From the NCBI GenBank assembly GCA_965648905.1, contig CBFGIT010000018.1, forward strand, positions 1 to 60,877: DNA of 60,877 nt, written 5' to 3'. This document shows, piece after piece, positions 1 through 60,877 of this stretch; position 1 is the stretch's first letter; each line of letters begins with the position of its first letter. The notes beneath the pieces were generated by a model that worked only from the letters and a program-made list of their open reading frames with translations, made no database searches and was not told the DNA's origin. Origin of the DNA: a candidate division WOR-3 bacterium (GTDB lineage Bacteria; Hydrothermota; Tepidihabitantia; Tepidihabitantales; Tepidihabitantaceae). The translations under genes and the position numbers were made by a program.

Positions 1-2
1 GG

Positions 3-1265
3 TCTCCCGACACCGGCTGCACGGTTGGCGACAGCGGAGTCTGTCTATACAGCCACGACGCGGGCAACTCATGGAACTGGGACAGCCTGAAATGGTCCAA
101 AGCCCCGTTGCGGGCGGTCACGGTGCCGGCATTGAGGCCTGCCCACGATACCTCGACCTACGTAGTCGGTGACGAGGCAGCAATACTCCGGGTTGTGAGC
201 TTTGACGACGCCTGGGAGATTGACGGCATGCGCCAATGGTATCCGGTGTACCAGGACTACAACGCGGTCTGCTTTCCCGACAGCCTGACCGGATTCATCG
301 TGGGAGACAGCGGTACCATCCTGAAGACTTCCCGGGGTGGCCGGATGCGGATTGACTACAACGAGCAGAAGAACTGCTACGAAGCGGCGTTCCGGGCGTT
401 CTGGGGCAGCCGGGCTGGCCTCGGGCCCCTGCCGTGGTTCTACGGATTCCACTGGTGGGACTGGGGAGCGGAAGGAAGGCCGAAGCAGCAGTGGAATGCG
501 GGCTGGGTGGACGCGTTCACACCACACCAGAAGCCGGCCCAAGGCGTCCTCGAGACCTGGTTTGCGGCCCGGCCAGAAGATCCCGGCCCCCACGGCCACC
601 ACGTGCGGCACTTTCCGACCGGCAGCCTGGATGTGGCCGTGCCTCAAGACGGCAAGGTAAGCGTCCCGCTGGTGCATCTCAGACTGGAGTCGCGCTCCTG
701 GGAAGGCGGCGGCCCGGCTGATGCAGCCAGGCTGCTACAAGAGTACTACGGAAACGATGACGCCATCATCAAGCTCGACTCGACGAACTGGTTCAACCTG
801 GGCCGGCAGACGACCTTTGACACTGAGTGGCGGTTCCTGTTTGGTGAGGGCAGGTACCGCTTCTACGTCCAGTTTCTCGACTATCCGGACAAGCTCAGCC
901 CGCCCTATCCTGACTTCGAGGACACGGTAGTCGTCTTCGACACGACTGCGGCTGAGGAGAACATCAACATCGACGGAGGGGCTCGGTTTGCCACGACCAC
1001 GACCTGCTCGCCGAGCTACACCGCATCGGATGTGTGCGCCGGGGTCAACTCGCTCAGGCTGGCCAACGCTGAGCCGGTCAATCTGGTGCTGAATCCGTGC
1101 TTCAGCTGGCGGGACCGGGCCTGGGAGTTCTCCGCGGGCGGGCAGGATAACCCGGAGCTTCCCGTGGCCGAGCTTACGGCCAACCCGGACCCGCGCGCTA
1201 CTCCTGCGGTTTGCGGCGCGGATTGGAACGCGGCTTGCAGAGCGGCTCCTGAAGCGGGTTGGTGA
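3..1265 (+). CDS. 5'-partial multidomain protein: YCF48/BNR-type propeller repeats, then the C-terminal segment of a GH113-like barrel and Ig/CBM-like region; 3' end probably truncated
   Basis: Frame open from window start (SPDTGCTVGDSGVCLYSHDAGNSW; GFIVGDSGTILKTSRGG), then EQKNCYEAAF..PWFYGFHWWDW..FTPHQKPAQGVLETWF; last ~20 codons lie in the 12-bp periodic tract. Confidence 0.65.
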   Translation, partial: SPDTGCTVGDSGVCLYSHDAGNSWNWDSLKWSKAPLRAVTVPALRPAHDTSTYVVGDEAAILRVVSFDDAWEIDGMRQWYPVYQDYNAVCFPDSLTGFIVGDSGTILKTSRGGRMRIDYNEQKNCYEAAFRAFWGSRAGLGPLPWFYGFHWWDWGAEGRPKQQWNAGWVDAFTPHQKPAQGVLETWFAARPEDPGPHGHHVRHFPTGSLDVAVPQDGKVSVPLVHLRLESRSWEGGGPADAARLLQEYYGNDDAIIKLDSTNWFNLGRQTTFDTEWRFLFGEGRYRFYVQFLDYPDKLSPPYPDFEDTVVVFDTTAAEENINIDGGARFATTTTCSPSYTASDVCAGVNSLRLANAEPVNLVLNPCFSWRDRAWEFSAGGQDNPELPVAELTANPDPRATPAVCGADWNAACRAAPEAGW

Positions 1266-1481
1266 GCGACGCCCGAAGCGATTCTGACTGCGCACCCGAG
1301 AGCGCAGTGCCGGGCCACAAGGAGAGCCGAAAGGACTGCGCCTCTGGTCGCGGCAGTCACCGGGGCTCGGGCCACGCCGGCCTGAGCCGCGGCCCAAGCC
1401 GCAGGGAAAGCCGCGACGAGAGCGTTTGAGGGTTCGCTCTGGAGAGCGGTTCCCTGAGCCGTATAGGGAACCGTTCCCCCT
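1206..1481. repeat. Degenerate 12-bp-period tandem tract
   Basis: GC(G/C) starts 19 of 22 consecutive 12-mers from 1206 (gcggtttgcggc gcggattggaac gcggcttgcaga gcggctcctgaa ...). Confidence 0.8.
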
Positions 1482-1874
1482 GGGGGTTCTGAATACCGAT
1501 CCATTTTCAGCTAACTCCATGATACTTTGAGGGTTGAGTCTCGAAACCGGCCAAATCGCCACTATACAGTTTTGCTAAGTGGCCTCTGAGTCGCTGTACA
1601 TGACAGAGCCAGGAACAGCCCGCCGTTCTTGTCAGGCCTGCAGACGGGTTTCTGTCTGATGTCGCATCCTGCGCGCCGACCAGCGCTGCCAGAAAGCGGC
1701 CGGCTCTGAGCTGTCGCCCGGTCATGGTCTTGTGCCGCCGGCTGGAGTGCTCGTGTTCTAGTAGCCGTTGACTGAGGCAATCGCGCTCGGAACCGGTCAG
1801 GGAAGTGCACGAGGCTCCGGGCAGCGTCCCGTCCTGCCCGAGACGACCTGCAAGGTTCGGAATGAGAGCCGCGC

Positions 1875-1902
1875 TTGATTTTGGCCCGTGCCGGAGTAAC
1901 TT
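1875..1902 (+). promoter_or_regulatory. sigma70-like promoter of the ptsH operon
   Basis: TTGATT-N16-TAACTT. Confidence 0.5.
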
Positions 1903-1971
1903 TATCGTCCTGACCATGAATCTGACCGAACAGTTGTCCTGCCCGGAACTCCTGGCCACCGAGGTCCGGAG

Positions 1972-2232
1972 ATGACCAAGGCGAGAATCAAGGTTGGCGG
2001 GTCGGTTGGCCTGCATGCCCGACCTGCGGCGAACTTTGTCCGAGCCGCCGAGCGATTCAACTCCGACGTGCGATTAGTCAAGGACGGGATGCGAGTCAAC
2101 GCGAAAAGCATCCTCGCGATTCTCACTCTCGCTGCCGAGCGCGGGTCCGAGGTCGTGCTCGAGATTGACGGCGATGACGAGACCGAGGCGATGGAAGTGC
2201 TCAAGACCAAACTGCTCGACACCGATGGGTAA
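1972..2232 (+). CDS. ptsH: Phosphocarrier protein HPr
   Basis: GLHARPAA (His15) and NAKSIL (Ser46) motifs, 86 aa. Confidence 0.96.
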   Translation: MTKARIKVGGSVGLHARPAANFVRAAERFNSDVRLVKDGMRVNAKSILAILTLAAERGSEVVLEIDGDDETEAMEVLKTKLLDTDG

Positions 2233-4012
2233 GTCGGAGAAGAACTACCGCGGTCTTCCGGTCTCACCGGGCCTTGTTCAAGGCCGGGCGTTGGTCTATC
2301 GCACGTATTCACCCGTGCTCCGGGAAACGGAACTGGACCCGGCACAGGTCCAGGCTGAGGTGAAGCGTTTTCGGCTGGCAGTGCGTGCTGCTGAGCGCGA
2401 CCTGCGCATACTTCATTCGCAGGTGAAACGGGACATGGGCCAGGACTTCGCGGACTTCATTGAGGTGCAGCTCGTGCTGCTGACCGACCAGGACGTGCTC
2501 GATTCGACCGAAGCGTTCATTCGCGAGCGCCGGCGCAACGCGGAGTTCGCCTATTCTGAGACCATGAAGCGCCTGTCGGCCCCGGTGCAGAAGTCGGCAG
2601 TGCCGCTGTTCCGGGAACGGGCGCTGGACGTCGCCGACGTGTCGAACCGCGTGCTGCGCGTGCTCCTGGGTGACGATACCGCAACCCTGCTTGAAGCCCA
2701 GCCCGGGACCGTGCTCGTTGCCCATGACCTGCCGCCTTCTGAGGCGGCGCTGCTCGACCCGCGCCGCGTTGTCGGGCTGGTGCTTGAATCCGGCGGCAAG
2801 ACGTCTCACACTGCCATCATGGCCAAAGCCAAGGAGATTCCGGCGGTGATGGACATTGGCCATATCTGCGACCAGGTCGAAGACGGCCAGCCCGTGTTCG
2901 TCGACGGCTACCGGGGCCTTGCCATCGTCAACCCCACCCGGAACCGCCTGACCACCTATGAGCACGAGAGCGAGGCGCGCGCCCGGCACCGCGAGTCGCT
3001 TGCCCGACTGTTCGAAGCCGAGGCCGTTACCCTGGACGGCAAGACGATCGACCTGTCCGCCAACATCGAGTTCCTGGCCGAAGCCCGGGCTGCCAGGCGC
3101 TACGGCGGGCGCGGCGTCGGGCTCTTCCGTACTGAATACATGTACCTGGCCAAACGCCGGCCTCCGACCGAAAACGAGCAGTTTCAGGTCTATTCAGAAG
3201 TCGCCCGCGTGTTCAAGCCCTACCCGGTAATCGTGCGCACGTTTGACCTGGGCGGCGACAAGGTGCTGACCGGCTACCACGAGGCCAATCCGTTTCTCGG
3301 CTATCGGGCCATTAGGTTGTGCCTTGATGACCTTGACCTGTTCAAACCGCAGTTGCGTGCCGCCCTGCGGGCGTCGGCCGCGGGCAACGTCAAGGTGATG
3401 TTTCCGATGGTCGCAACCGTTGAGGAGTTGCGTCGCGCCAAACTGGTGCTGGAACGGGCCAAGAAGGAGTTGAAGCGTGAAGGGGTGGAATTCGACGACG
3501 GGTTCGAGGCCGGCGTAATGGTCGAGATACCGTCGGCCGCGATCATCGCCGACCGACTGGCCCGGGAGTGCAGTTTCCTTTCCATCGGCTCGAACGACCT
3601 GACCCAGTACACTCTGGCTGTGGACCGGGGCAATGAGCGCGTCGCCCGGCTGTTCGACCACTTCCACCCGGCCGTGCTCCATCTCATCAAACAGACGATT
3701 GATGCCGCGCACCGACAAGGAGTCTGGGTCGGAATGTGCGGCGAGTTCGGGTCTGACCCGCTCGGGATGCTGGTGCTCCTGGGTCTGGGCATCGATGAAA
3801 TCTCGGTGGTACCGGCGATGATTCCCGAGGCGAAGAACATCATCCGCTCGATTGACACGACGCTTGCCGCCGAAGTCGCGGCCAGTGTCCTGAAGCTCGG
3901 CACCGCGCTCGAGGTCCAGCGTCTGCTCCGGCGGGAGATGGACCGGAAATTCCCCAGGCTGGCCGAATCCCTGTTCGACGTAGCAGGCGAGGAATGGTTC
4001 AATGCGACCTGA
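2225..4012 (+). CDS. ptsI: PEP-protein phosphotransferase (PTS enzyme I)
   Basis: GGKTSHTAIMAK, GLFRTEY, RTFDLGGDK, EANPFLGYRAIR, SIGSNDLTQY, CGE; ATG 2225 overlaps ptsH end. Confidence 0.96.
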   Translation: MGKSEKNYRGLPVSPGLVQGRALVYRTYSPVLRETELDPAQVQAEVKRFRLAVRAAERDLRILHSQVKRDMGQDFADFIEVQLVLLTDQDVLDSTEAFIRERRRNAEFAYSETMKRLSAPVQKSAVPLFRERALDVADVSNRVLRVLLGDDTATLLEAQPGTVLVAHDLPPSEAALLDPRRVVGLVLESGGKTSHTAIMAKAKEIPAVMDIGHICDQVEDGQPVFVDGYRGLAIVNPTRNRLTTYEHESEARARHRESLARLFEAEAVTLDGKTIDLSANIEFLAEARAARRYGGRGVGLFRTEYMYLAKRRPPTENEQFQVYSEVARVFKPYPVIVRTFDLGGDKVLTGYHEANPFLGYRAIRLCLDDLDLFKPQLRAALRASAAGNVKVMFPMVATVEELRRAKLVLERAKKELKREGVEFDDGFEAGVMVEIPSAAIIADRLARECSFLSIGSNDLTQYTLAVDRGNERVARLFDHFHPAVLHLIKQTIDAAHRQGVWVGMCGEFGSDPLGMLVLLGLGIDEISVVPAMIPEAKNIIRSIDTTLAAEVAASVLKLGTALEVQRLLRREMDRKFPRLAESLFDVAGEEWFNAT

Positions 4013-5024
4013 GACCGGCACCGACCAGATGCTGCAACTGGTACTCGGTCTGCCCGAGCAGTTGGCGCGCGGCGTCGAACTGGCGCGCACCCACCGGGCC
4101 GGCCGCCGGCGCCAGTGGCACAGCGTATTCGTCGCAGGCATGGGCGGGTCAGGCATCGGCGGAAAGATCGCCCAAGGCCTGCTGTTCGACTCCTGCCCGG
4201 TTCCGATTCAGGTCGTCAACGACTACCAACTGCCCGCCGCCGCGGGCCCGGAGTCACTGGTCATCGCGGTCAGCTTTTCCGGCAACACCGAAGAGACCAT
4301 TGCGGCGTACCGCCAGGCCTGCGGGCACGGCTGCCGAGTAGTAGCGATCACCGGTGGCGGTGAACTGGGCCGGCTTGCGACCAGGCAGGGCATACCAATG
4401 GTGACCGTGCCGGGCGGAATCCCGCCCCGCGCCGCACTTGGCTACCTGTTCGGCGCAACCCTCGGCGTGCTCGAACAGTTAGGAGTCTGCCCGAACCAGG
4501 AGCGCAGCATTGCCGAGGCGGTACGACAGATGCAGGCGGGTCGCCGGTCATGGCTCATCAGAGCCCGAACGATGGCCCTGAGCCTCAGGGAACGTCTGCC
4601 GATTGTTTACTCGACCAGCCGAGCTCTTGACCCGGTGGCCGAGCGCTGGCGGTGCCAGTTGAATGAGAACTCGGGCGTACTCTGTCACACGAACGCGCTG
4701 CCCGAGCACAACCACAACGAGATTGTTGGAATGGGTCAGCCGGCCAGGCTGGGTCGGCAGTGCGTAGTCATTGCCCTGCTCGACCGGGAGACAGACCCCC
4801 GAACCCGGTTCCGGCTCAAGGCCGTGCTCGAAATCTGCCGGGGCGCTTACCAGTCGGCCGTGCTGCTCGACGCTCCGGGCCGGTCGCGCCTGGCAAGAGT
4901 CTTTTCGCTCATCATGCTCGGCGACCTGGTGTCAGTGGAGCTGGCCCGACTGCTCGGCAAAGACGCAATGGAAATCAGCCGCATCAACCGGTTGAAGGAA
5001 ATGATGACCAGGCGGCGAAGATGA
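4002..5024 (+). CDS. Bifunctional phosphoglucose/phosphomannose isomerase (SIS fold)
   Basis: GMGGSGIGG, SFSGNTEET, PPRAAL, QLNEN, PEHNHNEI. Confidence 0.92.
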   Translation: MRPETGTDQMLQLVLGLPEQLARGVELARTHRAGRRRQWHSVFVAGMGGSGIGGKIAQGLLFDSCPVPIQVVNDYQLPAAAGPESLVIAVSFSGNTEETIAAYRQACGHGCRVVAITGGGELGRLATRQGIPMVTVPGGIPPRAALGYLFGATLGVLEQLGVCPNQERSIAEAVRQMQAGRRSWLIRARTMALSLRERLPIVYSTSRALDPVAERWRCQLNENSGVLCHTNALPEHNHNEIVGMGQPARLGRQCVVIALLDRETDPRTRFRLKAVLEICRGAYQSAVLLDAPGRSRLARVFSLIMLGDLVSVELARLLGKDAMEISRINRLKEMMTRRRR

Positions 5025-5998
5025 CGTTCAAGGCCGTGATTCCGGCTGCGGGTGAAGGCCGCCGGCTCAAACCCCATACCCATACGACACCCAAGATACT
5101 GCTCCAGGTCGCGGGCAAGCCGATCATCGGCCACATCATGGACCGGCTTGTACCGGCCAGGCCCGACGAGGTCTGCGTGGTAGTTGGAGCCCAGGGCGAC
5201 CAGATCCGAGACTATCTTGAGACGAACTACTCGTGCCGGTTCTCTTTCGTGACCCAGGAAAACCCACGCGGACTGGGTGACGCGGTCTACCGTGCCCGCC
5301 CGGTGTTCAAGGACGAAGCCATACTGATTGTGCTCGGGGACACGATTGTCGACATGACGATGAGCGAGATGATCGGCAGCGACAACCTGCTTGCAGTCAA
5401 GGCCGTAACTGACCCGAGGCGGTTCGGCATTGTCGAGCTGACTGACGGCATGGTCCGTAACCTGGTCGAGAAACCGGACCAACCGGCCAGCAACCTGGCG
5501 ATTGTCGGAATCTATTTCCTGCACGATTCCCGCGCCCTGTTTGCGGCGCTCGAACGTCTGGTCAGAGAGAACCGCACAACGCGCGGTGAGTACCAGCTCA
5601 CTGATGCCCTGCAACTACTGCTCGAACAAGGCATGACGATGAAGACCAAGACCATCGAGCACTGGCTCGACTGCGGCACCCGCGCTGCGATGATTGAAAC
5701 CAACCGGCATCTGCTTGCCCGCAACGGACACTTTCGACCCCGACCCAACACCGTGGTCGTCGAGCCGGTTTTCATCCACGACACGGCCGAGGTCGAGTTC
5801 TCGGTCATCGGGCCGAACGTGTCAATCGGCGCCGGTGCGGAAATCCGCGGCTCGGTCATCCGCGACTCGATTATCAACGACAAGGTGATAGTTGAGCACT
5901 CGCTGCTTGAGGGGTCGATTCTGGGCGAGAACTCGGTCGTGCGCGACAGCCCGCGCCGCCTCAACCTCGGTGGGTTCTCTGAGCTTGAGATGGGCTGA
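5021..5998 (+). CDS. Sugar-phosphate nucleotidyltransferase (glucose-1-phosphate thymidylyltransferase-like, C-terminal beta-helix)
   Basis: AVIPAAGEGRRLKPHT..PK, Q..PRGLGDA, EKP, GEYQLTDAL, WLDCG; ATGA overlap with upstream gene. Confidence 0.9.
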   Translation: MTFKAVIPAAGEGRRLKPHTHTTPKILLQVAGKPIIGHIMDRLVPARPDEVCVVVGAQGDQIRDYLETNYSCRFSFVTQENPRGLGDAVYRARPVFKDEAILIVLGDTIVDMTMSEMIGSDNLLAVKAVTDPRRFGIVELTDGMVRNLVEKPDQPASNLAIVGIYFLHDSRALFAALERLVRENRTTRGEYQLTDALQLLLEQGMTMKTKTIEHWLDCGTRAAMIETNRHLLARNGHFRPRPNTVVVEPVFIHDTAEVEFSVIGPNVSIGAGAEIRGSVIRDSIINDKVIVEHSLLEGSILGENSVVRDSPRRLNLGGFSELEMG

Positions 5999-7164
<1,166 letters not shown>

Positions 7165-7165
<1 letters not shown>

Positions 7166-8295
7166 TGGCAACTCGTATCATGATGGCCGCGCTTGCGGCC
7201 ATGCTCGTCTCGTGTTCGGGCAGCGGTGCGATCAAGGTCGGTCTGGTCGTTCCCCTGACCGGCGACGTCAAGACTTTCGGTGAGTCGGCCCGCAACGGCG
7301 CGATGCTCGCGTTCGACGAGCTGAATGCAGCCGGCGGCATCTCCGGGCGACTGATCAAGGTAATTGCGACCGACGACAAGAACGACCCGACCGAAGCTGC
7401 CAATGCCGGAGCCAAACTCATCGACATGGACCGGGTTGTCGCGGTCGTCGGCTCGGTCTCATCCAAGTGCTCGTCGCCGCTTTCCGACAAGTGCCAGGCA
7501 TCCAAAGTCCCGATGATTTCGCCGACATCGACTAACCCCAAAGTGACGGTCGACGAGCAGGGTCGGCGCAAGGACTACGTTTTCCGCGCCTGCTTCATCG
7601 ACCCATTTCAAGGCACGGTCGGAGCCCGGTTCGCGCTCGACAGCCTTAAGGCGAAGACCGCGGCCGTGATGTACGACGTCGGGAACGACTACTCCAAGGG
7701 TCTGGCCGACTACTTCAAGGCTGCGTTCGAGCAGGGCGGCGGCCGAGTGACCGCGTTCGAGTCTTATGCCAAGGACGACGTCGACTATTCGGCCCTCTTG
7801 ACCAAGGTCAAACAGTCGAGCCCGGACGTGCTGTTCATCCCGGACTACTACAACAAGGTCGGGCTGATTGCCAAGCAGGCCCGGCAGCTCGGCCTGCCGG
7901 CGACCCTGCTCGGTGGTGACGGTTGGGACTCACCCGAGATGGTGAAGATCGCCGGCGACGCGATTCTGGGCGGCTACTTCACCAACCATTATTCACCTGA
8001 TGACCCGCGCCCCGAAGTGCAGGAGTGGGTCCGGAAATACGAAACGAAGTACGGCCAGCGGCCTGATGCGCTCGCGACCCTGGGCTACGATGCCGCGCTG
8101 CTGCTCATTGAGGCGCTGAAGAACGCGGCGGGCGCCCGACCCGACGAAATCAAGGCCGCCCTGCAAGGCATCAAAGACTTCCCCTGCGTGTCCGGTCGGA
8201 TTACATTCGATGAATGGGGCAACCCAATCAAGAGCGCTGCGGTCCTGGTCTATACCAGGGACGGACAGCAGTACGTCACCACGGTCAATCCCTGA
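7165..8295 (+). CDS. Branched-chain amino acid-type ABC substrate-binding lipoprotein (LivJ family)
   Basis: Lipobox-like LVSC, IKVGLVVPLTG, FRACFIDPFQG, GGDGWDSP. Confidence 0.9.
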
Positions 8296-8316
8296 ACAAA
8301 GGAGCGGCACTCACTG

Positions 8317-8691
8317 ATGAAGCACGTCCCCCGGGTGCTGATTGTTGACGACAACGCCGGCATGCTGGAGACAATGGCCGACATTGTCGCCGCCGACGGG
8401 TTTGATGTTGATGTCGCTCCTGACGGCCGAACCGCGCTCGCGCGCATGGCTGACAACCGTTACGACATCGCGGTGTTCGACATTGTCCTGCCCGACATCA
8501 ACGGCATCGAGCTGGTTCGCCAGACCCGGCCCGAGCACCCTGAAACCAAGTACGTCATCATCACTGCCTACACCAACACCGACCACGTCGAGCGGGTCCG
8601 GGCCGAGCCGGTTGTCGAGATACTCTACAAACCGGTCGACCCGGTGCGGCTGCTCGATGCACTGCGGCAATTGACCGCGCCCGTGGACTAG
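8317..8691 (+). CDS. Single-domain response regulator (REC)
   Basis: VLIVDD, FDIVLPDINGIEL, ITAY, KP. Confidence 0.9.
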   Translation: MKHVPRVLIVDDNAGMLETMADIVAADGFDVDVAPDGRTALARMADNRYDIAVFDIVLPDINGIELVRQTRPEHPETKYVIITAYTNTDHVERVRAEPVVEILYKPVDPVRLLDALRQLTAPVD

Positions 8692-8696
8692 CGCCG

Positions 8697-9110
8697 GTGC
8701 GCTACCGCCAGCTCAACCACACGGCCGATGTCATGGTCGAAATCTACGGCCGGACCGCGGTCGAGCTGTTCGCCAATGCCGCGTTCTGCGTCGCCGACGT
8801 CATGTATCGTCCGGACCTGGTCGAGGAGAAAGAGACTATCCCCGTCACTCTTGATGCTGCCGACCGGCCCGAGTTGTTCCTCGATTGGCTCCGAGAACTG
8901 CTCTATATCTTCGCCGTCCAGGGACGCGCATTTCACCGCGCCACGGTCGAGCAACTGACCGACTACCATCTCGAGGCCTCGGTCCGGGGTGAGCGATTCG
9001 ACCCGCGCCGGCACGGCCTGAAGGTTGAGCTCAAGACCCCGACTTACCACGGCTATCGGTTGGAGCAGTTGCCGGACGGATTCCGGGCAACCGTCGTGTT
9101 CGACGCCTAG
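8697..9110 (+). CDS. Archease
   Basis: LNHTADV, ELFANAA, DWLRELLY, ELKTPTYHG, terminal VVFDA. Confidence 0.92.
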   Translation: MRYRQLNHTADVMVEIYGRTAVELFANAAFCVADVMYRPDLVEEKETIPVTLDAADRPELFLDWLRELLYIFAVQGRAFHRATVEQLTDYHLEASVRGERFDPRRHGLKVELKTPTYHGYRLEQLPDGFRATVVFDA

Positions 9111-10288
9111 CCGGGCTGATGGCTCCGGTTCTTCCAGAGCGGCGAGATGTCGCGCAGTCGACGCACGACGCGGTCGAAGACCTCGATGACATGGGTGACT
9201 TCCTCGTCGGTGTTCTCCGGTCCGAACGAGAACCTGACCGGCGAGTTTCGGAACAGCTCAGGTACGCCGAGTGCGGCCACGGTTGCCGAGCCCTCGGTCG
9301 AGCCTGACGAGCAGGCCGAACCCGATGCCACCGCCACCCCCTCCAGGTCCAGATTCATCAAGAGAGCCTCACCTTCGACATAGCCGACGCTGACATGGAG
9401 CACATTGGGCGCACGCTCGGTCGGGTGCCCGTTGACCAGCACCTCGGGAACGCGCTCAAGGATGCCCTGCTGCAGTCGGTCTCTCAATCGCCGTTCATGC
9501 TCGGCGTTGGCCCGCCATTCCCTATTGAGCAACTCACAGGCGCTTCCCAGACCAACGATGCCGATCGTGTTCTCGGTCCCGGCCCTCATTCCCCGCTCCT
9601 GATGTCCGCCGTGGATGAGCGGCTGGAGCGGTGTGCCCCGGCGTACGTAGAGCGCACCGACGCCTTTGGGCGCACGCAGCTTGTGACCCGAAATCGTCAG
9701 CAGGTCAACGCCAAGCTGATCGACGCTGACCTCCATTTTGCCTGCCGCCGCGACCGCGTCAGTATGGCAGACAACGCCCGCAGCCCGGCACACCCGGGCA
9801 ATCTCAGTCACTGGTTCAATCGTGCCGATCTCGTTGTTCACGAGCATGACGCTGACGAGCACGGTATCGGGGGTGATTGCCTGCCTGAGTTCGTCCGGGT
9901 CAACTCGGCCGGTCCGGTCCACGCTGAGCAGCGTCACCCGGTACCCGATTGACTCAAGATATCGGCAGCTCGCCAGCACCGCGCTGTGCTCGATCGCGCT
10001 TGAGACCACATGCCGGCCCTTGTCGGCGTTGGCCAGCGCCACACCCTTGACCGCCCAGTTGTCCGCCTCGGTTCCGCTGCCCGTGAAAAAGACCTCTTCC
10101 GGACTGCAACCGAGGAAACCGGCCACCTGCTCGCGTGCCGTCTCGATGCCTTCAGCGCACTCCCGGCCGAAGCTGTGGATGTTCGACGGATTGCCGAACC
10201 GCCCATGAATGTAGGGTTCGATTGCTGCGGCCACGCGCGGGTCGATGCTCGTGGTCGAGTTGTTATCCAGATATACTCGTCGGTTCAT
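9107..10288 (-). CDS. iscS: Cysteine desulfurase (IscS/NifS family)
   Basis: VYLDNNSTT, GNPS, SGHK (PLP Lys), RAGTEN, SGSACSS; SD AAGGAGG before ATG 10288. Confidence 0.92.
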   Translation of the reverse strand: MNRRVYLDNNSTTSIDPRVAAAIEPYIHGRFGNPSNIHSFGRECAEGIETAREQVAGFLGCSPEEVFFTGSGTEADNWAVKGVALANADKGRHVVSSAIEHSAVLASCRYLESIGYRVTLLSVDRTGRVDPDELRQAITPDTVLVSVMLVNNEIGTIEPVTEIARVCRAAGVVCHTDAVAAAGKMEVSVDQLGVDLLTISGHKLRAPKGVGALYVRRGTPLQPLIHGGHQERGMRAGTENTIGIVGLGSACELLNREWRANAEHERRLRDRLQQGILERVPEVLVNGHPTERAPNVLHVSVGYVEGEALLMNLDLEGVAVASGSACSSGSTEGSATVAALGVPELFRNSPVRFSFGPENTDEEVTHVIEVFDRVVRRLRDISPLWKNRSHQPG

Positions 10289-10808
10289 CAGGCCTCCTTG
10301 GTGAAGAGCCGGCCGATGCCGGGATGGGCGGCCGGCGACGGAATAGCTCCCGACCCAGCAGCATGACCACGCCGATAACGACACCGGCATCCGCCAGGTT
10401 GAACGTGTGCCAGTGCCAGCCGCGCCAGCCCACGTCGATGAAGTCAATCACGTAACCGAATCTCATCCGGTCGATGACGTTGCCCAGCGCGCCGCCCAGG
10501 ATCATCCCGTAAGCGGTTGCGGGCCAGCAAGCGCGCGCCCGCAGGCCAAACCAGACCACGAGCACCGCCCCGACCAGCGGCAGGAGCAGGTAGAATACCC
10601 GTGGGCCATAGGACAGGCCGAACACGCCCTGCGGGTTGTGCACGTGCCAAATCCGCAGCACGTCACCGAGCAGCCGGACCACCTCGCCTCCGGGGACAAG
10701 ACCGTAGACCAGGACTTTGGTCACCTGGTCGAGAAACAGAGCGGTAATCGCGGCCCAGACAAAACACCGCAGCGGAACCGGGAGCCTGTGTCGTACCGTT
10801 TCAATCAT
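10263..10808 (-). CDS. lspA: Lipoprotein signal peptidase II
   Basis: DQVTK, HNPQGVFG, GGALGNVIDR, VIDFI, FNLAD. Confidence 0.95.
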   Translation of the reverse strand: MIETVRHRLPVPLRCFVWAAITALFLDQVTKVLVYGLVPGGEVVRLLGDVLRIWHVHNPQGVFGLSYGPRVFYLLLPLVGAVLVVWFGLRARACWPATAYGMILGGALGNVIDRMRFGYVIDFIDVGWRGWHWHTFNLADAGVVIGVVMLLGRELFRRRPPIPASAGSSPRRPDEPTSISG

Positions 10809-10860
10809 GTTGAAGACCGGGAAACCTCAGCCGGCGGGAAAGAGCGTCTCCTGGCCCGCC

Positions 10861-11802
10861 CTAGACCGCCAGTTGAGCACTCATCCGGTCGAGTTCGTCG
10901 GCGTTGAACACCTTGATGTGGTAGTGGGACGCAAACTGCTGGGCATCCTCGCTGAGTTTGGGCGACGCAACCAGAATAATGTCCTGGGCATTGACGTCGT
11001 AGGCCTTGGCGTAGAGCTTGATTACCTCTTCGGAATCGACCGCCTCATCGGCGTTGGCGAACCCGACAACGATTCGGTGTTCGAGCGGCCCGTTACGCTT
11101 CGTGGCAATCAAGTCAATCTTGTGCTCGGCCCCGGACCGGCCCACGGTCTGAACCGAGTCCCGCACCTCGTAACCCTCCCGCGCCAGAAACTCCTGAACC
11201 CGTGCCTTGGGAATCCGCTCGACCCGGAGTTTGGACAATTGGGTATGATTCGGTACGTAGGCGTACAACAGAAGTTCACGGACGTCGCCCTTGGCATAGT
11301 TCCGCTGACAGGCCCGGCAGGTCCAGCGCTCGTCGGGCTGCTCGATGACCGTGTCGCACTCAAGGCAGTGATAGCGCAGTCCTGGGCTGGAGTAGTCATT
11401 ACCAATCAGCACCAGTTCCACCCGACACTTGGGACAGACCCTGGTCCCATTCTTCAGGAAATCGTCCTCGCCGCCCACGTAGCCGCAGTTTCTATGTTCG
11501 AGCACGCGTTGACGGGCGATGTGAGCCGACTGGCACTTCGGGCAGACGGTGGTGAGTTTCAGGTCCTGAGAATTACAGGCCGGGCAGAAAAAGACCTTGT
11601 CCCAGAACTTGCGCGTCAGATAGCCCAGTCGGGTCAGGTCATCAAGCAGTTGGACCGAGTAGTCCGGGTCTGCGCCCAGCTCGCGCTCAATCAGCGGATA
11701 GCTGACCCAACTGTCTCGCCGGGGGGCGAACACCGGCTCAAGGCCGGCGCGGTTTCTTTCCAGTAGTTCAAATAGTCTTATGACCTTTGGGTCACTCAGC
11801 AC
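10861..11802 (-). CDS. TackOD1-like multi-CxxC zinc-ribbon protein with C-terminal Mrr/PD-(D/E)XK-like domain
   Basis: CPAC, CPKC, HRNC, CPKC, CLEC, CRAC; GRSGAEHKIDLIA; SD GGAGG 7 nt before GTG 11802. Confidence 0.75.
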   Translation of the reverse strand: MLSDPKVIRLFELLERNRAGLEPVFAPRRDSWVSYPLIERELGADPDYSVQLLDDLTRLGYLTRKFWDKVFFCPACNSQDLKLTTVCPKCQSAHIARQRVLEHRNCGYVGGEDDFLKNGTRVCPKCRVELVLIGNDYSSPGLRYHCLECDTVIEQPDERWTCRACQRNYAKGDVRELLLYAYVPNHTQLSKLRVERIPKARVQEFLAREGYEVRDSVQTVGRSGAEHKIDLIATKRNGPLEHRIVVGFANADEAVDSEEVIKLYAKAYDVNAQDIILVASPKLSEDAQQFASHYHIKVFNADELDRMSAQLAV

Positions 11803-11831
11803 CAGATAGCCTCCGTTTGGCTTGGTCAAAT

Positions 11832-11859
11832 AGTATAGCGTTCAGGTCGGCCTCGTCAA
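11832..11859 (-). promoter_or_regulatory. sigma70-like promoter
   Basis: TTGACG-N16-TATACT. Confidence 0.7.
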
Positions 11860-11892
11860 CGATAACCTCGCACTCACGCCCTGCTGCTTCGC

Positions 11893-12582
11893 TCACGTCG
11901 GTCCCTCGGGTCGCAGGACGACAATCGGCGTCAACTCCCCGCCCTGACCGGCCGGGTTGTCGCCCATCGCCTCTTCCACCAACCTTGCGTCCAGCCCACG
12001 CGACGCTCCGACCACGGTGCAGCCGAAGATGTCGTTCGCGTCAACAATCGCGACCTCACAGCCAAGCACGTCCGCCAGCTCCTGGGCTACCCGGTCCGGC
12101 TCAGCCGGGCCCAGAATGACGCATTCGTAGAACTCCGCGACGCCCGACGTGTGAGCCGCGTCGATCATCGCGACCTGCTTACCAGCAACCCGGTAGAAGT
12201 CACCGCTTCTTCCCCGCAGCTTGCCCCAGGCCCCGGCCAGTGCCGCCCGGATGATTCTTGGCGCTCCGACTTCCTCAATCGCACACTGCATCGACCACGG
12301 GCTTCTGAGACCGATACCATACGGCACCTTCTTGACGAAACGCCACAGCACCGTTGCCCAGAACCCGGGTCGGATTCTTGTCACCGGGATGGCGCGTCCC
12401 TGCATGGCGGCAACCGGGCTCTCGGCGACCGTCACGATGTCTCCCGGCTGCAGCACGGGCCGGGCATACCGCTCTACGGTCTCGACCAGCGGGTCTTGCT
12501 CCAGGAGCACATGAGTCTTGACGGCAACGCGGCGAATCGCCCGACCCCGAACCACGACAACCGGCGGCTTCTCTCTGGGCAT
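11893..12582 (-). CDS. Coenzyme F420-0:L-glutamate ligase (CofE)-related protein
   Basis: VKTH, GDIVTVAESPVAAMQGR, AIVDANDIFG, DNPAGQGGELTPIVV. Confidence 0.8.
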   Translation of the reverse strand: MPREKPPVVVVRGRAIRRVAVKTHVLLEQDPLVETVERYARPVLQPGDIVTVAESPVAAMQGRAIPVTRIRPGFWATVLWRFVKKVPYGIGLRSPWSMQCAIEEVGAPRIIRAALAGAWGKLRGRSGDFYRVAGKQVAMIDAAHTSGVAEFYECVILGPAEPDRVAQELADVLGCEVAIVDANDIFGCTVVGASRGLDARLVEEAMGDNPAGQGGELTPIVVLRPEGPT

Positions 12583-12588
12583 CGGCCA

Positions 12589-12616
12589 ACACTAGCAATT
12601 CCCGGCCGGAAATCAA
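12589..12616 (-). promoter_or_regulatory. Promoter giving a probable leaderless cofE-like mRNA
   Basis: TTGATT-N16-TAGTGT, ATG 6 nt downstream, no SD. Confidence 0.6.
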
Positions 12617-12631
12617 ACCTGACGTTCGGAC

Positions 12632-12659
12632 TTTACACCCCGGTCGGTTGGCTTATGAT
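12632..12659 (+). promoter_or_regulatory. murJ promoter
   Basis: TTTACA-N16-TATGAT. Confidence 0.6.
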
Positions 12660-12664
12660 TAGCA

Positions 12665-14278
12665 GTCGAGCATCAATCTCCAGAGACCCGGTTCACCCGC
12701 CGCGTCGGGTCGTTCACGGTCGGCACCCTGGTCTCGCGCATCCTGGGTGTGGTTCGCGAGTCGGTTTTCGCCTACCTGTTCGGCGCCGGTCTCGCCACCG
12801 ATGCGTTCAACGTCGCTTTCCGCATTCCCAACTTCCTGCGCGACCTGTTCGCCGAAAGCGCGCTCTCGGCCGCATTCGTGCCCGCGTTTGTCGAGAGCCT
12901 GAAGAACCAGGACCGCGAGCACACCTGGCGGTTTGCGTCGAACATGCTCAACGTCATCGCGCTCGTGACCGCGGGCCTAGCTCTGCTTGGAATGCTCGGC
13001 GCTCCGGCGATTGTCCGGCTGATTGCCGCAGGGTTTGCGGCGGAACCGACCAAGCTGGCCCTGACCACGGCGCTAACGCGCATCATGTTCCCGTTTCTCT
13101 TCTGGGTCGCGCTCGCCGCCTGGGCGATGGGTGTGCTCAACGCCTGCGGAGTGTTCTTTGTACCCGCAATTGCGCCGGCCGCGTTCAACGTCTTCTCAAT
13201 CGTCGTCCCGGTGCTTACTTTCGGCCTGTTCCGCGCGCGCGGACTTGACCCGATTCACGGCATGGCCTGGGGAGTGCTGGCCGGCGCTTTGGCCCAGTTC
13301 GCGGTCCAGGTCCCAAGTCTGGGCCGGCAGGGGTTTCGCTACCATGCCGTGGTCGACTTTCGCGCGCCCGAACTGGTCCGCGTTTTCCGACGCTGGCTGC
13401 CAATGGTTCTCGGCTTCGCAACCTGGCAGGTCAACTTCCTCGTCAATACCTTTCTGCTGACGTTCCTTCCCGAGGGATCGGTGACCTGGGTGAACTATGC
13501 CTATCGGATTCAACATCTGCCTGCCGGCCTGTTCGGTGCTGCAATCGGCTCGGTCGCCCTGGCCGAGTACTCGCACGGCATCAACCACGCCGACCGCACT
13601 GCCCTGCAGACCCGGTTTCGCCACGCCCTGTCATTGGTCTCGATACTGACCCTGCCGGCCGCGGCTCTGCTCATCGCACTCGCGGTTCCGGTTACCCGCC
13701 TGGTCTACGAACACGGAGCGTTCGGCCCGGCCGACACCACCTGCACGGCCCAGGCGCTTGCCCTCTACTGCCTGGGAATCTGGGCCGCCGCGGCAACGCG
13801 CAACGTCGCTGCCGGGTTCTATGCGACCGGCGACACCCGCACACCTGCGCTGATCGCGCTCGGTGTTGTCAGCGCGAACATCGCGCTCAATCTCGTACTC
13901 ATGCGCATCATCGGCTTCCGGTCGTTCCCGCTGGCTGCGTCCGTGACTCAAACCGGCAACTTTGTGATTCTCCTGCTGATTATGCGGCAGCGAACCCCTG
14001 GGCTGGCTATCGGCCACCTGGCACGACAGACCGGTCTGACCCTGCTGGCCGCGCTTGTGGCCGGAACCGGAGCATGGCTTGCGGCAGCCGCCGGTCAGAC
14101 GCTGTTCCCCTCGCGCCATCTGCTGGTCGAGGCCCTGCAGGTTGTCGGTGCCGGTGGTCTCGGGCTGGTGGTGTACTACCTGGTTGCCCGGCTGCTCGGT
14201 CTGGCCGAAGTCGACCGGGCCCTGCGCGACGTCATCGCCCCCTTGCAGTCCCGCAGGTCGGCGCGGCGTCAGCCGTGA
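12665..14278 (+). CDS. murJ: Lipid II flippase MurJ (start uncertain, see findings)
   Basis: TLVSRILGVVRE, DAFNVAFRIPNFLRDLFAE, YAYRIQHLPAG, FYATGDTRTP. Confidence 0.93.
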   Translation, partial: VEHQSPETRFTRRVGSFTVGTLVSRILGVVRESVFAYLFGAGLATDAFNVAFRIPNFLRDLFAESALSAAFVPAFVESLKNQDREHTWRFASNMLNVIALVTAGLALLGMLGAPAIVRLIAAGFAAEPTKLALTTALTRIMFPFLFWVALAAWAMGVLNACGVFFVPAIAPAAFNVFSIVVPVLTFGLFRARGLDPIHGMAWGVLAGALAQFAVQVPSLGRQGFRYHAVVDFRAPELVRVFRRWLPMVLGFATWQVNFLVNTFLLTFLPEGSVTWVNYAYRIQHLPAGLFGAAIGSVALAEYSHGINHADRTALQTRFRHALSLVSILTLPAAALLIALAVPVTRLVYEHGAFGPADTTCTAQALALYCLGIWAAAATRNVAAGFYATGDTRTPALIALGVVSANIALNLVLMRIIGFRSFPLAASVTQTGNFVILLLIMRQRTPGLAIGHLARQTGLTLLAALVAGTGAWLAAAAGQTLFPSRHLLVEALQVVGAGGLGLVVYYLVARLLGLAEVDRALRDVIAPLQSRRSARRQP

Positions 14279-14299
14279 ACCAACCAAGACCGGCTGGCC

Positions 14300-14327
14300 T
14301 TGACTTACGGTCCGCCCGTCCTACAAT
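14300..14327 (+). promoter_or_regulatory. sigma70-like promoter
   Basis: TTGACT-N16-TACAAT; GTG 8 nt downstream. Confidence 0.7.
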
Positions 14328-14335
14328 GGCAGGCT

Positions 14336-15445
14336 GTGTCTACTGCTACAACTGACCTGACCGGCTGTATCCAGTGCGGCCGGTGTTCGGGCGGATGCCC
14401 GGTATCGATGAAGTCAAACTTGAACCCACGGCGCCTGGTCTACTGCGTTCTCAACGAGCTCGAGCGCACGTTGACCGCGGACGAACTGGGCCTGTGGGAA
14501 TGTACGACCTGCACCACCTGCACCGAACGCTGCCCCAAGGCCGTGCGTCCCGCTGATTTGGTGGTCGAGCTGCGCTCGCGCGTGGTCGAGTCCGGCCGGA
14601 TGACAACCCAGATTCAGTCGGCGCTCGAGAGCACGTACGTCCAAGGCAATCCCTGGGGCCGGGCCCGGGAAAGGCGACTCGACTGGGCCCAGGGGCTTGA
14701 CCTTCCGATTGCCGAACCAGGCCAGACCGTTGACGTCTTGCTCTTTGTCTGCTGCACCAGTGCCTATGACCAGCGCTGCCAGGAGTCGGCTCGTGCTTTG
14801 GTTCGGGTGCTGCGGGCATCGGGCATCAGCTTTGGCGTCATCGGCGAAGAGGAGACCTGTTGTTCGAGCGAACAGCGTCGGATGGGCGAGTTCGGCATGT
14901 TCGAAGAGCTGGCCCAGTCCAACACGCGCGCCATCCTCGAACGCCGGCCCGGCCGCGTGGTCACGCTCTCGCCCCACTGCTTCAACGCATTCAAGAAGGA
15001 CTATCCTGACCTGAAAGTGCCGGTTCTGCACTACACCCAGCTTCTTGCCGAGCTGCTCGAAACCGGCAGACTGGTCTTGCGTCGGAGTCTGGAAGAAGTG
15101 GTCACCTATCACGACCCCTGCTACCTGGGCAAACAGAACAAGGTCTTCGAGCCGCCCCGGCAGGTCCTGCGTGCACTGGCTCATGACCGGTTTGTCGAGT
15201 TCGACCGCTCGGCCGAGACGAGTCTCTGCTGTGAAGGCGGTGGCGGCCGGATGTGGAGCGAGTCCGCGGGTGCAGGCCGACTCGCCGAAACCAGAGTCAC
15301 CGATGCGCTTGACCTCTCGGCAACCGTGCTTGCTACTGCCTGCCCGTTCTGCGTGCTGACCCTCGAAGACGCGGTCAAGACCACGAACAGTGAGACCCGC
15401 ATCAGGATTCGCGACCTGGCCGAGCTGACCGCCGAAGCCATCTAG
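14336..15445 (+). CDS. Fe-S oxidoreductase, HdrD/GlpC-like (two 4Fe-4S plus two CCG domains)
   Basis: CIQCGRCSGGCP, CTTCTTCTERCP, ETCC, PHC, TYHDPCYLG, CCEGGGG, TACPFC. Confidence 0.9.
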   Translation: MSTATTDLTGCIQCGRCSGGCPVSMKSNLNPRRLVYCVLNELERTLTADELGLWECTTCTTCTERCPKAVRPADLVVELRSRVVESGRMTTQIQSALESTYVQGNPWGRARERRLDWAQGLDLPIAEPGQTVDVLLFVCCTSAYDQRCQESARALVRVLRASGISFGVIGEEETCCSSEQRRMGEFGMFEELAQSNTRAILERRPGRVVTLSPHCFNAFKKDYPDLKVPVLHYTQLLAELLETGRLVLRRSLEEVVTYHDPCYLGKQNKVFEPPRQVLRALAHDRFVEFDRSAETSLCCEGGGGRMWSESAGAGRLAETRVTDALDLSATVLATACPFCVLTLEDAVKTTNSETRIRIRDLAELTAEAI

Positions 15446-15478
15446 TCCACCATCAGCGCCATCCCGGGTCCTGCCGCC

Positions 15479-17488
15479 GTGCGACTGACAACACCGATTC
15501 TGCTGGTCCTTCTGCTGACCGGTTGCAGCGACGTCGAAGCCGGTCGCACCGGCCTGTTTGACCTGCCGTCACCGGACAGCATCTCGAACTACCAAGCCCC
15601 GGCCAGCACCCGGATTCTCGACTGCCAGGGTCGGCTCATCGCCGACCTGTTCCAGGAGAAACGGCGGCCGGTGGCACTGGAGAGCATCCCCTACTGCCTG
15701 CGCGCTGCGGTCATCGCGGTCGAAGACCGGCGCTTCTATTCGCATTGGGGTCTGGACGTAGTCCGGGTTCCCGGTGCCCTGTGGGGCGCGCTCCGCCGGG
15801 CCGGGGACTTCAAGGGCACCTCGACGATTACCCAGCAACTGGCCCGCTCGATGTTCCTGACGCCCGAGCGCTCGCTCCGCCGCAAGGCCAAGGAAGCCCT
15901 GCTCGCGGTCGAACTCGAACGCCGTTACTCCAAAGAGGAAATCCTCGAGCTCTACTTCAATCAGGTCTGGTTCGGCGGCTCGGTCTACGGCGTGCAGGCG
16001 GCCGCGGAAAAGTACTTCGGCAGGAACGTCAGCCAGTTGACCCCGGTCGAATGCGCCACGCTCGGTGCGATGCTCGCCAACCCGTCAGCCTACTCGCCCT
16101 ACTACCATCCGGACCGGCTGCTGCAACGCCGCAACTTCTTCCTGGGCAAGATGAAACGGCTCGGCTTGCTGAGCGCGGAAGACTACGAGGCCGCGGTCTC
16201 TCTGCCCCTGACTGTGCTGCCGCTCGGCTCAGGCCGCAACGAAGCGCCCTACTTCGTCGAGGTAGTCCGCCGCTATCTGGTCGAGCGCTATGGCACCGAC
16301 TTTGTCTACCGGTCCGGCTCGGTCGTCTACACGACGCTCGACCTCGACCTGCAACGCAAGGCCAACGAAGTCATTGAGGCAGGCTGCACCACGATTGAGC
16401 GCGACTACAAGCTGAAAACGACCAAGGCCCGCTACGACTCGGCCGCCCTGCGCGACTCGAACCTGCCGCCCCCCAGCTACCTCCAGGCCGCGCTCGTGGC
16501 AATGGAAACGAGAACCGGGTACGTGCGCGCCTTCGTCGGCGGCCGCGACTTCCGACGCTCGGAATTCGACCGCGTGACTCAGGCCGAACGTCAGGCCGGC
16601 TCAACCTTCAAGCCGTTCGTCTATGTTGCGGCGATTGACCAGGGCATGACCGCGGCCGATGTTGAGGACGACGCTCCGGTCAGCATCCCGATTGCCGGTC
16701 AGCCCGCCTACTCACCGCGCAACTACGATGGCAAGTTCCTGGGTCGCATGTCCCTGCGCCGGGCTCTGGCCCTGTCCCGCAACGTCGTTGCGGTCAAGCT
16801 TGCCCAGCGGCTCGGGCCCCAACTTGTCGCCCAGTATGCCAATCTGATGGGCATCACCAAACGACTGCCCCCCTACTACTCGCTGGCGCTCGGCTCGGTC
16901 GAAGTAACGCTCATGGAACTGACCACGGCGCTCAACACGCTGGCCAACTCCGGGCTTCGGGTCAGGCCGATACTGGTCCAGAAAGTCACTGATGCCCGCG
17001 GCATGGTCCTCGAGGAAAGCCGTCCGGACGCGGTCCGGGTGCTCCAGCCGACCACGGCCTATGTCGTCACCAGTATGCTCCAGAGTGTAGTAGACGAAGG
17101 CACGGCCACGGCGATTCGACGCGTCGGTTACACTGGTCCGGCCGCAGGCAAGACCGGCACAACCGACGACTACACCGACAACTGGTTTGTCGGCTTCACA
17201 CCCGAGCTCGCCTGCGGCATCTGGGTCGGCTATGACCAGCGCCGCCCGGTCTTCAAGGGCGCAACCGGTGGAGTCGTCTGCGCGCCGATGTGGGGCGAGT
17301 TCATGAAGGCGGCGAAACCCGACTCAGCCACAATCGACAGCTTCCCGGTCCCGGACCGGATTCTCAGTCTGCCGGTCTGTGAGCTGTCAGGCAAACTCGC
17401 GACCCCGACCTGCCCGCGTGTCCGCTACGAGGTGTTCGTCCTCGGAACCGAGCCCCGCCGGTCATGTCCGCTGCACGGACAGCCCTGA
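15479..17488 (+). CDS. Class A penicillin-binding protein (PBP1A family)
   Basis: EDRRFYSH, STITQQLAR, RKAKE, ELYFN; STFK, SRN, KTGT. Confidence 0.95.
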   Translation: MRLTTPILLVLLLTGCSDVEAGRTGLFDLPSPDSISNYQAPASTRILDCQGRLIADLFQEKRRPVALESIPYCLRAAVIAVEDRRFYSHWGLDVVRVPGALWGALRRAGDFKGTSTITQQLARSMFLTPERSLRRKAKEALLAVELERRYSKEEILELYFNQVWFGGSVYGVQAAAEKYFGRNVSQLTPVECATLGAMLANPSAYSPYYHPDRLLQRRNFFLGKMKRLGLLSAEDYEAAVSLPLTVLPLGSGRNEAPYFVEVVRRYLVERYGTDFVYRSGSVVYTTLDLDLQRKANEVIEAGCTTIERDYKLKTTKARYDSAALRDSNLPPPSYLQAALVAMETRTGYVRAFVGGRDFRRSEFDRVTQAERQAGSTFKPFVYVAAIDQGMTAADVEDDAPVSIPIAGQPAYSPRNYDGKFLGRMSLRRALALSRNVVAVKLAQRLGPQLVAQYANLMGITKRLPPYYSLALGSVEVTLMELTTALNTLANSGLRVRPILVQKVTDARGMVLEESRPDAVRVLQPTTAYVVTSMLQSVVDEGTATAIRRVGYTGPAAGKTGTTDDYTDNWFVGFTPELACGIWVGYDQRRPVFKGATGGVVCAPMWGEFMKAAKPDSATIDSFPVPDRILSLPVCELSGKLATPTCPRVRYEVFVLGTEPRRSCPLHGQP

Positions 17489-18156
17489 CAAAGCGCACAA
17501 GCGCAACTCCAACCATTCCGGCCCGTCCCGGCGACCGTTCTTCGCTCAGGCTCATCTTCGAGCGGCTCTATCGTGCATTCGGCCCGCAGAACTGGTGGCC
17601 GGCCGACACCGCGCTCGAGGTCGCGGTTGGAGCCGTTCTGACCCAGAATGCTTCCTGGACCGCGGTCGAGCGAGCCATTGCCCGACTCAAAGCTCAGCGC
17701 ATGCTCGGTCTGGAACAACTGGCCCGGCTCTCCCCTGCTGAACTCGCGCCGCTCATCAGGCCAGCCGGGCTTTATCGCGTCAAAGCTAGCCGTCTGTACG
17801 CGCTCCTTCAGTATCTCGCCGGTCAAGGCGGCTTTGCCGGACTGCGACGCAAGAAGACTGCCATCCTGCGCGAAGAACTGCTCGTTCTCCACGGCATCGG
17901 TCCTGAGACCGCGGATTCCATCCTGCTCTATGCCCTGAACCGGCCGGTCTTTGTGATTGACGCCTACACCCGGCGCATCCTCGCCCGGTACGGGCTCATC
18001 CGGGGTGGCGAGCCGTACGACGCACTGCGCCAGTGGTTCCAGACTGCCCTACCTTCTGACGCGCAACTCTACAACGAATACCACGCGCTCCTGGTCAAGC
18101 TGGCCAAGACCTGCTGCCGCTCCCGACCGCTCTGCTCAAGCTGCCCCCTGACATAG
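17464..18156 (+). CDS. HhH-GPD / endonuclease III-related DNA glycosylase
   Basis: FGPQNWWP, AVLTQN, LHGIGPETADSILLYA, VIDAYTRR, CCRSRPLCSSCP; start uncertain (ATG 17464 or CTG 17485). Confidence 0.88.
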   Translation: MSAARTALTKRTSATPTIPARPGDRSSLRLIFERLYRAFGPQNWWPADTALEVAVGAVLTQNASWTAVERAIARLKAQRMLGLEQLARLSPAELAPLIRPAGLYRVKASRLYALLQYLAGQGGFAGLRRKKTAILREELLVLHGIGPETADSILLYALNRPVFVIDAYTRRILARYGLIRGGEPYDALRQWFQTALPSDAQLYNEYHALLVKLAKTCCRSRPLCSSCPLT

Positions 18157-18560
18157 CCACCGCGGCAGACCCTGCCCGCCTGCCCGACCGCGCCACTGAG
18201 GCCGGGAGTTCTGGCTCGGTGGACACAGAGCTTGTCTGAAGACTGGCCCGCATCGGTCTGAGTCTTGACGGCGTCTGTGCTGTCGAATGCCGTCACCCGC
18301 ACCGCCTGCTCTTCCGACCTTGCCAACCAGAGGTAACTGACCGATGCCATCACTGCCCTGTGACCAGAACCAGACACGACACCAATCAGCCGTGTCGAAA
18401 GGGCAGTCGGAACAATGAAAGACGCCTGAAAACGCTTCCTTTCGCTCAGGGGCAACAAGACTACTATCGACGCAGTTTTCGCTGCGGCTTCAACTGCGCT
18501 TTGGCGTACCCGTGTTTGCCGCCGTCTCCGCGGTTGTGGCTGGACCGCCTACTTCATAGT

Positions 18561-18589
18561 TTGACCACCGAGGCGAGCACCGCTATCAT
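18561..18589 (+). promoter_or_regulatory. Promoter of the selenoprotein gene
   Basis: TTGACC-N17-TATCAT. Confidence 0.6.
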
Positions 18590-18639
18590 TACTGGTCGAG
18601 GCAGACAAAGAGCGTCCGAAACCAATCAGCGGAGGACAC

Positions 18640-20427
18640 ATGAAGCTGAACAGACTCCTGCTCGTGCTGATTCTAGGGCTGCCCGCGGTTCTGACCGCCA
18701 CGCAGCGCGTGATGGTGAACGAGGAGTTCACCAGGGTCCAGGGCTGACCCTATTGCCCTGGCGCAGCCCGTGGGCTGTGGGAGCTGCAGGATGCAGCTTT
18801 CGATTCGGTTGTGACAATCGGCTATCACTCTGGTGACCTGTACCAGAACGCGTCCGCAACCGCCCGGTTCTCTTTCTACGGCGTGACCGGCACGCCGACG
18901 GTGAAGCTCGATGGCGACTTCGGCGTGGTCGGAGGGTTGACCAATGGTACGATGTATCCGATCTACCGGCGCTATTTCGACCAGCACAAGAGCGTGCCGA
19001 GCCCGCTCGATATCGACCTTGAGTGTACCTACGATTCGACGACACGGCAGGGCCGGCTCGACATCAAGGTGAAGAACACAACCTCAAGCGCGGTTTCCGG
19101 GCAGTTGCAGGTAGCCCTGTGTGAAAGTCACCTGTACTATGTCTGGTACGGCCTGGACAGCGTGCACCACGTCGAGCGGGCCATGTTGCCCAGCGCATCC
19201 GGCGAGGCGATAACCGTGCCGGCGAACGACTCGATCAGCAGGACCCGCGACTACACGGTTGACCCGTCGTGGGTGGCGAGGAATTGCGAGCTTGTCGTAT
19301 TCGTGCAGAACAACGCCAGCAAAGCGATGTACCAGGGGGCGCGCATCGGCGTGTACCAGGAACCGGCGCTGGCGTACCGTGGCTACCAGGAGGCGTTTCC
19401 CCGGCCCGGAGGAAGCGCGAACCTTACCGTGGGCCTGCGCAACATCGGTTCCGGCACAGCGCAGGACGTCGCCGCGGTCCTCACCACGGCCGACCCCTAC
19501 GTGTCGGTGACGAACGGCAATGCGAACTTCGGCAGCATCAACATCGGCGCCGACGTGTATGGTCAGACGCCATTTGTCGTCAACGTCGCGAGCAACTGCC
19601 CGGACGGACACGTAGCGACCATGAATCTTGCCGTCACGGCAGCGAACGGCTACTCGGCGAGCTTGAGCTTCCCGTTGCAGGCGACCGCCAACGTTGGTTT
19701 CACGGACGACATGGAGAGCGGCGACAACGGCTGGACCCACTCGGGCACGGGCGACAACTGGCACCAGACCACACACCGCAGCCAGTCGCCTACTCACGCC
19801 TGGTACTGCGGCAACGAAGGAACGTGGCGCTACTCTGACCAGACCGACATGCGCCTTGTTTCCCCGTGGTTCACGGTTGGTGATTCGGCCACGCTGGAGT
19901 TTGACCACTGGTACGCCACCGAGGTGGACTACGACTATATGTACGTCGACGTGAACAACGGTTCGCGGTTCTGGTGGACCTTGGCCGTCTACAATGGCTC
20001 AAGCGGCTCCTGGCAACGCCAGACTTACCCGCTCGGCCAGTACGCCGGCCAGACCCTGCGCTGCCGGTGGCGCTTCGTGTCAGACTACAATACCAATGAC
20101 GAAGGCTGGTACGTGGACAACGTCTCGGTGACGCCCTATACGACCGGCGTTGAAGAACCGGGCGCCGGGCTGAGGGGCGCGAAGGTTGCAGCCCGGACTT
20201 TGGCTAAGGACAGGGTAGAACTGGCCTATTCCGTGCCCGCGGGCCGAACCGCTGACCTGACAATCTACGATGCCGATGGACGGTTGGTTGCCCGTCCCGG
20301 CAGCAGACTCGAGGGCGCAGGAACGGCGACGTGGAGCCCGGGCCGGGAAGTCGGGTCCGGCACCTACTTTGTGCGGCTGACGGGCGCGGGCGCGAACCCG
20401 GTCGTCAAGTTCGTCGTCGTCAGGTAG
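18640..20427 (+). CDS. Omp28-related thioredoxin-fold secreted selenoprotein (UPYC; Sec at codon 36) with Ig-like, jelly-roll and T9SS-type CTD; 595 aa
   Basis: SD GGAGG and ATG 18640, signal peptide, RVMVNEEFTRVQG-TGA(18745)-PYC in frame with the 18811 ORF; IGYH, FYGVTGTPTVKLDG, HHVER, VVFVQ; ends GTYFVRL..KFVVVR. Confidence 0.85.
18762..18779 (+). promoter_or_regulatory. Bacterial SECIS-like hairpin
   Basis: CGCAGCC-CGUG-GGCUGUG; loop follows the UGA after 21 nt, G at loop position 2. Confidence 0.7.
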
Positions 20428-20446
20428 CAGGAGACAAACAGCGACA

Positions 20447-20473
20447 CCAAGGGGCGCCGTAGGCGCCCCTTGG
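20447..20473 (+). terminator. Stem-loop after the selenoprotein gene
   Basis: CCAAGGGGCGCC-GTA-GGCGCCCCTTGG, no U-tract. Confidence 0.6.
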
Positions 20474-20720
20474 CTGCGCAATACGTTGTGACGACCAGAA
20501 GGGCATCTACAAAGGATGGGTGTTTGCGAGTAGGTGTTGTGGTGCCCCAGTTGATTTCTGGCAACCGCGTGTGATGCGGCTGAGTCCACACCTAGCGTAA
20601 GCCCCCGAAAGGACAATCCACCAGCCCGGGCGTGTTCAGGCGATTCGGCTTCACAACACTGGTTTACATATACTGTAACCCCTGGGCAACCAGAACTTCA
20701 GCCCAACCGGTTGGCGTACA

Positions 20721-21065
20721 GTGACTTGGCTCGATACCACATTCTACTGGGGTACGGTCTCCCTTGCCACTTGGGCCGCCGCTTTGGTCGTCGCCGCCAG
20801 AGCGGCTTGGCCTGTCCCGGTCGGGGTCGCTCTGGCCGACGCCGGCCCTGGCGTTCTCCCTGCCGCGATGACTATCCCCGTGCCCGTCGCTCTGGTCCTG
20901 GCTCAGGTCTTGGCCGGCCGCATCGCTCCGACCTGCGCTCGGGTTTCGGCTCCGACTGTGGTTCTGGCCGTGGTTGGCACCGTCGCTCTCCTCGTTGCTT
21001 CAGGCGTTGCGCAGCACTATGAACGCCAACGGCACCGGGGATTCATTTGGGCTTCGGAGTTCTGA
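20721..21065 (+). CDS. Hypothetical hydrophobic protein or remnant
   Basis: 114-aa ORF with hydrophobic stretches; no family or SD recognised. Confidence 0.3.
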   Translation: MTWLDTTFYWGTVSLATWAAALVVAARAAWPVPVGVALADAGPGVLPAAMTIPVPVALVLAQVLAGRIAPTCARVSAPTVVLAVVGTVALLVASGVAQHYERQRHRGFIWASEF

Positions 21066-21123
21066 ATTCCGGACACAACAGGCCGGCAAGATGCTGACAG
21101 CAGACCAGGGTCACAAACCGCAC

Positions 21124-22038
21124 CTACCGGTCGAGCGCGTGCTCGAGAGCCCGGACGTTGTAGTCGAGCAGTTTCAGGTAGGTTCCGGCTTGAGGCAGGG
21201 AGCCGGTGGTTGACGCCAGCACCACAAGTCTCGCTCCGGTCTCACGCGCGAGAGTCGCGGGAACCTCTCGCGGCAGTTGCGGCTCGGTGCAGATTGCCCG
21301 CACCTTCTGCAACCGAATCATCTCAACCAGACCGGCCAGATACCTGGCCGACGGTTCCTGACCGGGCAGCGGCTCGATGCTTCCAGCGACCTCAAACCCG
21401 AACCGGCGGGCAAAGTAGGGCCAGGCATCATGGTGCGAGATGAGACGCCGGTCAGTCAGGGCTTGGACGAGCTTCTGCAGCGTGTCGGTCAGCCTGTCGA
21501 GCCGGCGCTGGTACTGCTCGACGCGCACCTGATAGAACCCGGCTCCGGCTGAGTCGATTCGGCCGAGCTCGCGTCCAATCGCGGAGCAGGCAACCTTCGC
21601 ATTCTCCGGGTCAAGCCAGACATGGGGATTGCCCAGCCGATGTTCATGCTCGTCGTGTGCGGCGACAAAGGACACGGACGGGAGTTCATCCGCCACGGTC
21701 AACACCGTCAGTTTTCTGTTGCCGGAGTTGACCACGAGACCATCAAGCCATTCTTCCAGGCCCAGCCCGACCCGCACAAGCAGGTCTGCTCCAGCAACCG
21801 CGCGCGCATCATCCGGCCCGGGCTCATAGGTGTGCGGGTTCTCAGCTCCGTGCAGCAGACTCTGCACTCTGACCCTGTTTCCGCCCACGTTCCTGACCCA
21901 GTCCGCCAAGTCGGGAATCGTAGTCACGACCCTGACCGGCCCGGCCGAAACCAGCCCGACCACCAGCAGCACCCCGCTGGCCCATCCTGCCCCTTGCCCC
22001 CCACCTTTCGTCCTTCGCCCTTCGTCCTTCACCCTCAT
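21124..22038 (-). CDS. znuA: Zn/Mn ABC substrate-binding protein
   Basis: NPHTYEP, HDEHEH loop, NPHVWLDP, HDAWPYF, EPS; ATGA overlap with znuB stop. Confidence 0.9.
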   Translation of the reverse strand: MRVKDEGRRTKGGGQGAGWASGVLLVVGLVSAGPVRVVTTIPDLADWVRNVGGNRVRVQSLLHGAENPHTYEPGPDDARAVAGADLLVRVGLGLEEWLDGLVVNSGNRKLTVLTVADELPSVSFVAAHDEHEHRLGNPHVWLDPENAKVACSAIGRELGRIDSAGAGFYQVRVEQYQRRLDRLTDTLQKLVQALTDRRLISHHDAWPYFARRFGFEVAGSIEPLPGQEPSARYLAGLVEMIRLQKVRAICTEPQLPREVPATLARETGARLVVLASTTGSLPQAGTYLKLLDYNVRALEHALDR

Positions 22039-22868
22039 TCCGCCTCCCTGCCGCACACCCGGCACTTCTTCCGCTTGGGCGAGAAGAGCGTCGCCGCGGC
22101 GAAGAACAAGGTTGCGACAATCACAATCGCTGCGCCGGACGGCACCTCAAGGTAGTACGAAACAACCAGCCCGACCGCGCAGGACACCACCCCGCACAGC
22201 CCGGAGAGGACGAACATCATGTTGTAGCGGTTGGTCAGTTGGTACGCGGTTGCAGCCGGAATCACCAGCAGAGCCTGAAGCAGAATGATGCCCACTGCCT
22301 TGAGCGAAAGCACGACCGTGAGTGACAGCAGGCCGAGCAGGAGCGCACTCAAGGCCTGAGTCGGCAGCCCGCTTGCCTGCGCCATCTCCTCGTCGAACGA
22401 GAGAAACTTCAGCTCTTTGTACAGCAGGCTGATTGTGCCGATAACCAGCGCCCCGAGCAGAATCATCGCCACGAGGTTGCCCTGGGTGATGCCGAGCACG
22501 TTGCCGAACAGATAACCGTAGATGCGTGCGTCGTACCGCTTCATCAGGCCGATGAACAGCACACCCAGCGCCATGGTGAAGGCGAAGAAGATGCCAATCG
22601 AAGCATCAAGCCGGATTTGCGCCCGCTTACCCGCGACCTGAATCAGCCCCGCGGTGCCGAGGCAGAAGACGACCGCGGTCAAGAGCGGGTTCAGGTTCAG
22701 GAGAAACCCGAGCGCCACCCCGCCGAACGCCGCATGGGCCAGGCCGGAGCCGGCAAACGCCATGCCGCGCAGAACCACGAAGACCCCGATGAAAGAACAC
22801 GTCAGGCCGACAACCAGCGAGCCCGCGAGTGCCCGCTGCATGAATGAGTACTGAAGGAAATCAAGCAT
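22035..22868 (-). CDS. znuB: Zn/Mn ABC permease
   Basis: FMQRAL, LAHAAFGG, YLFGN, SFDEE, IPAATA, PSGA. Confidence 0.92.
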   Translation of the reverse strand: MLDFLQYSFMQRALAGSLVVGLTCSFIGVFVVLRGMAFAGSGLAHAAFGGVALGFLLNLNPLLTAVVFCLGTAGLIQVAGKRAQIRLDASIGIFFAFTMALGVLFIGLMKRYDARIYGYLFGNVLGITQGNLVAMILLGALVIGTISLLYKELKFLSFDEEMAQASGLPTQALSALLLGLLSLTVVLSLKAVGIILLQALLVIPAATAYQLTNRYNMMFVLSGLCGVVSCAVGLVVSYYLEVPSGAAIVIVATLFFAAATLFSPKRKKCRVCGREAE

Positions 22869-23646
22869 GGCTGTCCCCGACCACGACGTACTTCCTGCCT
22901 TCCTGCTCGACCAGCACGACCCGGCCCTGGTACAAGGCCTCCAGGGTCTCTCGGTTCAGCACCTCCTCGCACCGACCGAACGCCCGCACGGTCCGGTTCA
23001 GGTACATCACCTTGTCCAGGCAGGGCAGGACTTCGTTGATGTCATGCGTGACGTACAGCGTCGTCAGCCCGCGCTCGCGGTGCAGCCGGTGCACCAGCTC
23101 GACGATTGCCTGCCGGGTCGAGACGTCAACCGCGGACGTCGGCTCGTCGAGCAGGAGTATCTCCGGTTCCTGGGCCAGAGCCCGGGCAATCAGCAGCCGC
23201 TGCTGCTGGCCGCCGGAAAGATGGCCGGCAACGTTATCAAGCATGTCACCCAGCCCGACCGCCTCGAGTGCGGCTCGTACCCGCTGCCGCTCAGTCGGGC
23301 CCGGACACCGGAACAACCCGACCGCGCCATACACACCCATCAGGGCAGCATCGAACACGCTGACCGGAAAGCGCGGGTCGATTGAGCGACGCTGGGGCAC
23401 GTAGCCGATTCTGCGCCGAACCGAAGCGAAGTCGCCGCCCCTGGTTTCGAGCACCGACACGCTTCCGGCCCCGGGTCGCTCCAGCCCGAGCACCACCCGC
23501 AGCAGGGTCGTCTTGCCGCTACCGTTCGGCCCGATGATGCCGAGAAACTCACCCTGGTGCAGCTCGAAGCTGACGTTCTCAAGCGCTACGCTCTGCGGAT
23601 AGGCGACTGTGACGCCTTCGAAGTGTATGACCGGCGCCCGACTCAT
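22861..23646 (-). CDS. znuC: Zn/Mn ABC ATPase
   Basis: [30 protein letters not shown]. Confidence 0.92.
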   Translation of the reverse strand: MSRAPVIHFEGVTVAYPQSVALENVSFELHQGEFLGIIGPNGSGKTTLLRVVLGLERPGAGSVSVLETRGGDFASVRRRIGYVPQRRSIDPRFPVSVFDAALMGVYGAVGLFRCPGPTERQRVRAALEAVGLGDMLDNVAGHLSGGQQQRLLIARALAQEPEILLLDEPTSAVDVSTRQAIVELVHRLHRERGLTTLYVTHDINEVLPCLDKVMYLNRTVRAFGRCEEVLNRETLEALYQGRVVLVEQEGRKYVVVGDSHA

Positions 23647-24086
23647 CCACGACCCCTTTCCCGACAGCCGGCGCAAAGCCCCTCGACCTGCAACCGGTGC
23701 CCGAGCACCTTGAACCCGGTGCGTGTCTCGACTCTTGACACCTGGCGCTCGAACGTGCACCCTTCAACCACGTCGACCGCACCGCAGCCGAGGCAGACCA
23801 GATGATGATGGTGCTTGCCCGGTCGGGCCCGGCAGGCAGCATAGTGCAGGGCGTTGTCGGAAAGCTCGACCCGAACCAGCACCCCGACCCGGGCCAGCTC
23901 CTCAAGGATGCGGTACACCGTCGGCAGCCCGAGCATACCGAGCTCAGGCCGCAGTTGCCTCCAGACCTGCTCCGGCGTTAGCGAGCCCTTCGCCCCGAGC
24001 AACAGCCGGGCAACGGCCAGACGGCGCGGCGTCACCTTCAGGCCCTGGCCACGCAGACTGGCACCGACACTTTCGTCGACGGTCAT
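23643..24086 (-). CDS. zur: Fur-family repressor, probably Zur
   Basis: TPRR, TVYRIL, HHHHLVCLGCG, GLCAGC; heads the znuCBA operon. Confidence 0.85.
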   Translation of the reverse strand: MTVDESVGASLRGQGLKVTPRRLAVARLLLGAKGSLTPEQVWRQLRPELGMLGLPTVYRILEELARVGVLVRVELSDNALHYAACRARPGKHHHHLVCLGCGAVDVVEGCTFERQVSRVETRTGFKVLGHRLQVEGLCAGCRERGRG

Positions 24087-24108
24087 AAATGGAATTGCTT
24101 TCTATTTA
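24086..24108. promoter_or_regulatory. Zur-box-like operator
   Basis: TAAATGGAA-TTGCT-TTCTATTTA imperfect palindrome between the -10 of a TTGACT-N16-TAAGCT promoter (24108-24135, minus) and the zur ATG. Confidence 0.75.
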
Positions 24109-24159
24109 GCTTACCCCCTCTGAGTCGCAAGTCAACACCTCGACAGGCCCGACGTCTGC

Positions 24160-24187
24160 TTGACACGCCGATGGCCTGGCCTAGAAT
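24160..24187 (+). promoter_or_regulatory. sigma70-like promoter
   Basis: TTGACA-N16-TAGAAT. Confidence 0.75.
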
Positions 24188-24203
24188 CTATCCAGGAGGC
24201 CGC

Positions 24204-24614
24204 GTGGAATCGTGCATAGTTGCCCTGGCCGCATTGCTCTTTGCGCCGGGCTTGTGCCCGGCCAACCCTGTCGCCGAGTACTTCCTCAGCGAGATTCAGG
24301 TTGCGCCTGACTCACTGGAGCGCATTGAAGTGCACATGTACACGCGTGAGCGCCCGTTCCCGGTGGACCTCTCCGGCTGGCGCGTGACCACCAGGACCTG
24401 TACCGCCTATGTTGACAGCGGCGTCATGCTGCTCGATGCTTCGGGTCGAAGAGTCATCGACCTTCACCCCGGTTCCAACGACGTCCGCCACCTCACCCCT
24501 GGCGTGTACTTCATCGCAACCCCCTCACCTTCTTCCTCTCCCCCTCAGGAGGAGAGGGCAGGAGTGAGGGGGCACGAACCGTCGCGCGTCACCAAAGTCA
24601 TACTCACAATGTAG
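24204..24614 (+). CDS. Short secreted protein with partial CTD, possibly internally deleted
   Basis: SD AGGAGG and GTG 24204; signal peptide; ends LLDASGRRV..PGVYF..KVILTM. Confidence 0.65.
   Translation: MESCIVALAALLFAPGLCPANPVAEYFLSEIQVAPDSLERIEVHMYTRERPFPVDLSGWRVTTRTCTAYVDSGVMLLDASGRRVIDLHPGSNDVRHLTPGVYFIATPSPSSSPPQEERAGVRGHEPSRVTKVILTM
24520..24572. repeat. REP-like palindrome inside a coding sequence
   Basis: CCCCCTCAC..CCTCTCC..GGAGAGG..GTGAGGGGG. Confidence 0.7.
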
Positions 24615-24620
24615 GCAGAC

Positions 24621-25610
24621 ATGAAACTGAAGCTATCGTCCCTGCTCTGCGCGGTCCTGCTCCCGGCCGCGCTCCTGGCCCAGAACGTCGATGTGGGCAT
24701 CGAGTGGGCGGGACCGTTGCCGGACACGGTTGCCCCCGGGTACGTATTCTTCCCTGCTGCCCGGTGTACGAACTACACAGAGCTGCCTGCCTCAGGGAGT
24801 GTCATGTTGTCAGTCACCGATCCGTACGGGGTGAGAATCTACTCCATCGTCCAGCCTGTGCTTGTTCCCGGGCTGTTCGCAATCGTGGTGAGCTTTCCGA
24901 CCCTCGGACCGTTCCTCTTTCCCGGCGACTATGTTGCCGCCTGCACACTACTGATGTACAACGACACCACCCCGGGCAACGACACGGTGTGGCACTGCTT
25001 CCACGTCCGCAGGCCTGGCGTCGACGTCGGCGTTACGTGGGACCCATCGATGCCTGACACCATTGACAGCACATGGAACGTGACCCTTCGGGCACGGGTC
25101 ACAGTCTACAGGCTGAGCGGCGCAATCAACCTCGACGTCTTCTGCCGTGTCTGGCGCGGTCAGTACATTGTCTACGAGGAAGTGCTGGGACTCCTCGGCT
25201 TCACCGGATTGGACACAGTCCTGACCTTCCCGGACATGCTGGGCGGCTTCTACCCGGTCGTCGCGGCATGCTGGGTGGCCGTCGCGCATGATACCTACCC
25301 GGCGAACGACACCGCATGGTGGCGTCCGTACCTGCGTGGCAGCGCTGTCGAAGAACCGGATCAATCCACACTCCTTTCGGCAGAGCCTCGCACGCTTTCG
25401 ACTCACTTCTCCCGTTCAGTCATCATCCGCTGCCGCAAGCCCGCACCGGTGCTCATCTACGACGCCTGCGGCAGCCTGGTGCGGACGCTCGCCCCTGCGC
25501 GTGAGGTCATCTGGGATGGCCGTGACCGGTTCGGCCGCAACGCGCCGGTCGGGGTGTACAGTGTCTGCTGCGGACCGAACCTATCGGCCCGCGTGGTCAA
25601 GACGCGGTAG
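24621..25610 (+). CDS. Secreted protein with two CARDB/Ig-like domains and FlgD-like/T9SS CTD
   Basis: Signal peptide; two DVG..D..P.NDT modules; IYDACGSLVRTL..WDGRD..G..APVGVY. Confidence 0.8.
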   Translation: MKLKLSSLLCAVLLPAALLAQNVDVGIEWAGPLPDTVAPGYVFFPAARCTNYTELPASGSVMLSVTDPYGVRIYSIVQPVLVPGLFAIVVSFPTLGPFLFPGDYVAACTLLMYNDTTPGNDTVWHCFHVRRPGVDVGVTWDPSMPDTIDSTWNVTLRARVTVYRLSGAINLDVFCRVWRGQYIVYEEVLGLLGFTGLDTVLTFPDMLGGFYPVVAACWVAVAHDTYPANDTAWWRPYLRGSAVEEPDQSTLLSAEPRTLSTHFSRSVIIRCRKPAPVLIYDACGSLVRTLAPAREVIWDGRDRFGRNAPVGVYSVCCGPNLSARVVKTR

Positions 25611-25790
25611 AACAGGAGCAAGTCCGAAGCTCGAAGCCCGAATTCCGAAATCCGGACCTTGGCGTCTCCTGGCGCACTTGGCGGTTCACCATCCCGCCGC
25701 TTCAGCCCGAGCCGCTCGCGGAGCCTGTCCCGCGCGACACCGATGACGCCTCACCCGGCTCAGCATGACCGGGCACACTCGTCTCCGCTG

Positions 25791-25832
25791 TTCTGCCCTC
25801 TGCCCTCTGGCTTCTAGATTCTGACTTCGACC
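25791..25832. repeat. Degenerate heptamer run
   Basis: TTCTGCC CTCTGCC CTCTGGC TTCTAGA TTCTGAC TTCGACC. Confidence 0.7.
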
Positions 25833-25841
25833 GACCCCGGA

Positions 25842-26702
25842 CTACAGCTTCGCCTTGAGCGCCGCGCCGAGGTCGCCCGGCTCGTAGATGACCTCGACGC
25901 CCGCGGCCTCAAACGCCTTGATTTTCTCCGGGGCTGTGCCTGAGCCACCCGAGATAATCGCGCCGGCATGGCCCATGCGCTTGCCCGGCGGCGCAGTCTG
26001 GCCCGCGATGAACCCGAACACGGGCTTTCGGCAGTTCGCCTTCACCCATTCGGCTGCCCGCTCTTCGTCCGTGCCGCCGATTTCGCCCACGACCACAATC
26101 GCCTTGGTCTCCGGGTCTCTGTTGAAAAGCTCCAGGCAGTCGATGAAGTTCGTGCCGATGACCGGGTCGCCGCCGATGCCCACAACCGTGGACTGACCGA
26201 ACTCCTCGGTTTGGCTCGCGACCTCATAGGTCAGTGTTCCGGAGCGCGATACGACGCCGACCACGCCCGGCTTGAAGCTGGCCGCAGGCATGATTCCGAG
26301 TTTGGCCTTGCCCGGCGAGATGCAGCCCGGGCAGTTGGGCCCGAGGATTTGGGTCTTCTTGTCGCGGGCATAGTCAAGCACCCGAACCATGTCCAGGGTC
26401 GGCACGCCTTCGGTGACGCAAACCACCAGGTCGAGACCTGCGGCCACGCCCTCAAGCATCGCATCGGTGGCAAACGACGCCGGCACGAAGATGATGGACG
26501 CATTCGCCCCGGTCTTCTCTACCGCGTCCTCGACCGAGTCAAAGACCGGAATGCCCTCGACCAGTTGCCCGCCTTTGCCCGGCGTGACCCCGCCCACGAC
26601 CTGAGTGCCATAGTCCTTCATCGCCTTAGCATGAAACGCGCCGTCGCGGCCCGTGATGCCCTGGACGATGACCCGAGTTTTCTTGTCTATCAGGATGCTC
26701 AT
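25842..26702 (-). CDS. sucD: Succinyl-CoA ligase alpha subunit
   Basis: [37 protein letters not shown]. Confidence 0.97.
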
Positions 26703-26732
26703 GACCGGCTCCGTTCTTCGTCAGGTCCGCAC

Positions 26733-26767
26733 TTCTGCAATCTGCATTCTGACTTCTGAGTTCTGAG
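26733..26767. repeat. Degenerate heptamer run between sucC and sucD
   Basis: TTCTGCA ATCTGCA TTCTGAC TTCTGAG TTCTGAG. Confidence 0.7.
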
Positions 26768-26781
26768 TTCGCCCGCGCTCC

Positions 26782-27921
26782 TCATCTCGCCCCTCCCGCC
26801 AAAGCCACGGCCTGCTTCACGGCGTCGGCCATGGTCGTGGCGCCCGTGACCGGGCTGCCCCTGAGTATCTCCCGTGCCTTGTCGGCATTGGTGCCGGTCA
26901 GACGCGCGACAATCGGCACCCTGATATCGGCCGTCTGCCGCGCCTGAAGGAGGCCGGTGGCGATGTCGTCACACCGGGTGATGCCGCCGAAGATGTTCAC
27001 GAGTATCGCCCTGACGTTCGGGTCGGACAGGATGATGCGCATCGCGGTCACCATCTTCTCTGGCGACGACGAGCCGCCCACGTCGAGGAAGTTGGCCGGC
27101 TCGCCGCCATAGCGCTTGATAAGGTCCATGGTCGCCATGGCCAGGCCGGCTCCGTTCACCACACAGCCGACATTGCCCGACAACTTGATGTAGGAAAGCC
27201 CGGCGGCCTTGGCTTCGACTTCTTTCGGCTCCTCGGCCGAAAGGTCACGCATCGCCTCCCATTCCTTGTGTCGGAAATCGGCGTTGTCGTCGAAGTTGAT
27301 TTTGGCGTCCAGGGCCAGCAGCGCGCCTGAGCCGAGTCTCACCAGCGGGTTGATTTCGATGAGCGAGCAGTCCTTCTCCACGAAGATGCGGTACAGCTTC
27401 TGGGCAATCGCCGTGAAGTCCCGGGCCAGCTTCGCGTCGCCGAACAGGGCCATGCCCGCATTGCGCGCCTGAAAAGAGAGCAGGCCCAGCCCCGGGTCAA
27501 TCTGCACCTTGAGAATCTTCTCCGGCGCAGTCCGCGCAACCTCTTCGATTTCCACACCGCCCGCGGCCGACGCCATCAGCACGGCCTTACGGCTTGAGCG
27601 GTCCACAATGATACCGACGTAGTACTCTGCCTTGATGTCTGCGCACTCAGACACCAGCACCTTGTTCACCTTCAGGCCCTTGATGTCCATGCCCAGGATG
27701 CTCGCCGCGGTCTTCTGGACCGTGTCAGCCACCTCGACCTTCTTCACGCCGCCGGCCTTACCCCGGCCGCCGACCAGCACCTGTGCCTTGATTACTACGG
27801 GCAGCCCGATGTCGCGCGCGGCGGCAGCGGCCTCAGCCGGGGTCGCGGCCACGCGCTCCCTCGGAACCGGAATCCCGTAGGCTGCGAATATCTCTTTTGC
27901 CTGGAACTCGTGAATCTTCAT
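26782..27921 (-). CDS. sucC: Succinyl-CoA ligase beta subunit
   Basis: MKIHEFQAK, KAQVLVGGRGKAGG, EINPL, NGAGLAMATMD, ANFLDVGG, NIFGGITRCD. Confidence 0.97.
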   Translation of the reverse strand: MKIHEFQAKEIFAAYGIPVPRERVAATPAEAAAAARDIGLPVVIKAQVLVGGRGKAGGVKKVEVADTVQKTAASILGMDIKGLKVNKVLVSECADIKAEYYVGIIVDRSSRKAVLMASAAGGVEIEEVARTAPEKILKVQIDPGLGLLSFQARNAGMALFGDAKLARDFTAIAQKLYRIFVEKDCSLIEINPLVRLGSGALLALDAKINFDDNADFRHKEWEAMRDLSAEEPKEVEAKAAGLSYIKLSGNVGCVVNGAGLAMATMDLIKRYGGEPANFLDVGGSSSPEKMVTAMRIILSDPNVRAILVNIFGGITRCDDIATGLLQARQTADIRVPIVARLTGTNADKAREILRGSPVTGATTMADAVKQAVALAGGAR

Positions 27922-27930
27922 GGTGCCAGA

Positions 27931-27958
27931 ACTGTAGCCGAAACCACTCCGGAGTCAA
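27931..27958 (-). promoter_or_regulatory. sucC promoter (near-leaderless)
   Basis: TTGACT-N16-TACAGT, ATG 9 nt downstream. Confidence 0.65.
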
Positions 27959-27981
27959 GCCACGGTGGCAGACTCAGTGAG

Positions 27982-28011
27982 CAGCCGGCCCTGCAACCGC
28001 AGGGCCGGCTG
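27982..28011 (-). terminator. Stem-loop after the lipoprotein gene
   Basis: CAGCCGGCCCTGC-AACC-GCAGGGCCGGCTG. Confidence 0.6.
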
Positions 28012-28034
28012 GGTTCATTGCCCGGTGAGCAGGA

Positions 28035-28682
28035 CTACCTCTTGCCGGGCAGCGGTTCAATCGGCTTGTCTATCTTAATGATGGTCTTCTTTATGGTGCT
28101 GTTCATCTTCAGAGTATCCGGTGGCGGGAAAGGCAGAGGCCCGACCAGCAACCCGACCCTGAACTGGACCATCTCTTGTGCGAACTTTTGGTATGGCGGC
28201 CCGGCCTCGCCCACACCGGCCGGCCACTTACTGAGCACGTCCTTGACCGTGGTCCAGACCTCACCGGCAGGAACAAGCGCGTCTTTCACGACCACGAGCT
28301 GCTTCGCGCTCCACTGCTCGATGCTTATACCCGGAGCGTCAGCCGGCACGGTTCCTGGCGGCACCATGTGGCAGACGCAGAACCATCCGGTCTTGTCTTC
28401 GCCTGGTACGGCCGGGCCGTCGTAGTAGACGGCGAACGGCTTTGTCTCTGGCGGCAGGTCAAACTGCTGCGCGTTAACCCAGGCCATCAACTCGGTCATC
28501 AGCGCATCAACGCCAGAGTACGGCCCGTACTGCCACTTCACGGCCACGGTCATCACCGGCAGCGTATCCACCGCGATGACAACTGGAACTTTCGGTGGCG
28601 GCTTTGGCGGCTGGGGGCAACCGACAAAGGCCACAGCCATCAGCAGCAGAGACGCCACGAGCACCAGTCTGTTTCTCATCAT
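28035..28682 (-). CDS. Lipoprotein with GyrI-like small-molecule-binding domain
   Basis: SD AAGGAG; lipobox FVGC; GPY..V...M.EL.AW, PFAVYYDGP. Confidence 0.7.
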   Translation of the reverse strand: MMRNRLVLVASLLLMAVAFVGCPQPPKPPPKVPVVIAVDTLPVMTVAVKWQYGPYSGVDALMTELMAWVNAQQFDLPPETKPFAVYYDGPAVPGEDKTGWFCVCHMVPPGTVPADAPGISIEQWSAKQLVVVKDALVPAGEVWTTVKDVLSKWPAGVGEAGPPYQKFAQEMVQFRVGLLVGPLPFPPPDTLKMNSTIKKTIIKIDKPIEPLPGKR

Positions 28683-28786
28683 CTGCTCTCCTTTGCGATA
28701 ATGAACTCCCCCGGCGCCCGGGCCTTCTGACACGCGCGGCCCTGGGTCCGGCCTGAGTGTCGCCGGCCCGGCTCACCGGGTAAGCC

Positions 28787-28814
28787 ATCATAGGCCGCAC
28801 CCAGGCCATGTCAA
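28787..28814 (-). promoter_or_regulatory. sigma70-like promoter
   Basis: TTGACA-N16-TATGAT. Confidence 0.75.
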
Positions 28815-28944
28815 GAACCGCCCCCGACCCTGAATCCGGGGTTGCCAGCCATCGATGCGGATGTTTTCGTTAACTCCTTCCAAGCTCTCGACCTTCATCA
28901 CCAGTGCGCCTTGGATTACGACGGGATTGTAGACATCACACTGC

Positions 28945-28972
28945 TTAACACTTGCCTGACATAGCTCTTATA
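28945..28972 (+). promoter_or_regulatory. Pho-box-like direct repeats, pst operon 1
   Basis: TTAACA, CTGACA, CTTATA at 11-bp period. Confidence 0.6.
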
Positions 28973-29052
28973 CGCGGTTAGCCGGCCTCCAGTAACCTGT
29001 CCCACCGAGGCAGAAAAGCCGAACACAGACCGACCAAAAAGGAGACCTGAGT

Positions 29053-30234
29053 ATGAAAAAAACCGCACTGGTTCTGCTCGCCGCGATGCTTGCGAGCACG
29101 AGCCTGTTCGCACTCGACCCGGGCCAGACCGAACTCGAGTACAACGGCTGGGCCCGCTATACGAACAAGGCGACCGCGTTCAAAGTGACCGACCCGACGA
29201 CAAGCGCGTTCAATCTTGAACGCGGTTACATCCGGCTATCCCACCAGTGGGCGCCGCACCTGTTCACCAAGTTCACGGTCGATATCCTCTCTTCCGACAA
29301 GTACAGCGATGGAGCCTCGGTTCGAATCAAGGAGGCTTACCTGGACTACGCGCTGCCGCTTAAGGACTTCAATTTCACCGTCGGCTGCCAGAAACACTAC
29401 TTCGGTCTCGTCTACTCCTGGGACTACACTCATCCGGATAAGGAGCTGTCCGATGACCGCAGTGTGGCGGCAAGCTCAGAATACGGCGCAACGATCAACG
29501 GTTTCCTTCCGTCCGGACTCGGTGAACTCCAGCTCGGCGTTTACAACGGCGAGGGCTACAAGTACGCCGGCAAGTACGTAAACGCCTCGCCGGAGCTACT
29601 CGGCAATCTACGCCTTACGCCACTTGCTGGGATTCAGGTCGGCGCTTCGGCCTACACCAATGCCGAAGACAAGTCCCTGTACAAGAACGACCAGAGCAAG
29701 GGCACGCTCAGCTCGGACAAGAAAAAGGTCTTCTTGCCCGACACCGCGAACAAGAGCCGTCTTGGTCTGGCCCCGATGCTCAGATTGGCGCTCGGCCCGG
29801 TATCGGTCACCGGTGAGTACATCATCTACAACTACTCGCGCGAGTACAGCTACTACAAAGCCGATTCGGCTGCCGGCGGCACGGTCACCGATTCGACCAA
29901 ACACGTCAGCACCAAGAAGTACGAGCAGTCCGGTCTGGACCTGATGCCGCTCTTTGTCTTGCCCGGCCGCAAGGTCGAGATATTCGGCCGCTTCAGCATG
30001 TGGGAGCGCAAGGAAGAACACGACGGCGCAATGCAGGTCGCTGAGGACAAGAGCTTCACCCGCTACGGCGCCGGGTTCAACTACCACTTTGCCCGCCGGC
30101 CTTCAGGCAAGCCCGGAGCCGCGTTCCAGCTTGCCTGGTCGCGCGAGCAGGCCAAGAAGGAAGGCACTGATCCGGTAGACACTTTTATTGCCCAGTTCCG
30201 CATGGAGTGGAACCGGGTGTTCGGCGCAGAATAG
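29053..30234 (+). CDS. Outer-membrane beta-barrel, probable phosphate porin
   Basis: Signal peptide; FNLERGYIRL, RIKEAYLDY, GVYNGEG; heads the pst operon. Confidence 0.7.
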   Translation: MKKTALVLLAAMLASTSLFALDPGQTELEYNGWARYTNKATAFKVTDPTTSAFNLERGYIRLSHQWAPHLFTKFTVDILSSDKYSDGASVRIKEAYLDYALPLKDFNFTVGCQKHYFGLVYSWDYTHPDKELSDDRSVAASSEYGATINGFLPSGLGELQLGVYNGEGYKYAGKYVNASPELLGNLRLTPLAGIQVGASAYTNAEDKSLYKNDQSKGTLSSDKKKVFLPDTANKSRLGLAPMLRLALGPVSVTGEYIIYNYSREYSYYKADSAAGGTVTDSTKHVSTKKYEQSGLDLMPLFVLPGRKVEIFGRFSMWERKEEHDGAMQVAEDKSFTRYGAGFNYHFARRPSGKPGAAFQLAWSREQAKKEGTDPVDTFIAQFRMEWNRVFGAE

Positions 30235-30258
30235 CACTAACCTTAAGGAGAAGAAACC

Positions 30259-31116
30259 ATGAAGCGATTCATCACCAGCCTCTTAGTCGGGGCGCTCTGC
30301 CTGGGCGGCGCGCTGTCCGCGCGTGAGGTCATGGTCAAAGGTTCTGACACCATGCTCAACCTGACCCAACGCCTGGCCGAGGCCTTTGCCGCAACCCATC
30401 CGGACATCACGGTCTCGGTTGCCGGCGGCGGTTCCGGCGTCGGCATCAACGCCGTGGTCAACAACGAGGTTCACATCGGCAACGCCTCCCGCAGCATCAA
30501 GTCGAAGGAAGTCGGCAATGCCCGGGCCAATGGCGTCAACCCGGTCGAGTACGCGATTGCGGTCGACGGACTCTGTGTCATCACCAACCAGAAGAACCCG
30601 GTCAAGAAGCTGACCATCGCTCAGCTCGGCGACATCTATCGGGGCAAGATTAAGAACTGGAGCGAGGTCGGCGGTCCCAATCGACCGATTTCGCTCTATG
30701 GCCGCCAGCCCAACTCGGGTACGTTCGTCTTCTTCCGCGAGATGGCGGTCAAGGCCGATTACGCCCAGTCGATGCGCCAGATGAACGGCAATGCTCAGAT
30801 TGTCGAGGGTGTGAAGGCCGACGAGGGCGGCATCGGTTACGTCGGTGTCGGCTACGTCAAGGACGGCGGCATCAATGTACTCGAGCTGTCCGCGGACGGC
30901 GTGACCTACTCCTCGCCGCTTGACAAGAGCGCGGTCGAAAGCGGCGCCTATCCGCTTGCGCGGCCGCTGTTCCAGTATACCAACGGCAAGGCCAAGGGCG
31001 ATGCCAAGGCGTTCATCGAATTTGAACTGAGCCCGGCCGGCCAGAAGATTGTCGAAGAAGAAGGCTTCTTCCCAATCAACAAGAGCCTGGTCGAGAAGAA
31101 CAGGAAGAACCTGTAG
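30259..31116 (+). CDS. pstS: Phosphate-binding protein
   Basis: KGSDTM, GGGSGVG, NASR, RQPNSGT, YPLARPL. Confidence 0.95.
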   Translation: MKRFITSLLVGALCLGGALSAREVMVKGSDTMLNLTQRLAEAFAATHPDITVSVAGGGSGVGINAVVNNEVHIGNASRSIKSKEVGNARANGVNPVEYAIAVDGLCVITNQKNPVKKLTIAQLGDIYRGKIKNWSEVGGPNRPISLYGRQPNSGTFVFFREMAVKADYAQSMRQMNGNAQIVEGVKADEGGIGYVGVGYVKDGGINVLELSADGVTYSSPLDKSAVESGAYPLARPLFQYTNGKAKGDAKAFIEFELSPAGQKIVEEEGFFPINKSLVEKNRKNL

Positions 31117-31140
31117 CCATTCCGCTGCCTCCCGCGGTTT

Positions 31141-31169
31141 GCGAGGGGACGCCCGCCGCGTCCCCTCGC
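31141..31169 (+). other. Intercistronic stem-loop between pstS and pstC
   Basis: GCGAGGGGACGC-N5-GCGTCCCCTCGC. Confidence 0.7.
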
Positions 31170-31183
31170 TGGGGCGAAGAACA

Positions 31184-32071
31184 ATGGACCTGAGACGAAC
31201 GTCGGACCGGGCGGTACGGGCTCTCTTCATGGGCAACGCGCTCCTCTCTGCGGTCGTGCTGCTCGGGATTCTCGCCTTCCTGCTGCTCTACGGAGTCCGG
31301 ACTTTTGCCAGCACGTCGGTGCTTCGGTTCTTCACCGGCACGGTCTGGAACCCGGACGCCTATGGCGAGCCTTCCTACGGCCTGTTGCCCCTGCTGCTCG
31401 GCAGCCTCGTTACCACTGCCATCGCGCTGGTCATCGCGGTACCACTGGGGATAGCCAGTGCAGTCTTCATCTCCGAGCGGCTCAAAGGCTGGGTGCGGGT
31501 TACGGTCAAGACCCTGGTCGAGCTCTTTGCCGGCTTTCCTTCGGTCGTTATCGGCTTCTTCGGCCTGGTGGTACTTGCTCCGTTCATCGCCCGGGTGTTC
31601 AACGTCCCTTCCGGGCTCAACACGCTCAACGCCGGTCTGGTGCTCGCACTGATGTCCCTGCCGACCATCATTTCGGTCTCAGACGATGCTTTGCGGGTTG
31701 TGCCTCACTCCTACCGTGAGGCCGCCTACGCACTCGGCGCTACTTCCTGGACCACGGCGCTGCGGGTCGTGCTGCCTGCGGCGCGCTCCGGGATTATGGC
31801 CGCGGTCATGCTTGGGTTCGGGCGCGCCATCGGCGAGACCATGGCGGTCCTGATGGTCGCGGGCAACGCCCCGCTCATGCCCAGGAGCCTGTTCGACCCG
31901 GTTCGCACGATTACCTCGACCATTGCGATCGAGCTCGGCGAATCGGCCTTCGGCGACACCCACTTCTATGCCCTGTTCGCGCTCGGATTCGTGCTGTTCA
32001 TTCTCGCGCTTGCCACAAACCTCATCGCTGAGTCGCTTATCAAGCGCGAGAAGCGGAGTTTCACGCTGTGA
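31184..32071 (+). CDS. pstC: Phosphate ABC permease
   Basis: ELFAGFPSVVIG, EAAYALGAT, GRAIGETMAV. Confidence 0.95.
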   Translation: MDLRRTSDRAVRALFMGNALLSAVVLLGILAFLLLYGVRTFASTSVLRFFTGTVWNPDAYGEPSYGLLPLLLGSLVTTAIALVIAVPLGIASAVFISERLKGWVRVTVKTLVELFAGFPSVVIGFFGLVVLAPFIARVFNVPSGLNTLNAGLVLALMSLPTIISVSDDALRVVPHSYREAAYALGATSWTTALRVVLPAARSGIMAAVMLGFGRAIGETMAVLMVAGNAPLMPRSLFDPVRTITSTIAIELGESAFGDTHFYALFALGFVLFILALATNLIAESLIKREKRSFTL

Positions 32072-32982
32072 GCTCGCCATCCGGCTTTCCGGCCTGCCGC
32101 CCGGATACCTCGCGGCGCCGGCCGAGCCGCCGACGGTCCGGCGACACCGTCGGTTTCGCACTGCTGGCCCTGCCGCTGGCCCTGTTCGTGTTGTTCATCC
32201 TGTTCATGTTCTTCTACCTGTTCCGCAACGGGCTCAGCGTCATCAACTGGCAGTTCCTGACTCAGGCGCCGCTCAAAGGCATGACCGAAGGCGGTATCTG
32301 GCCCTGCATCGTCGGCACTGTGCTCGTGACGTTTGTCTCGCTCGTCTTCTCAGTCCCGGTCGGAGTCTGCGCGGCCATCTACCTGTCCGAGTACGCGCCC
32401 GCGAACTTCGCAACCCGCGCCATCCGCAGCGCCATCCGCAGCCTGGCCGGAATCCCGTCGATTGTCTATGGTCTGTTCGGAGTCGCGCTCTTCGTCACGA
32501 TGCTCAAGCTCGGGCTCTCGGTGCTCGCCTCAGGCCTGACTTTGGGACTGATGAACCTGCCCTGGATAATCACCACGGCCGAAGAAGCGATCAACGCGAT
32601 TCCCGGCTCTTTCCGCGAAGGCGCCCTGGCCCTGGGCACAACCAAGTGGGAAGCGATTCGGCACAATGTCCTGCCCTATGCGTTTCCCGGGATACTCACC
32701 GGCGTACTTCTGGCTGTAGCACGCACCCTGGGCGAAACCGCACCGATTCTCTTCACCGGCGTCACCTACTACACCCGGACCCTGCCCACCTCGCTCAAGC
32801 AGAAATTCATGGCCCTGCCCTATCACCTTTTCACCCTCTCGACCCAGCACGACCAGGTAATGGCCGTCCGGCCGATTGCCTTCGGCACCGCGATTGTCCT
32901 CCTGGTGTTTGTGCTGTTGTTCGACGCGGCTGCCTTTGTCATCCGTTTGCGGGTAGCCGGCACGAACAAATGGCAGGTATAG
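32068..32982 (+). CDS. pstA: Phosphate ABC permease
   Basis: YLSEY, LAGIPSIVYGLFG, GETAP. Confidence 0.95.
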   Translation: MSSPSGFPACRPDTSRRRPSRRRSGDTVGFALLALPLALFVLFILFMFFYLFRNGLSVINWQFLTQAPLKGMTEGGIWPCIVGTVLVTFVSLVFSVPVGVCAAIYLSEYAPANFATRAIRSAIRSLAGIPSIVYGLFGVALFVTMLKLGLSVLASGLTLGLMNLPWIITTAEEAINAIPGSFREGALALGTTKWEAIRHNVLPYAFPGILTGVLLAVARTLGETAPILFTGVTYYTRTLPTSLKQKFMALPYHLFTLSTQHDQVMAVRPIAFGTAIVLLVFVLLFDAAAFVIRLRVAGTNKWQV

Positions 32983-32991
32983 AGGAGCATC

Positions 32992-33753
32992 ATGCCTGAA
33001 ACTGACAAAATTGTCGTCGATGGTCTGAACCTCTGGTTCGGCTCGAACCACGTCCTCAAAAACGTCTGTTTCTCGATTCCGCCCAATGCCGTGACTGCAA
33101 TCATGGGCCCATCGGGCTGCGGCAAGTCGACCCTGCTGCGAACCATCAACCGGATGAACGACCTGATTCTGGGCACGCGGGTCACCGGCCGCATCCTGAT
33201 TGATGGCCAGGACATCCTGGCCGACGACTGCGATGTCATCGACCTGCGCAAACGGGTCGGCATGGTGTTCCAGAAGCCAAATCCGTTCCCCAAGTCGATC
33301 TACGAGAACATCGCTTTCGGCCCGCGCGTCCACCGCATGGGCAAAGGCAACGAAATCGCTCAGCGGGTCGAGCGCGCGCTGCGCCATGCCAATCTCTGGG
33401 AAGAGGTCAAAGACCGGCTGCACGATAACGCCTTCTCGCTTTCCGGCGGCCAGCAGCAGCGCCTGTGTACTGCCCGGTGTCTTTCAGTCGAGCCGGAAAT
33501 AGTACTTCTCGACGAGCCGGCCTCAGCTCTTGACCCGCACTCGACCGCCCGGCTCGAAGAGCTTATCCGTCAGCTCAAGCAGGACTACACCGTGGTTATC
33601 GTCACCCACAACATGCAGCAGGCCGCGCGGGTCTCTGACTTCTGTGCCTTCCTGATGCTCGGCGAACTGGTCGAGTACGACCGCACCGAGCGCATCTTCA
33701 CTAAGCCCAAAGACAAGCGCACCGAAGACTTCCTCACCGGCAAGTTCGGATGA
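32992..33753 (+). CDS. pstB: Phosphate ABC ATPase (all motifs canonical)
   Basis: [35 protein letters not shown]. Confidence 0.97.
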
Positions 33754-33850
33754 TACTACTTGCGCCGCCGCCCCAAATGTGCGATAATATTGGAGATATG
33801 ACGAACGCCGCCGCGGCCGTTGCCCGTCTGGTCGGCATCAGGAGAACCAT

Positions 33851-34522
33851 TTGACACTACTAGAAACCAAGATTGCTGAGCTGAAAGGGCAGCTCCTCAC
33901 GATGGCCGCAATTGTCGAAGACATGGTTGGCAACAGCATGAAGGCTCTGGTCAACAAGGACCAGGCCCTGGCCGAGCAGGTCATTCGCACCGACGAGCCG
34001 CGCGTAAACCAGCTCGAAATCGAGAACGAAGATGCAGCCATCAACCTGATGGCGCTCTATCAGCCCGAAGCCTCCAACCTGCGAACCATCACGATGGTCA
34101 TCAAGCTCAACAACGACCTGGAGCGCATCGGCGACCACGCCGAGAACATCGCCGAGGCCGCCCTGTTCCTGATTGACAAACCGCCAGTCAAGCCGCTCGT
34201 TGACCTGCCGCGCATGGCCGACATCGCCATCTCGATGCTCAAGGACTCGCTCGACGCGTTCACCCACGCCGACGCCGAGCTTGCCCGGTCGGTGTGTACC
34301 CGCGACTCTTCGGTCGACGAGCTGAACCGGGCCATCAAATCCGAGCTGATGGAGTACATGAGCCGCGACCCATCAACTATTGAACGGGCCCTGAAACTCC
34401 TGATGATATCTCTGAACCTCGAGCGCGTTGCCGACCTGGCAACGAACATTGCCGAGGACGTGATTTACATCGTCACCGGTGAGGATATCAAGCACGGCTC
34501 AACCGGACAGCCGGCATCGTGA
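33851..34522 (+). CDS. phoU: Phosphate signalling protein PhoU
   Basis: QPEASNLR, DLERIGDHAENIA, LERVADLATNIAE; SD AGGAG and TTG. Confidence 0.95.
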   Translation: MTLLETKIAELKGQLLTMAAIVEDMVGNSMKALVNKDQALAEQVIRTDEPRVNQLEIENEDAAINLMALYQPEASNLRTITMVIKLNNDLERIGDHAENIAEAALFLIDKPPVKPLVDLPRMADIAISMLKDSLDAFTHADAELARSVCTRDSSVDELNRAIKSELMEYMSRDPSTIERALKLLMISLNLERVADLATNIAEDVIYIVTGEDIKHGSTGQPAS

Positions 34523-35202
34523 TGGGTCGATTCATCGCGGTGGTTGACGACGAGCCGGACATTCTCGAGCTCGTCTCTCTGCACCTCGACCGGGCCGGCT
34601 ATGCGGTCCGCACTTTCCCAGACGCCGGCAGCTTCAATCGGTCTCTCACTGACCGCGTGCCCGACCTGGTTGTCCTTGACCTGATGCTGCCTGATGCCGA
34701 CGGGCTCGACCTCTGCAAGGAATTGAAGCAGGACGCGAAGACCGCGAATGTGCCGGTCATCATGCTTACTGCCCGGGGCGACGAGTTCGACCGGGTACTC
34801 GGCCTCGAACTGGGTGCTGACGACTACATCACCAAGCCGTTCTCACCCAAAGAACTGGTCGCCCGGGTCAAGGCGGTCCTCCGTCGCCATGAGAAGAGAA
34901 CTGAGACCCGAACAGTCGAACTCGGTCCGGATGCAACCATCGACCTGAACCGGTTCGAGGTTACGGTGAACGGCCGGAAGGCCGACCTGACCACCACCGA
35001 GTTCAAGATTCTCGCCATCCTTGCCGAGCGCCGCGGCTGGGTCTTTTCCCGGGACGAGATTCTCAGTCGTCTCTGGGGCACGGAGAAAGCCGTGCTCGAC
35101 CGCACGGTCGACGTCCATATCACTAACCTGCGCAAGAAGCTGAAGCGGGCCGGAAAGCTCATCAGGAACGTCCGCGGCGTCGGCTACAAGCTGACCGAGT
35201 GA
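34519..35202 (+). CDS. phoB: OmpR-family response regulator PhoB/PhoP
   Basis: VVDDE, LDLMLP, GADDYITKPF, RTVDVHI, VRGVGY; in pst-phoU operon. Confidence 0.88.
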   Translation: MMGRFIAVVDDEPDILELVSLHLDRAGYAVRTFPDAGSFNRSLTDRVPDLVVLDLMLPDADGLDLCKELKQDAKTANVPVIMLTARGDEFDRVLGLELGADDYITKPFSPKELVARVKAVLRRHEKRTETRTVELGPDATIDLNRFEVTVNGRKADLTTTEFKILAILAERRGWVFSRDEILSRLWGTEKAVLDRTVDVHITNLRKKLKRAGKLIRNVRGVGYKLTE

Positions 35203-36539
35203 GACGTTACCTTTTCGGTCTGATGGCCGGGCTGTATCTGGCCGGCCTTGCCATTCTCACGATTGTCGCGCTGACCGCGTCCCGGGCCGGAGCTGCCACC
35301 GCCGCAATTCTTCTTGCGATTACCGGGGTTGTTGTCGCCGCGCTGCTTGCCCGCTCCTACACCCGGCCGCTGCGTGACCTGACCGAGGCCTTCCGCCGCA
35401 TCAGCCAGGGCGACTTTGCCGTGCGCGTCCTGCCCCCGCGCCGCGGCACCGTCAAAGACATGGCTGACGGCTTCAACGAGATGGCCTTCCGCACCAAACA
35501 GATGATTGACCAGCTCGCCCGCCAGCGCGAAGCCCTGGACGCGGTCATCGCCTCAATCAGCGAAGGACTGATGGTCCTTGACCCGGACGGGCGCATCATT
35601 CTGACCAACGACAGCCTGCGCCGGCTGGTCGGCTCAGCTCCGGTCGACGGCCGGTACTACTGGGAGGTCATTCGCGAGTCCGCCTTCACCGAGATGGTCA
35701 AGACCGTGATGGCGAGCCACGCTGCCGCGGCCGTTGAACTCGAATACGCCGGCCGGGTCCTCAGTTGCAGTGCATCCTACCTGCCGGCCGCCGATGAAAC
35801 CGTCATCACCCTGCACGACATCACCCAGATTGCCCGAGCCGCGGAGCTGAAGCGCGAGTTCGTCGTCAGTGCCTCGCACGAACTGCGCACGCCGCTCACC
35901 GCCATCAAAGGCTATGTCGAAACCATGGAAGAGACACTCGACGATACCAATCGGCGCTACCTCGAGATCATCAAGCGCCACACCGACCGGCTGACCAACA
36001 TGGTCGCTGACCTGCTCACGCTCTCCGAACTGGAGGAGAAGGGATCGCGGCTGAGCCTCGCGCCGGTCGATGTCGCCGCTTTGGCCGCGAGCGCGCTGAG
36101 ACTTTTCGCGCGGCAGGCTCAGACCAAAGGCATCGAGCTCAGACTGGAAGCGGAACCGGGTCTGCCCGCGGTTCAGGCCGACGCGTTCAAGCTCGAACAG
36201 GTGCTCATCAACCTGCTCGACAACGCGGTCAAGTACACCGACGCCGGAGAAGTGAAGGTCTCGCTCGCCGCGTCCCTTTCAACTCCTGACCCTTCGATCC
36301 CTCGCTCGCTTGTCCTTGCCGTCTCGGATACTGGCATCGGTATTGCACCCGAGCACCTGCCGCGCGTCTTCGACCGGTTCTACGTTGTCGACAAGTCGCG
36401 CTCTCGTGCCCAGGGTGGCACCGGTCTTGGCCTTGCCATTGTCAAACACATCGTCCGACTCCACCAGGGCGACGTAACCGTCGAGTCCACGCCCGGTGCG
36501 GGCACAGTTGTCCGCGTCATCCTGCCGGTCAGCCAGTAG
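35199..36539 (+). CDS. phoR: Sensor histidine kinase PhoR (HAMP-PAS-HisKA-HATPase)
   Basis: ASHELRTPL, NLLDNAVKY, DTGIGI, GGTGLGL. Confidence 0.9.
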   Translation: MRRYLFGLMAGLYLAGLAILTIVALTASRAGAATAAILLAITGVVVAALLARSYTRPLRDLTEAFRRISQGDFAVRVLPPRRGTVKDMADGFNEMAFRTKQMIDQLARQREALDAVIASISEGLMVLDPDGRIILTNDSLRRLVGSAPVDGRYYWEVIRESAFTEMVKTVMASHAAAAVELEYAGRVLSCSASYLPAADETVITLHDITQIARAAELKREFVVSASHELRTPLTAIKGYVETMEETLDDTNRRYLEIIKRHTDRLTNMVADLLTLSELEEKGSRLSLAPVDVAALAASALRLFARQAQTKGIELRLEAEPGLPAVQADAFKLEQVLINLLDNAVKYTDAGEVKVSLAASLSTPDPSIPRSLVLAVSDTGIGIAPEHLPRVFDRFYVVDKSRSRAQGGTGLGLAIVKHIVRLHQGDVTVESTPGAGTVVRVILPVSQ

Positions 36540-36817
36540 CACACCAGCTTCTCTCCCTCCGCTTAGCCGAACTCTGACACCAACCTTATCGCCCGCTAGA
36601 CCAACAGCAGTATCCTGCTTCCGTGCTCAGCCGGACAGTGCCTTCTACCGACGGAGGCGTTGGATTGACCGGTCCGGCGGCACTGGGACGGAACCGGGCT
36701 CACGTTGCCTGTTGCGGGGGAGTAGGGTCTCCTGCCTCCCCTTCTCCCCCGCTTGCCTGCCCGCCAACCGGACCTGTCCAGCATATGGAGAACAGGCCAG
36801 GCCGTCGTCAAATCTGC

Positions 36818-36845
36818 TTGACTCTGTGACCGAGGGCGGTATTAT
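36818..36845 (+). promoter_or_regulatory. sigma70-like promoter
   Basis: TTGACT-N16-TATTAT. Confidence 0.7.
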
Positions 36846-36848
36846 TAC

Positions 36849-36950
36849 TTGTCCAGTTCCCTTTGTTGAGCCGTTAGCTCCGGACTTTCCGGGTTACGCA
36901 ACGGCAGGCCGCTGGGCGGCCGGCCGTAACAACGTAAGGCAACTGGACAA
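36849..36950 (+). ncRNA. Putative structured 5' leader RNA
   Basis: TTGTCCAGTT/AACTGGACAA enclosing GCCGTT/AACGGC, CCGGA/TCCGG and GGCCGC/GCGGCC. Confidence 0.5.
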
Positions 36951-36980
36951 AGTCATAAACACCCAAAAGGAGGCTTAGAG

Positions 36981-39900
36981 ATGACGCGAAGAACGTCACT
37001 CATATTCCTGCTCCTCGTCCTGGCCGCGGGTGCAGCCTTGGCCCAGCCGATGAGCGGGACATACTATGTGAAGAAAGGTGTCAGTCAGGCTGACACCTTC
37101 CCGTCGGTCTATGCCGCCTGCCAGGCTCTTTCGACTCGGCAGACCAGCGGCAACGTGACCATCAACATCTTCTCCGGGTACTACGACGAGGGGTACATGT
37201 ACCTCTATTACGTCAACCAATCCCGGCCCCAGGACACCATCACAATTCAGGCCCTTCCCGGCCAGGACGTGACGGTCTACTCACTATCGAGCTACGTGGT
37301 CTACTCCTACTACACCTACAACCTCAAGCTGAAGAATCTGAAGCTCATCTGCGCCAGTTCTTACGGCTTGTACATGTACTACGCCCAGGGCTGGCGGGTT
37401 GAGAACTGCCTCATCCGGGCGACCAGCTACTGTGTGTACGCGTCCTCCGGCTGCAACTACGACTCCTTCATCGGTAACGACCTGAAGGGCGGCTCGTACA
37501 CCATGTACCTGTACAACTCAAGCTACGCCTATGGCCACTACCTTGCCAACAACTTCATCTACGGCTGGACCTCCTACGGCATCTACGGCTACTACGGCTA
37601 CTACTGGAAGCTTCTTTACAACACCATCATCGGCTCCGGCTCTTACGCCCTGGCCTGGTACTATCAATACGGCGACACCCTGAAGAACAACATCCTTCAG
37701 GCCAACAGCTACGCGGTGTACCGGTACTACGGTGACAACGTGCCGGCCTACTCCAACTACAACGCCTTCTGGCTCAATGGCGGCACGACCTCCAGCCCGG
37801 TCATCTACTCTTCTACCTATGGCGCCCAGACTCTGGCCCAGTGGCAGTCGAGCTCAGGCCGAGACGGTAACTCGATCCAGCAGAACCCTCAGACCGGCGG
37901 CGTGATGAACCCGCACCTGAGGAGCACCTCGCCCTGCATCAATGCCGGTAACCCATGGCCCGGTATCACCAAGGACATCGACGGCGACACCCGAAGCACG
38001 TCTACGCCCTGCATCGGCGCAGACGAGTTCACCACAGTCGGCTCGCCGATGAGCGGCACCTACTACATCAAACTCGGCACTTCCGCGGCCGACACATTCC
38101 CGTCGTTTGAAAAGGCCAATGCCAACCTGGCGGTGCGCGGTCAAGCCGGGAACGTGACGTTTGTGGTCTTTGGCGGCATCTACAAAGAGAACATCGACCT
38201 GACCGGGCTTGAGAACGGCCCATACTGGGTCAACTACATTGCCCGCACCTCAGGCAGCCCGCCGGTCCCAGACGAAGTCATCGTGCAGGCCACCGGCTCT
38301 TACGGTATAACCCTGCGCGGTAACAAGCGCGTCCGGTTCCGCAATCTGAACCTGGTCGGCTGGACCGGATACGGGTTCTACCTCTACTACAAGTCGACAA
38401 CCACCGGCGGCGGCTGCGACACCATTGTCATCGACGGCTGCAAGGTCTCGGGTGGTTCGTATCCGATCTACGCCTATAACTACTATGGTGGTTCTGATGA
38501 CTCGATTTTCGGCTGCGAGCTGCGCGGAACCTCCTACGGCCTGTACCTGTACGGCTCATCCTCCTACCAGAACCAGCGCAACTTCATCGCCAACAATATC
38601 ATCACCGGCTGGGGTAGCTACGGCATCTACGCCTACTACCAGTACAATGCCAAGTACATCTACAACACCATCCTCGGCACCGGCTCCTATGCGGTCTACA
38701 ACTACTATCCCTACGGCGACACCTGGAAGAACAATATCCTTCAGGCCAACACCTACGCGATGTACCGGTACTACGGCGATGCCGTACCGGCCTACTCCGA
38801 CTACAATGACTTCTGGCTCAATGGCGGTTCTTCGTCCAGCCTGGTCATCTACTCAAACACCTACGGGGCTCAGACCCTGCTCCAGTGGCGGACAAGCTCG
38901 GGCCGGGACGGTAACTCGATTCAGCTCGACCCGCTGACCGGCGGTGTCATCAACCCGCACCTCCGGACCGGCTCGCCCTGCATCAATGCCGGCAACCCGT
39001 GGCCGGGTATCACCAAGGACATCGACGGCGACACCCGGTCTTCAACCACGCCCTGCATCGGCGCGGACGAGTACACGACCGTGGGCTCGCCCATGTCCGG
39101 CGTCTACACGATCAAACAGGCGGGCGGCGGCGATTTCAGGAACTTCCAGGAAGCGCTCGGCCAGCTCGCTCTGCGCGGCTTCGGCGGCAATGTCCAGTTC
39201 GATGCCTACGACGGCAACTACTTCGGTATGTTGAACTTCAACGGCGTCGGCAACGGCGCAAACCGACTGTACGTACGTGCGTATCCGGGGCAGAACGTCG
39301 TTGTAACCGCTGGCTCCAGCTACGGTATTTACCTCTACAACAATCAGCGCATCCGGATTGAAGGCATCACCTTCACCGGCTACACCTCCTACGGCTGCTA
39401 CGCAACCTCTTACTACTCCAACCAGAACACCACTGACTCTTGCGCCATCGTCGGCAACACGTTCAACGGCGCGAGTGGTATCTACCTGAACTACTGCGAC
39501 TGGGATACAATTGCCAATAACACAATCAACGCTACGTCCTCCTACGGCATCTACGTCTACGGCTACTCCGGCGCGCCCTATTCGCTGAACAACGTCATCT
39601 CCGGCAACACGATCACGGGCTGGACCTCCTACGGTATCATGGCCTACTATCAGGACTCGCTCAAGATCGTCGGTAATACCGTCAGGAGCACCGGCTCCTA
39701 TGGCATCTACCCCAACTACTGCAACCGGACACAGATTATCGGCAACATCATCGAAGCCGGGGCCTACGGCATCTACGACTATGCCGGCAGCACGACCTAC
39801 GGCAACAAGGAAGTCTTCGCCAACAACCTCTGCCGTGGCGGTTCGTTCGGACTCTACACCTACTACCTCACCGGTGCCAAGATCATCAACAACAGCTTCT

Positions 39901-42620
39901 ACGGCGGATCGTACGGCTGGTACGACTACTACAGCTACACCACGACCTACCCTGAGTCGGTCTACAACAACATCTTCCGCGGCACGAGTTACGCCTGGTA
40001 CAAGTACTACGGCGACAACGTACCGACCGGGATGGACTACAACTGCTTCTACATGGGCTCGGTCGGCGGCAGTATCATCTACCACTCGAGCTACGGCATG
40101 CTGACCCTGGCCGGCTGGCGGAGTGCTTCGGGTCGCGACGCCAACAGTCTCGATGCCGACCCCTTGTTTGTGTCCGAGCTGGCACCCTATGACCTGCACC
40201 TCCAGGGAACGTCGCCTTGCCGAGACACCTGCTACCTCTTCCCGCCGTTCACGACCGACGTCGATGGTGACACGCGCGGTGCCTCGGGCAAGACGAACGA
40301 CATCGGTGGCGATGAGTTCTACATCGACATCGCGGCCCAGTCGATCATCTCGCCGGCGAGTTTGATCCCGGTCGGCGCCACGATTCAACCGAGTGCAGTA
40401 TTCAAGCACATGGGCGGCCCGCGGGCAACGTTCTACGTCAAGATGGTCATCAGGCGCGGAGCGATGCCGGCCTACACCGATTCGGTGCAGGTGACGGTCA
40501 ACCCCGGCGACTCGGTCATCGCGACGTTCGCCAACTGGACCCCGAACATCGTCGCATCGAACTACAGCGCCACCGCGTTCCATCTGATCAGCGGCGACGC
40601 CCACCCCTCCGATGACACGATAGTCAAGAACTTCGCGGTCGGTAACGTCGACGCAGGCATGGTTGCCATTCTCGCACCGCCAGACCAAGCACCGCTCGGT
40701 GGGACCATCTACCCGCAGGTTGTGGTGCGCAACTATGGCGACTTCGAGGCGTCTTGCAACGTCCGGTTCACCATCACTGACCCGACCGACGGCGACCTGA
40801 ACTCCGGCGAAGTCCCAACCGACGACGCCGCCCCACGGCTCGTGCGCAAGGTCGGGCTCGATGCTACGGTCTATGACACAACCGAGGCCGTCATCCTCGC
40901 GGTCGGTGAGCAAGAGACCCTTACGTTCACCAAGCCGTGGAACCCGGCGGTACTCGGCAGCCACAACGCGGCCTGCCGGGTCAGTCTGCTCTATGATACC
41001 GACCCGACCAATGACTATCTGACCAAACCGTTCACGGTTGAACGGATTGACTTCGGTGTCACTCAGGTGGTCGCGCCTGCAGGCAACGTCACTCAGAACA
41101 CCCCGGTGGCACCGAGCATCAAGGTAAAGAACTTTGGCTCGGCCACCGCCTCATGTGGTGCGCGCGTCATCGTGCTCAGTGGCACAACTCCGGTCTACGA
41201 CCAGACCGAAACCGGCATCAGCATCCCGGCCGGTGGCGAAGTGACCCGCACGTTTGCCACGCCGTGGAATGCCGCCCAGCTCGGGCCGTTCACGGTCACC
41301 GCGTACACGATGCACGACTACGACACTGACCCGACCAATGATACAGCATACGGGTCAGGTACGGTCGTGCCGAGCGGCGGCGGCTCCGGCAACTGGACCT
41401 GCGAGAGTCAGATGCCGTCCGGTGCCAAGCCGATTGGCGATGGCGGCTGGCTTGCCTATGCCGACCCGCTGCAGCGGCTGTTCGCGGCCCGCGGCAACAA
41501 GCAGCCCGACCTCTACGCCTTCGACCCGGTCGCCCTCGGCTGGGAGCCCAAGGCTCCATGGCCGAACGGTACCGAGGCCAAGCCGCCGAGCAAGGGTGCG
41601 GTTTCAACGCCGTATCCAGACCCGGACGGCAAGCTCTACGTACTCAAGGGCAACAACACCCTCGGGTTCTGGAGCTACGACGTCAACTTGGACTCCTGGA
41701 AGCAGCTTGCCGACATTCCGCAGGGAACCGGCAAGAAGATCAAGGGCGGAAGCGACCTGGTCTACCACAACGGCAAGGTCTACTGCCTCAAGGGCATCAC
41801 CAACGAGTTCCTGGCCTATGACGTGGCCAGCGACTCCTGGCAGCCCCTCCCGGCCGTCACGGCCCCGAACACCAAGTTCGACAAGGGCTCATGGCTCTGC
41901 CTTGATGAGGCGGCCGGTAAGGTCTACTGCCATCAGGCCAAGTACCACGCGTTCTACGCCTACGACATCGCGGGCGGAACCTGGGGCGCGGCGCTCAAGG
42001 GCATGCCCACAATCAACAGCCTGGGCAAGAAGAAGAAGTCCAAGGACGGCGGTTCGGGCACGTTCCGCAACGACAACATCTTCGCCTTCAAGGGCGGGAA
42101 CACCTGCGAGTTCTGGAAGTACGCCATCAACGGCGACTCCTGGAGCGAGCTGACCGAAATCCCGCTGACCGGCCTGAGCGGTGCGAAGAAGAAGGTGAAG
42201 GGCGGCGGTGACCTGGTGACCCTGAACCCACAGCCCAACCCGCTGATCTACGCCCTCAAGGGCAACAAGACGAACGAAATCTGGAAGTATGAGTCGTTCG
42301 CGGCCCTGAGCATCAATCCGCGGGCAGCTCGGTCCGGCGTGATGGCCGTGACCACCGACAACCGTCGGCTGTCACTCTCGGTCTCGCCCAACCCGCTCGC
42401 CACCGGCTTTGCGACCCTGTCCTACAACCTGCCTCAGCCTGGTGCCGCAACCGTGCACGTCTATGACGCTGCGGGCCGGGCGGTGCTGGTGCGGAGTCTG
42501 GCAGTAGGACGCACTGGCCAGGTCGGACTCGATCTGCGCTCACTGAGTGCGGGCGTGTATCTGGTGAAACTCTCAACCGAGAGCCTCACTGCCACGCACA
42601 AGCTCGTGGTCGAGCGCTAG
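36981..42620 (+). CDS. 1879-aa surface protein: three Tyr-rich parallel beta-helix modules, three CARDB-like domains, Kelch-like propeller, T9SS-type CTD
   Basis: SD AAGGAGG; signal peptide; repeated YGIY/N.I; HL...SPC..DIDGDTR..IGADE; KGN.T repeats; ends LSAGVYLVKL..KLVVER. Confidence 0.9.
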   Translation: MTRRTSLIFLLLVLAAGAALAQPMSGTYYVKKGVSQADTFPSVYAACQALSTRQTSGNVTINIFSGYYDEGYMYLYYVNQSRPQDTITIQALPGQDVTVYSLSSYVVYSYYTYNLKLKNLKLICASSYGLYMYYAQGWRVENCLIRATSYCVYASSGCNYDSFIGNDLKGGSYTMYLYNSSYAYGHYLANNFIYGWTSYGIYGYYGYYWKLLYNTIIGSGSYALAWYYQYGDTLKNNILQANSYAVYRYYGDNVPAYSNYNAFWLNGGTTSSPVIYSSTYGAQTLAQWQSSSGRDGNSIQQNPQTGGVMNPHLRSTSPCINAGNPWPGITKDIDGDTRSTSTPCIGADEFTTVGSPMSGTYYIKLGTSAADTFPSFEKANANLAVRGQAGNVTFVVFGGIYKENIDLTGLENGPYWVNYIARTSGSPPVPDEVIVQATGSYGITLRGNKRVRFRNLNLVGWTGYGFYLYYKSTTTGGGCDTIVIDGCKVSGGSYPIYAYNYYGGSDDSIFGCELRGTSYGLYLYGSSSYQNQRNFIANNIITGWGSYGIYAYYQYNAKYIYNTILGTGSYAVYNYYPYGDTWKNNILQANTYAMYRYYGDAVPAYSDYNDFWLNGGSSSSLVIYSNTYGAQTLLQWRTSSGRDGNSIQLDPLTGGVINPHLRTGSPCINAGNPWPGITKDIDGDTRSSTTPCIGADEYTTVGSPMSGVYTIKQAGGGDFRNFQEALGQLALRGFGGNVQFDAYDGNYFGMLNFNGVGNGANRLYVRAYPGQNVVVTAGSSYGIYLYNNQRIRIEGITFTGYTSYGCYATSYYSNQNTTDSCAIVGNTFNGASGIYLNYCDWDTIANNTINATSSYGIYVYGYSGAPYSLNNVISGNTITGWTSYGIMAYYQDSLKIVGNTVRSTGSYGIYPNYCNRTQIIGNIIEAGAYGIYDYAGSTTYGNKEVFANNLCRGGSFGLYTYYLTGAKIINNSFYGGSYGWYDYYSYTTTYPESVYNNIFRGTSYAWYKYYGDNVPTGMDYNCFYMGSVGGSIIYHSSYGMLTLAGWRSASGRDANSLDADPLFVSELAPYDLHLQGTSPCRDTCYLFPPFTTDVDGDTRGASGKTNDIGGDEFYIDIAAQSIISPASLIPVGATIQPSAVFKHMGGPRATFYVKMVIRRGAMPAYTDSVQVTVNPGDSVIATFANWTPNIVASNYSATAFHLISGDAHPSDDTIVKNFAVGNVDAGMVAILAPPDQAPLGGTIYPQVVVRNYGDFEASCNVRFTITDPTDGDLNSGEVPTDDAAPRLVRKVGLDATVYDTTEAVILAVGEQETLTFTKPWNPAVLGSHNAACRVSLLYDTDPTNDYLTKPFTVERIDFGVTQVVAPAGNVTQNTPVAPSIKVKNFGSATASCGARVIVLSGTTPVYDQTETGISIPAGGEVTRTFATPWNAAQLGPFTVTAYTMHDYDTDPTNDTAYGSGTVVPSGGGSGNWTCESQMPSGAKPIGDGGWLAYADPLQRLFAARGNKQPDLYAFDPVALGWEPKAPWPNGTEAKPPSKGAVSTPYPDPDGKLYVLKGNNTLGFWSYDVNLDSWKQLADIPQGTGKKIKGGSDLVYHNGKVYCLKGITNEFLAYDVASDSWQPLPAVTAPNTKFDKGSWLCLDEAAGKVYCHQAKYHAFYAYDIAGGTWGAALKGMPTINSLGKKKKSKDGGSGTFRNDNIFAFKGGNTCEFWKYAINGDSWSELTEIPLTGLSGAKKKVKGGGDLVTLNPQPNPLIYALKGNKTNEIWKYESFAALSINPRAARSGVMAVTTDNRRLSLSVSPNPLATGFATLSYNLPQPGAATVHVYDAAGRAVLVRSLAVGRTGQVGLDLRSLSAGVYLVKLSTESLTATHKLVVER
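37545..39101 (+). repeat. Intragenic duplication (about 37545-38057 vs 38589-39101, offset 1044 bp)
   Basis: Near-identical peptides KNNILQAN..FWLNGG..GRDGNSIQ..SPCINAGNPWPGITKDIDGDTR. Confidence 0.85.
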
Positions 42621-42637
42621 TTCGACCCGATAACCTC

Positions 42638-42671
42638 ACAGGGGCGGCCCTTGGGCCGCCCCTGTTTTCTT
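42638..42671 (+). terminator. Intrinsic terminator
   Basis: ACAGGGGCGGCCC/GGGCCGCCCCTGT followed by TTTCTT. Confidence 0.85.
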
Positions 42672-42695
42672 GGTGGAAACGATAATGCCGAACAG

Positions 42696-43340
42696 CTAGC
42701 CGGTGCAGACCAGCCGGAGAGTTGTCGTGGTTGAGCCGGTTCGGGCCAGGACAAGATATGCTCCTGGGCCGAAATGACGCGTATCAATGAGCAATGCGCC
42801 GTTCACCCTTCCAGACCAGACAACCCGACCGGAAGCGTCCGCGATACGAACCGTGACCGGCCCGGTCAGACGCGATGCGATTCGCAGGCTGGTCTGGCTG
42901 GAGAACGGATTCGGCTCAGCCTCAATGACCGATCCAACCAGAGGCCGCCGACTCTGCCCGGCAAGACCAAGCAGCAGCGAGTCTTTGAACATGACCCGCG
43001 ACTCCTGGTCGTCGTCCGTCCGCGGCAGTTCATACCAGACATTCGGCTCAGGCGCATCAATCGTATACGACAACGATGTTCCGCCGACGTTGTACTGCAG
43101 CTCGGCCATCTCCGGCCAGGCGGCCAGCGGTCGGAACTGGTGGGTATCGGTCATCTGAGCCCGACCACCCCAGCCTGGAGTTGGCTCACGAACCGGCTCC
43201 GAACCTCCGGGCAGATACCAAACAACACTGTCAATCCTCGTCACGTACGCACCGGTCTCAAGAATCCCGGCAACCTCGACTCCAGAAGCCAGCGATGCCG
43301 CCAGCAGAACGAGCGCAGCACAAAACAGAAACTTACTCAC
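42696..43340 (-). CDS. Small secreted protein with T9SS-type CTD
   Basis: SD AAGGAGG; signal peptide; PNPF..I.DASGRVV..GAYLV; promoter TTGACT-N16-TACACT at 43377-43404. Confidence 0.8.
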   Translation of the reverse strand: MSKFLFCAALVLLAASLASGVEVAGILETGAYVTRIDSVVWYLPGGSEPVREPTPGWGGRAQMTDTHQFRPLAAWPEMAELQYNVGGTSLSYTIDAPEPNVWYELPRTDDDQESRVMFKDSLLLGLAGQSRRPLVGSVIEAEPNPFSSQTSLRIASRLTGPVTVRIADASGRVVWSGRVNGALLIDTRHFGPGAYLVLARTGSTTTTLRLVCTG

Positions 43341-43659
43341 GGGACTTCCTCCTTATGTGGTTGATTGTTGGTTAGAAGTGTAGCCCTGACCGTATCCGAG
43401 TCAAGCCAACTTGTTCACCGGTACTCAGCCGGTCAATTGCCCTGCAGTCCCAAAGCGACAGGGCAAGCGGCTCTCCTGACCACGCGAGAGCTGCCCGGCG
43501 CACCAGAAGGGGTAGTATCGTTAACCGCAACCCTGCCCGGCACCGGAGTAATGACCGCGCCCAGAACTGGACAAGCCAGGAATGCGTGTTACAATTTGGG
43601 TGCGTTCCCGTCCCTCTTTTCCCGCTGTCAACTAACCGCGTTCAACCCGGGAGGAAACC

Positions 43660-43986
43660 ATGGCCCGCGCGCCGAATACCGATGCAAAGGGACGGCCGTT
43701 TGCCCGATACTTAGTTGACCGGGTCTGGCTCAAGGCCGAGCCCGTGTCCGGCTTCTACATGTTCCGCCGCGATGCATGCGGAACCGAAATTGCCAAGCAG
43801 GAGTTCGGCAAGACGACTCCGCTCGGCTGGGAAGTAGATCACATCAGACCCATTGCCTTGGGTGGAACCGACGACCTGGACAACCTCCAGCCGCTGCACT
43901 GGAAGAACAACCGCAGAAAGGCTGATACCTGGCCGGACTGGCGCCCGGCTACCTGCACAGGGAACACGTCCGGTCAAACACCATAA
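43660..43986 (+). CDS. HNH endonuclease
   Basis: GWEVDHIRPIALGGTDDLDNLQPLHWKNNRRK; SD GGAGG; promoter TGGACA-N16-TACAAT at 43568-43595. Confidence 0.88.
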   Translation: MARAPNTDAKGRPFARYLVDRVWLKAEPVSGFYMFRRDACGTEIAKQEFGKTTPLGWEVDHIRPIALGGTDDLDNLQPLHWKNNRRKADTWPDWRPATCTGNTSGQTP

Positions 43987-44007
43987 CGCAACCTGATGCG
44001 GCCGCAG

Positions 44008-44535
44008 CTAGCGCGGCCGCCTGACCTTGACCCCGGCTTCGGCCAGCATCCTACGGGCCAGCCGATCCGGGTATGGCTCGCTCACGACGAATTCGCTGAT
44101 CCGGGCATTCAGGAGCATCTTGGCGCAGGTGATGCACGGCTCGTGGGTGCAGTAAAGCGTCGCACCGGAGACGTTGATGCCGAAAGCTGCAGCCTGCACC
44201 AGGGCGTTCTGCTCAGCATGGATGCCACGGCAGACCTCAATCCGCTCTGCCGGCCTTATCTTCAACTTCTCACGCAAACACCCGACCTCGTCGCAGTGCG
44301 GCAGTCCATGGGCTGCACCATTGTATCCGGTGCAGAGGATGCGTTTATCGCGCACCAATACCGCACCAACCTTACGACGCAGACAGGTCGAGCGTTCGCT
44401 CACCAGTTGCGCAATGTCCAGAAAGTAGTGGTCCCAGGACTTGCGATTCCGGGCCCTGAGTTTCGGGTTCAGGACCGGAGCGGTTCGCGCCTGCGTCCTT
44501 CGTGCTTCGTTCTTCGTGCTTCTCCTCAGCGCCAT
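44008..44535 (-). CDS. dCMP deaminase (ComEB-like)
   Basis: [28 protein letters not shown]. Confidence 0.92.
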
Positions 44536-47500
44536 CTAGTGGAGCAATACCGTCTTGGCTACGGTCGAACCGGACTCGTCTGACAGCCGCAGCCAGTAGA
44601 CGCCGGCCGCGAGCCGGCGACCTGAGTCGTCGTTGCCGTCCCAGACCGCGTCGTACCGACCCGACTGGTGCGGACCGCGGGCAAGCTGGCGCACAAGCCG
44701 ACCAGCCCGGTCGAACACGCCGAGGGATACATTAGCTACGCGTGGAATTGAGTAACTAAGGCAGGCGATGTCCCGTACCGGGTTCGTGGCGCTGATGATG
44801 GCCAGCCGGGCAACGCTGCCTGCTCCGACTCTAGGTTCAGCGATGCCGGTGGGATCAACCGTCGTGTACTTGACCGCGCGGCCGCTCGCGAGCGCGGCGC
44901 AGCCGCGGTTGTAGCTATTCTCATTGAGACAGGTTATGCCGATGGTGCAGGTCGGGTCTTCAATCCCGACCGTCGAACTGGTCCAGTCGTTGCACGAGTG
45001 ATACTGTATCACCACCACGTTATCCCCGGTCGGCGTAGAGACGATTGTATCGTAGATGACAAACTGACCCTTGATGAATGATGTCCGGGGCGAGTACTTG
45101 CAGACCGAGTCGAACTCGACGATGAAACGGTGATTGTCTGCATCGTGATAGTACCAGACTCCGCCGCCCGCCGGCGGATACAGGTCGTCCCAGAACAGAG
45201 CGAGCTGGGCCGGGCTGGTGCCATCCGGCAGCGCGACATTGTTGTAGCCGGAGTTCGTCGTCGAGCCCGGAGAAATCCAGCCGTTGCCGCAGATCGAAAC
45301 CTGGGTGAAAGTCGAGCCATAGTACCGCCACGGCCCGAACCCGGTCGGCAGACTGACGACAACAGTCTGGTCGTCGCTCAAGGTCAGACGCGTGCCCAGC
45401 CCGCGGATTTCGACCCAATCGTACTGAGGATGCTGGGCATAACCCGAATCAACGTCGTCGTATGCCCAGTAGAGTGGCGGCTGGCGCGGTCCGTCCGGAA
45501 TCGGATCAATCGCCCGCAGCTCACCGACCGTGATCGTGAACCGGATGCTGTCCTGATAGTCTGCGCCCGAGACGTACATCATCATCTGGGCCACGTGTTC
45601 ACGCGGGGTGTTGATGTCGGCCACAACTGCAAACCTGTCTCCGGTATTGATCCGGACCGAGTCCGGCTCGATATTGCCGTACGAGCCGACAGAATCGACA
45701 ACCGTGACGTATTGGTCCGCAGTCGAGAGCACCGCGGTAACATTGGCGAGACCGACCCGGCCCGCATTCTTCAGCGTAACCAGGAATCCGGCGCTCTCGC
45801 CCGGGTCGAGCTTGCCGTCGTTGTTGCCGCCCGGCGGCGAGTCAAGCACGGTCTGACCCTGGTAGACGAGTGCCGGCGCATTCACTACCACTGCCTCGAT
45901 CGCGTCGAGGTCGAACCCGGCATAAGGCCCGGTCGGTCCGACATTGTCGTCGGCAATCCGGACAAACCGGGCCGTCGAAAGCCCGGCAACCGACAGGTCA
46001 TAACCTTGCGTCCCCATGCCGAACCCGAGATAGCGCCAGTTCGAGTTCCAGTCATTGGACACATAGACACTGCATCCTTCAACGTCCGCATCACCCTCGA
46101 TCACGTAGAAGTCCGCGCCCGGCCCATTGATGATTGGACTCCGCTTGCCCATGTCGTACGTGGCCCAGCCGCCATTGCCCAGAGAGAACCGGCGGTTATC
46201 AGCCCGGCCCAAAGCCCACCAGGCATTCGTCGGGTTGGTGTTGGCCGGATTCTCTCTTATCTTGTTCGCAATGACCTTGAACGCGCAGACCGGTTCGGCC
46301 GTGTCAGGTGCCAGCGCAATATTGACGACCGTAAAAGAGTCGGTCGGCACGACCACGCCCGTAACTGTCTTCGACCTATAGCCGTTAGCGACCGCGGTCA
46401 CGGTGTAGGTCCCTGCCCCGAGGTACTTGTGAAAATAGCCGATTGAGTCCGAGTACGTAAACCAGTCTGGCGGGTTTGTGACGATGAGGGCGTAGAGCGG
46501 CTGGCCCGAGACCGAGTCTGTGATATAGCCCATCACGCCCCGATTGACGCGCTGAATCTGCTCTTTCATTGCGGTCCAGTTCTTGCGGCAGATGGTATCG
46601 ATCTCGCCAACCGGGCTGGGCTGGCCGTTACAGACCTCGTGGCCGAACCCGAGCGCACCCCGGGCTCCATAGTACCAGTCAGTCGAGCCGCCGTGCACCG
46701 AGTACAGACCGCGCGCAATCTGGTAGGCCGGGTAGTTGCAGATGCTGCCGTAACGCTGCATCTCCCACGCGTTCAGCACCGAATCCATCGTCGCCTTGGT
46801 CGTATAGCCCCAGCACCACATCGATGCCGTGGTCCCGGAATGATACTGGGTCCACATCGCCATCGGGTTCTCTTCCCCGAGATGATAGAAGCAGTTCGCC
46901 TCGGGCTCGCTGAAGACCGACGGCCCGCCCGCATCCCACGAGTAGCCGTAGTTGCGGTTGCAGTCCACGCCGTGACCGTTGTAGCGGGAACGGGAGACCA
47001 GGCCGTCCGGATTGTCCATCGGACAGAGCCAGATTTCCCGGTTGTTGACGAGGTAAGTGATAAGTGGGTCAGAGCCGTAGTCCGACACGAGCCGAATCAG
47101 CGCCCAGTGGGCAATCTCGCAGCCGTTGTTCTCGTTGCCGTGAATCGAGAAGTCGAAGCAGATTCTCGGCTCGCCTTCCATCACGGTCGGGTTGTCCGAC
47201 ACTTTCATCGCCAGAAGCAGCCGGCCGCCGGCCGAGATGCCGATGGTATCGAGCACGCAGATGTCCGGGTGGTTCTGGGCAATGACAATCCAGGTGTCAC
47301 GTAATTGCTCGTAGGTGTGAAAGAATGCGTCAAGCTCCAGGGCCCGGGCCCGCACGTCCGGCACGATGACCTCGACGTCGTAACCGAGGCGCAAGAGCTC
47401 CTTGTAGAATGGCTCGTTGATTGCGCCGATGAACCACTCCGGAGTCACTTCGTAGAACTCCAGCACCTCGTCGGCCAAGCTCGGCAACTGGTCCAGCCGG

Positions 47501-47610
47501 GCATAGACCTTGACTTTCATCTCGACGATGTCCAGATAGCCTGCGGCAAAGGCCGGGACCAGCATCCCGGTCACAAGCAGCAGCGAAAGCAGAACCGACT
47601 TACGATTCAC
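44536..47610 (-). CDS. M14 zinc carboxypeptidase with Ig-like domains and FlgD-like/T9SS CTD
   Basis: SD AGGAG and GTG 47610; HGNE, NPDG, NRNY, SEPE, YHS, GGSTDW; WDGNDDSGRRLAAGVY; promoter TTTACG-N16-TAGAAT at 47640-47667. Confidence 0.9.
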   Translation of the reverse strand: MNRKSVLLSLLLVTGMLVPAFAAGYLDIVEMKVKVYARLDQLPSLADEVLEFYEVTPEWFIGAINEPFYKELLRLGYDVEVIVPDVRARALELDAFFHTYEQLRDTWIVIAQNHPDICVLDTIGISAGGRLLLAMKVSDNPTVMEGEPRICFDFSIHGNENNGCEIAHWALIRLVSDYGSDPLITYLVNNREIWLCPMDNPDGLVSRSRYNGHGVDCNRNYGYSWDAGGPSVFSEPEANCFYHLGEENPMAMWTQYHSGTTASMWCWGYTTKATMDSVLNAWEMQRYGSICNYPAYQIARGLYSVHGGSTDWYYGARGALGFGHEVCNGQPSPVGEIDTICRKNWTAMKEQIQRVNRGVMGYITDSVSGQPLYALIVTNPPDWFTYSDSIGYFHKYLGAGTYTVTAVANGYRSKTVTGVVVPTDSFTVVNIALAPDTAEPVCAFKVIANKIRENPANTNPTNAWWALGRADNRRFSLGNGGWATYDMGKRSPIINGPGADFYVIEGDADVEGCSVYVSNDWNSNWRYLGFGMGTQGYDLSVAGLSTARFVRIADDNVGPTGPYAGFDLDAIEAVVVNAPALVYQGQTVLDSPPGGNNDGKLDPGESAGFLVTLKNAGRVGLANVTAVLSTADQYVTVVDSVGSYGNIEPDSVRINTGDRFAVVADINTPREHVAQMMMYVSGADYQDSIRFTITVGELRAIDPIPDGPRQPPLYWAYDDVDSGYAQHPQYDWVEIRGLGTRLTLSDDQTVVVSLPTGFGPWRYYGSTFTQVSICGNGWISPGSTTNSGYNNVALPDGTSPAQLALFWDDLYPPAGGGVWYYHDADNHRFIVEFDSVCKYSPRTSFIKGQFVIYDTIVSTPTGDNVVVIQYHSCNDWTSSTVGIEDPTCTIGITCLNENSYNRGCAALASGRAVKYTTVDPTGIAEPRVGAGSVARLAIISATNPVRDIACLSYSIPRVANVSLGVFDRAGRLVRQLARGPHQSGRYDAVWDGNDDSGRRLAAGVYWLRLSDESGSTVAKTVLLH

Positions 47611-47683
47611 ATGTACTCCTGTGTTTTGGGTAGGCAGAGATTCTAGCCTCGAACCCCCAGACGTAAAGACCGAATCTGACCGG

Positions 47684-49555
47684 CTATTCGACCACCACCA
47701 ATCTGCCCGGCTGTTCCAGCCCGGCCGCACGCACCAGGTAGACGCCGGCCCCGGGCGCGCTGAACTCCAGTCGGTGCTCACCTTCAGGCAGCGGCTGCCG
47801 CGCGAGCACGGCCACAACCCGGCCGGCTCGGTCGAACACCTGAACCGGACCTGAGGTACCCTGCCGCAGTTGGATTGCCGCCCGGCCCGCGCGCACAATG
47901 CTGCCGTCCGGATAAGACCAGACACTCTGCCGCATCTCGACGCACGGCCCGGCGCTGATTGAAGACACCGGGGCCCTGAACCAGCCGGTTCGCTCCTTGT
48001 TGAACCGGAAGGTCGGGCACAGCATAAGGTTCGGCTGGAACCGAGCCGCACCGTCGAAAACATACAGCAGACCGTTTTTGCCCTCCATCAGTACCTCGAC
48101 CAGACTGTCCCGGTCTATGTCGGCAAAGAACGGGGTCTTGGACAGCGGGATTACGCCTTCGATAAAAGCGTAGCTGCCGGCGTCTGGTATCCAGTAGGTC
48201 GAAAACCCGGTTCTGGGCCATCCCGGGCTCGAGGTACCATCGTGGTTGACGCAGTAGAAGTTCGAGTCGCAGCCCGCGGTCATTATCTCGAGTGTCGGGT
48301 CAGAGTCAAAGTTACCGATGCCGGGCGAGTACCAGATAGCGTTACGCGTGACGACCGGGAAGCCGTGCAGCGATGTTCCGTCGTGCTGGAGCGCATGCAC
48401 CCGACCGGCCCAGCGGGTGTTCGTCGACTCACGACCGGAAGAGCCGATGACGATTTCGAGGTTACCGTCGTGGTTCAAGTCGGCAAACGCCGGACTGGCA
48501 AACGCCCGGGTGACTCCGGCTGATGGTAAATGGTACCGGGCATCGGTTGTCAGGTTCACCGGGAATCCACGGCGCATGTTGCCCGCGCTGTCGTAGACGT
48601 CAAGGAAACCCGGACGCCGGGCAACCACGATTTCGTACTCGCCGTCACCATCCAGATCCGCAACCGCGGGCGACGAATAGTCCGGCGTGTAGCCGGCACC
48701 CGGCCCCTCAGTCTGCCAGTGACGCCGGACCGTGCCGTTGCTGTTGAATATCCATAACCTCCGCTCGATAAGAGGGTATGGATACTCACGCTGAAACCAG
48801 CCGGAGTGACAGATGATTTCCATCTGGCCGTCGCCGTCCAGGTCGCAGACCGCCGGACTCGTGTAGGCGCCGTGCCGATCCAGGGTGTCGGTGTAAAACA
48901 GGTACTTCCAGAGCGAATCGCCATTCGGCCTGAGCACATACAGCCCGGCGCCCGGCTTGCGAATCGAGCCTAAGTCCTCGACCTGGACCACGACTTCAAT
49001 CACGCCGTCACCGTTTATGTCGGCGGCCACGACTTCGGAGTGACTGTCATGATACGGATTCTCAGGCCAGCCGGGCAGGATGAACGGCCAGCCCGGTTTG
49101 ACCCGACCGGTCATGCCATCAAGGGCGTAGATCCGGCACTTGTACGCCGGCGGGTCAGGAAAGAAAGTCTCGGCCATCGGGACGAGCAGGTCGTCACGGC
49201 CGTCATTGTCGATGTCGGCCAGAGTCACGGACGGCATCTCCGGATTGCCCGAATAGCCCCACGTATCCTGCCAGACCAGCGACAGGTCATGGTCAAGCAC
49301 GACAATTTTCGTGATGTTCAAGTCATTAGGCGCAGGCCAGGACAGACGACAAACAACCTCAGGCCACGGGTCGTCGTCAAGATTGCCCAGATTCACGGCC
49401 ACGCCCCAGCGACCCGACAGATTGACCGTCGTGTCGTCGAGCGGTGACTCAACCTGCTCGGTCTGAGTGCCGGTCGGCGTTACCGTGGTTTTCATCCAGA
49501 CGCGGCCGGGAGCCGGTTGCCCGGCAACCAGCGCGAGCATGATAATCAGCGACAT
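47684..49555 (-). CDS. FG-GAP/VCBS repeat secreted protein with CTD
   Basis: Repeated SPAVADLDGDGEYEI-type motifs, GWP/GFP; GAGVYLVR. Confidence 0.88.
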   Translation of the reverse strand: MSLIIMLALVAGQPAPGRVWMKTTVTPTGTQTEQVESPLDDTTVNLSGRWGVAVNLGNLDDDPWPEVVCRLSWPAPNDLNITKIVVLDHDLSLVWQDTWGYSGNPEMPSVTLADIDNDGRDDLLVPMAETFFPDPPAYKCRIYALDGMTGRVKPGWPFILPGWPENPYHDSHSEVVAADINGDGVIEVVVQVEDLGSIRKPGAGLYVLRPNGDSLWKYLFYTDTLDRHGAYTSPAVCDLDGDGQMEIICHSGWFQREYPYPLIERRLWIFNSNGTVRRHWQTEGPGAGYTPDYSSPAVADLDGDGEYEIVVARRPGFLDVYDSAGNMRRGFPVNLTTDARYHLPSAGVTRAFASPAFADLNHDGNLEIVIGSSGRESTNTRWAGRVHALQHDGTSLHGFPVVTRNAIWYSPGIGNFDSDPTLEIMTAGCDSNFYCVNHDGTSSPGWPRTGFSTYWIPDAGSYAFIEGVIPLSKTPFFADIDRDSLVEVLMEGKNGLLYVFDGAARFQPNLMLCPTFRFNKERTGWFRAPVSSISAGPCVEMRQSVWSYPDGSIVRAGRAAIQLRQGTSGPVQVFDRAGRVVAVLARQPLPEGEHRLEFSAPGAGVYLVRAAGLEQPGRLVVVE

Positions 49556-49556
49556 G

Positions 49557-50201
49557 TTACCTCCATCGGAACGTATCTACTACCTGCACGGTCTCGGCCT
49601 GGGACCATTCGGACAGGTGGTCCCGTTCATCGCGCGCCTGGGCCCGGATGGCGAATCTACCACCTCGTGAATAGCTGTATCGACCGACAACCGTCGTACC
49701 GGATGGGACAAATTCGCTCCACACACCCAACGTGTCGCCGAAGTCGAAGCGAATCTGGACAGGCTTGTTCAACTGATGGTACGACCATGTGGCCCAACCG
49801 AGCGTGTCGAACACAACCACGGACTTTGGTCCAGCCGGCCGCCTCGGCACCAAGGGTTCGAATTCCGCAACACGCACTAACAGGGTATCGGATGGCTCAG
49901 CAACAGCGCGACGGTTTCGGGCCAGTGCGACAACCGGATAACGACCGGTGTCGGCAAAGACGTGCTTCAGCCGATACTGGTACGCGGGCGTGAACCATGC
50001 GGACCAGACCGAGTCAGTACCATCCTCCCAGAGCATCTGATATGAAACCGAGTCTTGATTCGGGTCTGCTGCTTGAACCCAGAACTCGAGGGTATCACGC
50101 GGCCAGGCCATTGACGGACCAAACAGTATCGGAGGAGCCGGTGGTGTTCGGCTGCACGAGCCCCCGGCCAGCAGCGCGATGACGAAGACAAACCTTGGCA
50201 T
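49557..50201 (-). CDS. Lipoprotein with two PKD-like domains
   Basis: Lipobox-like GGSC; ADPNQDSVSY..WEDG; FDFGD; RAQARD..SEWS; promoter TTGACT-N16-TACGCT 6 nt before ATG. Confidence 0.8.
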   Translation of the reverse strand: MPRFVFVIALLAGGSCSRTPPAPPILFGPSMAWPRDTLEFWVQAADPNQDSVSYQMLWEDGTDSVWSAWFTPAYQYRLKHVFADTGRYPVVALARNRRAVAEPSDTLLVRVAEFEPLVPRRPAGPKSVVVFDTLGWATWSYHQLNKPVQIRFDFGDTLGVWSEFVPSGTTVVGRYSYSRGGRFAIRAQARDERDHLSEWSQAETVQVVDTFRWR

Positions 50202-50277
50202 GCATCAAGCGTATGCGCTGCCGGGCAGAAGTCAACAAAGTCAACGGCGGCAGCACACCACTGACGTGTTCACCATC

Positions 50278-50316
50278 TTAACACTACCCTAACAGTCTCT
50301 TAATACCAGCCTGATT
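50278..50316 (+). promoter_or_regulatory. Pho-box-like direct repeats, pst operon 2
   Basis: TTAACA, CTAACA, TTAATA, CTGATT at 11-bp period. Confidence 0.7.
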
Positions 50317-50338
50317 GTTAAGTTATAGCTTAGAGCTC

Positions 50339-51178
50339 TTGCGTGCTGTCTCGCTCTGCAAACGTGTGTACCTGCCGGCTCTGCTCGGGCTCTTGTCTGC
50401 TGCCTGCAGCACGAGTCAAAGAGCGACCGTCACGCTTGCCGGCTCAACATCGGTCGAGCCATTTGCCGAGCGCCTGGCCGAGCTGTACATGCCAACCCAC
50501 CACGGACAGAAAATCTGTGTCCAGGGTGGTGGTTCGAGCGCAGGCATCCGCGCGGTCCTTAGCCGCATCTGCCAGGTGGGCATGTCATCGCGCGAACTCC
50601 ACCCCGACGAACAGAACCTGACCCGCATACTGATTGCCCACGACGCCATCGCCCTGATTGTCAATATCCGCAACCCGGTACGCGGCATAACCCTACACCA
50701 GGCCCGTGACGTCTTCTCCGGTCGCATTCGGAACTGGCGCGAGCTCGGCGGCGATGACCGCAGGATAACCGTCATTACGCGCGAGGAGGGGTCAGGCACA
50801 CGCGCGAGCTTTGAAGAGAAAGTAATGACCGCGGGCATGCCCAAAGGAACTGACGGCAAGGTAGAACCGGTCTCGGTGGCACGCGACGCGCTCGTACAGG
50901 ACTCGAACGGCGCCGTGCGGGAAATCGTCGCCTCAGACCCGGCTGCCATCGGCTACATGTCGTTCGGTCTTGTCGACGACCGCGTCCGGGCACTGGCCCT
51001 GGACGGGATCATCCCGAACGAGAAGACCATCAAGTCCGGCCGCTATCCGGTCGTACGTGATTTCCTCTTTCTCACCAACGGTGAACCGGACAGCGCCACG
51101 AGCCAGTTCATCAACTACGTACTCAGCCCTGAGGGCCAAGAAGCCCTGGCCGAAGAGGGCCTCATAAGAGCCCGGTGA
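50339..51178 (+). CDS. pstS: Phosphate-binding lipoprotein, second copy (start uncertain)
   Basis: LSAAC, AGSTSV, QGGGSSAG, MSSR, REEGSGTR. Confidence 0.9.
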   Translation: MRAVSLCKRVYLPALLGLLSAACSTSQRATVTLAGSTSVEPFAERLAELYMPTHHGQKICVQGGGSSAGIRAVLSRICQVGMSSRELHPDEQNLTRILIAHDAIALIVNIRNPVRGITLHQARDVFSGRIRNWRELGGDDRRITVITREEGSGTRASFEEKVMTAGMPKGTDGKVEPVSVARDALVQDSNGAVREIVASDPAAIGYMSFGLVDDRVRALALDGIIPNEKTIKSGRYPVVRDFLFLTNGEPDSATSQFINYVLSPEGQEALAEEGLIRAR

Positions 51179-51250
51179 CGAGCTGCCCAATCAAGCGACC
51201 AGCGCACTGTTCGGGGCATCGGCCACCGGAGCACAGGAAGTCCAAGCCTG

Positions 51251-52090
51251 ATGCGTGAGAAGCTGGTCGAGAAAGGCCTCCTGCTCGTGGCGCTCTCGGC
51301 CGTCGCCGCCATCTTCCTCATTGCCGTCTTCATCTTCCGGGAAGGCGCGCCCCTCGTCGCCAAAGTCGGGGTGTGGAGATTCATCGCCTCGACGAGCTGG
51401 GCGCCGACCAAAGGCCACTTCGGCATCCTGCCGATGATTGTGGGCTCAATCGAGGTTACGATTCTCGCGGTCGTCATCGGTGCAGTCATGGGTCTCGCCT
51501 GCGCCATGTTCCTCGCCGAGTTCGCCCCGCGTTGGAGCGTCCGCATTCTGAAACCGATGATTGAACTGCTCGCCGGCATCCCGTCGGTCGTCTACGGCTT
51601 CATTGGCGTCGTCGTGCTCGTCCCGTGGATCCGCAGCACATTCGGCGGGCCGGGTTTCTCCGTACTCGCGTCGGCCATCATCCTCGGCATCATGATACTT
51701 CCTACGGTGATTGCAATCTCGCTCGACGCGCTTCAGGCAGTTCCACCGATGTACAAGGAAGGCTCGCTGGCACTTGGTGCCACGCGCTGGCAAACACTGC
51801 ACCGAGTCATGCTTCCCGCAGCACGTTCCGGCATCATCGCCGGACTGATACTTGGCATGGGCCGTGCCATAGGCGAAACGATGGCAGTCATCATGGTCGC
51901 AGGCAATGCCCTAACCCTGCCCACTTCCGTCTTGCAGCCGGTGAGAACGCTGACCTCCAACATCGCACTCGAGATGGGCTACGCCTCCGGCGACCACCAG
52001 GCCGCCCTATTCGCCACCGGCATGGTGCTTTTCATCATCATTGCCATACTGAACACGATCGCTCTCTTGACCGTTAAGCCCAGAACATAG
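51251..52090 (+). CDS. pstC: Phosphate ABC permease, second copy
   Basis: ELLAGIPSVVYG, GRAIGETMAV, LTSNIALEMGYA. Confidence 0.94.
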   Translation: MREKLVEKGLLLVALSAVAAIFLIAVFIFREGAPLVAKVGVWRFIASTSWAPTKGHFGILPMIVGSIEVTILAVVIGAVMGLACAMFLAEFAPRWSVRILKPMIELLAGIPSVVYGFIGVVVLVPWIRSTFGGPGFSVLASAIILGIMILPTVIAISLDALQAVPPMYKEGSLALGATRWQTLHRVMLPAARSGIIAGLILGMGRAIGETMAVIMVAGNALTLPTSVLQPVRTLTSNIALEMGYASGDHQAALFATGMVLFIIIAILNTIALLTVKPRT

Positions 52091-52927
52091 ATGCTCGTCA
52101 AACCCGCGATCTGGCAGCGGATGGTTTGGGCCTTCCTGGGTCTAATGACGCTCTTCACCCTGGCCGTGCTCTTCTTCATCATATCCTACATCGTCAGCAA
52201 AGGTATCCACATCATCACACCGGAATTCCTGTTCGGCATGCCTGAGCGCATGGGCAAAGAGGGCGGCATCCTGCCGACCATCATCGCGACCATCTACATC
52301 ACCGCAGTCGCTGTCCTCATCGCAACGCCTCTTGGCGTTGGCAGCGCGGTCTATCTCACCGAGTACACCCGCGAGTCGTTCGTCACGAAAGTGGTCCGGT
52401 TTGGCGCTGATGCTTTGGCCGGGGTACCTTCGATTATCTTCGGTCTCTTCGGGTTCATCTTCTTCGTTATCCGACTCAGGATGGGCTGGTCGCTGCTTGC
52501 CGGCGGCATCACGCTGGCGTTCATGATTCTGCCGACAATCATCCGGACCAGTGAGGAGGCTATCCGCGCCGTACCTCACAGCCTGCGCGAAGTCTCTTAC
52601 TCGCTGGGCGGCGGTAAGTCACAGACCATTGCCCGCATCGTCCTGCCCAATGCCCTACCCGGCATTCTCACCGGCGTAATCCTGGGCATGGGACGGAGCG
52701 TCGCCGAGACCGCGGTGGTAATCTTCACGGCCGGCTCGTCGCTTGTCATCCCGAAATCCCTGCTCGACCCGGCCCGCACGATGTCCGTACACTTCTACAT
52801 TCTGGCGCGCGAAGGCCTCTCAATGGAGCGAGCCTACGGCACAGCCCTGCTGTTGGTCATCACCATCCTTGCCATCAACGTTGTCGCCTACCTGCTAATG
52901 TACCGGCTCATGAGAAAGATGCGATGA
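52091..52927 (+). CDS. pstA: Phosphate ABC permease, second copy
   Basis: YLTEY, LAGVPSIIFGLFG, ETA. Confidence 0.94.
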   Translation: MLVKPAIWQRMVWAFLGLMTLFTLAVLFFIISYIVSKGIHIITPEFLFGMPERMGKEGGILPTIIATIYITAVAVLIATPLGVGSAVYLTEYTRESFVTKVVRFGADALAGVPSIIFGLFGFIFFVIRLRMGWSLLAGGITLAFMILPTIIRTSEEAIRAVPHSLREVSYSLGGGKSQTIARIVLPNALPGILTGVILGMGRSVAETAVVIFTAGSSLVIPKSLLDPARTMSVHFYILAREGLSMERAYGTALLLVITILAINVVAYLLMYRLMRKMR

Positions 52928-53715
52928 CCAGAAAGGAAACTCCCGATGCGCCGAACCGTAAGAGCCTGCCCGACAAGCTCGTTCTTGAAAACCTCTCGGT
53001 GTCTTTCGAAGGCCGCGCCATTCTCAAGGCCATCAATCTCTCCATGAGGTCGAACGAAGTCGTCTCCGTCATCGGCCCGGCCCACTCGGGGAAAACAACC
53101 CTGCTCCGAACCATCAATCGCATGATTGAGCACGATGCAGGCTTCTCGCGTTCGGGCGGTGTACTGCTTGACGGGACCGAGGTGCGCGAGCTAGACTGCG
53201 ATACGCTCAGACAGAGAGTCGGACTCATCTTTGCCACGCCCGTGCCTCTGCCCGGCACGGTCTTCGATAACGTCGCCTATGGCCCACGCCTTAAGAGTCG
53301 ATTACGCCGAGCCCAACTTGCCGAACGGGTCGAACAGAGCCTGCGCGCGGCGGCCCTGTGGGACGAAGTGAAAGACCGACTCCAGACCTCGGCACTGCGC
53401 CTCTCCGGCGGCCAGCAACAACGTCTTTGTATCGCTCGCACGATCGCCGTCGACCCCGAGGTCATCACAATGGACGAACCGACTTCCGGGCTGGATCCGA
53501 TTTCCACTGCTCAGATCGAGAACGCAATGCGCGAACTCAAGTCGCGCTACACCTGGCTGCTCGTTACCAACAACGTCAAGCAGGCGGCCCGGGTGTCGGA
53601 CAAGGTCGCCTTCTTCCTGGCCGGCGAGCTGGTCGAGGCCGGTGACACGGCTCAGGTTTTTACGCGGCCGCGCGACCGGCGCACCGACGACTACCTGTCG
53701 GGCAGGATCGGCTAG
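52924..53715 (+). CDS. pstB: PstB-like ATPase with degenerate Q-loop and H-loop
   Basis: [29 protein letters not shown]. Confidence 0.88.
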   Translation: MTRKETPDAPNRKSLPDKLVLENLSVSFEGRAILKAINLSMRSNEVVSVIGPAHSGKTTLLRTINRMIEHDAGFSRSGGVLLDGTEVRELDCDTLRQRVGLIFATPVPLPGTVFDNVAYGPRLKSRLRRAQLAERVEQSLRAAALWDEVKDRLQTSALRLSGGQQQRLCIARTIAVDPEVITMDEPTSGLDPISTAQIENAMRELKSRYTWLLVTNNVKQAARVSDKVAFFLAGELVEAGDTAQVFTRPRDRRTDDYLSGRIG

Positions 53716-53718
53716 TCC

Positions 53719-54579
53719 ATGACGCGGGTCCACAGTGACACGACCGGAATGCCCGACATTCCGGATCGTGTCCCGGGTCTCGAGGCACGGGTACCCGGCC
53801 CCGATTGCCCGGACGCAGTCGTCTCATCTCCCCACGCCAAGCTCGTAACCGAACATCTCGATGTTTTCTATGGCAGCTTTCAAGCTGTCAAGGACGTGAG
53901 CATCGCGTTCCGACCCCGCGCGATCACCGCCATCATCGGCCCTTCTGGCTGCGGCAAGTCGACGCTGCTGCGCAGCCTCAATCGGATGAACGAGCTGGTC
54001 GATGGCGCCCGCATCAGCGGCAAGATACTCCTGGACGGCACTGACATCTACCGTCTTAACGTGCTCGAACTGCGCAAGCGCGTCGGCATGGTCTTTCAGC
54101 GTCCCAACGCATTCCCGCTCTCGATCTTCGACAACGTCGCCTACGGTCCACGCCTGCACGGCACCCACAACGGCTCGGAACTACAGGCGATTGTCGAGCG
54201 GTGTTTGCGTGCCGTGCGGATGTGGGACGAAGTCAAAGACAAGCTCCTCTCCAGCGCACTCGGACTCACCGACGAGCAGCGCCAGCGCCTGTGCATCGCC
54301 CGAATGCTTGCGGTCGAACCCGAGGTCCTGCTGATGGACGAGCCGTGCTCGGCCCTGGACCCGATCGCCACGCTCCACATCGAGGAACTGATGCAACGGC
54401 TCAAGGAGCAGTACTGCATCGTCATCGTCACTCACAACATGCAGCAGGCCGCACGGGCTTCGGACTATTGCGGCTTCATGCTGCTGGGCGTGCTCAAGGA
54501 GTTCGGACCGACACACCAGATTTTCACCAATCCGAAACAGACCGACACCGAGAACTACATCTCGGGCCGGTTCGGCTGA
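53719..54579 (+). CDS. pstB: PstB-like ATPase with degenerate signature motif
   Basis: [29 protein letters not shown]. Confidence 0.9.
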
Positions 54580-54634
54580 AGCCCGCGGTCAGGACGGCCC
54601 CGCCTTGACGAACCGGAACCGCTCGCGGTCGAAC

Positions 54635-54662
54635 TTGACAAGTCCGGCCATCTTGTTACACT
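54635..54662 (+). promoter_or_regulatory. sigma70-like promoter
   Basis: TTGACA-N16-TACACT. Confidence 0.75.
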
Positions 54663-54823
54663 TTTATGTCGGCAGCCATCTGGGCCTGCTACCGACAAAC
54701 CGATTCACAAGGCCCGAAGAAACGCTTGTGTCCAGTTCCGGTCCATCGTCCGTGAGCGTCTTTCAGCCACAGCCGTAGACCCCGCAACGAAAACCAAGCA
54801 CAACCAGTCCGGAGGTAGTATAA

Positions 54824-55153
54824 ATGGCCACGCGCATTTTTGTTGGGAATCTTCCCTTCAGCGCAACCGAGGACCAGCTTCACCAGTTGTTCTCGCAGCA
54901 CGGTGAGGTCTCGTCCGTCAGCATAGTGAAAGACCGCTTCACGGAACGCTCCCGCGGTTTCGCGTTCGTCGAGATGGCGAATGCCGATGCCGCGACCGCG
55001 GCGATTGCGGCCCTGTCGGGCCACTCGCTCGACAACCGTCCCCTGACCGTCAATATCGCCCGCGAGCGCACCGAGCGCAGCGGCGGTTCGCGCGGTTTCG
55101 GCGGCGGCCGGCCCAAGCGCGACAGCGGCTCGTACAACAACAAGCGCTGGTAG
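54824..55153 (+). CDS. RRM RNA-binding protein with Gly/Arg-rich tail
   Basis: RNP2 IFVGNL, RNP1 RGFAFVEM. Confidence 0.95.
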   Translation: MATRIFVGNLPFSATEDQLHQLFSQHGEVSSVSIVKDRFTERSRGFAFVEMANADAATAAIAALSGHSLDNRPLTVNIARERTERSGGSRGFGGGRPKRDSGSYNNKRW

Positions 55154-55172
55154 GACCGGTCCGCTATCAATC

Positions 55173-55204
55173 GACGGGCGGGATCACCCGCCCGTCTTCG
55201 TTTC
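55173..55204 (+). terminator. Intrinsic terminator
   Basis: GACGGGCGGG-ATCA-CCCGCCCGTC followed by TTCGTTTC. Confidence 0.75.
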
Positions 55205-55229
55205 AGGCCGTCAGGTCTTTTCTGCCAAC

Positions 55230-55772
55230 TCAACGCGGCCGGAGCCAGTCGAGCGGGTCAACGCTCCTGCCGCTGACGCGAAACTCGAAGTGCAACGTGT
55301 CCCCCGCGAACCCGATGGTGTCGCTTCGGCCTATCCGGTCTCCAACCCTTGCCCGGATGTCGCCGAGTCTGGAATAGAGGCTGTGGCAACGCCGGCCGTG
55401 GTCAATTATCACCATCCGGCCATGTCCCATGAACTGGTCAGCAAAGCTCACGCGGCCGCTGTCCACGGCCGTGACCGGGACCCCACGCACGGTCGCGATA
55501 TCAATCCCCTGGCTCCGGGTCGTAGTCTTGTACTTGGGGTCAACCCTGGGGCCGAATGTCCCGACCAGGACCCCGTGCACCGGCCAGGGCAGCTCACCGC
55601 GCCCGACCGGCAGTGTCTCGCGCCGTGGTGCAGTCGGCAGCACCGGCCGCTCAGGACGCTCTCTGCCGCGACCGAACCTCGGCTGCTCGGTCAGCAGCAC
55701 AGCACAGCGTAACCCGGCAAGACAAACCAGCAAGTACAGCAGCAGGCGCGGCACCGGGACACGACTGAACAC
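55230..55772 (-). CDS. M23/LytM-domain protein, degenerate (EnvC-like)
   Basis: LPWPVHG, SQGIDI, IIDHG, YSRL, TLHFE, VDP. Confidence 0.82.
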   Translation of the reverse strand: MFSRVPVPRLLLYLLVCLAGLRCAVLLTEQPRFGRGRERPERPVLPTAPRRETLPVGRGELPWPVHGVLVGTFGPRVDPKYKTTTRSQGIDIATVRGVPVTAVDSGRVSFADQFMGHGRMVIIDHGRRCHSLYSRLGDIRARVGDRIGRSDTIGFAGDTLHFEFRVSGRSVDPLDWLRPR

Positions 55773-55837
55773 CCTACTTTCTACCGGAACTTGCCAGCCA
55801 AGTCAATGACAAGCTGGCGCCTCCCGCCGCTCCGAAC

Positions 55838-55869
55838 GAAAAGGAGAGCGGCCCGAAGGCCGCTCTCCT
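55838..55869 (-). terminator. Intrinsic terminator
   Basis: 12-bp stem with UUCG loop and U-run on the minus strand. Confidence 0.85.
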
Positions 55870-55889
55870 CAAGCGCAATCGCTCTGCTG

Positions 55890-58640
55890 CTACTGGATGA
55901 CAACCTGACGAGTTATCGTCTGGCTGCCCGAGCTCACCCTGAGCAGATACGTACCGCTCGCCAGACCGGCGACTCCAAGCTCGCCACCGCTCCGCGCACT
56001 CGTCAGTGTCTTCACCAACGAACCGGAACTCGTGTAAAGCTGGATGCTCACCGGGGCCGGCAGCGTGGAGTTCACGCGCAGCACATTCCGCACCGGGTTC
56101 GCAACCGTCACAGCCGACTTCAGCGCGCTGCCTGACGCCTGCACGCCTTCGGCGCCCTGGCGGGACGAACAGAAGTAGCTCTCCGGAGCATAGGCCAGGA
56201 TGTACGGCGACTTCGCCTTCTTCACGAGAAGAACCGCGCCGTCGACCGTCGTCATCGCCGAGCCCGGACCGACTTTCTTGTTGTCCACTGCCTTGGGCAC
56301 TTCCTGGAGCTGATTCCAGACGTTCATCAGCGGGTCGTAGCCGTAGAAGCTCGTGCCACCGCCCAGCGCCACATAGACGACGCCGTTCAGATAGCCGAGC
56401 ACCGTGCCGGCCTTGGCTTTGGCCGGCAAATCTGCCAGCCGCTGCCAGGCACTGCCGTCGAAGGTGTAGAAGCTTGAGCTCTTGTTGCCCGGAACCGCAT
56501 ACAGCCGATTGCCGTCGCTGACAAGCGCCGCGCCGTCTTTCACCACGCCCGGAATGTCGGACATCGTCTCCCAGGTACCGAGCGCCGGGTTGAACCGGTA
56601 CATCTCGCTGGTCTTGTTGCCCTTGAGCACGTAGATCATGCCATTGGCAACCGCCATCGAAGCACCGTTCCGCGCCGGCTTGCCCGAAAGCCCCTCAGGC
56701 AGATTGGCCAACTGCGTCCACTGACCATCCTCAAGGTTCACCGCGTAGAACCCGAAGGTCTTGTTCGCGGTAAGCACATAGAGGAAGCCGTCAACGTACG
56801 CAAGCTGGGTACCCAGACCGGCCTGCAGCGGCATGGTTCCAGCCACTGACGGCTGGTCCAGGTCGTCGGCAAAGCTGTAGACCTGGCCGTCCTTCTTTCC
56901 CTTGACGAGGAAGAAGTTCGCGCCATCGCTGGCCATCGCCGCGCCCTTGTTGACCGGCACTGTGCCCGGCACGCCATAGGAGACGTACCAGCCTTCGGCA
57001 CCGGTAACCTGGAACGGCTGCTCGACCGTGTTGTTCTGACCGTTCGGGTCACCCTCAAGCTCGGTCCACGATTTCACTGTCCAGTCGCCGACCTGACGGA
57101 ACCGGCGGTCCACAAAGGTGACTTCGCGGGTCTCGCCGATGCCCAGGTTCTCGACACTCTGGCTGTAGTGATAACGCCGACCATTGATGGTCAGTTCGCA
57201 CTTGACCGGGAACGTAACCTCGGTATTGCCGAAGTTCTCGACGACCACGGTCACGTCCACACCTTCACCACGCGGGATCGTCCCGGCCGGCGAAGAGATG
57301 CGAACCACACCCGCGTCCTTGAGCACACCGACCGCGGTGAAGCTCTTAGACTTCGCGTCGTTGCTCGGGACCTGGTCGCCGGAAAGGGCCGTGTAGCACT
57401 TGAACTGGTAGTTGCCTGCGCTCGGGGTGAAGCCCGAACCGGTCGGCCACTGGTAGGTCTTACTTACGCCGGCCGGAACATCGGGCCAAGTGTAGGCGCC
57501 GTCCCACAGCTTCACGGTGTTGTCCTCGTTCCAGACCTCCCACTTAACCGGGATGCTCTGAGTGGTCTGCCCGTAGTTCTTGAATGTGACTTTGGGCCTG
57601 CACTCAACACCCGCAGTGACAGTCGCGGTCGGGATCGATATACCGGTGCAGCCGGCATCGATCAACGGATTGACGTTGAACGGGTCACTCCAGCCGACGT
57701 CGTTAGCTGTGAACCACTCGTAGCCGGTGGTGACGATCTGGACCTTGGCCTTGATCCCGGAAGTATTCTTCCATCCGGTCGGCACCGTGAAGGTCCAGGA
57801 CTCGACAACGTCGAGCGCCGGGTCAAAATCGACAACCTTGTTCGTCAGGGTCACACCAGATTTGGTGAACGACGCCTTGACGGTCATGTTGCCGCGGTCG
57901 ACTTCGTCGTTGTTCACGAGTCGAGCCTTCAACGTGACGGTCTGGCCAACGTTGTACGGCCCGGACGGCTCAAGCCAAACGCTCTTCACTTCGACGTCCT
58001 GCTTGACGACGTTGAGCCGGATCATCAGGTCGCCGTTGGGATTGGAACCGGTACCAAGTCCGGCATCCTGCACCGGATTATAAGGATAGGCTCCGGACAT
58101 ATCCCACATGTGCTGACGGCTGGCGTAGGCGGACTTGCCGTCGCTGTCGCGGATGATCATGACATTGCCGGCCGTGCCCGATACGAGACCGATTCTGGCC
58201 CAAATTTTGGTCGTACCCGAGGTCACCAATATGTTCTCCTCATCGAAGCATATTGTATGCCACCAGACACCGGTCATGATGGCGAAATCCTTGTGATACG
58301 GCCAGAGCCAGGAACGGTGGGCAGTCGTGCCCGCATTGCCAAGGTATATCTCGCACTTTCCGGTGTATGACGCCGGCGGCGGGCAGATTCTAACCTTGAC
58401 GCAACCGACCTTCTGACGCTGTTCGCAATCGGTCCAGTCAGCATTGAACCAAGCCGAGTAACGGGTCTGGAGCGAACCAGAGCCAAACCGGTCGAACTTC
58501 GCCGGGTCAGTGCCGTCTATACCGTTGTCATAGGCCAGCTCGTAGGTCAGGTCCTGCTGTGCGGTCGGTGTGGTTGTTTGCCCACCAAAGGCAAGTACCG
58601 CCACCCCGGCCAGCAGCAGAGTAGTGATTGTGTACTTCAC
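55890..58640 (-). CDS. 916-aa surface protein: N-terminal beta-sandwich, three CARDB-like domains, Kelch-like propeller, CTD
   Basis: SD AAGGAGG and GTG; ELAYDNG; D..P.ND; YVLKGNKT repeats; LASGTYLLRV. Confidence 0.88.
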   Translation of the reverse strand: MKYTITTLLLAGVAVLAFGGQTTTPTAQQDLTYELAYDNGIDGTDPAKFDRFGSGSLQTRYSAWFNADWTDCEQRQKVGCVKVRICPPPASYTGKCEIYLGNAGTTAHRSWLWPYHKDFAIMTGVWWHTICFDEENILVTSGTTKIWARIGLVSGTAGNVMIIRDSDGKSAYASRQHMWDMSGAYPYNPVQDAGLGTGSNPNGDLMIRLNVVKQDVEVKSVWLEPSGPYNVGQTVTLKARLVNNDEVDRGNMTVKASFTKSGVTLTNKVVDFDPALDVVESWTFTVPTGWKNTSGIKAKVQIVTTGYEWFTANDVGWSDPFNVNPLIDAGCTGISIPTATVTAGVECRPKVTFKNYGQTTQSIPVKWEVWNEDNTVKLWDGAYTWPDVPAGVSKTYQWPTGSGFTPSAGNYQFKCYTALSGDQVPSNDAKSKSFTAVGVLKDAGVVRISSPAGTIPRGEGVDVTVVVENFGNTEVTFPVKCELTINGRRYHYSQSVENLGIGETREVTFVDRRFRQVGDWTVKSWTELEGDPNGQNNTVEQPFQVTGAEGWYVSYGVPGTVPVNKGAAMASDGANFFLVKGKKDGQVYSFADDLDQPSVAGTMPLQAGLGTQLAYVDGFLYVLTANKTFGFYAVNLEDGQWTQLANLPEGLSGKPARNGASMAVANGMIYVLKGNKTSEMYRFNPALGTWETMSDIPGVVKDGAALVSDGNRLYAVPGNKSSSFYTFDGSAWQRLADLPAKAKAGTVLGYLNGVVYVALGGGTSFYGYDPLMNVWNQLQEVPKAVDNKKVGPGSAMTTVDGAVLLVKKAKSPYILAYAPESYFCSSRQGAEGVQASGSALKSAVTVANPVRNVLRVNSTLPAPVSIQLYTSSGSLVKTLTSARSGGELGVAGLASGTYLLRVSSGSQTITRQVVIQ

Positions 58641-58758
58641 ATAGCCTCCTTAGACTGGCTATCGTTACTTTGGCCTTATCCGGCTGTCAAAGCCCAAACA
58701 ACCAGCATCAGCCCTCTTGCAGGTGGGTCGAGACTAACCCATATCTCCCTGCGGAGTA

Positions 58759-58786
58759 ATTCTACCCCCCCCCTGCCGCGAGTCAA
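58759..58786 (-). promoter_or_regulatory. Promoter with G9 tract in the spacer
   Basis: TTGACT-CGCGGCA-G9-TAGAAT (N16). Confidence 0.75.
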
Positions 58787-58816
58787 GTTTTTCATCGCTT
58801 CCTTCTCCGGCCCTGC

Positions 58817-60877
58817 TCATTGCCCGGCGACAACGACGACCTTTTCCGCTAGCGGCCCGGTATCGGTCAGGAACATCAGCACGTAGACGCCCGCCGGCAA
58901 TGCAGCTATGTCCAGTTCCGCTCTCCTGCTGCCACGGGTCTCAAGACCGCGCCAAGCCATCACCGAACGCCCCAGCGCGTCATTGAGACAAATCTGCCTG
59001 ACAGGGGATTCGAGCCCGGCAGTGTTCACCAGCAGCTTCCCGCGGGTTGCAACCACGCAGCCCCCCGGGATTCGAAGAATCGCCCTGCTCTGCACCTGCA
59101 CGCCACCGCGGGCACAGACCTGATTCTGGGCCGCGCCGACCACGTACCGCCAGCATTCAAGTGTCTTGTTCCCTTTCAGGGCAAAGAACGCTCCGCGGCC
59201 GTAGCATTCGATATCGCCGCCGTACGACACCTTTCTGCGCCTGCCCGTTGAACCGATGCCCGGCATGGTGTCGAGTTCGTACCACGAGTCGGCTTTGGGG
59301 TCGTACCGCCAGAACTCCTGGGTGTTGCCCCCTTTCAGCGCGTAGATTGCGCCGTCATGCCAGGCTCCGTCTGCACCATCCTTCGACTTCTTGCGGCGGC
59401 CAGTTACCCGGCTCTGCATCGGCATCCCGGCCAGCAGTTTCCTGCTCCATGAGTCGGCATGTGCATGATAGCACGCGAACTCGTGGTACCTGGCCTTATG
59501 AGCAAAGATGGTCGTTGCGCCGTCGGAACAAAGCCAAGACCCGCGCTGCCAACGCTGGCCACTGCCCACCAGTGCCGGCGCCAGTTGCTGCCAGACACCG
59601 GTAACCGTGTTGTAGCGGCAGAAGTCGTCTCGATAGCCCTTGAGCAGATAGACGAAACCGGTATCGTTGATTACCAGATACTCAAGGTCACCACCGCCGC
59701 GCACCCGGGTTCGACCCGGCTCAAACGGCACGTCGGCCAGTTGCAGCCAGGAATCGGTCGCCGCAACATAGCACCAGAACCCAAGCATGTTGTTGCCCTT
59801 GACCGCATAGACTCGACCATTGCCATCGGCAACTCCTGCTGCTCCGCGATACGGCATCCTGCCTTCGATTCCGGCCGGCATCGGGGCAAGCGGCGCCCAG
59901 ATGTCGGCCACCGGGTCAAACAAGTAGAAATCCGGGGTCTTGTTGCCTCGAGCTGCATAGATGAACCGCGTTCCAGGCATGTATGCGAGCCAGGCACCAT
60001 GCTTGACCGTCCGGCCTGAGACTGTGGCCGGCATCGGTGCCACCTCGTGCCACCCGGCCGGCCACTCAAGCCCAACCAGGACCGAATCGCGCCGACTGTC
60101 GTTGCCGGGGTTCGCATCGGCCGCGAGCATGGTTGTACACCGGACTGAAGACCATCCTGGAACGCTGCCTGCTGTCCACGACTCAAAGCTGACAATCCGC
60201 TCCTGTCCGGGCAACAGGCTGGCCACGACCGAGCGTTGTGTGTAACCGGACCCAATATCTAGCATCACGTCGAATGTCTCAGCGCTGGTACCGAAGTTAC
60301 GTGCCCTGACCCTAGGCGTGACCTCCTCACCGAAGCCGACCGCGCCGACCGGCGCGATGATGGCAGCGGTGCCGACGTCGTGCACCACCACGTCCACGAG
60401 CTCGGTGACAAGGTCGTTCCCGGGGTTCTGGTCCAGTACGTACTCGGTCGAGCACCGCACCAGATGCGGCCCGCGCACCCGCGCAGTCCAGACCGGAAAC
60501 CCCACCGTGTCGCTCGCTCCCGCTCCCAGCACCTTGGCCCGCACCTGGTTGTATCCCTCACCTTCAATCCGCAGCCGGACATTGAAGCTCGCCGGCACCA
60601 CGTTGTTGTTCCGCACCCGCGCCACCGGTACCGCAGTGCTGCCAGAGTCAATCCTGCCCACCGGCGCGAGTACCGCCTCAACTTCAACGTCCTCCTGCAC
60701 CACCAGCACCGGCGCTGCGGCCAGGTCGTTGCCCCGGTTCATGTCTCCTGAGAGCATGGTCGAGCAGCGCACCGTGTACGTGCCCGCCTCAGGCTGCCAG
60801 ACCGGAAAGAGAACCGTATCAAGCTGGCCACCGGTGAGTCGCACCGCCACCGTCTCGTCATAGGCCGCATTCTGTAC
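58817..60877 (-). CDS. 5'-partial surface protein: CARDB repeats, Kelch-like propeller, CTD
   Basis: Frame open to window end; D.NPGND repeats; RGNKT, KGNN, KGGNT, KGNKT; LPAGVYVL. Confidence 0.88.
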   Translation of the reverse strand, partial: VQNAAYDETVAVRLTGGQLDTVLFPVWQPEAGTYTVRCSTMLSGDMNRGNDLAAAPVLVVQEDVEVEAVLAPVGRIDSGSTAVPVARVRNNNVVPASFNVRLRIEGEGYNQVRAKVLGAGASDTVGFPVWTARVRGPHLVRCSTEYVLDQNPGNDLVTELVDVVVHDVGTAAIIAPVGAVGFGEEVTPRVRARNFGTSAETFDVMLDIGSGYTQRSVVASLLPGQERIVSFESWTAGSVPGWSSVRCTTMLAADANPGNDSRRDSVLVGLEWPAGWHEVAPMPATVSGRTVKHGAWLAYMPGTRFIYAARGNKTPDFYLFDPVADIWAPLAPMPAGIEGRMPYRGAAGVADGNGRVYAVKGNNMLGFWCYVAATDSWLQLADVPFEPGRTRVRGGGDLEYLVINDTGFVYLLKGYRDDFCRYNTVTGVWQQLAPALVGSGQRWQRGSWLCSDGATTIFAHKARYHEFACYHAHADSWSRKLLAGMPMQSRVTGRRKKSKDGADGAWHDGAIYALKGGNTQEFWRYDPKADSWYELDTMPGIGSTGRRRKVSYGGDIECYGRGAFFALKGNKTLECWRYVVGAAQNQVCARGGVQVQSRAILRIPGGCVVATRGKLLVNTAGLESPVRQICLNDALGRSVMAWRGLETRGSRRAELDIAALPAGVYVLMFLTDTGPLAEKVVVVAGQ

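Follow-up and report, generated by a model that had tools for sequence, protein, structure and literature searches.

A frame of 595 codons interrupted by a single TGA, at codon 36, occupies 18640..20427 on the forward strand of the window, i.e., the whole stretch of 60,877 nucleotides analysed here, which belongs to a candidate division WOR-3 bacterium. This locus raises two questions: is the TGA a stop codon or is it read as selenocysteine (Sec), and what would the complete product do if it leaves the cell?

The gene and its surroundings

The Shine-Dalgarno sequence, the ATG, the basic-hydrophobic leader behind it (MKLNRLLLVLILGLPAVLTA, recognised by eye), the motif EEFTRVQG-TGA-PYC and the frame continuing to 20427, from which the original prediction had deduced a hidden secreted selenoprotein, are all present in the sequence (Table 1). 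Read with Sec, the motif is U-P-Y-C, and the next in-frame stop is the TAG at 20425-20427. Standard gene calling gives a 538-residue ORF starting at GTG 18811, close 5' of which no Shine-Dalgarno sequence is seen, and protein databases hold the selenoprotein only as this fragment, a truncation that had been anticipated. Two sigma-70-like sites were found in the region versus 0.5 expected, and Rfam gave no meaningful match. The inverted repeat that follows the stop codon is probably a terminator or a transcript-end hairpin; terminator calling on the + strand returned none at this repeat.

Genes read from their translations as a Fur/Zur-like regulator and a ZnuABC-type transporter (21124-24086, - strand) converge on the selenoprotein gene. 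In 14 loci carrying related Sec-form genes, examined over short flanks, none of four neighbours in the window turned up. The link to the zinc transporter was dropped because the neighbours are not conserved beside orthologues, and the gene context therefore names no substrate.

Table 1. Features of the selenoprotein locus (positions in the window)
Feature	Position	Strand	Basis or remark
Sigma-70-like promoter TTGACC-17-TATCAT, 10/12	18561..18589	+	Consensus match only
Shine-Dalgarno GGAGG, 4 nt 5' of the ATG	18631..18635	+	
HBP35/Omp28-like selenoprotein gene, 595 codons	18640..20427	+	
Predicted Sec-pathway signal peptide, about residues 1-20	18640..18699	+	By eye; most homologues have similar leaders
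Thioredoxin-fold domain, about residues 21-119	18700..18996	+	AlphaFold pLDDT 96; HBP35 and thioredoxin matches
In-frame UGA, Sec36, position 1 of U-P-Y-C	18745..18747	+	Same column in 54/54 TGA-bearing homologues
Cys39, predicted resolving cysteine	18754..18756	+	Cys in 88/88 aligned rows covering the site
SECIS hairpin, 7-bp stem, CGUG loop, 21 nt 3' of the UGA	18762..18779	+	Folding, comparison, published model constraints
Thr85-Pro86, presumed cis-proline loop	18892..18897	+	Pro invariant; Thr in Sec forms, Tyr in Cys forms; "cis" deduced from position in the fold
Omp28-type Ig-like domain, about residues 120-240	18997..19359	+	PF11551; PDB 2r2c, Z 10.1
Second all-beta (Ig-like) domain, about residues 241-350	19360..19689	+	Secondary structure of the model
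Jelly-roll domain (choice-of-anchor J/MAM-like), residues 351-497	19690..20130	+	Profile matches
T9SS type A C-terminal sorting domain behind a low-confidence linker	20182..20424	+	TIGR04183, 24.9 bits versus cut-off 23; model
G+C-rich inverted repeat of 12 bp 3' of the stop, without U-run	20447..20473	+	Fold -33.1 kcal/mol, z -4.9

Decoding of the UGA

The genome (3.0 Mb, 99.6% complete) holds the complete selA/selB/selC/selD set for which the original prediction proposed to look: selA, selB, two selD genes that themselves contain a TGA, and a tRNA-Sec that is the only UCA-anticodon tRNA among 54. Of 830 long ORFs, 334 end in TGA, and with TGG in normal use the genetic code is standard. A second tRNA-Cys call, unusually long with its 93 nt, was made by ARAGORN at C2:86576-86668 of this genome (G000).

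The N-terminal unit of the protein matched 120 of the 132 genomes of the class, and an alignment search matched 151 of the 251 genomes of the phylum. The homologues compared here are 119 domains taken from 30 top loci, 60 hand-picked regions and two paralogue loci of the same genome; a match with extra stops (G033:C46; one TGA, two TAA) was left out, and a separate search for related loci gave three, all duplicates of genomes already in the set. The Cys/UGA pairs expected at this column were found: 54 of the 119 domains carry a TGA, every one at the first Cys column of the CxxC, and 65 carry TGC or TGT there, a ratio that is not a frequency since the picks deliberately took in both kinds. The motif does contain the E.FT expected of Omp28 proteins, in a protein that matches the Omp28 domain, but it is longer by one residue than the Cys pattern (EEFT-RVQG-U versus EDFT-ATW-C). 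Among eight orthologues, the coding sequence shows frequent synonymous changes both before and after the UGA.

The presence of TGA goes with that of the machinery. Among the 47 genomes with a listed TGA row, selA was found in 45; one other (G041) has selB without a selA match, and the G036 assembly, 96% complete in about 300 contigs, yielded neither of the two genes. In one family (f6), selA was found in none of 11 genomes and there is no TGA among its 22 rows listed.

The named relatives in protein databases belong to candidate division WOR-3, and U is present in none of the 120 listed. Fifty-nine of these 120 start after the Sec codon or are cut at it; Thr-Pro occurs in 54 of the 59 that start past the motif, the other five being unparsable. 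An intact CxxC is found in another 59 of the listed relatives, of which 58 have Tyr-Pro and none Thr-Pro, and two full-length ones fell outside the motif pattern.

The GC stem with a CGUG loop noticed behind the UGA is a hairpin of -10.2 kcal/mol (stem 18762-18768/18773-18779, loop 18769-18772). It fits the constraints published for bacterial SECIS elements, at least as given in section 5 of PMC13188914: as in SelB/SECIS recoding described there, it lies directly 3' of the UGA, at 21 nt, and has a G within the first two loop positions. Taken alone, it is not beyond chance (shuffle z -1.0, -1.9 and +0.8 in three folding windows, the minimum-energy fold of the two longer ones differing from the SECIS hairpin; p = 0.085 against a synonymous-codon null). 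The single gene being not significant, the case for a SECIS element is a comparative one. A hairpin of -5 kcal/mol or lower is found in 52/54 Sec forms, 19/63 Cys forms and 69/356 ordinary TGA stops, and at a cut-off of -7.5 kcal/mol in 36/54, 7/63 and 37/356, respectively (63 Cys forms being 65 minus one short and one duplicate row); no p-value is attached to these counts because kin are not independent. In the clade of the present gene, the loop codons GCC CGT GGG are fixed in 13/13 Sec forms versus 0/21 Cys forms. Two other families encode the same peptide as a different hairpin, with an AGGU loop 23 nt from the UGA (20/23). A consensus fold computed from the 36 long Sec forms together did not recover the SECIS, these two registers being mixed. 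Apart from this use of two registers, CGUG at 21 nt and AGGU at 23 nt, no mechanistic difference from known bacterial recoding was seen.

Selenocysteine is almost certainly what the in-frame UGA encodes, and its SelB-dependent insertion is hardly in doubt; the recoding itself is ordinary. UGA is recoded in some bacteria, but a reading as Cys, Trp or Gly through a changed code or a suppressor tRNA is scarcely credible in a genome where TGA ends so many long ORFs, TGG is normal and the sole UCA tRNA is tRNA-Sec, and for a TGA that aligns with Cys alone and tracks selA. Just as little credit can be given to a genuine stop codon, an error of sequencing or the lesion of a pseudogene, with a product starting at GTG 18811 without signal peptide: although databases call this 538-residue ORF and HBP35 of Porphyromonas gingivalis yields shorter cytoplasmic forms from internal starts (PMC2907840, available part), this explanation is already largely refuted by the TGA column shared across several families, the coding conserved on both sides of the UGA, the fixed SECIS codons and the lack of a Shine-Dalgarno sequence close 5' of 18811.

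A long relative of HBP35

The complete frame encodes a multidomain protein. Residues 80-238 match Omp28 (Pfam PF11551; E 1e-18, 67.8 bits versus a gathering cut-off of 34.9), residues 351-497 match choice-of-anchor J (NCBIfam) just above the cut-off, and an InhA-like MAM match covers residues 411-498 (Pfam). The T9SS-type C-terminal domain that had been noticed is recovered by profile (TIGR04183, residues 530-593) and is barely over its cut-off, and the adhesin-like jelly-roll holds as a fold only. In the AlphaFold models (pLDDT 94 for the full length, 96 for the N-terminal unit), the thioredoxin domain is followed by an Omp28-type Ig domain, another beta domain, a jelly-roll and finally the tail.

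HBP35 is at Foldseek rank 1 for both models, and the N-terminal unit superposes on its structure (PDB 5y1a) with Z 23.7 and an rmsd of 2.5 A over 214/221 residues; the next structural matches are 2axo (Z 19.3), 2r2c (Z 10.1) and then generic ones at 9 or less. Below rank 1, the full-length Foldseek matches reach TM-scores of about 0.2 at most; they are multi-beta proteins of a generic kind and were set aside. A profile match to HBP35 (E 2e-5) also aligns the CxxC. Both proteins have a signal peptide, a thioredoxin domain whose CxxC comes right after it, an Omp28-type Ig domain and a T9SS tail. HBP35, from another phylum, shares 15% identity with the present protein; it has 344 residues versus 595, the present protein adding two beta domains, and its first Cys stands where the present protein has Sec (W-C-G-Y-C versus U-P-Y-C). 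On the model, the present protein is thus structurally a long version of HBP35.

According to the available part of PMC2907840, HBP35 reduces insulin faster than E. coli thioredoxin, both cysteines being required, and binds haemin via its C-terminal part, for which the cysteines are not needed. Disulfide reduction and haemin binding are results on HBP35, and the common fold does not by itself establish function.

Three other groups can be compared. The best NCBIfam match is NF045500, "Omp28-related selenoprotein" (60 bits, E 2.5e-16, cut-off 200), and the best of 63 aligned family members reaches only E 1e-23 against it. NF045500 is listed as GOS_C, with UxxC, in a 2026 review (PMC13188914); the first report of GOS_C included 74 Sec sequences, taken from ocean metagenomes (PMC2398784). 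As far as the available parts of these two sources go, GOS_C shares with the present protein an Omp28-related thioredoxin-like fold, UxxC and Cys homologues, and neither export nor a T9SS tail is mentioned for it; it differs in coming from ocean metagenome reads, and the present branch lies far below the 200-bit cut-off. The Omp28 lipoprotein (NF033782, PF11551, PDB 2r2c) and AGR_C_4864 (PDB 2axo) share the thioredoxin and Ig unit, but the present protein scores 57.3 bits against NF033782, with a cut-off of 150, and has a leader without lipobox Cys and a T9SS tail instead. DsbC and DsbG resemble it by an exported thioredoxin fold, a Thr before the cis-proline and an available DsbD/CcdA-type reductant (PMC2665069, available part); the present model differs by the lack of a dimerisation domain, by another motif and by another domain set, and this likeness is a lead as to how the protein might work, nothing closer.

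Selenocysteine and cysteine forms

The two forms differ around the active site. The invariant proline is preceded by Thr in 32/36 long Sec forms (with two Ser, one Val and one Tyr) and by Tyr in 33/35 long Cys forms (one read by eye), the two others having Val and being nested in a Sec clade. A Trp precedes the motif in 41/44 Cys forms versus 6/54 Sec forms, and His63 is kept in 106/108 rows. Since a Se-S bond resists reduction more than an S-S bond does, the Thr may offset selenium or suit isomerisation. The isomerases DsbC and DsbG typically have a Thr just ahead of the cis-proline, a residue that raises the redox potential (PMC2665069, available part).

Motif-masked trees require at least eight Sec/Cys changes on 100 rows and at least six on 66 rows. 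The clade of 11 Sec forms to which the present gene belongs lies inside a well-supported, mostly Cys group of 35, which includes the Cys paralogue of the same genome (63% identity across the N-terminal 220 residues); Sec forms often coexist with a Cys paralogue in one genome. Forcing all Sec forms into one clade is 572 log-likelihood units worse, yet p-AU is 0.214. In independent-pair tests, Sec goes with Thr-Pro in 3/4 pairs (p 0.25) and with loss of the Trp in 2/4, four pairs being too few to reach significance. The switches may be due to gain, loss or gene conversion, all of which fit the trees.

Two Cys forms inside a Sec clade, L074 (G048) and L073 (G044), have lost the hairpin and carry Val before the proline; judging from these sequences, they are probable Sec-to-Cys reversions. 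No selA or selB was found in G048, and selA is kept in G044. The Cys paralogue of the present genome (G000 C4:83438-88671; L131, L008) has the motif W-C-T-Y-C and the same domain set. The genes that follow it encode a Cys Omp28 lipoprotein, an exported protein of unknown kind and a TusA/YedF-like product, and then comes a selD that contains a TGA; the pair formed by the Cys paralogue and the lipoprotein recurs in many relatives.

Export and envelope redox context

A signal-peptide-like leader, recognised by eye, together with a type A C-terminal domain is the layout of T9SS cargo. Several components of this system are found in the genome: SprA, above the cut-off, 14 PorV genes above the cut-off, and two full-length PorU-like genes (357 and 354.5 bits, under the cut-off of 420), one of which sits directly 5' of a porV. 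T9SS sorting-domain matches number 148. GldL/PorL was found in 0/44 genomes and GldM/PorM was not found in the present genome, in searches that had no responding positive control; this combination of SprA, PorV and PorU-like genes without GldL/GldM match refers to C10:6295-11712, on the contig of sprA, and to the genome (G000) as a whole. The T9SS of this bacterium possibly has a different motor. HBP35 itself arrives at the surface via the T9SS and loses its tail there (PMC3120885, available part). Surface export of the present protein via a type IX-type system is likely. Concerning the surface-exported Sec protein of the original prediction, Sec decoding is supported and export likely, while motor genes were not found.

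The envelope seems to have a reducing input and to lack a standard oxidant, since a CcdA/DsbD-type protein is present and neither DsbB nor VKOR was found in the genome, in searches whose controls responded. This would favour a role as reductase or isomerase.

The protein could also stay in the periplasm as a Sec-containing redox protein, the export system being without motor or the tail serving another purpose. The motor results (GldL/PorL in 0/44 genomes, GldM/PorM in 0/1) and CcdA, a ready electron source in the periplasm, would agree with such a location, as would the complementation of an E. coli dsbA mutant by an hbp35 plasmid, which indicates that this fold can work there (PMC2907840, available part). 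However, SprA, 14 PorV, the PorU-like genes and the 148 tail matches are hard to explain otherwise than by export and the motor searches had no positive control, which makes a periplasmic location improbable, and surface export is retained below.

Other candidate exported selenoproteins

The genome was scanned for other genes of this kind, using 210 tail-ending segments away from contig ends and a crude hydrophobicity rule for leaders. Leaderless tail segments with an in-frame upstream leader are bounded by TGA in 15 cases, by TAG in two and by TAA in one. Removing one TGA case (C34), read as a pair of adjacent genes, leaves 14: two Omp28-like (including the present gene), two ResA/TlpA-like, seven G-U-G/PWAKV-like and three Vps10/BNR propellers. 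Four candidates added from the long-ORF analysis bring the number of candidate exported selenoproteins to about 18, in 17/18 of which a hairpin fitting the model reaches -6 kcal/mol or lower; another, at C3:57788, was dropped as not credible.

Two Omp28-like Sec candidates accompany the present gene in G000: a 344-residue T9SS form with G-U-A-Q-C (C17:41249, - strand; L118), from a short subfamily in which every one of the 16 rows of the clade has Sec, and a lipoprotein with T-U-G-Y-C (C1:118060, + strand; L130). Seven paralogues (C1:71467, C14:53495, C23:28099, C3:118095, C30:23990, C31:24859, C52:9825) have the TGA at the same place, GGUC- or AGUU-loop hairpins and T9SS tails; their G-U-G precedes PWAKV-like strands, and their N-terminal domain gave no Pfam or NCBIfam match. 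In the Vps10/BNR propellers (C1:78387, C10:62914, C9:69997), the G-U-G lies about 20 residues past a CxxxC; the nearest hairpin lacks the loop G, and the hairpin that fits the model is 33 nt away and weak in one of the three. The ResA/TlpA-like UxxC proteins (C21:22924, C3:95969), with signal peptide and tail, are possible electron donors or partners. Single-TGA exported candidates with good hairpins are found at C16:1978 (C-U), C8:33864 (CGG-U) and C11:21813 (U-C in an FG-GAP protein).

Proposed function

Taken as a whole, it is probable that the UGA is read as Sec and that the product is exported by the type IX system to the surface, where it would act as a selenium thiol-disulfide reductase or isomerase on envelope proteins. 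Considered separately, thiol-disulfide exchange through Sec36 and Cys39 is very likely, whereas it is a tentative proposal, which we regard as somewhat doubtful, that the protein isomerises or repairs exported proteins instead of simply reducing them.

In the proposed mechanism, SelB bound to the CGUG hairpin would deliver Sec-tRNA and the signal peptide would bring the chain into the periplasm; SprA/PorV would recognise the tail and a PorU-like sortase remove it, as for HBP35. The Sec36 selenolate would attack a substrate disulfide or an oxidised cysteine, and Cys39 would resolve the mixed Se-S bond. Re-reduction could depend on periplasmic CcdA and ResA/TlpA-like proteins or, outside, on small thiols or sulfide. 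The extra beta domains may keep the enzyme at the surface or close to its substrates, which are likely to be the many exported cysteine proteins of this bacterium, e.g., C25 peptidases (23 matches in the genome) or other selenoproteins. Without selenium, the cell would be left with a mere stub of 35 residues and with the Cys paralogue.

The Sec/Cys pair might instead mainly bind a metal, haem or a metalloid, or the protein be mainly an adhesin, catalysis being secondary. The haemin binding of HBP35, which involves its C-terminal part, the jelly-roll domain, the nearly constant His63 and the zinc-type ABC transporter and Fur-like gene read downstream from translations would all suit such a function; but the protein retains its UxxC, the invariant proline and an intact thioredoxin fold, haemin binding by HBP35 is independent of its cysteines (PMC2907840, available part) and the neighbours are not conserved. 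A mainly binding or adhesive role is accordingly even a little less probable than a periplasmic location, and thiol-disulfide exchange at the surface remains the preferred function.

A broader proposal is that WOR-3 bacteria run a selenium redox system at their outer surface. The Sec form would be an isomerase retuned by loss of the Trp and change of Tyr to Thr, gained repeatedly beside the Cys paralogue; it would form, mend or recycle Se-S bonds both in the roughly 18 exported selenoproteins and in surface cysteine proteases, which would leave the cell by a T9SS without known motor. As a whole, this proposal is unlikely, although less so than the alternatives weighed above.

Relation to known selenoproteins and significance

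Selenoproteins of a related family were already known in 2008; this type, GOS_C, is known only from predictions. The original prediction held exported bacterial selenoproteins to be little characterised; this must be tempered, since the Omp28-like UxxC type was already catalogued (GOS_C/NF045500) and the review also lists SaoB, SaoX, ExtKL and DsbA/DsbG-like proteins (PMC13188914, available part). The literature search returned no report of a WOR-3 or T9SS selenoprotein; the wording "T9SS" or "secret" does not occur in the available part of this review, nor do "Omp28" and "T9SS" in that of the Haft preprint. The type of selenoprotein is therefore known, while the present branch is uncatalogued in the literature examined, although the deep-Sep and groundwater surveys and a second Haft work may list it. 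T9SS export of a selenoprotein, the link with HBP35 and the paired active-site changes are not in that literature.

These results extend the GOS_C type to a phylum-wide, mis-annotated branch, for which the tie with HBP35 offers a concrete assay. The pairs of Sec and Cys paralogues, with their matched change of a redox-tuning residue, make the adaptation of a protein scaffold to selenium testable. It should also be emphasized that type IX cargo is a place where selenoproteins get missed.
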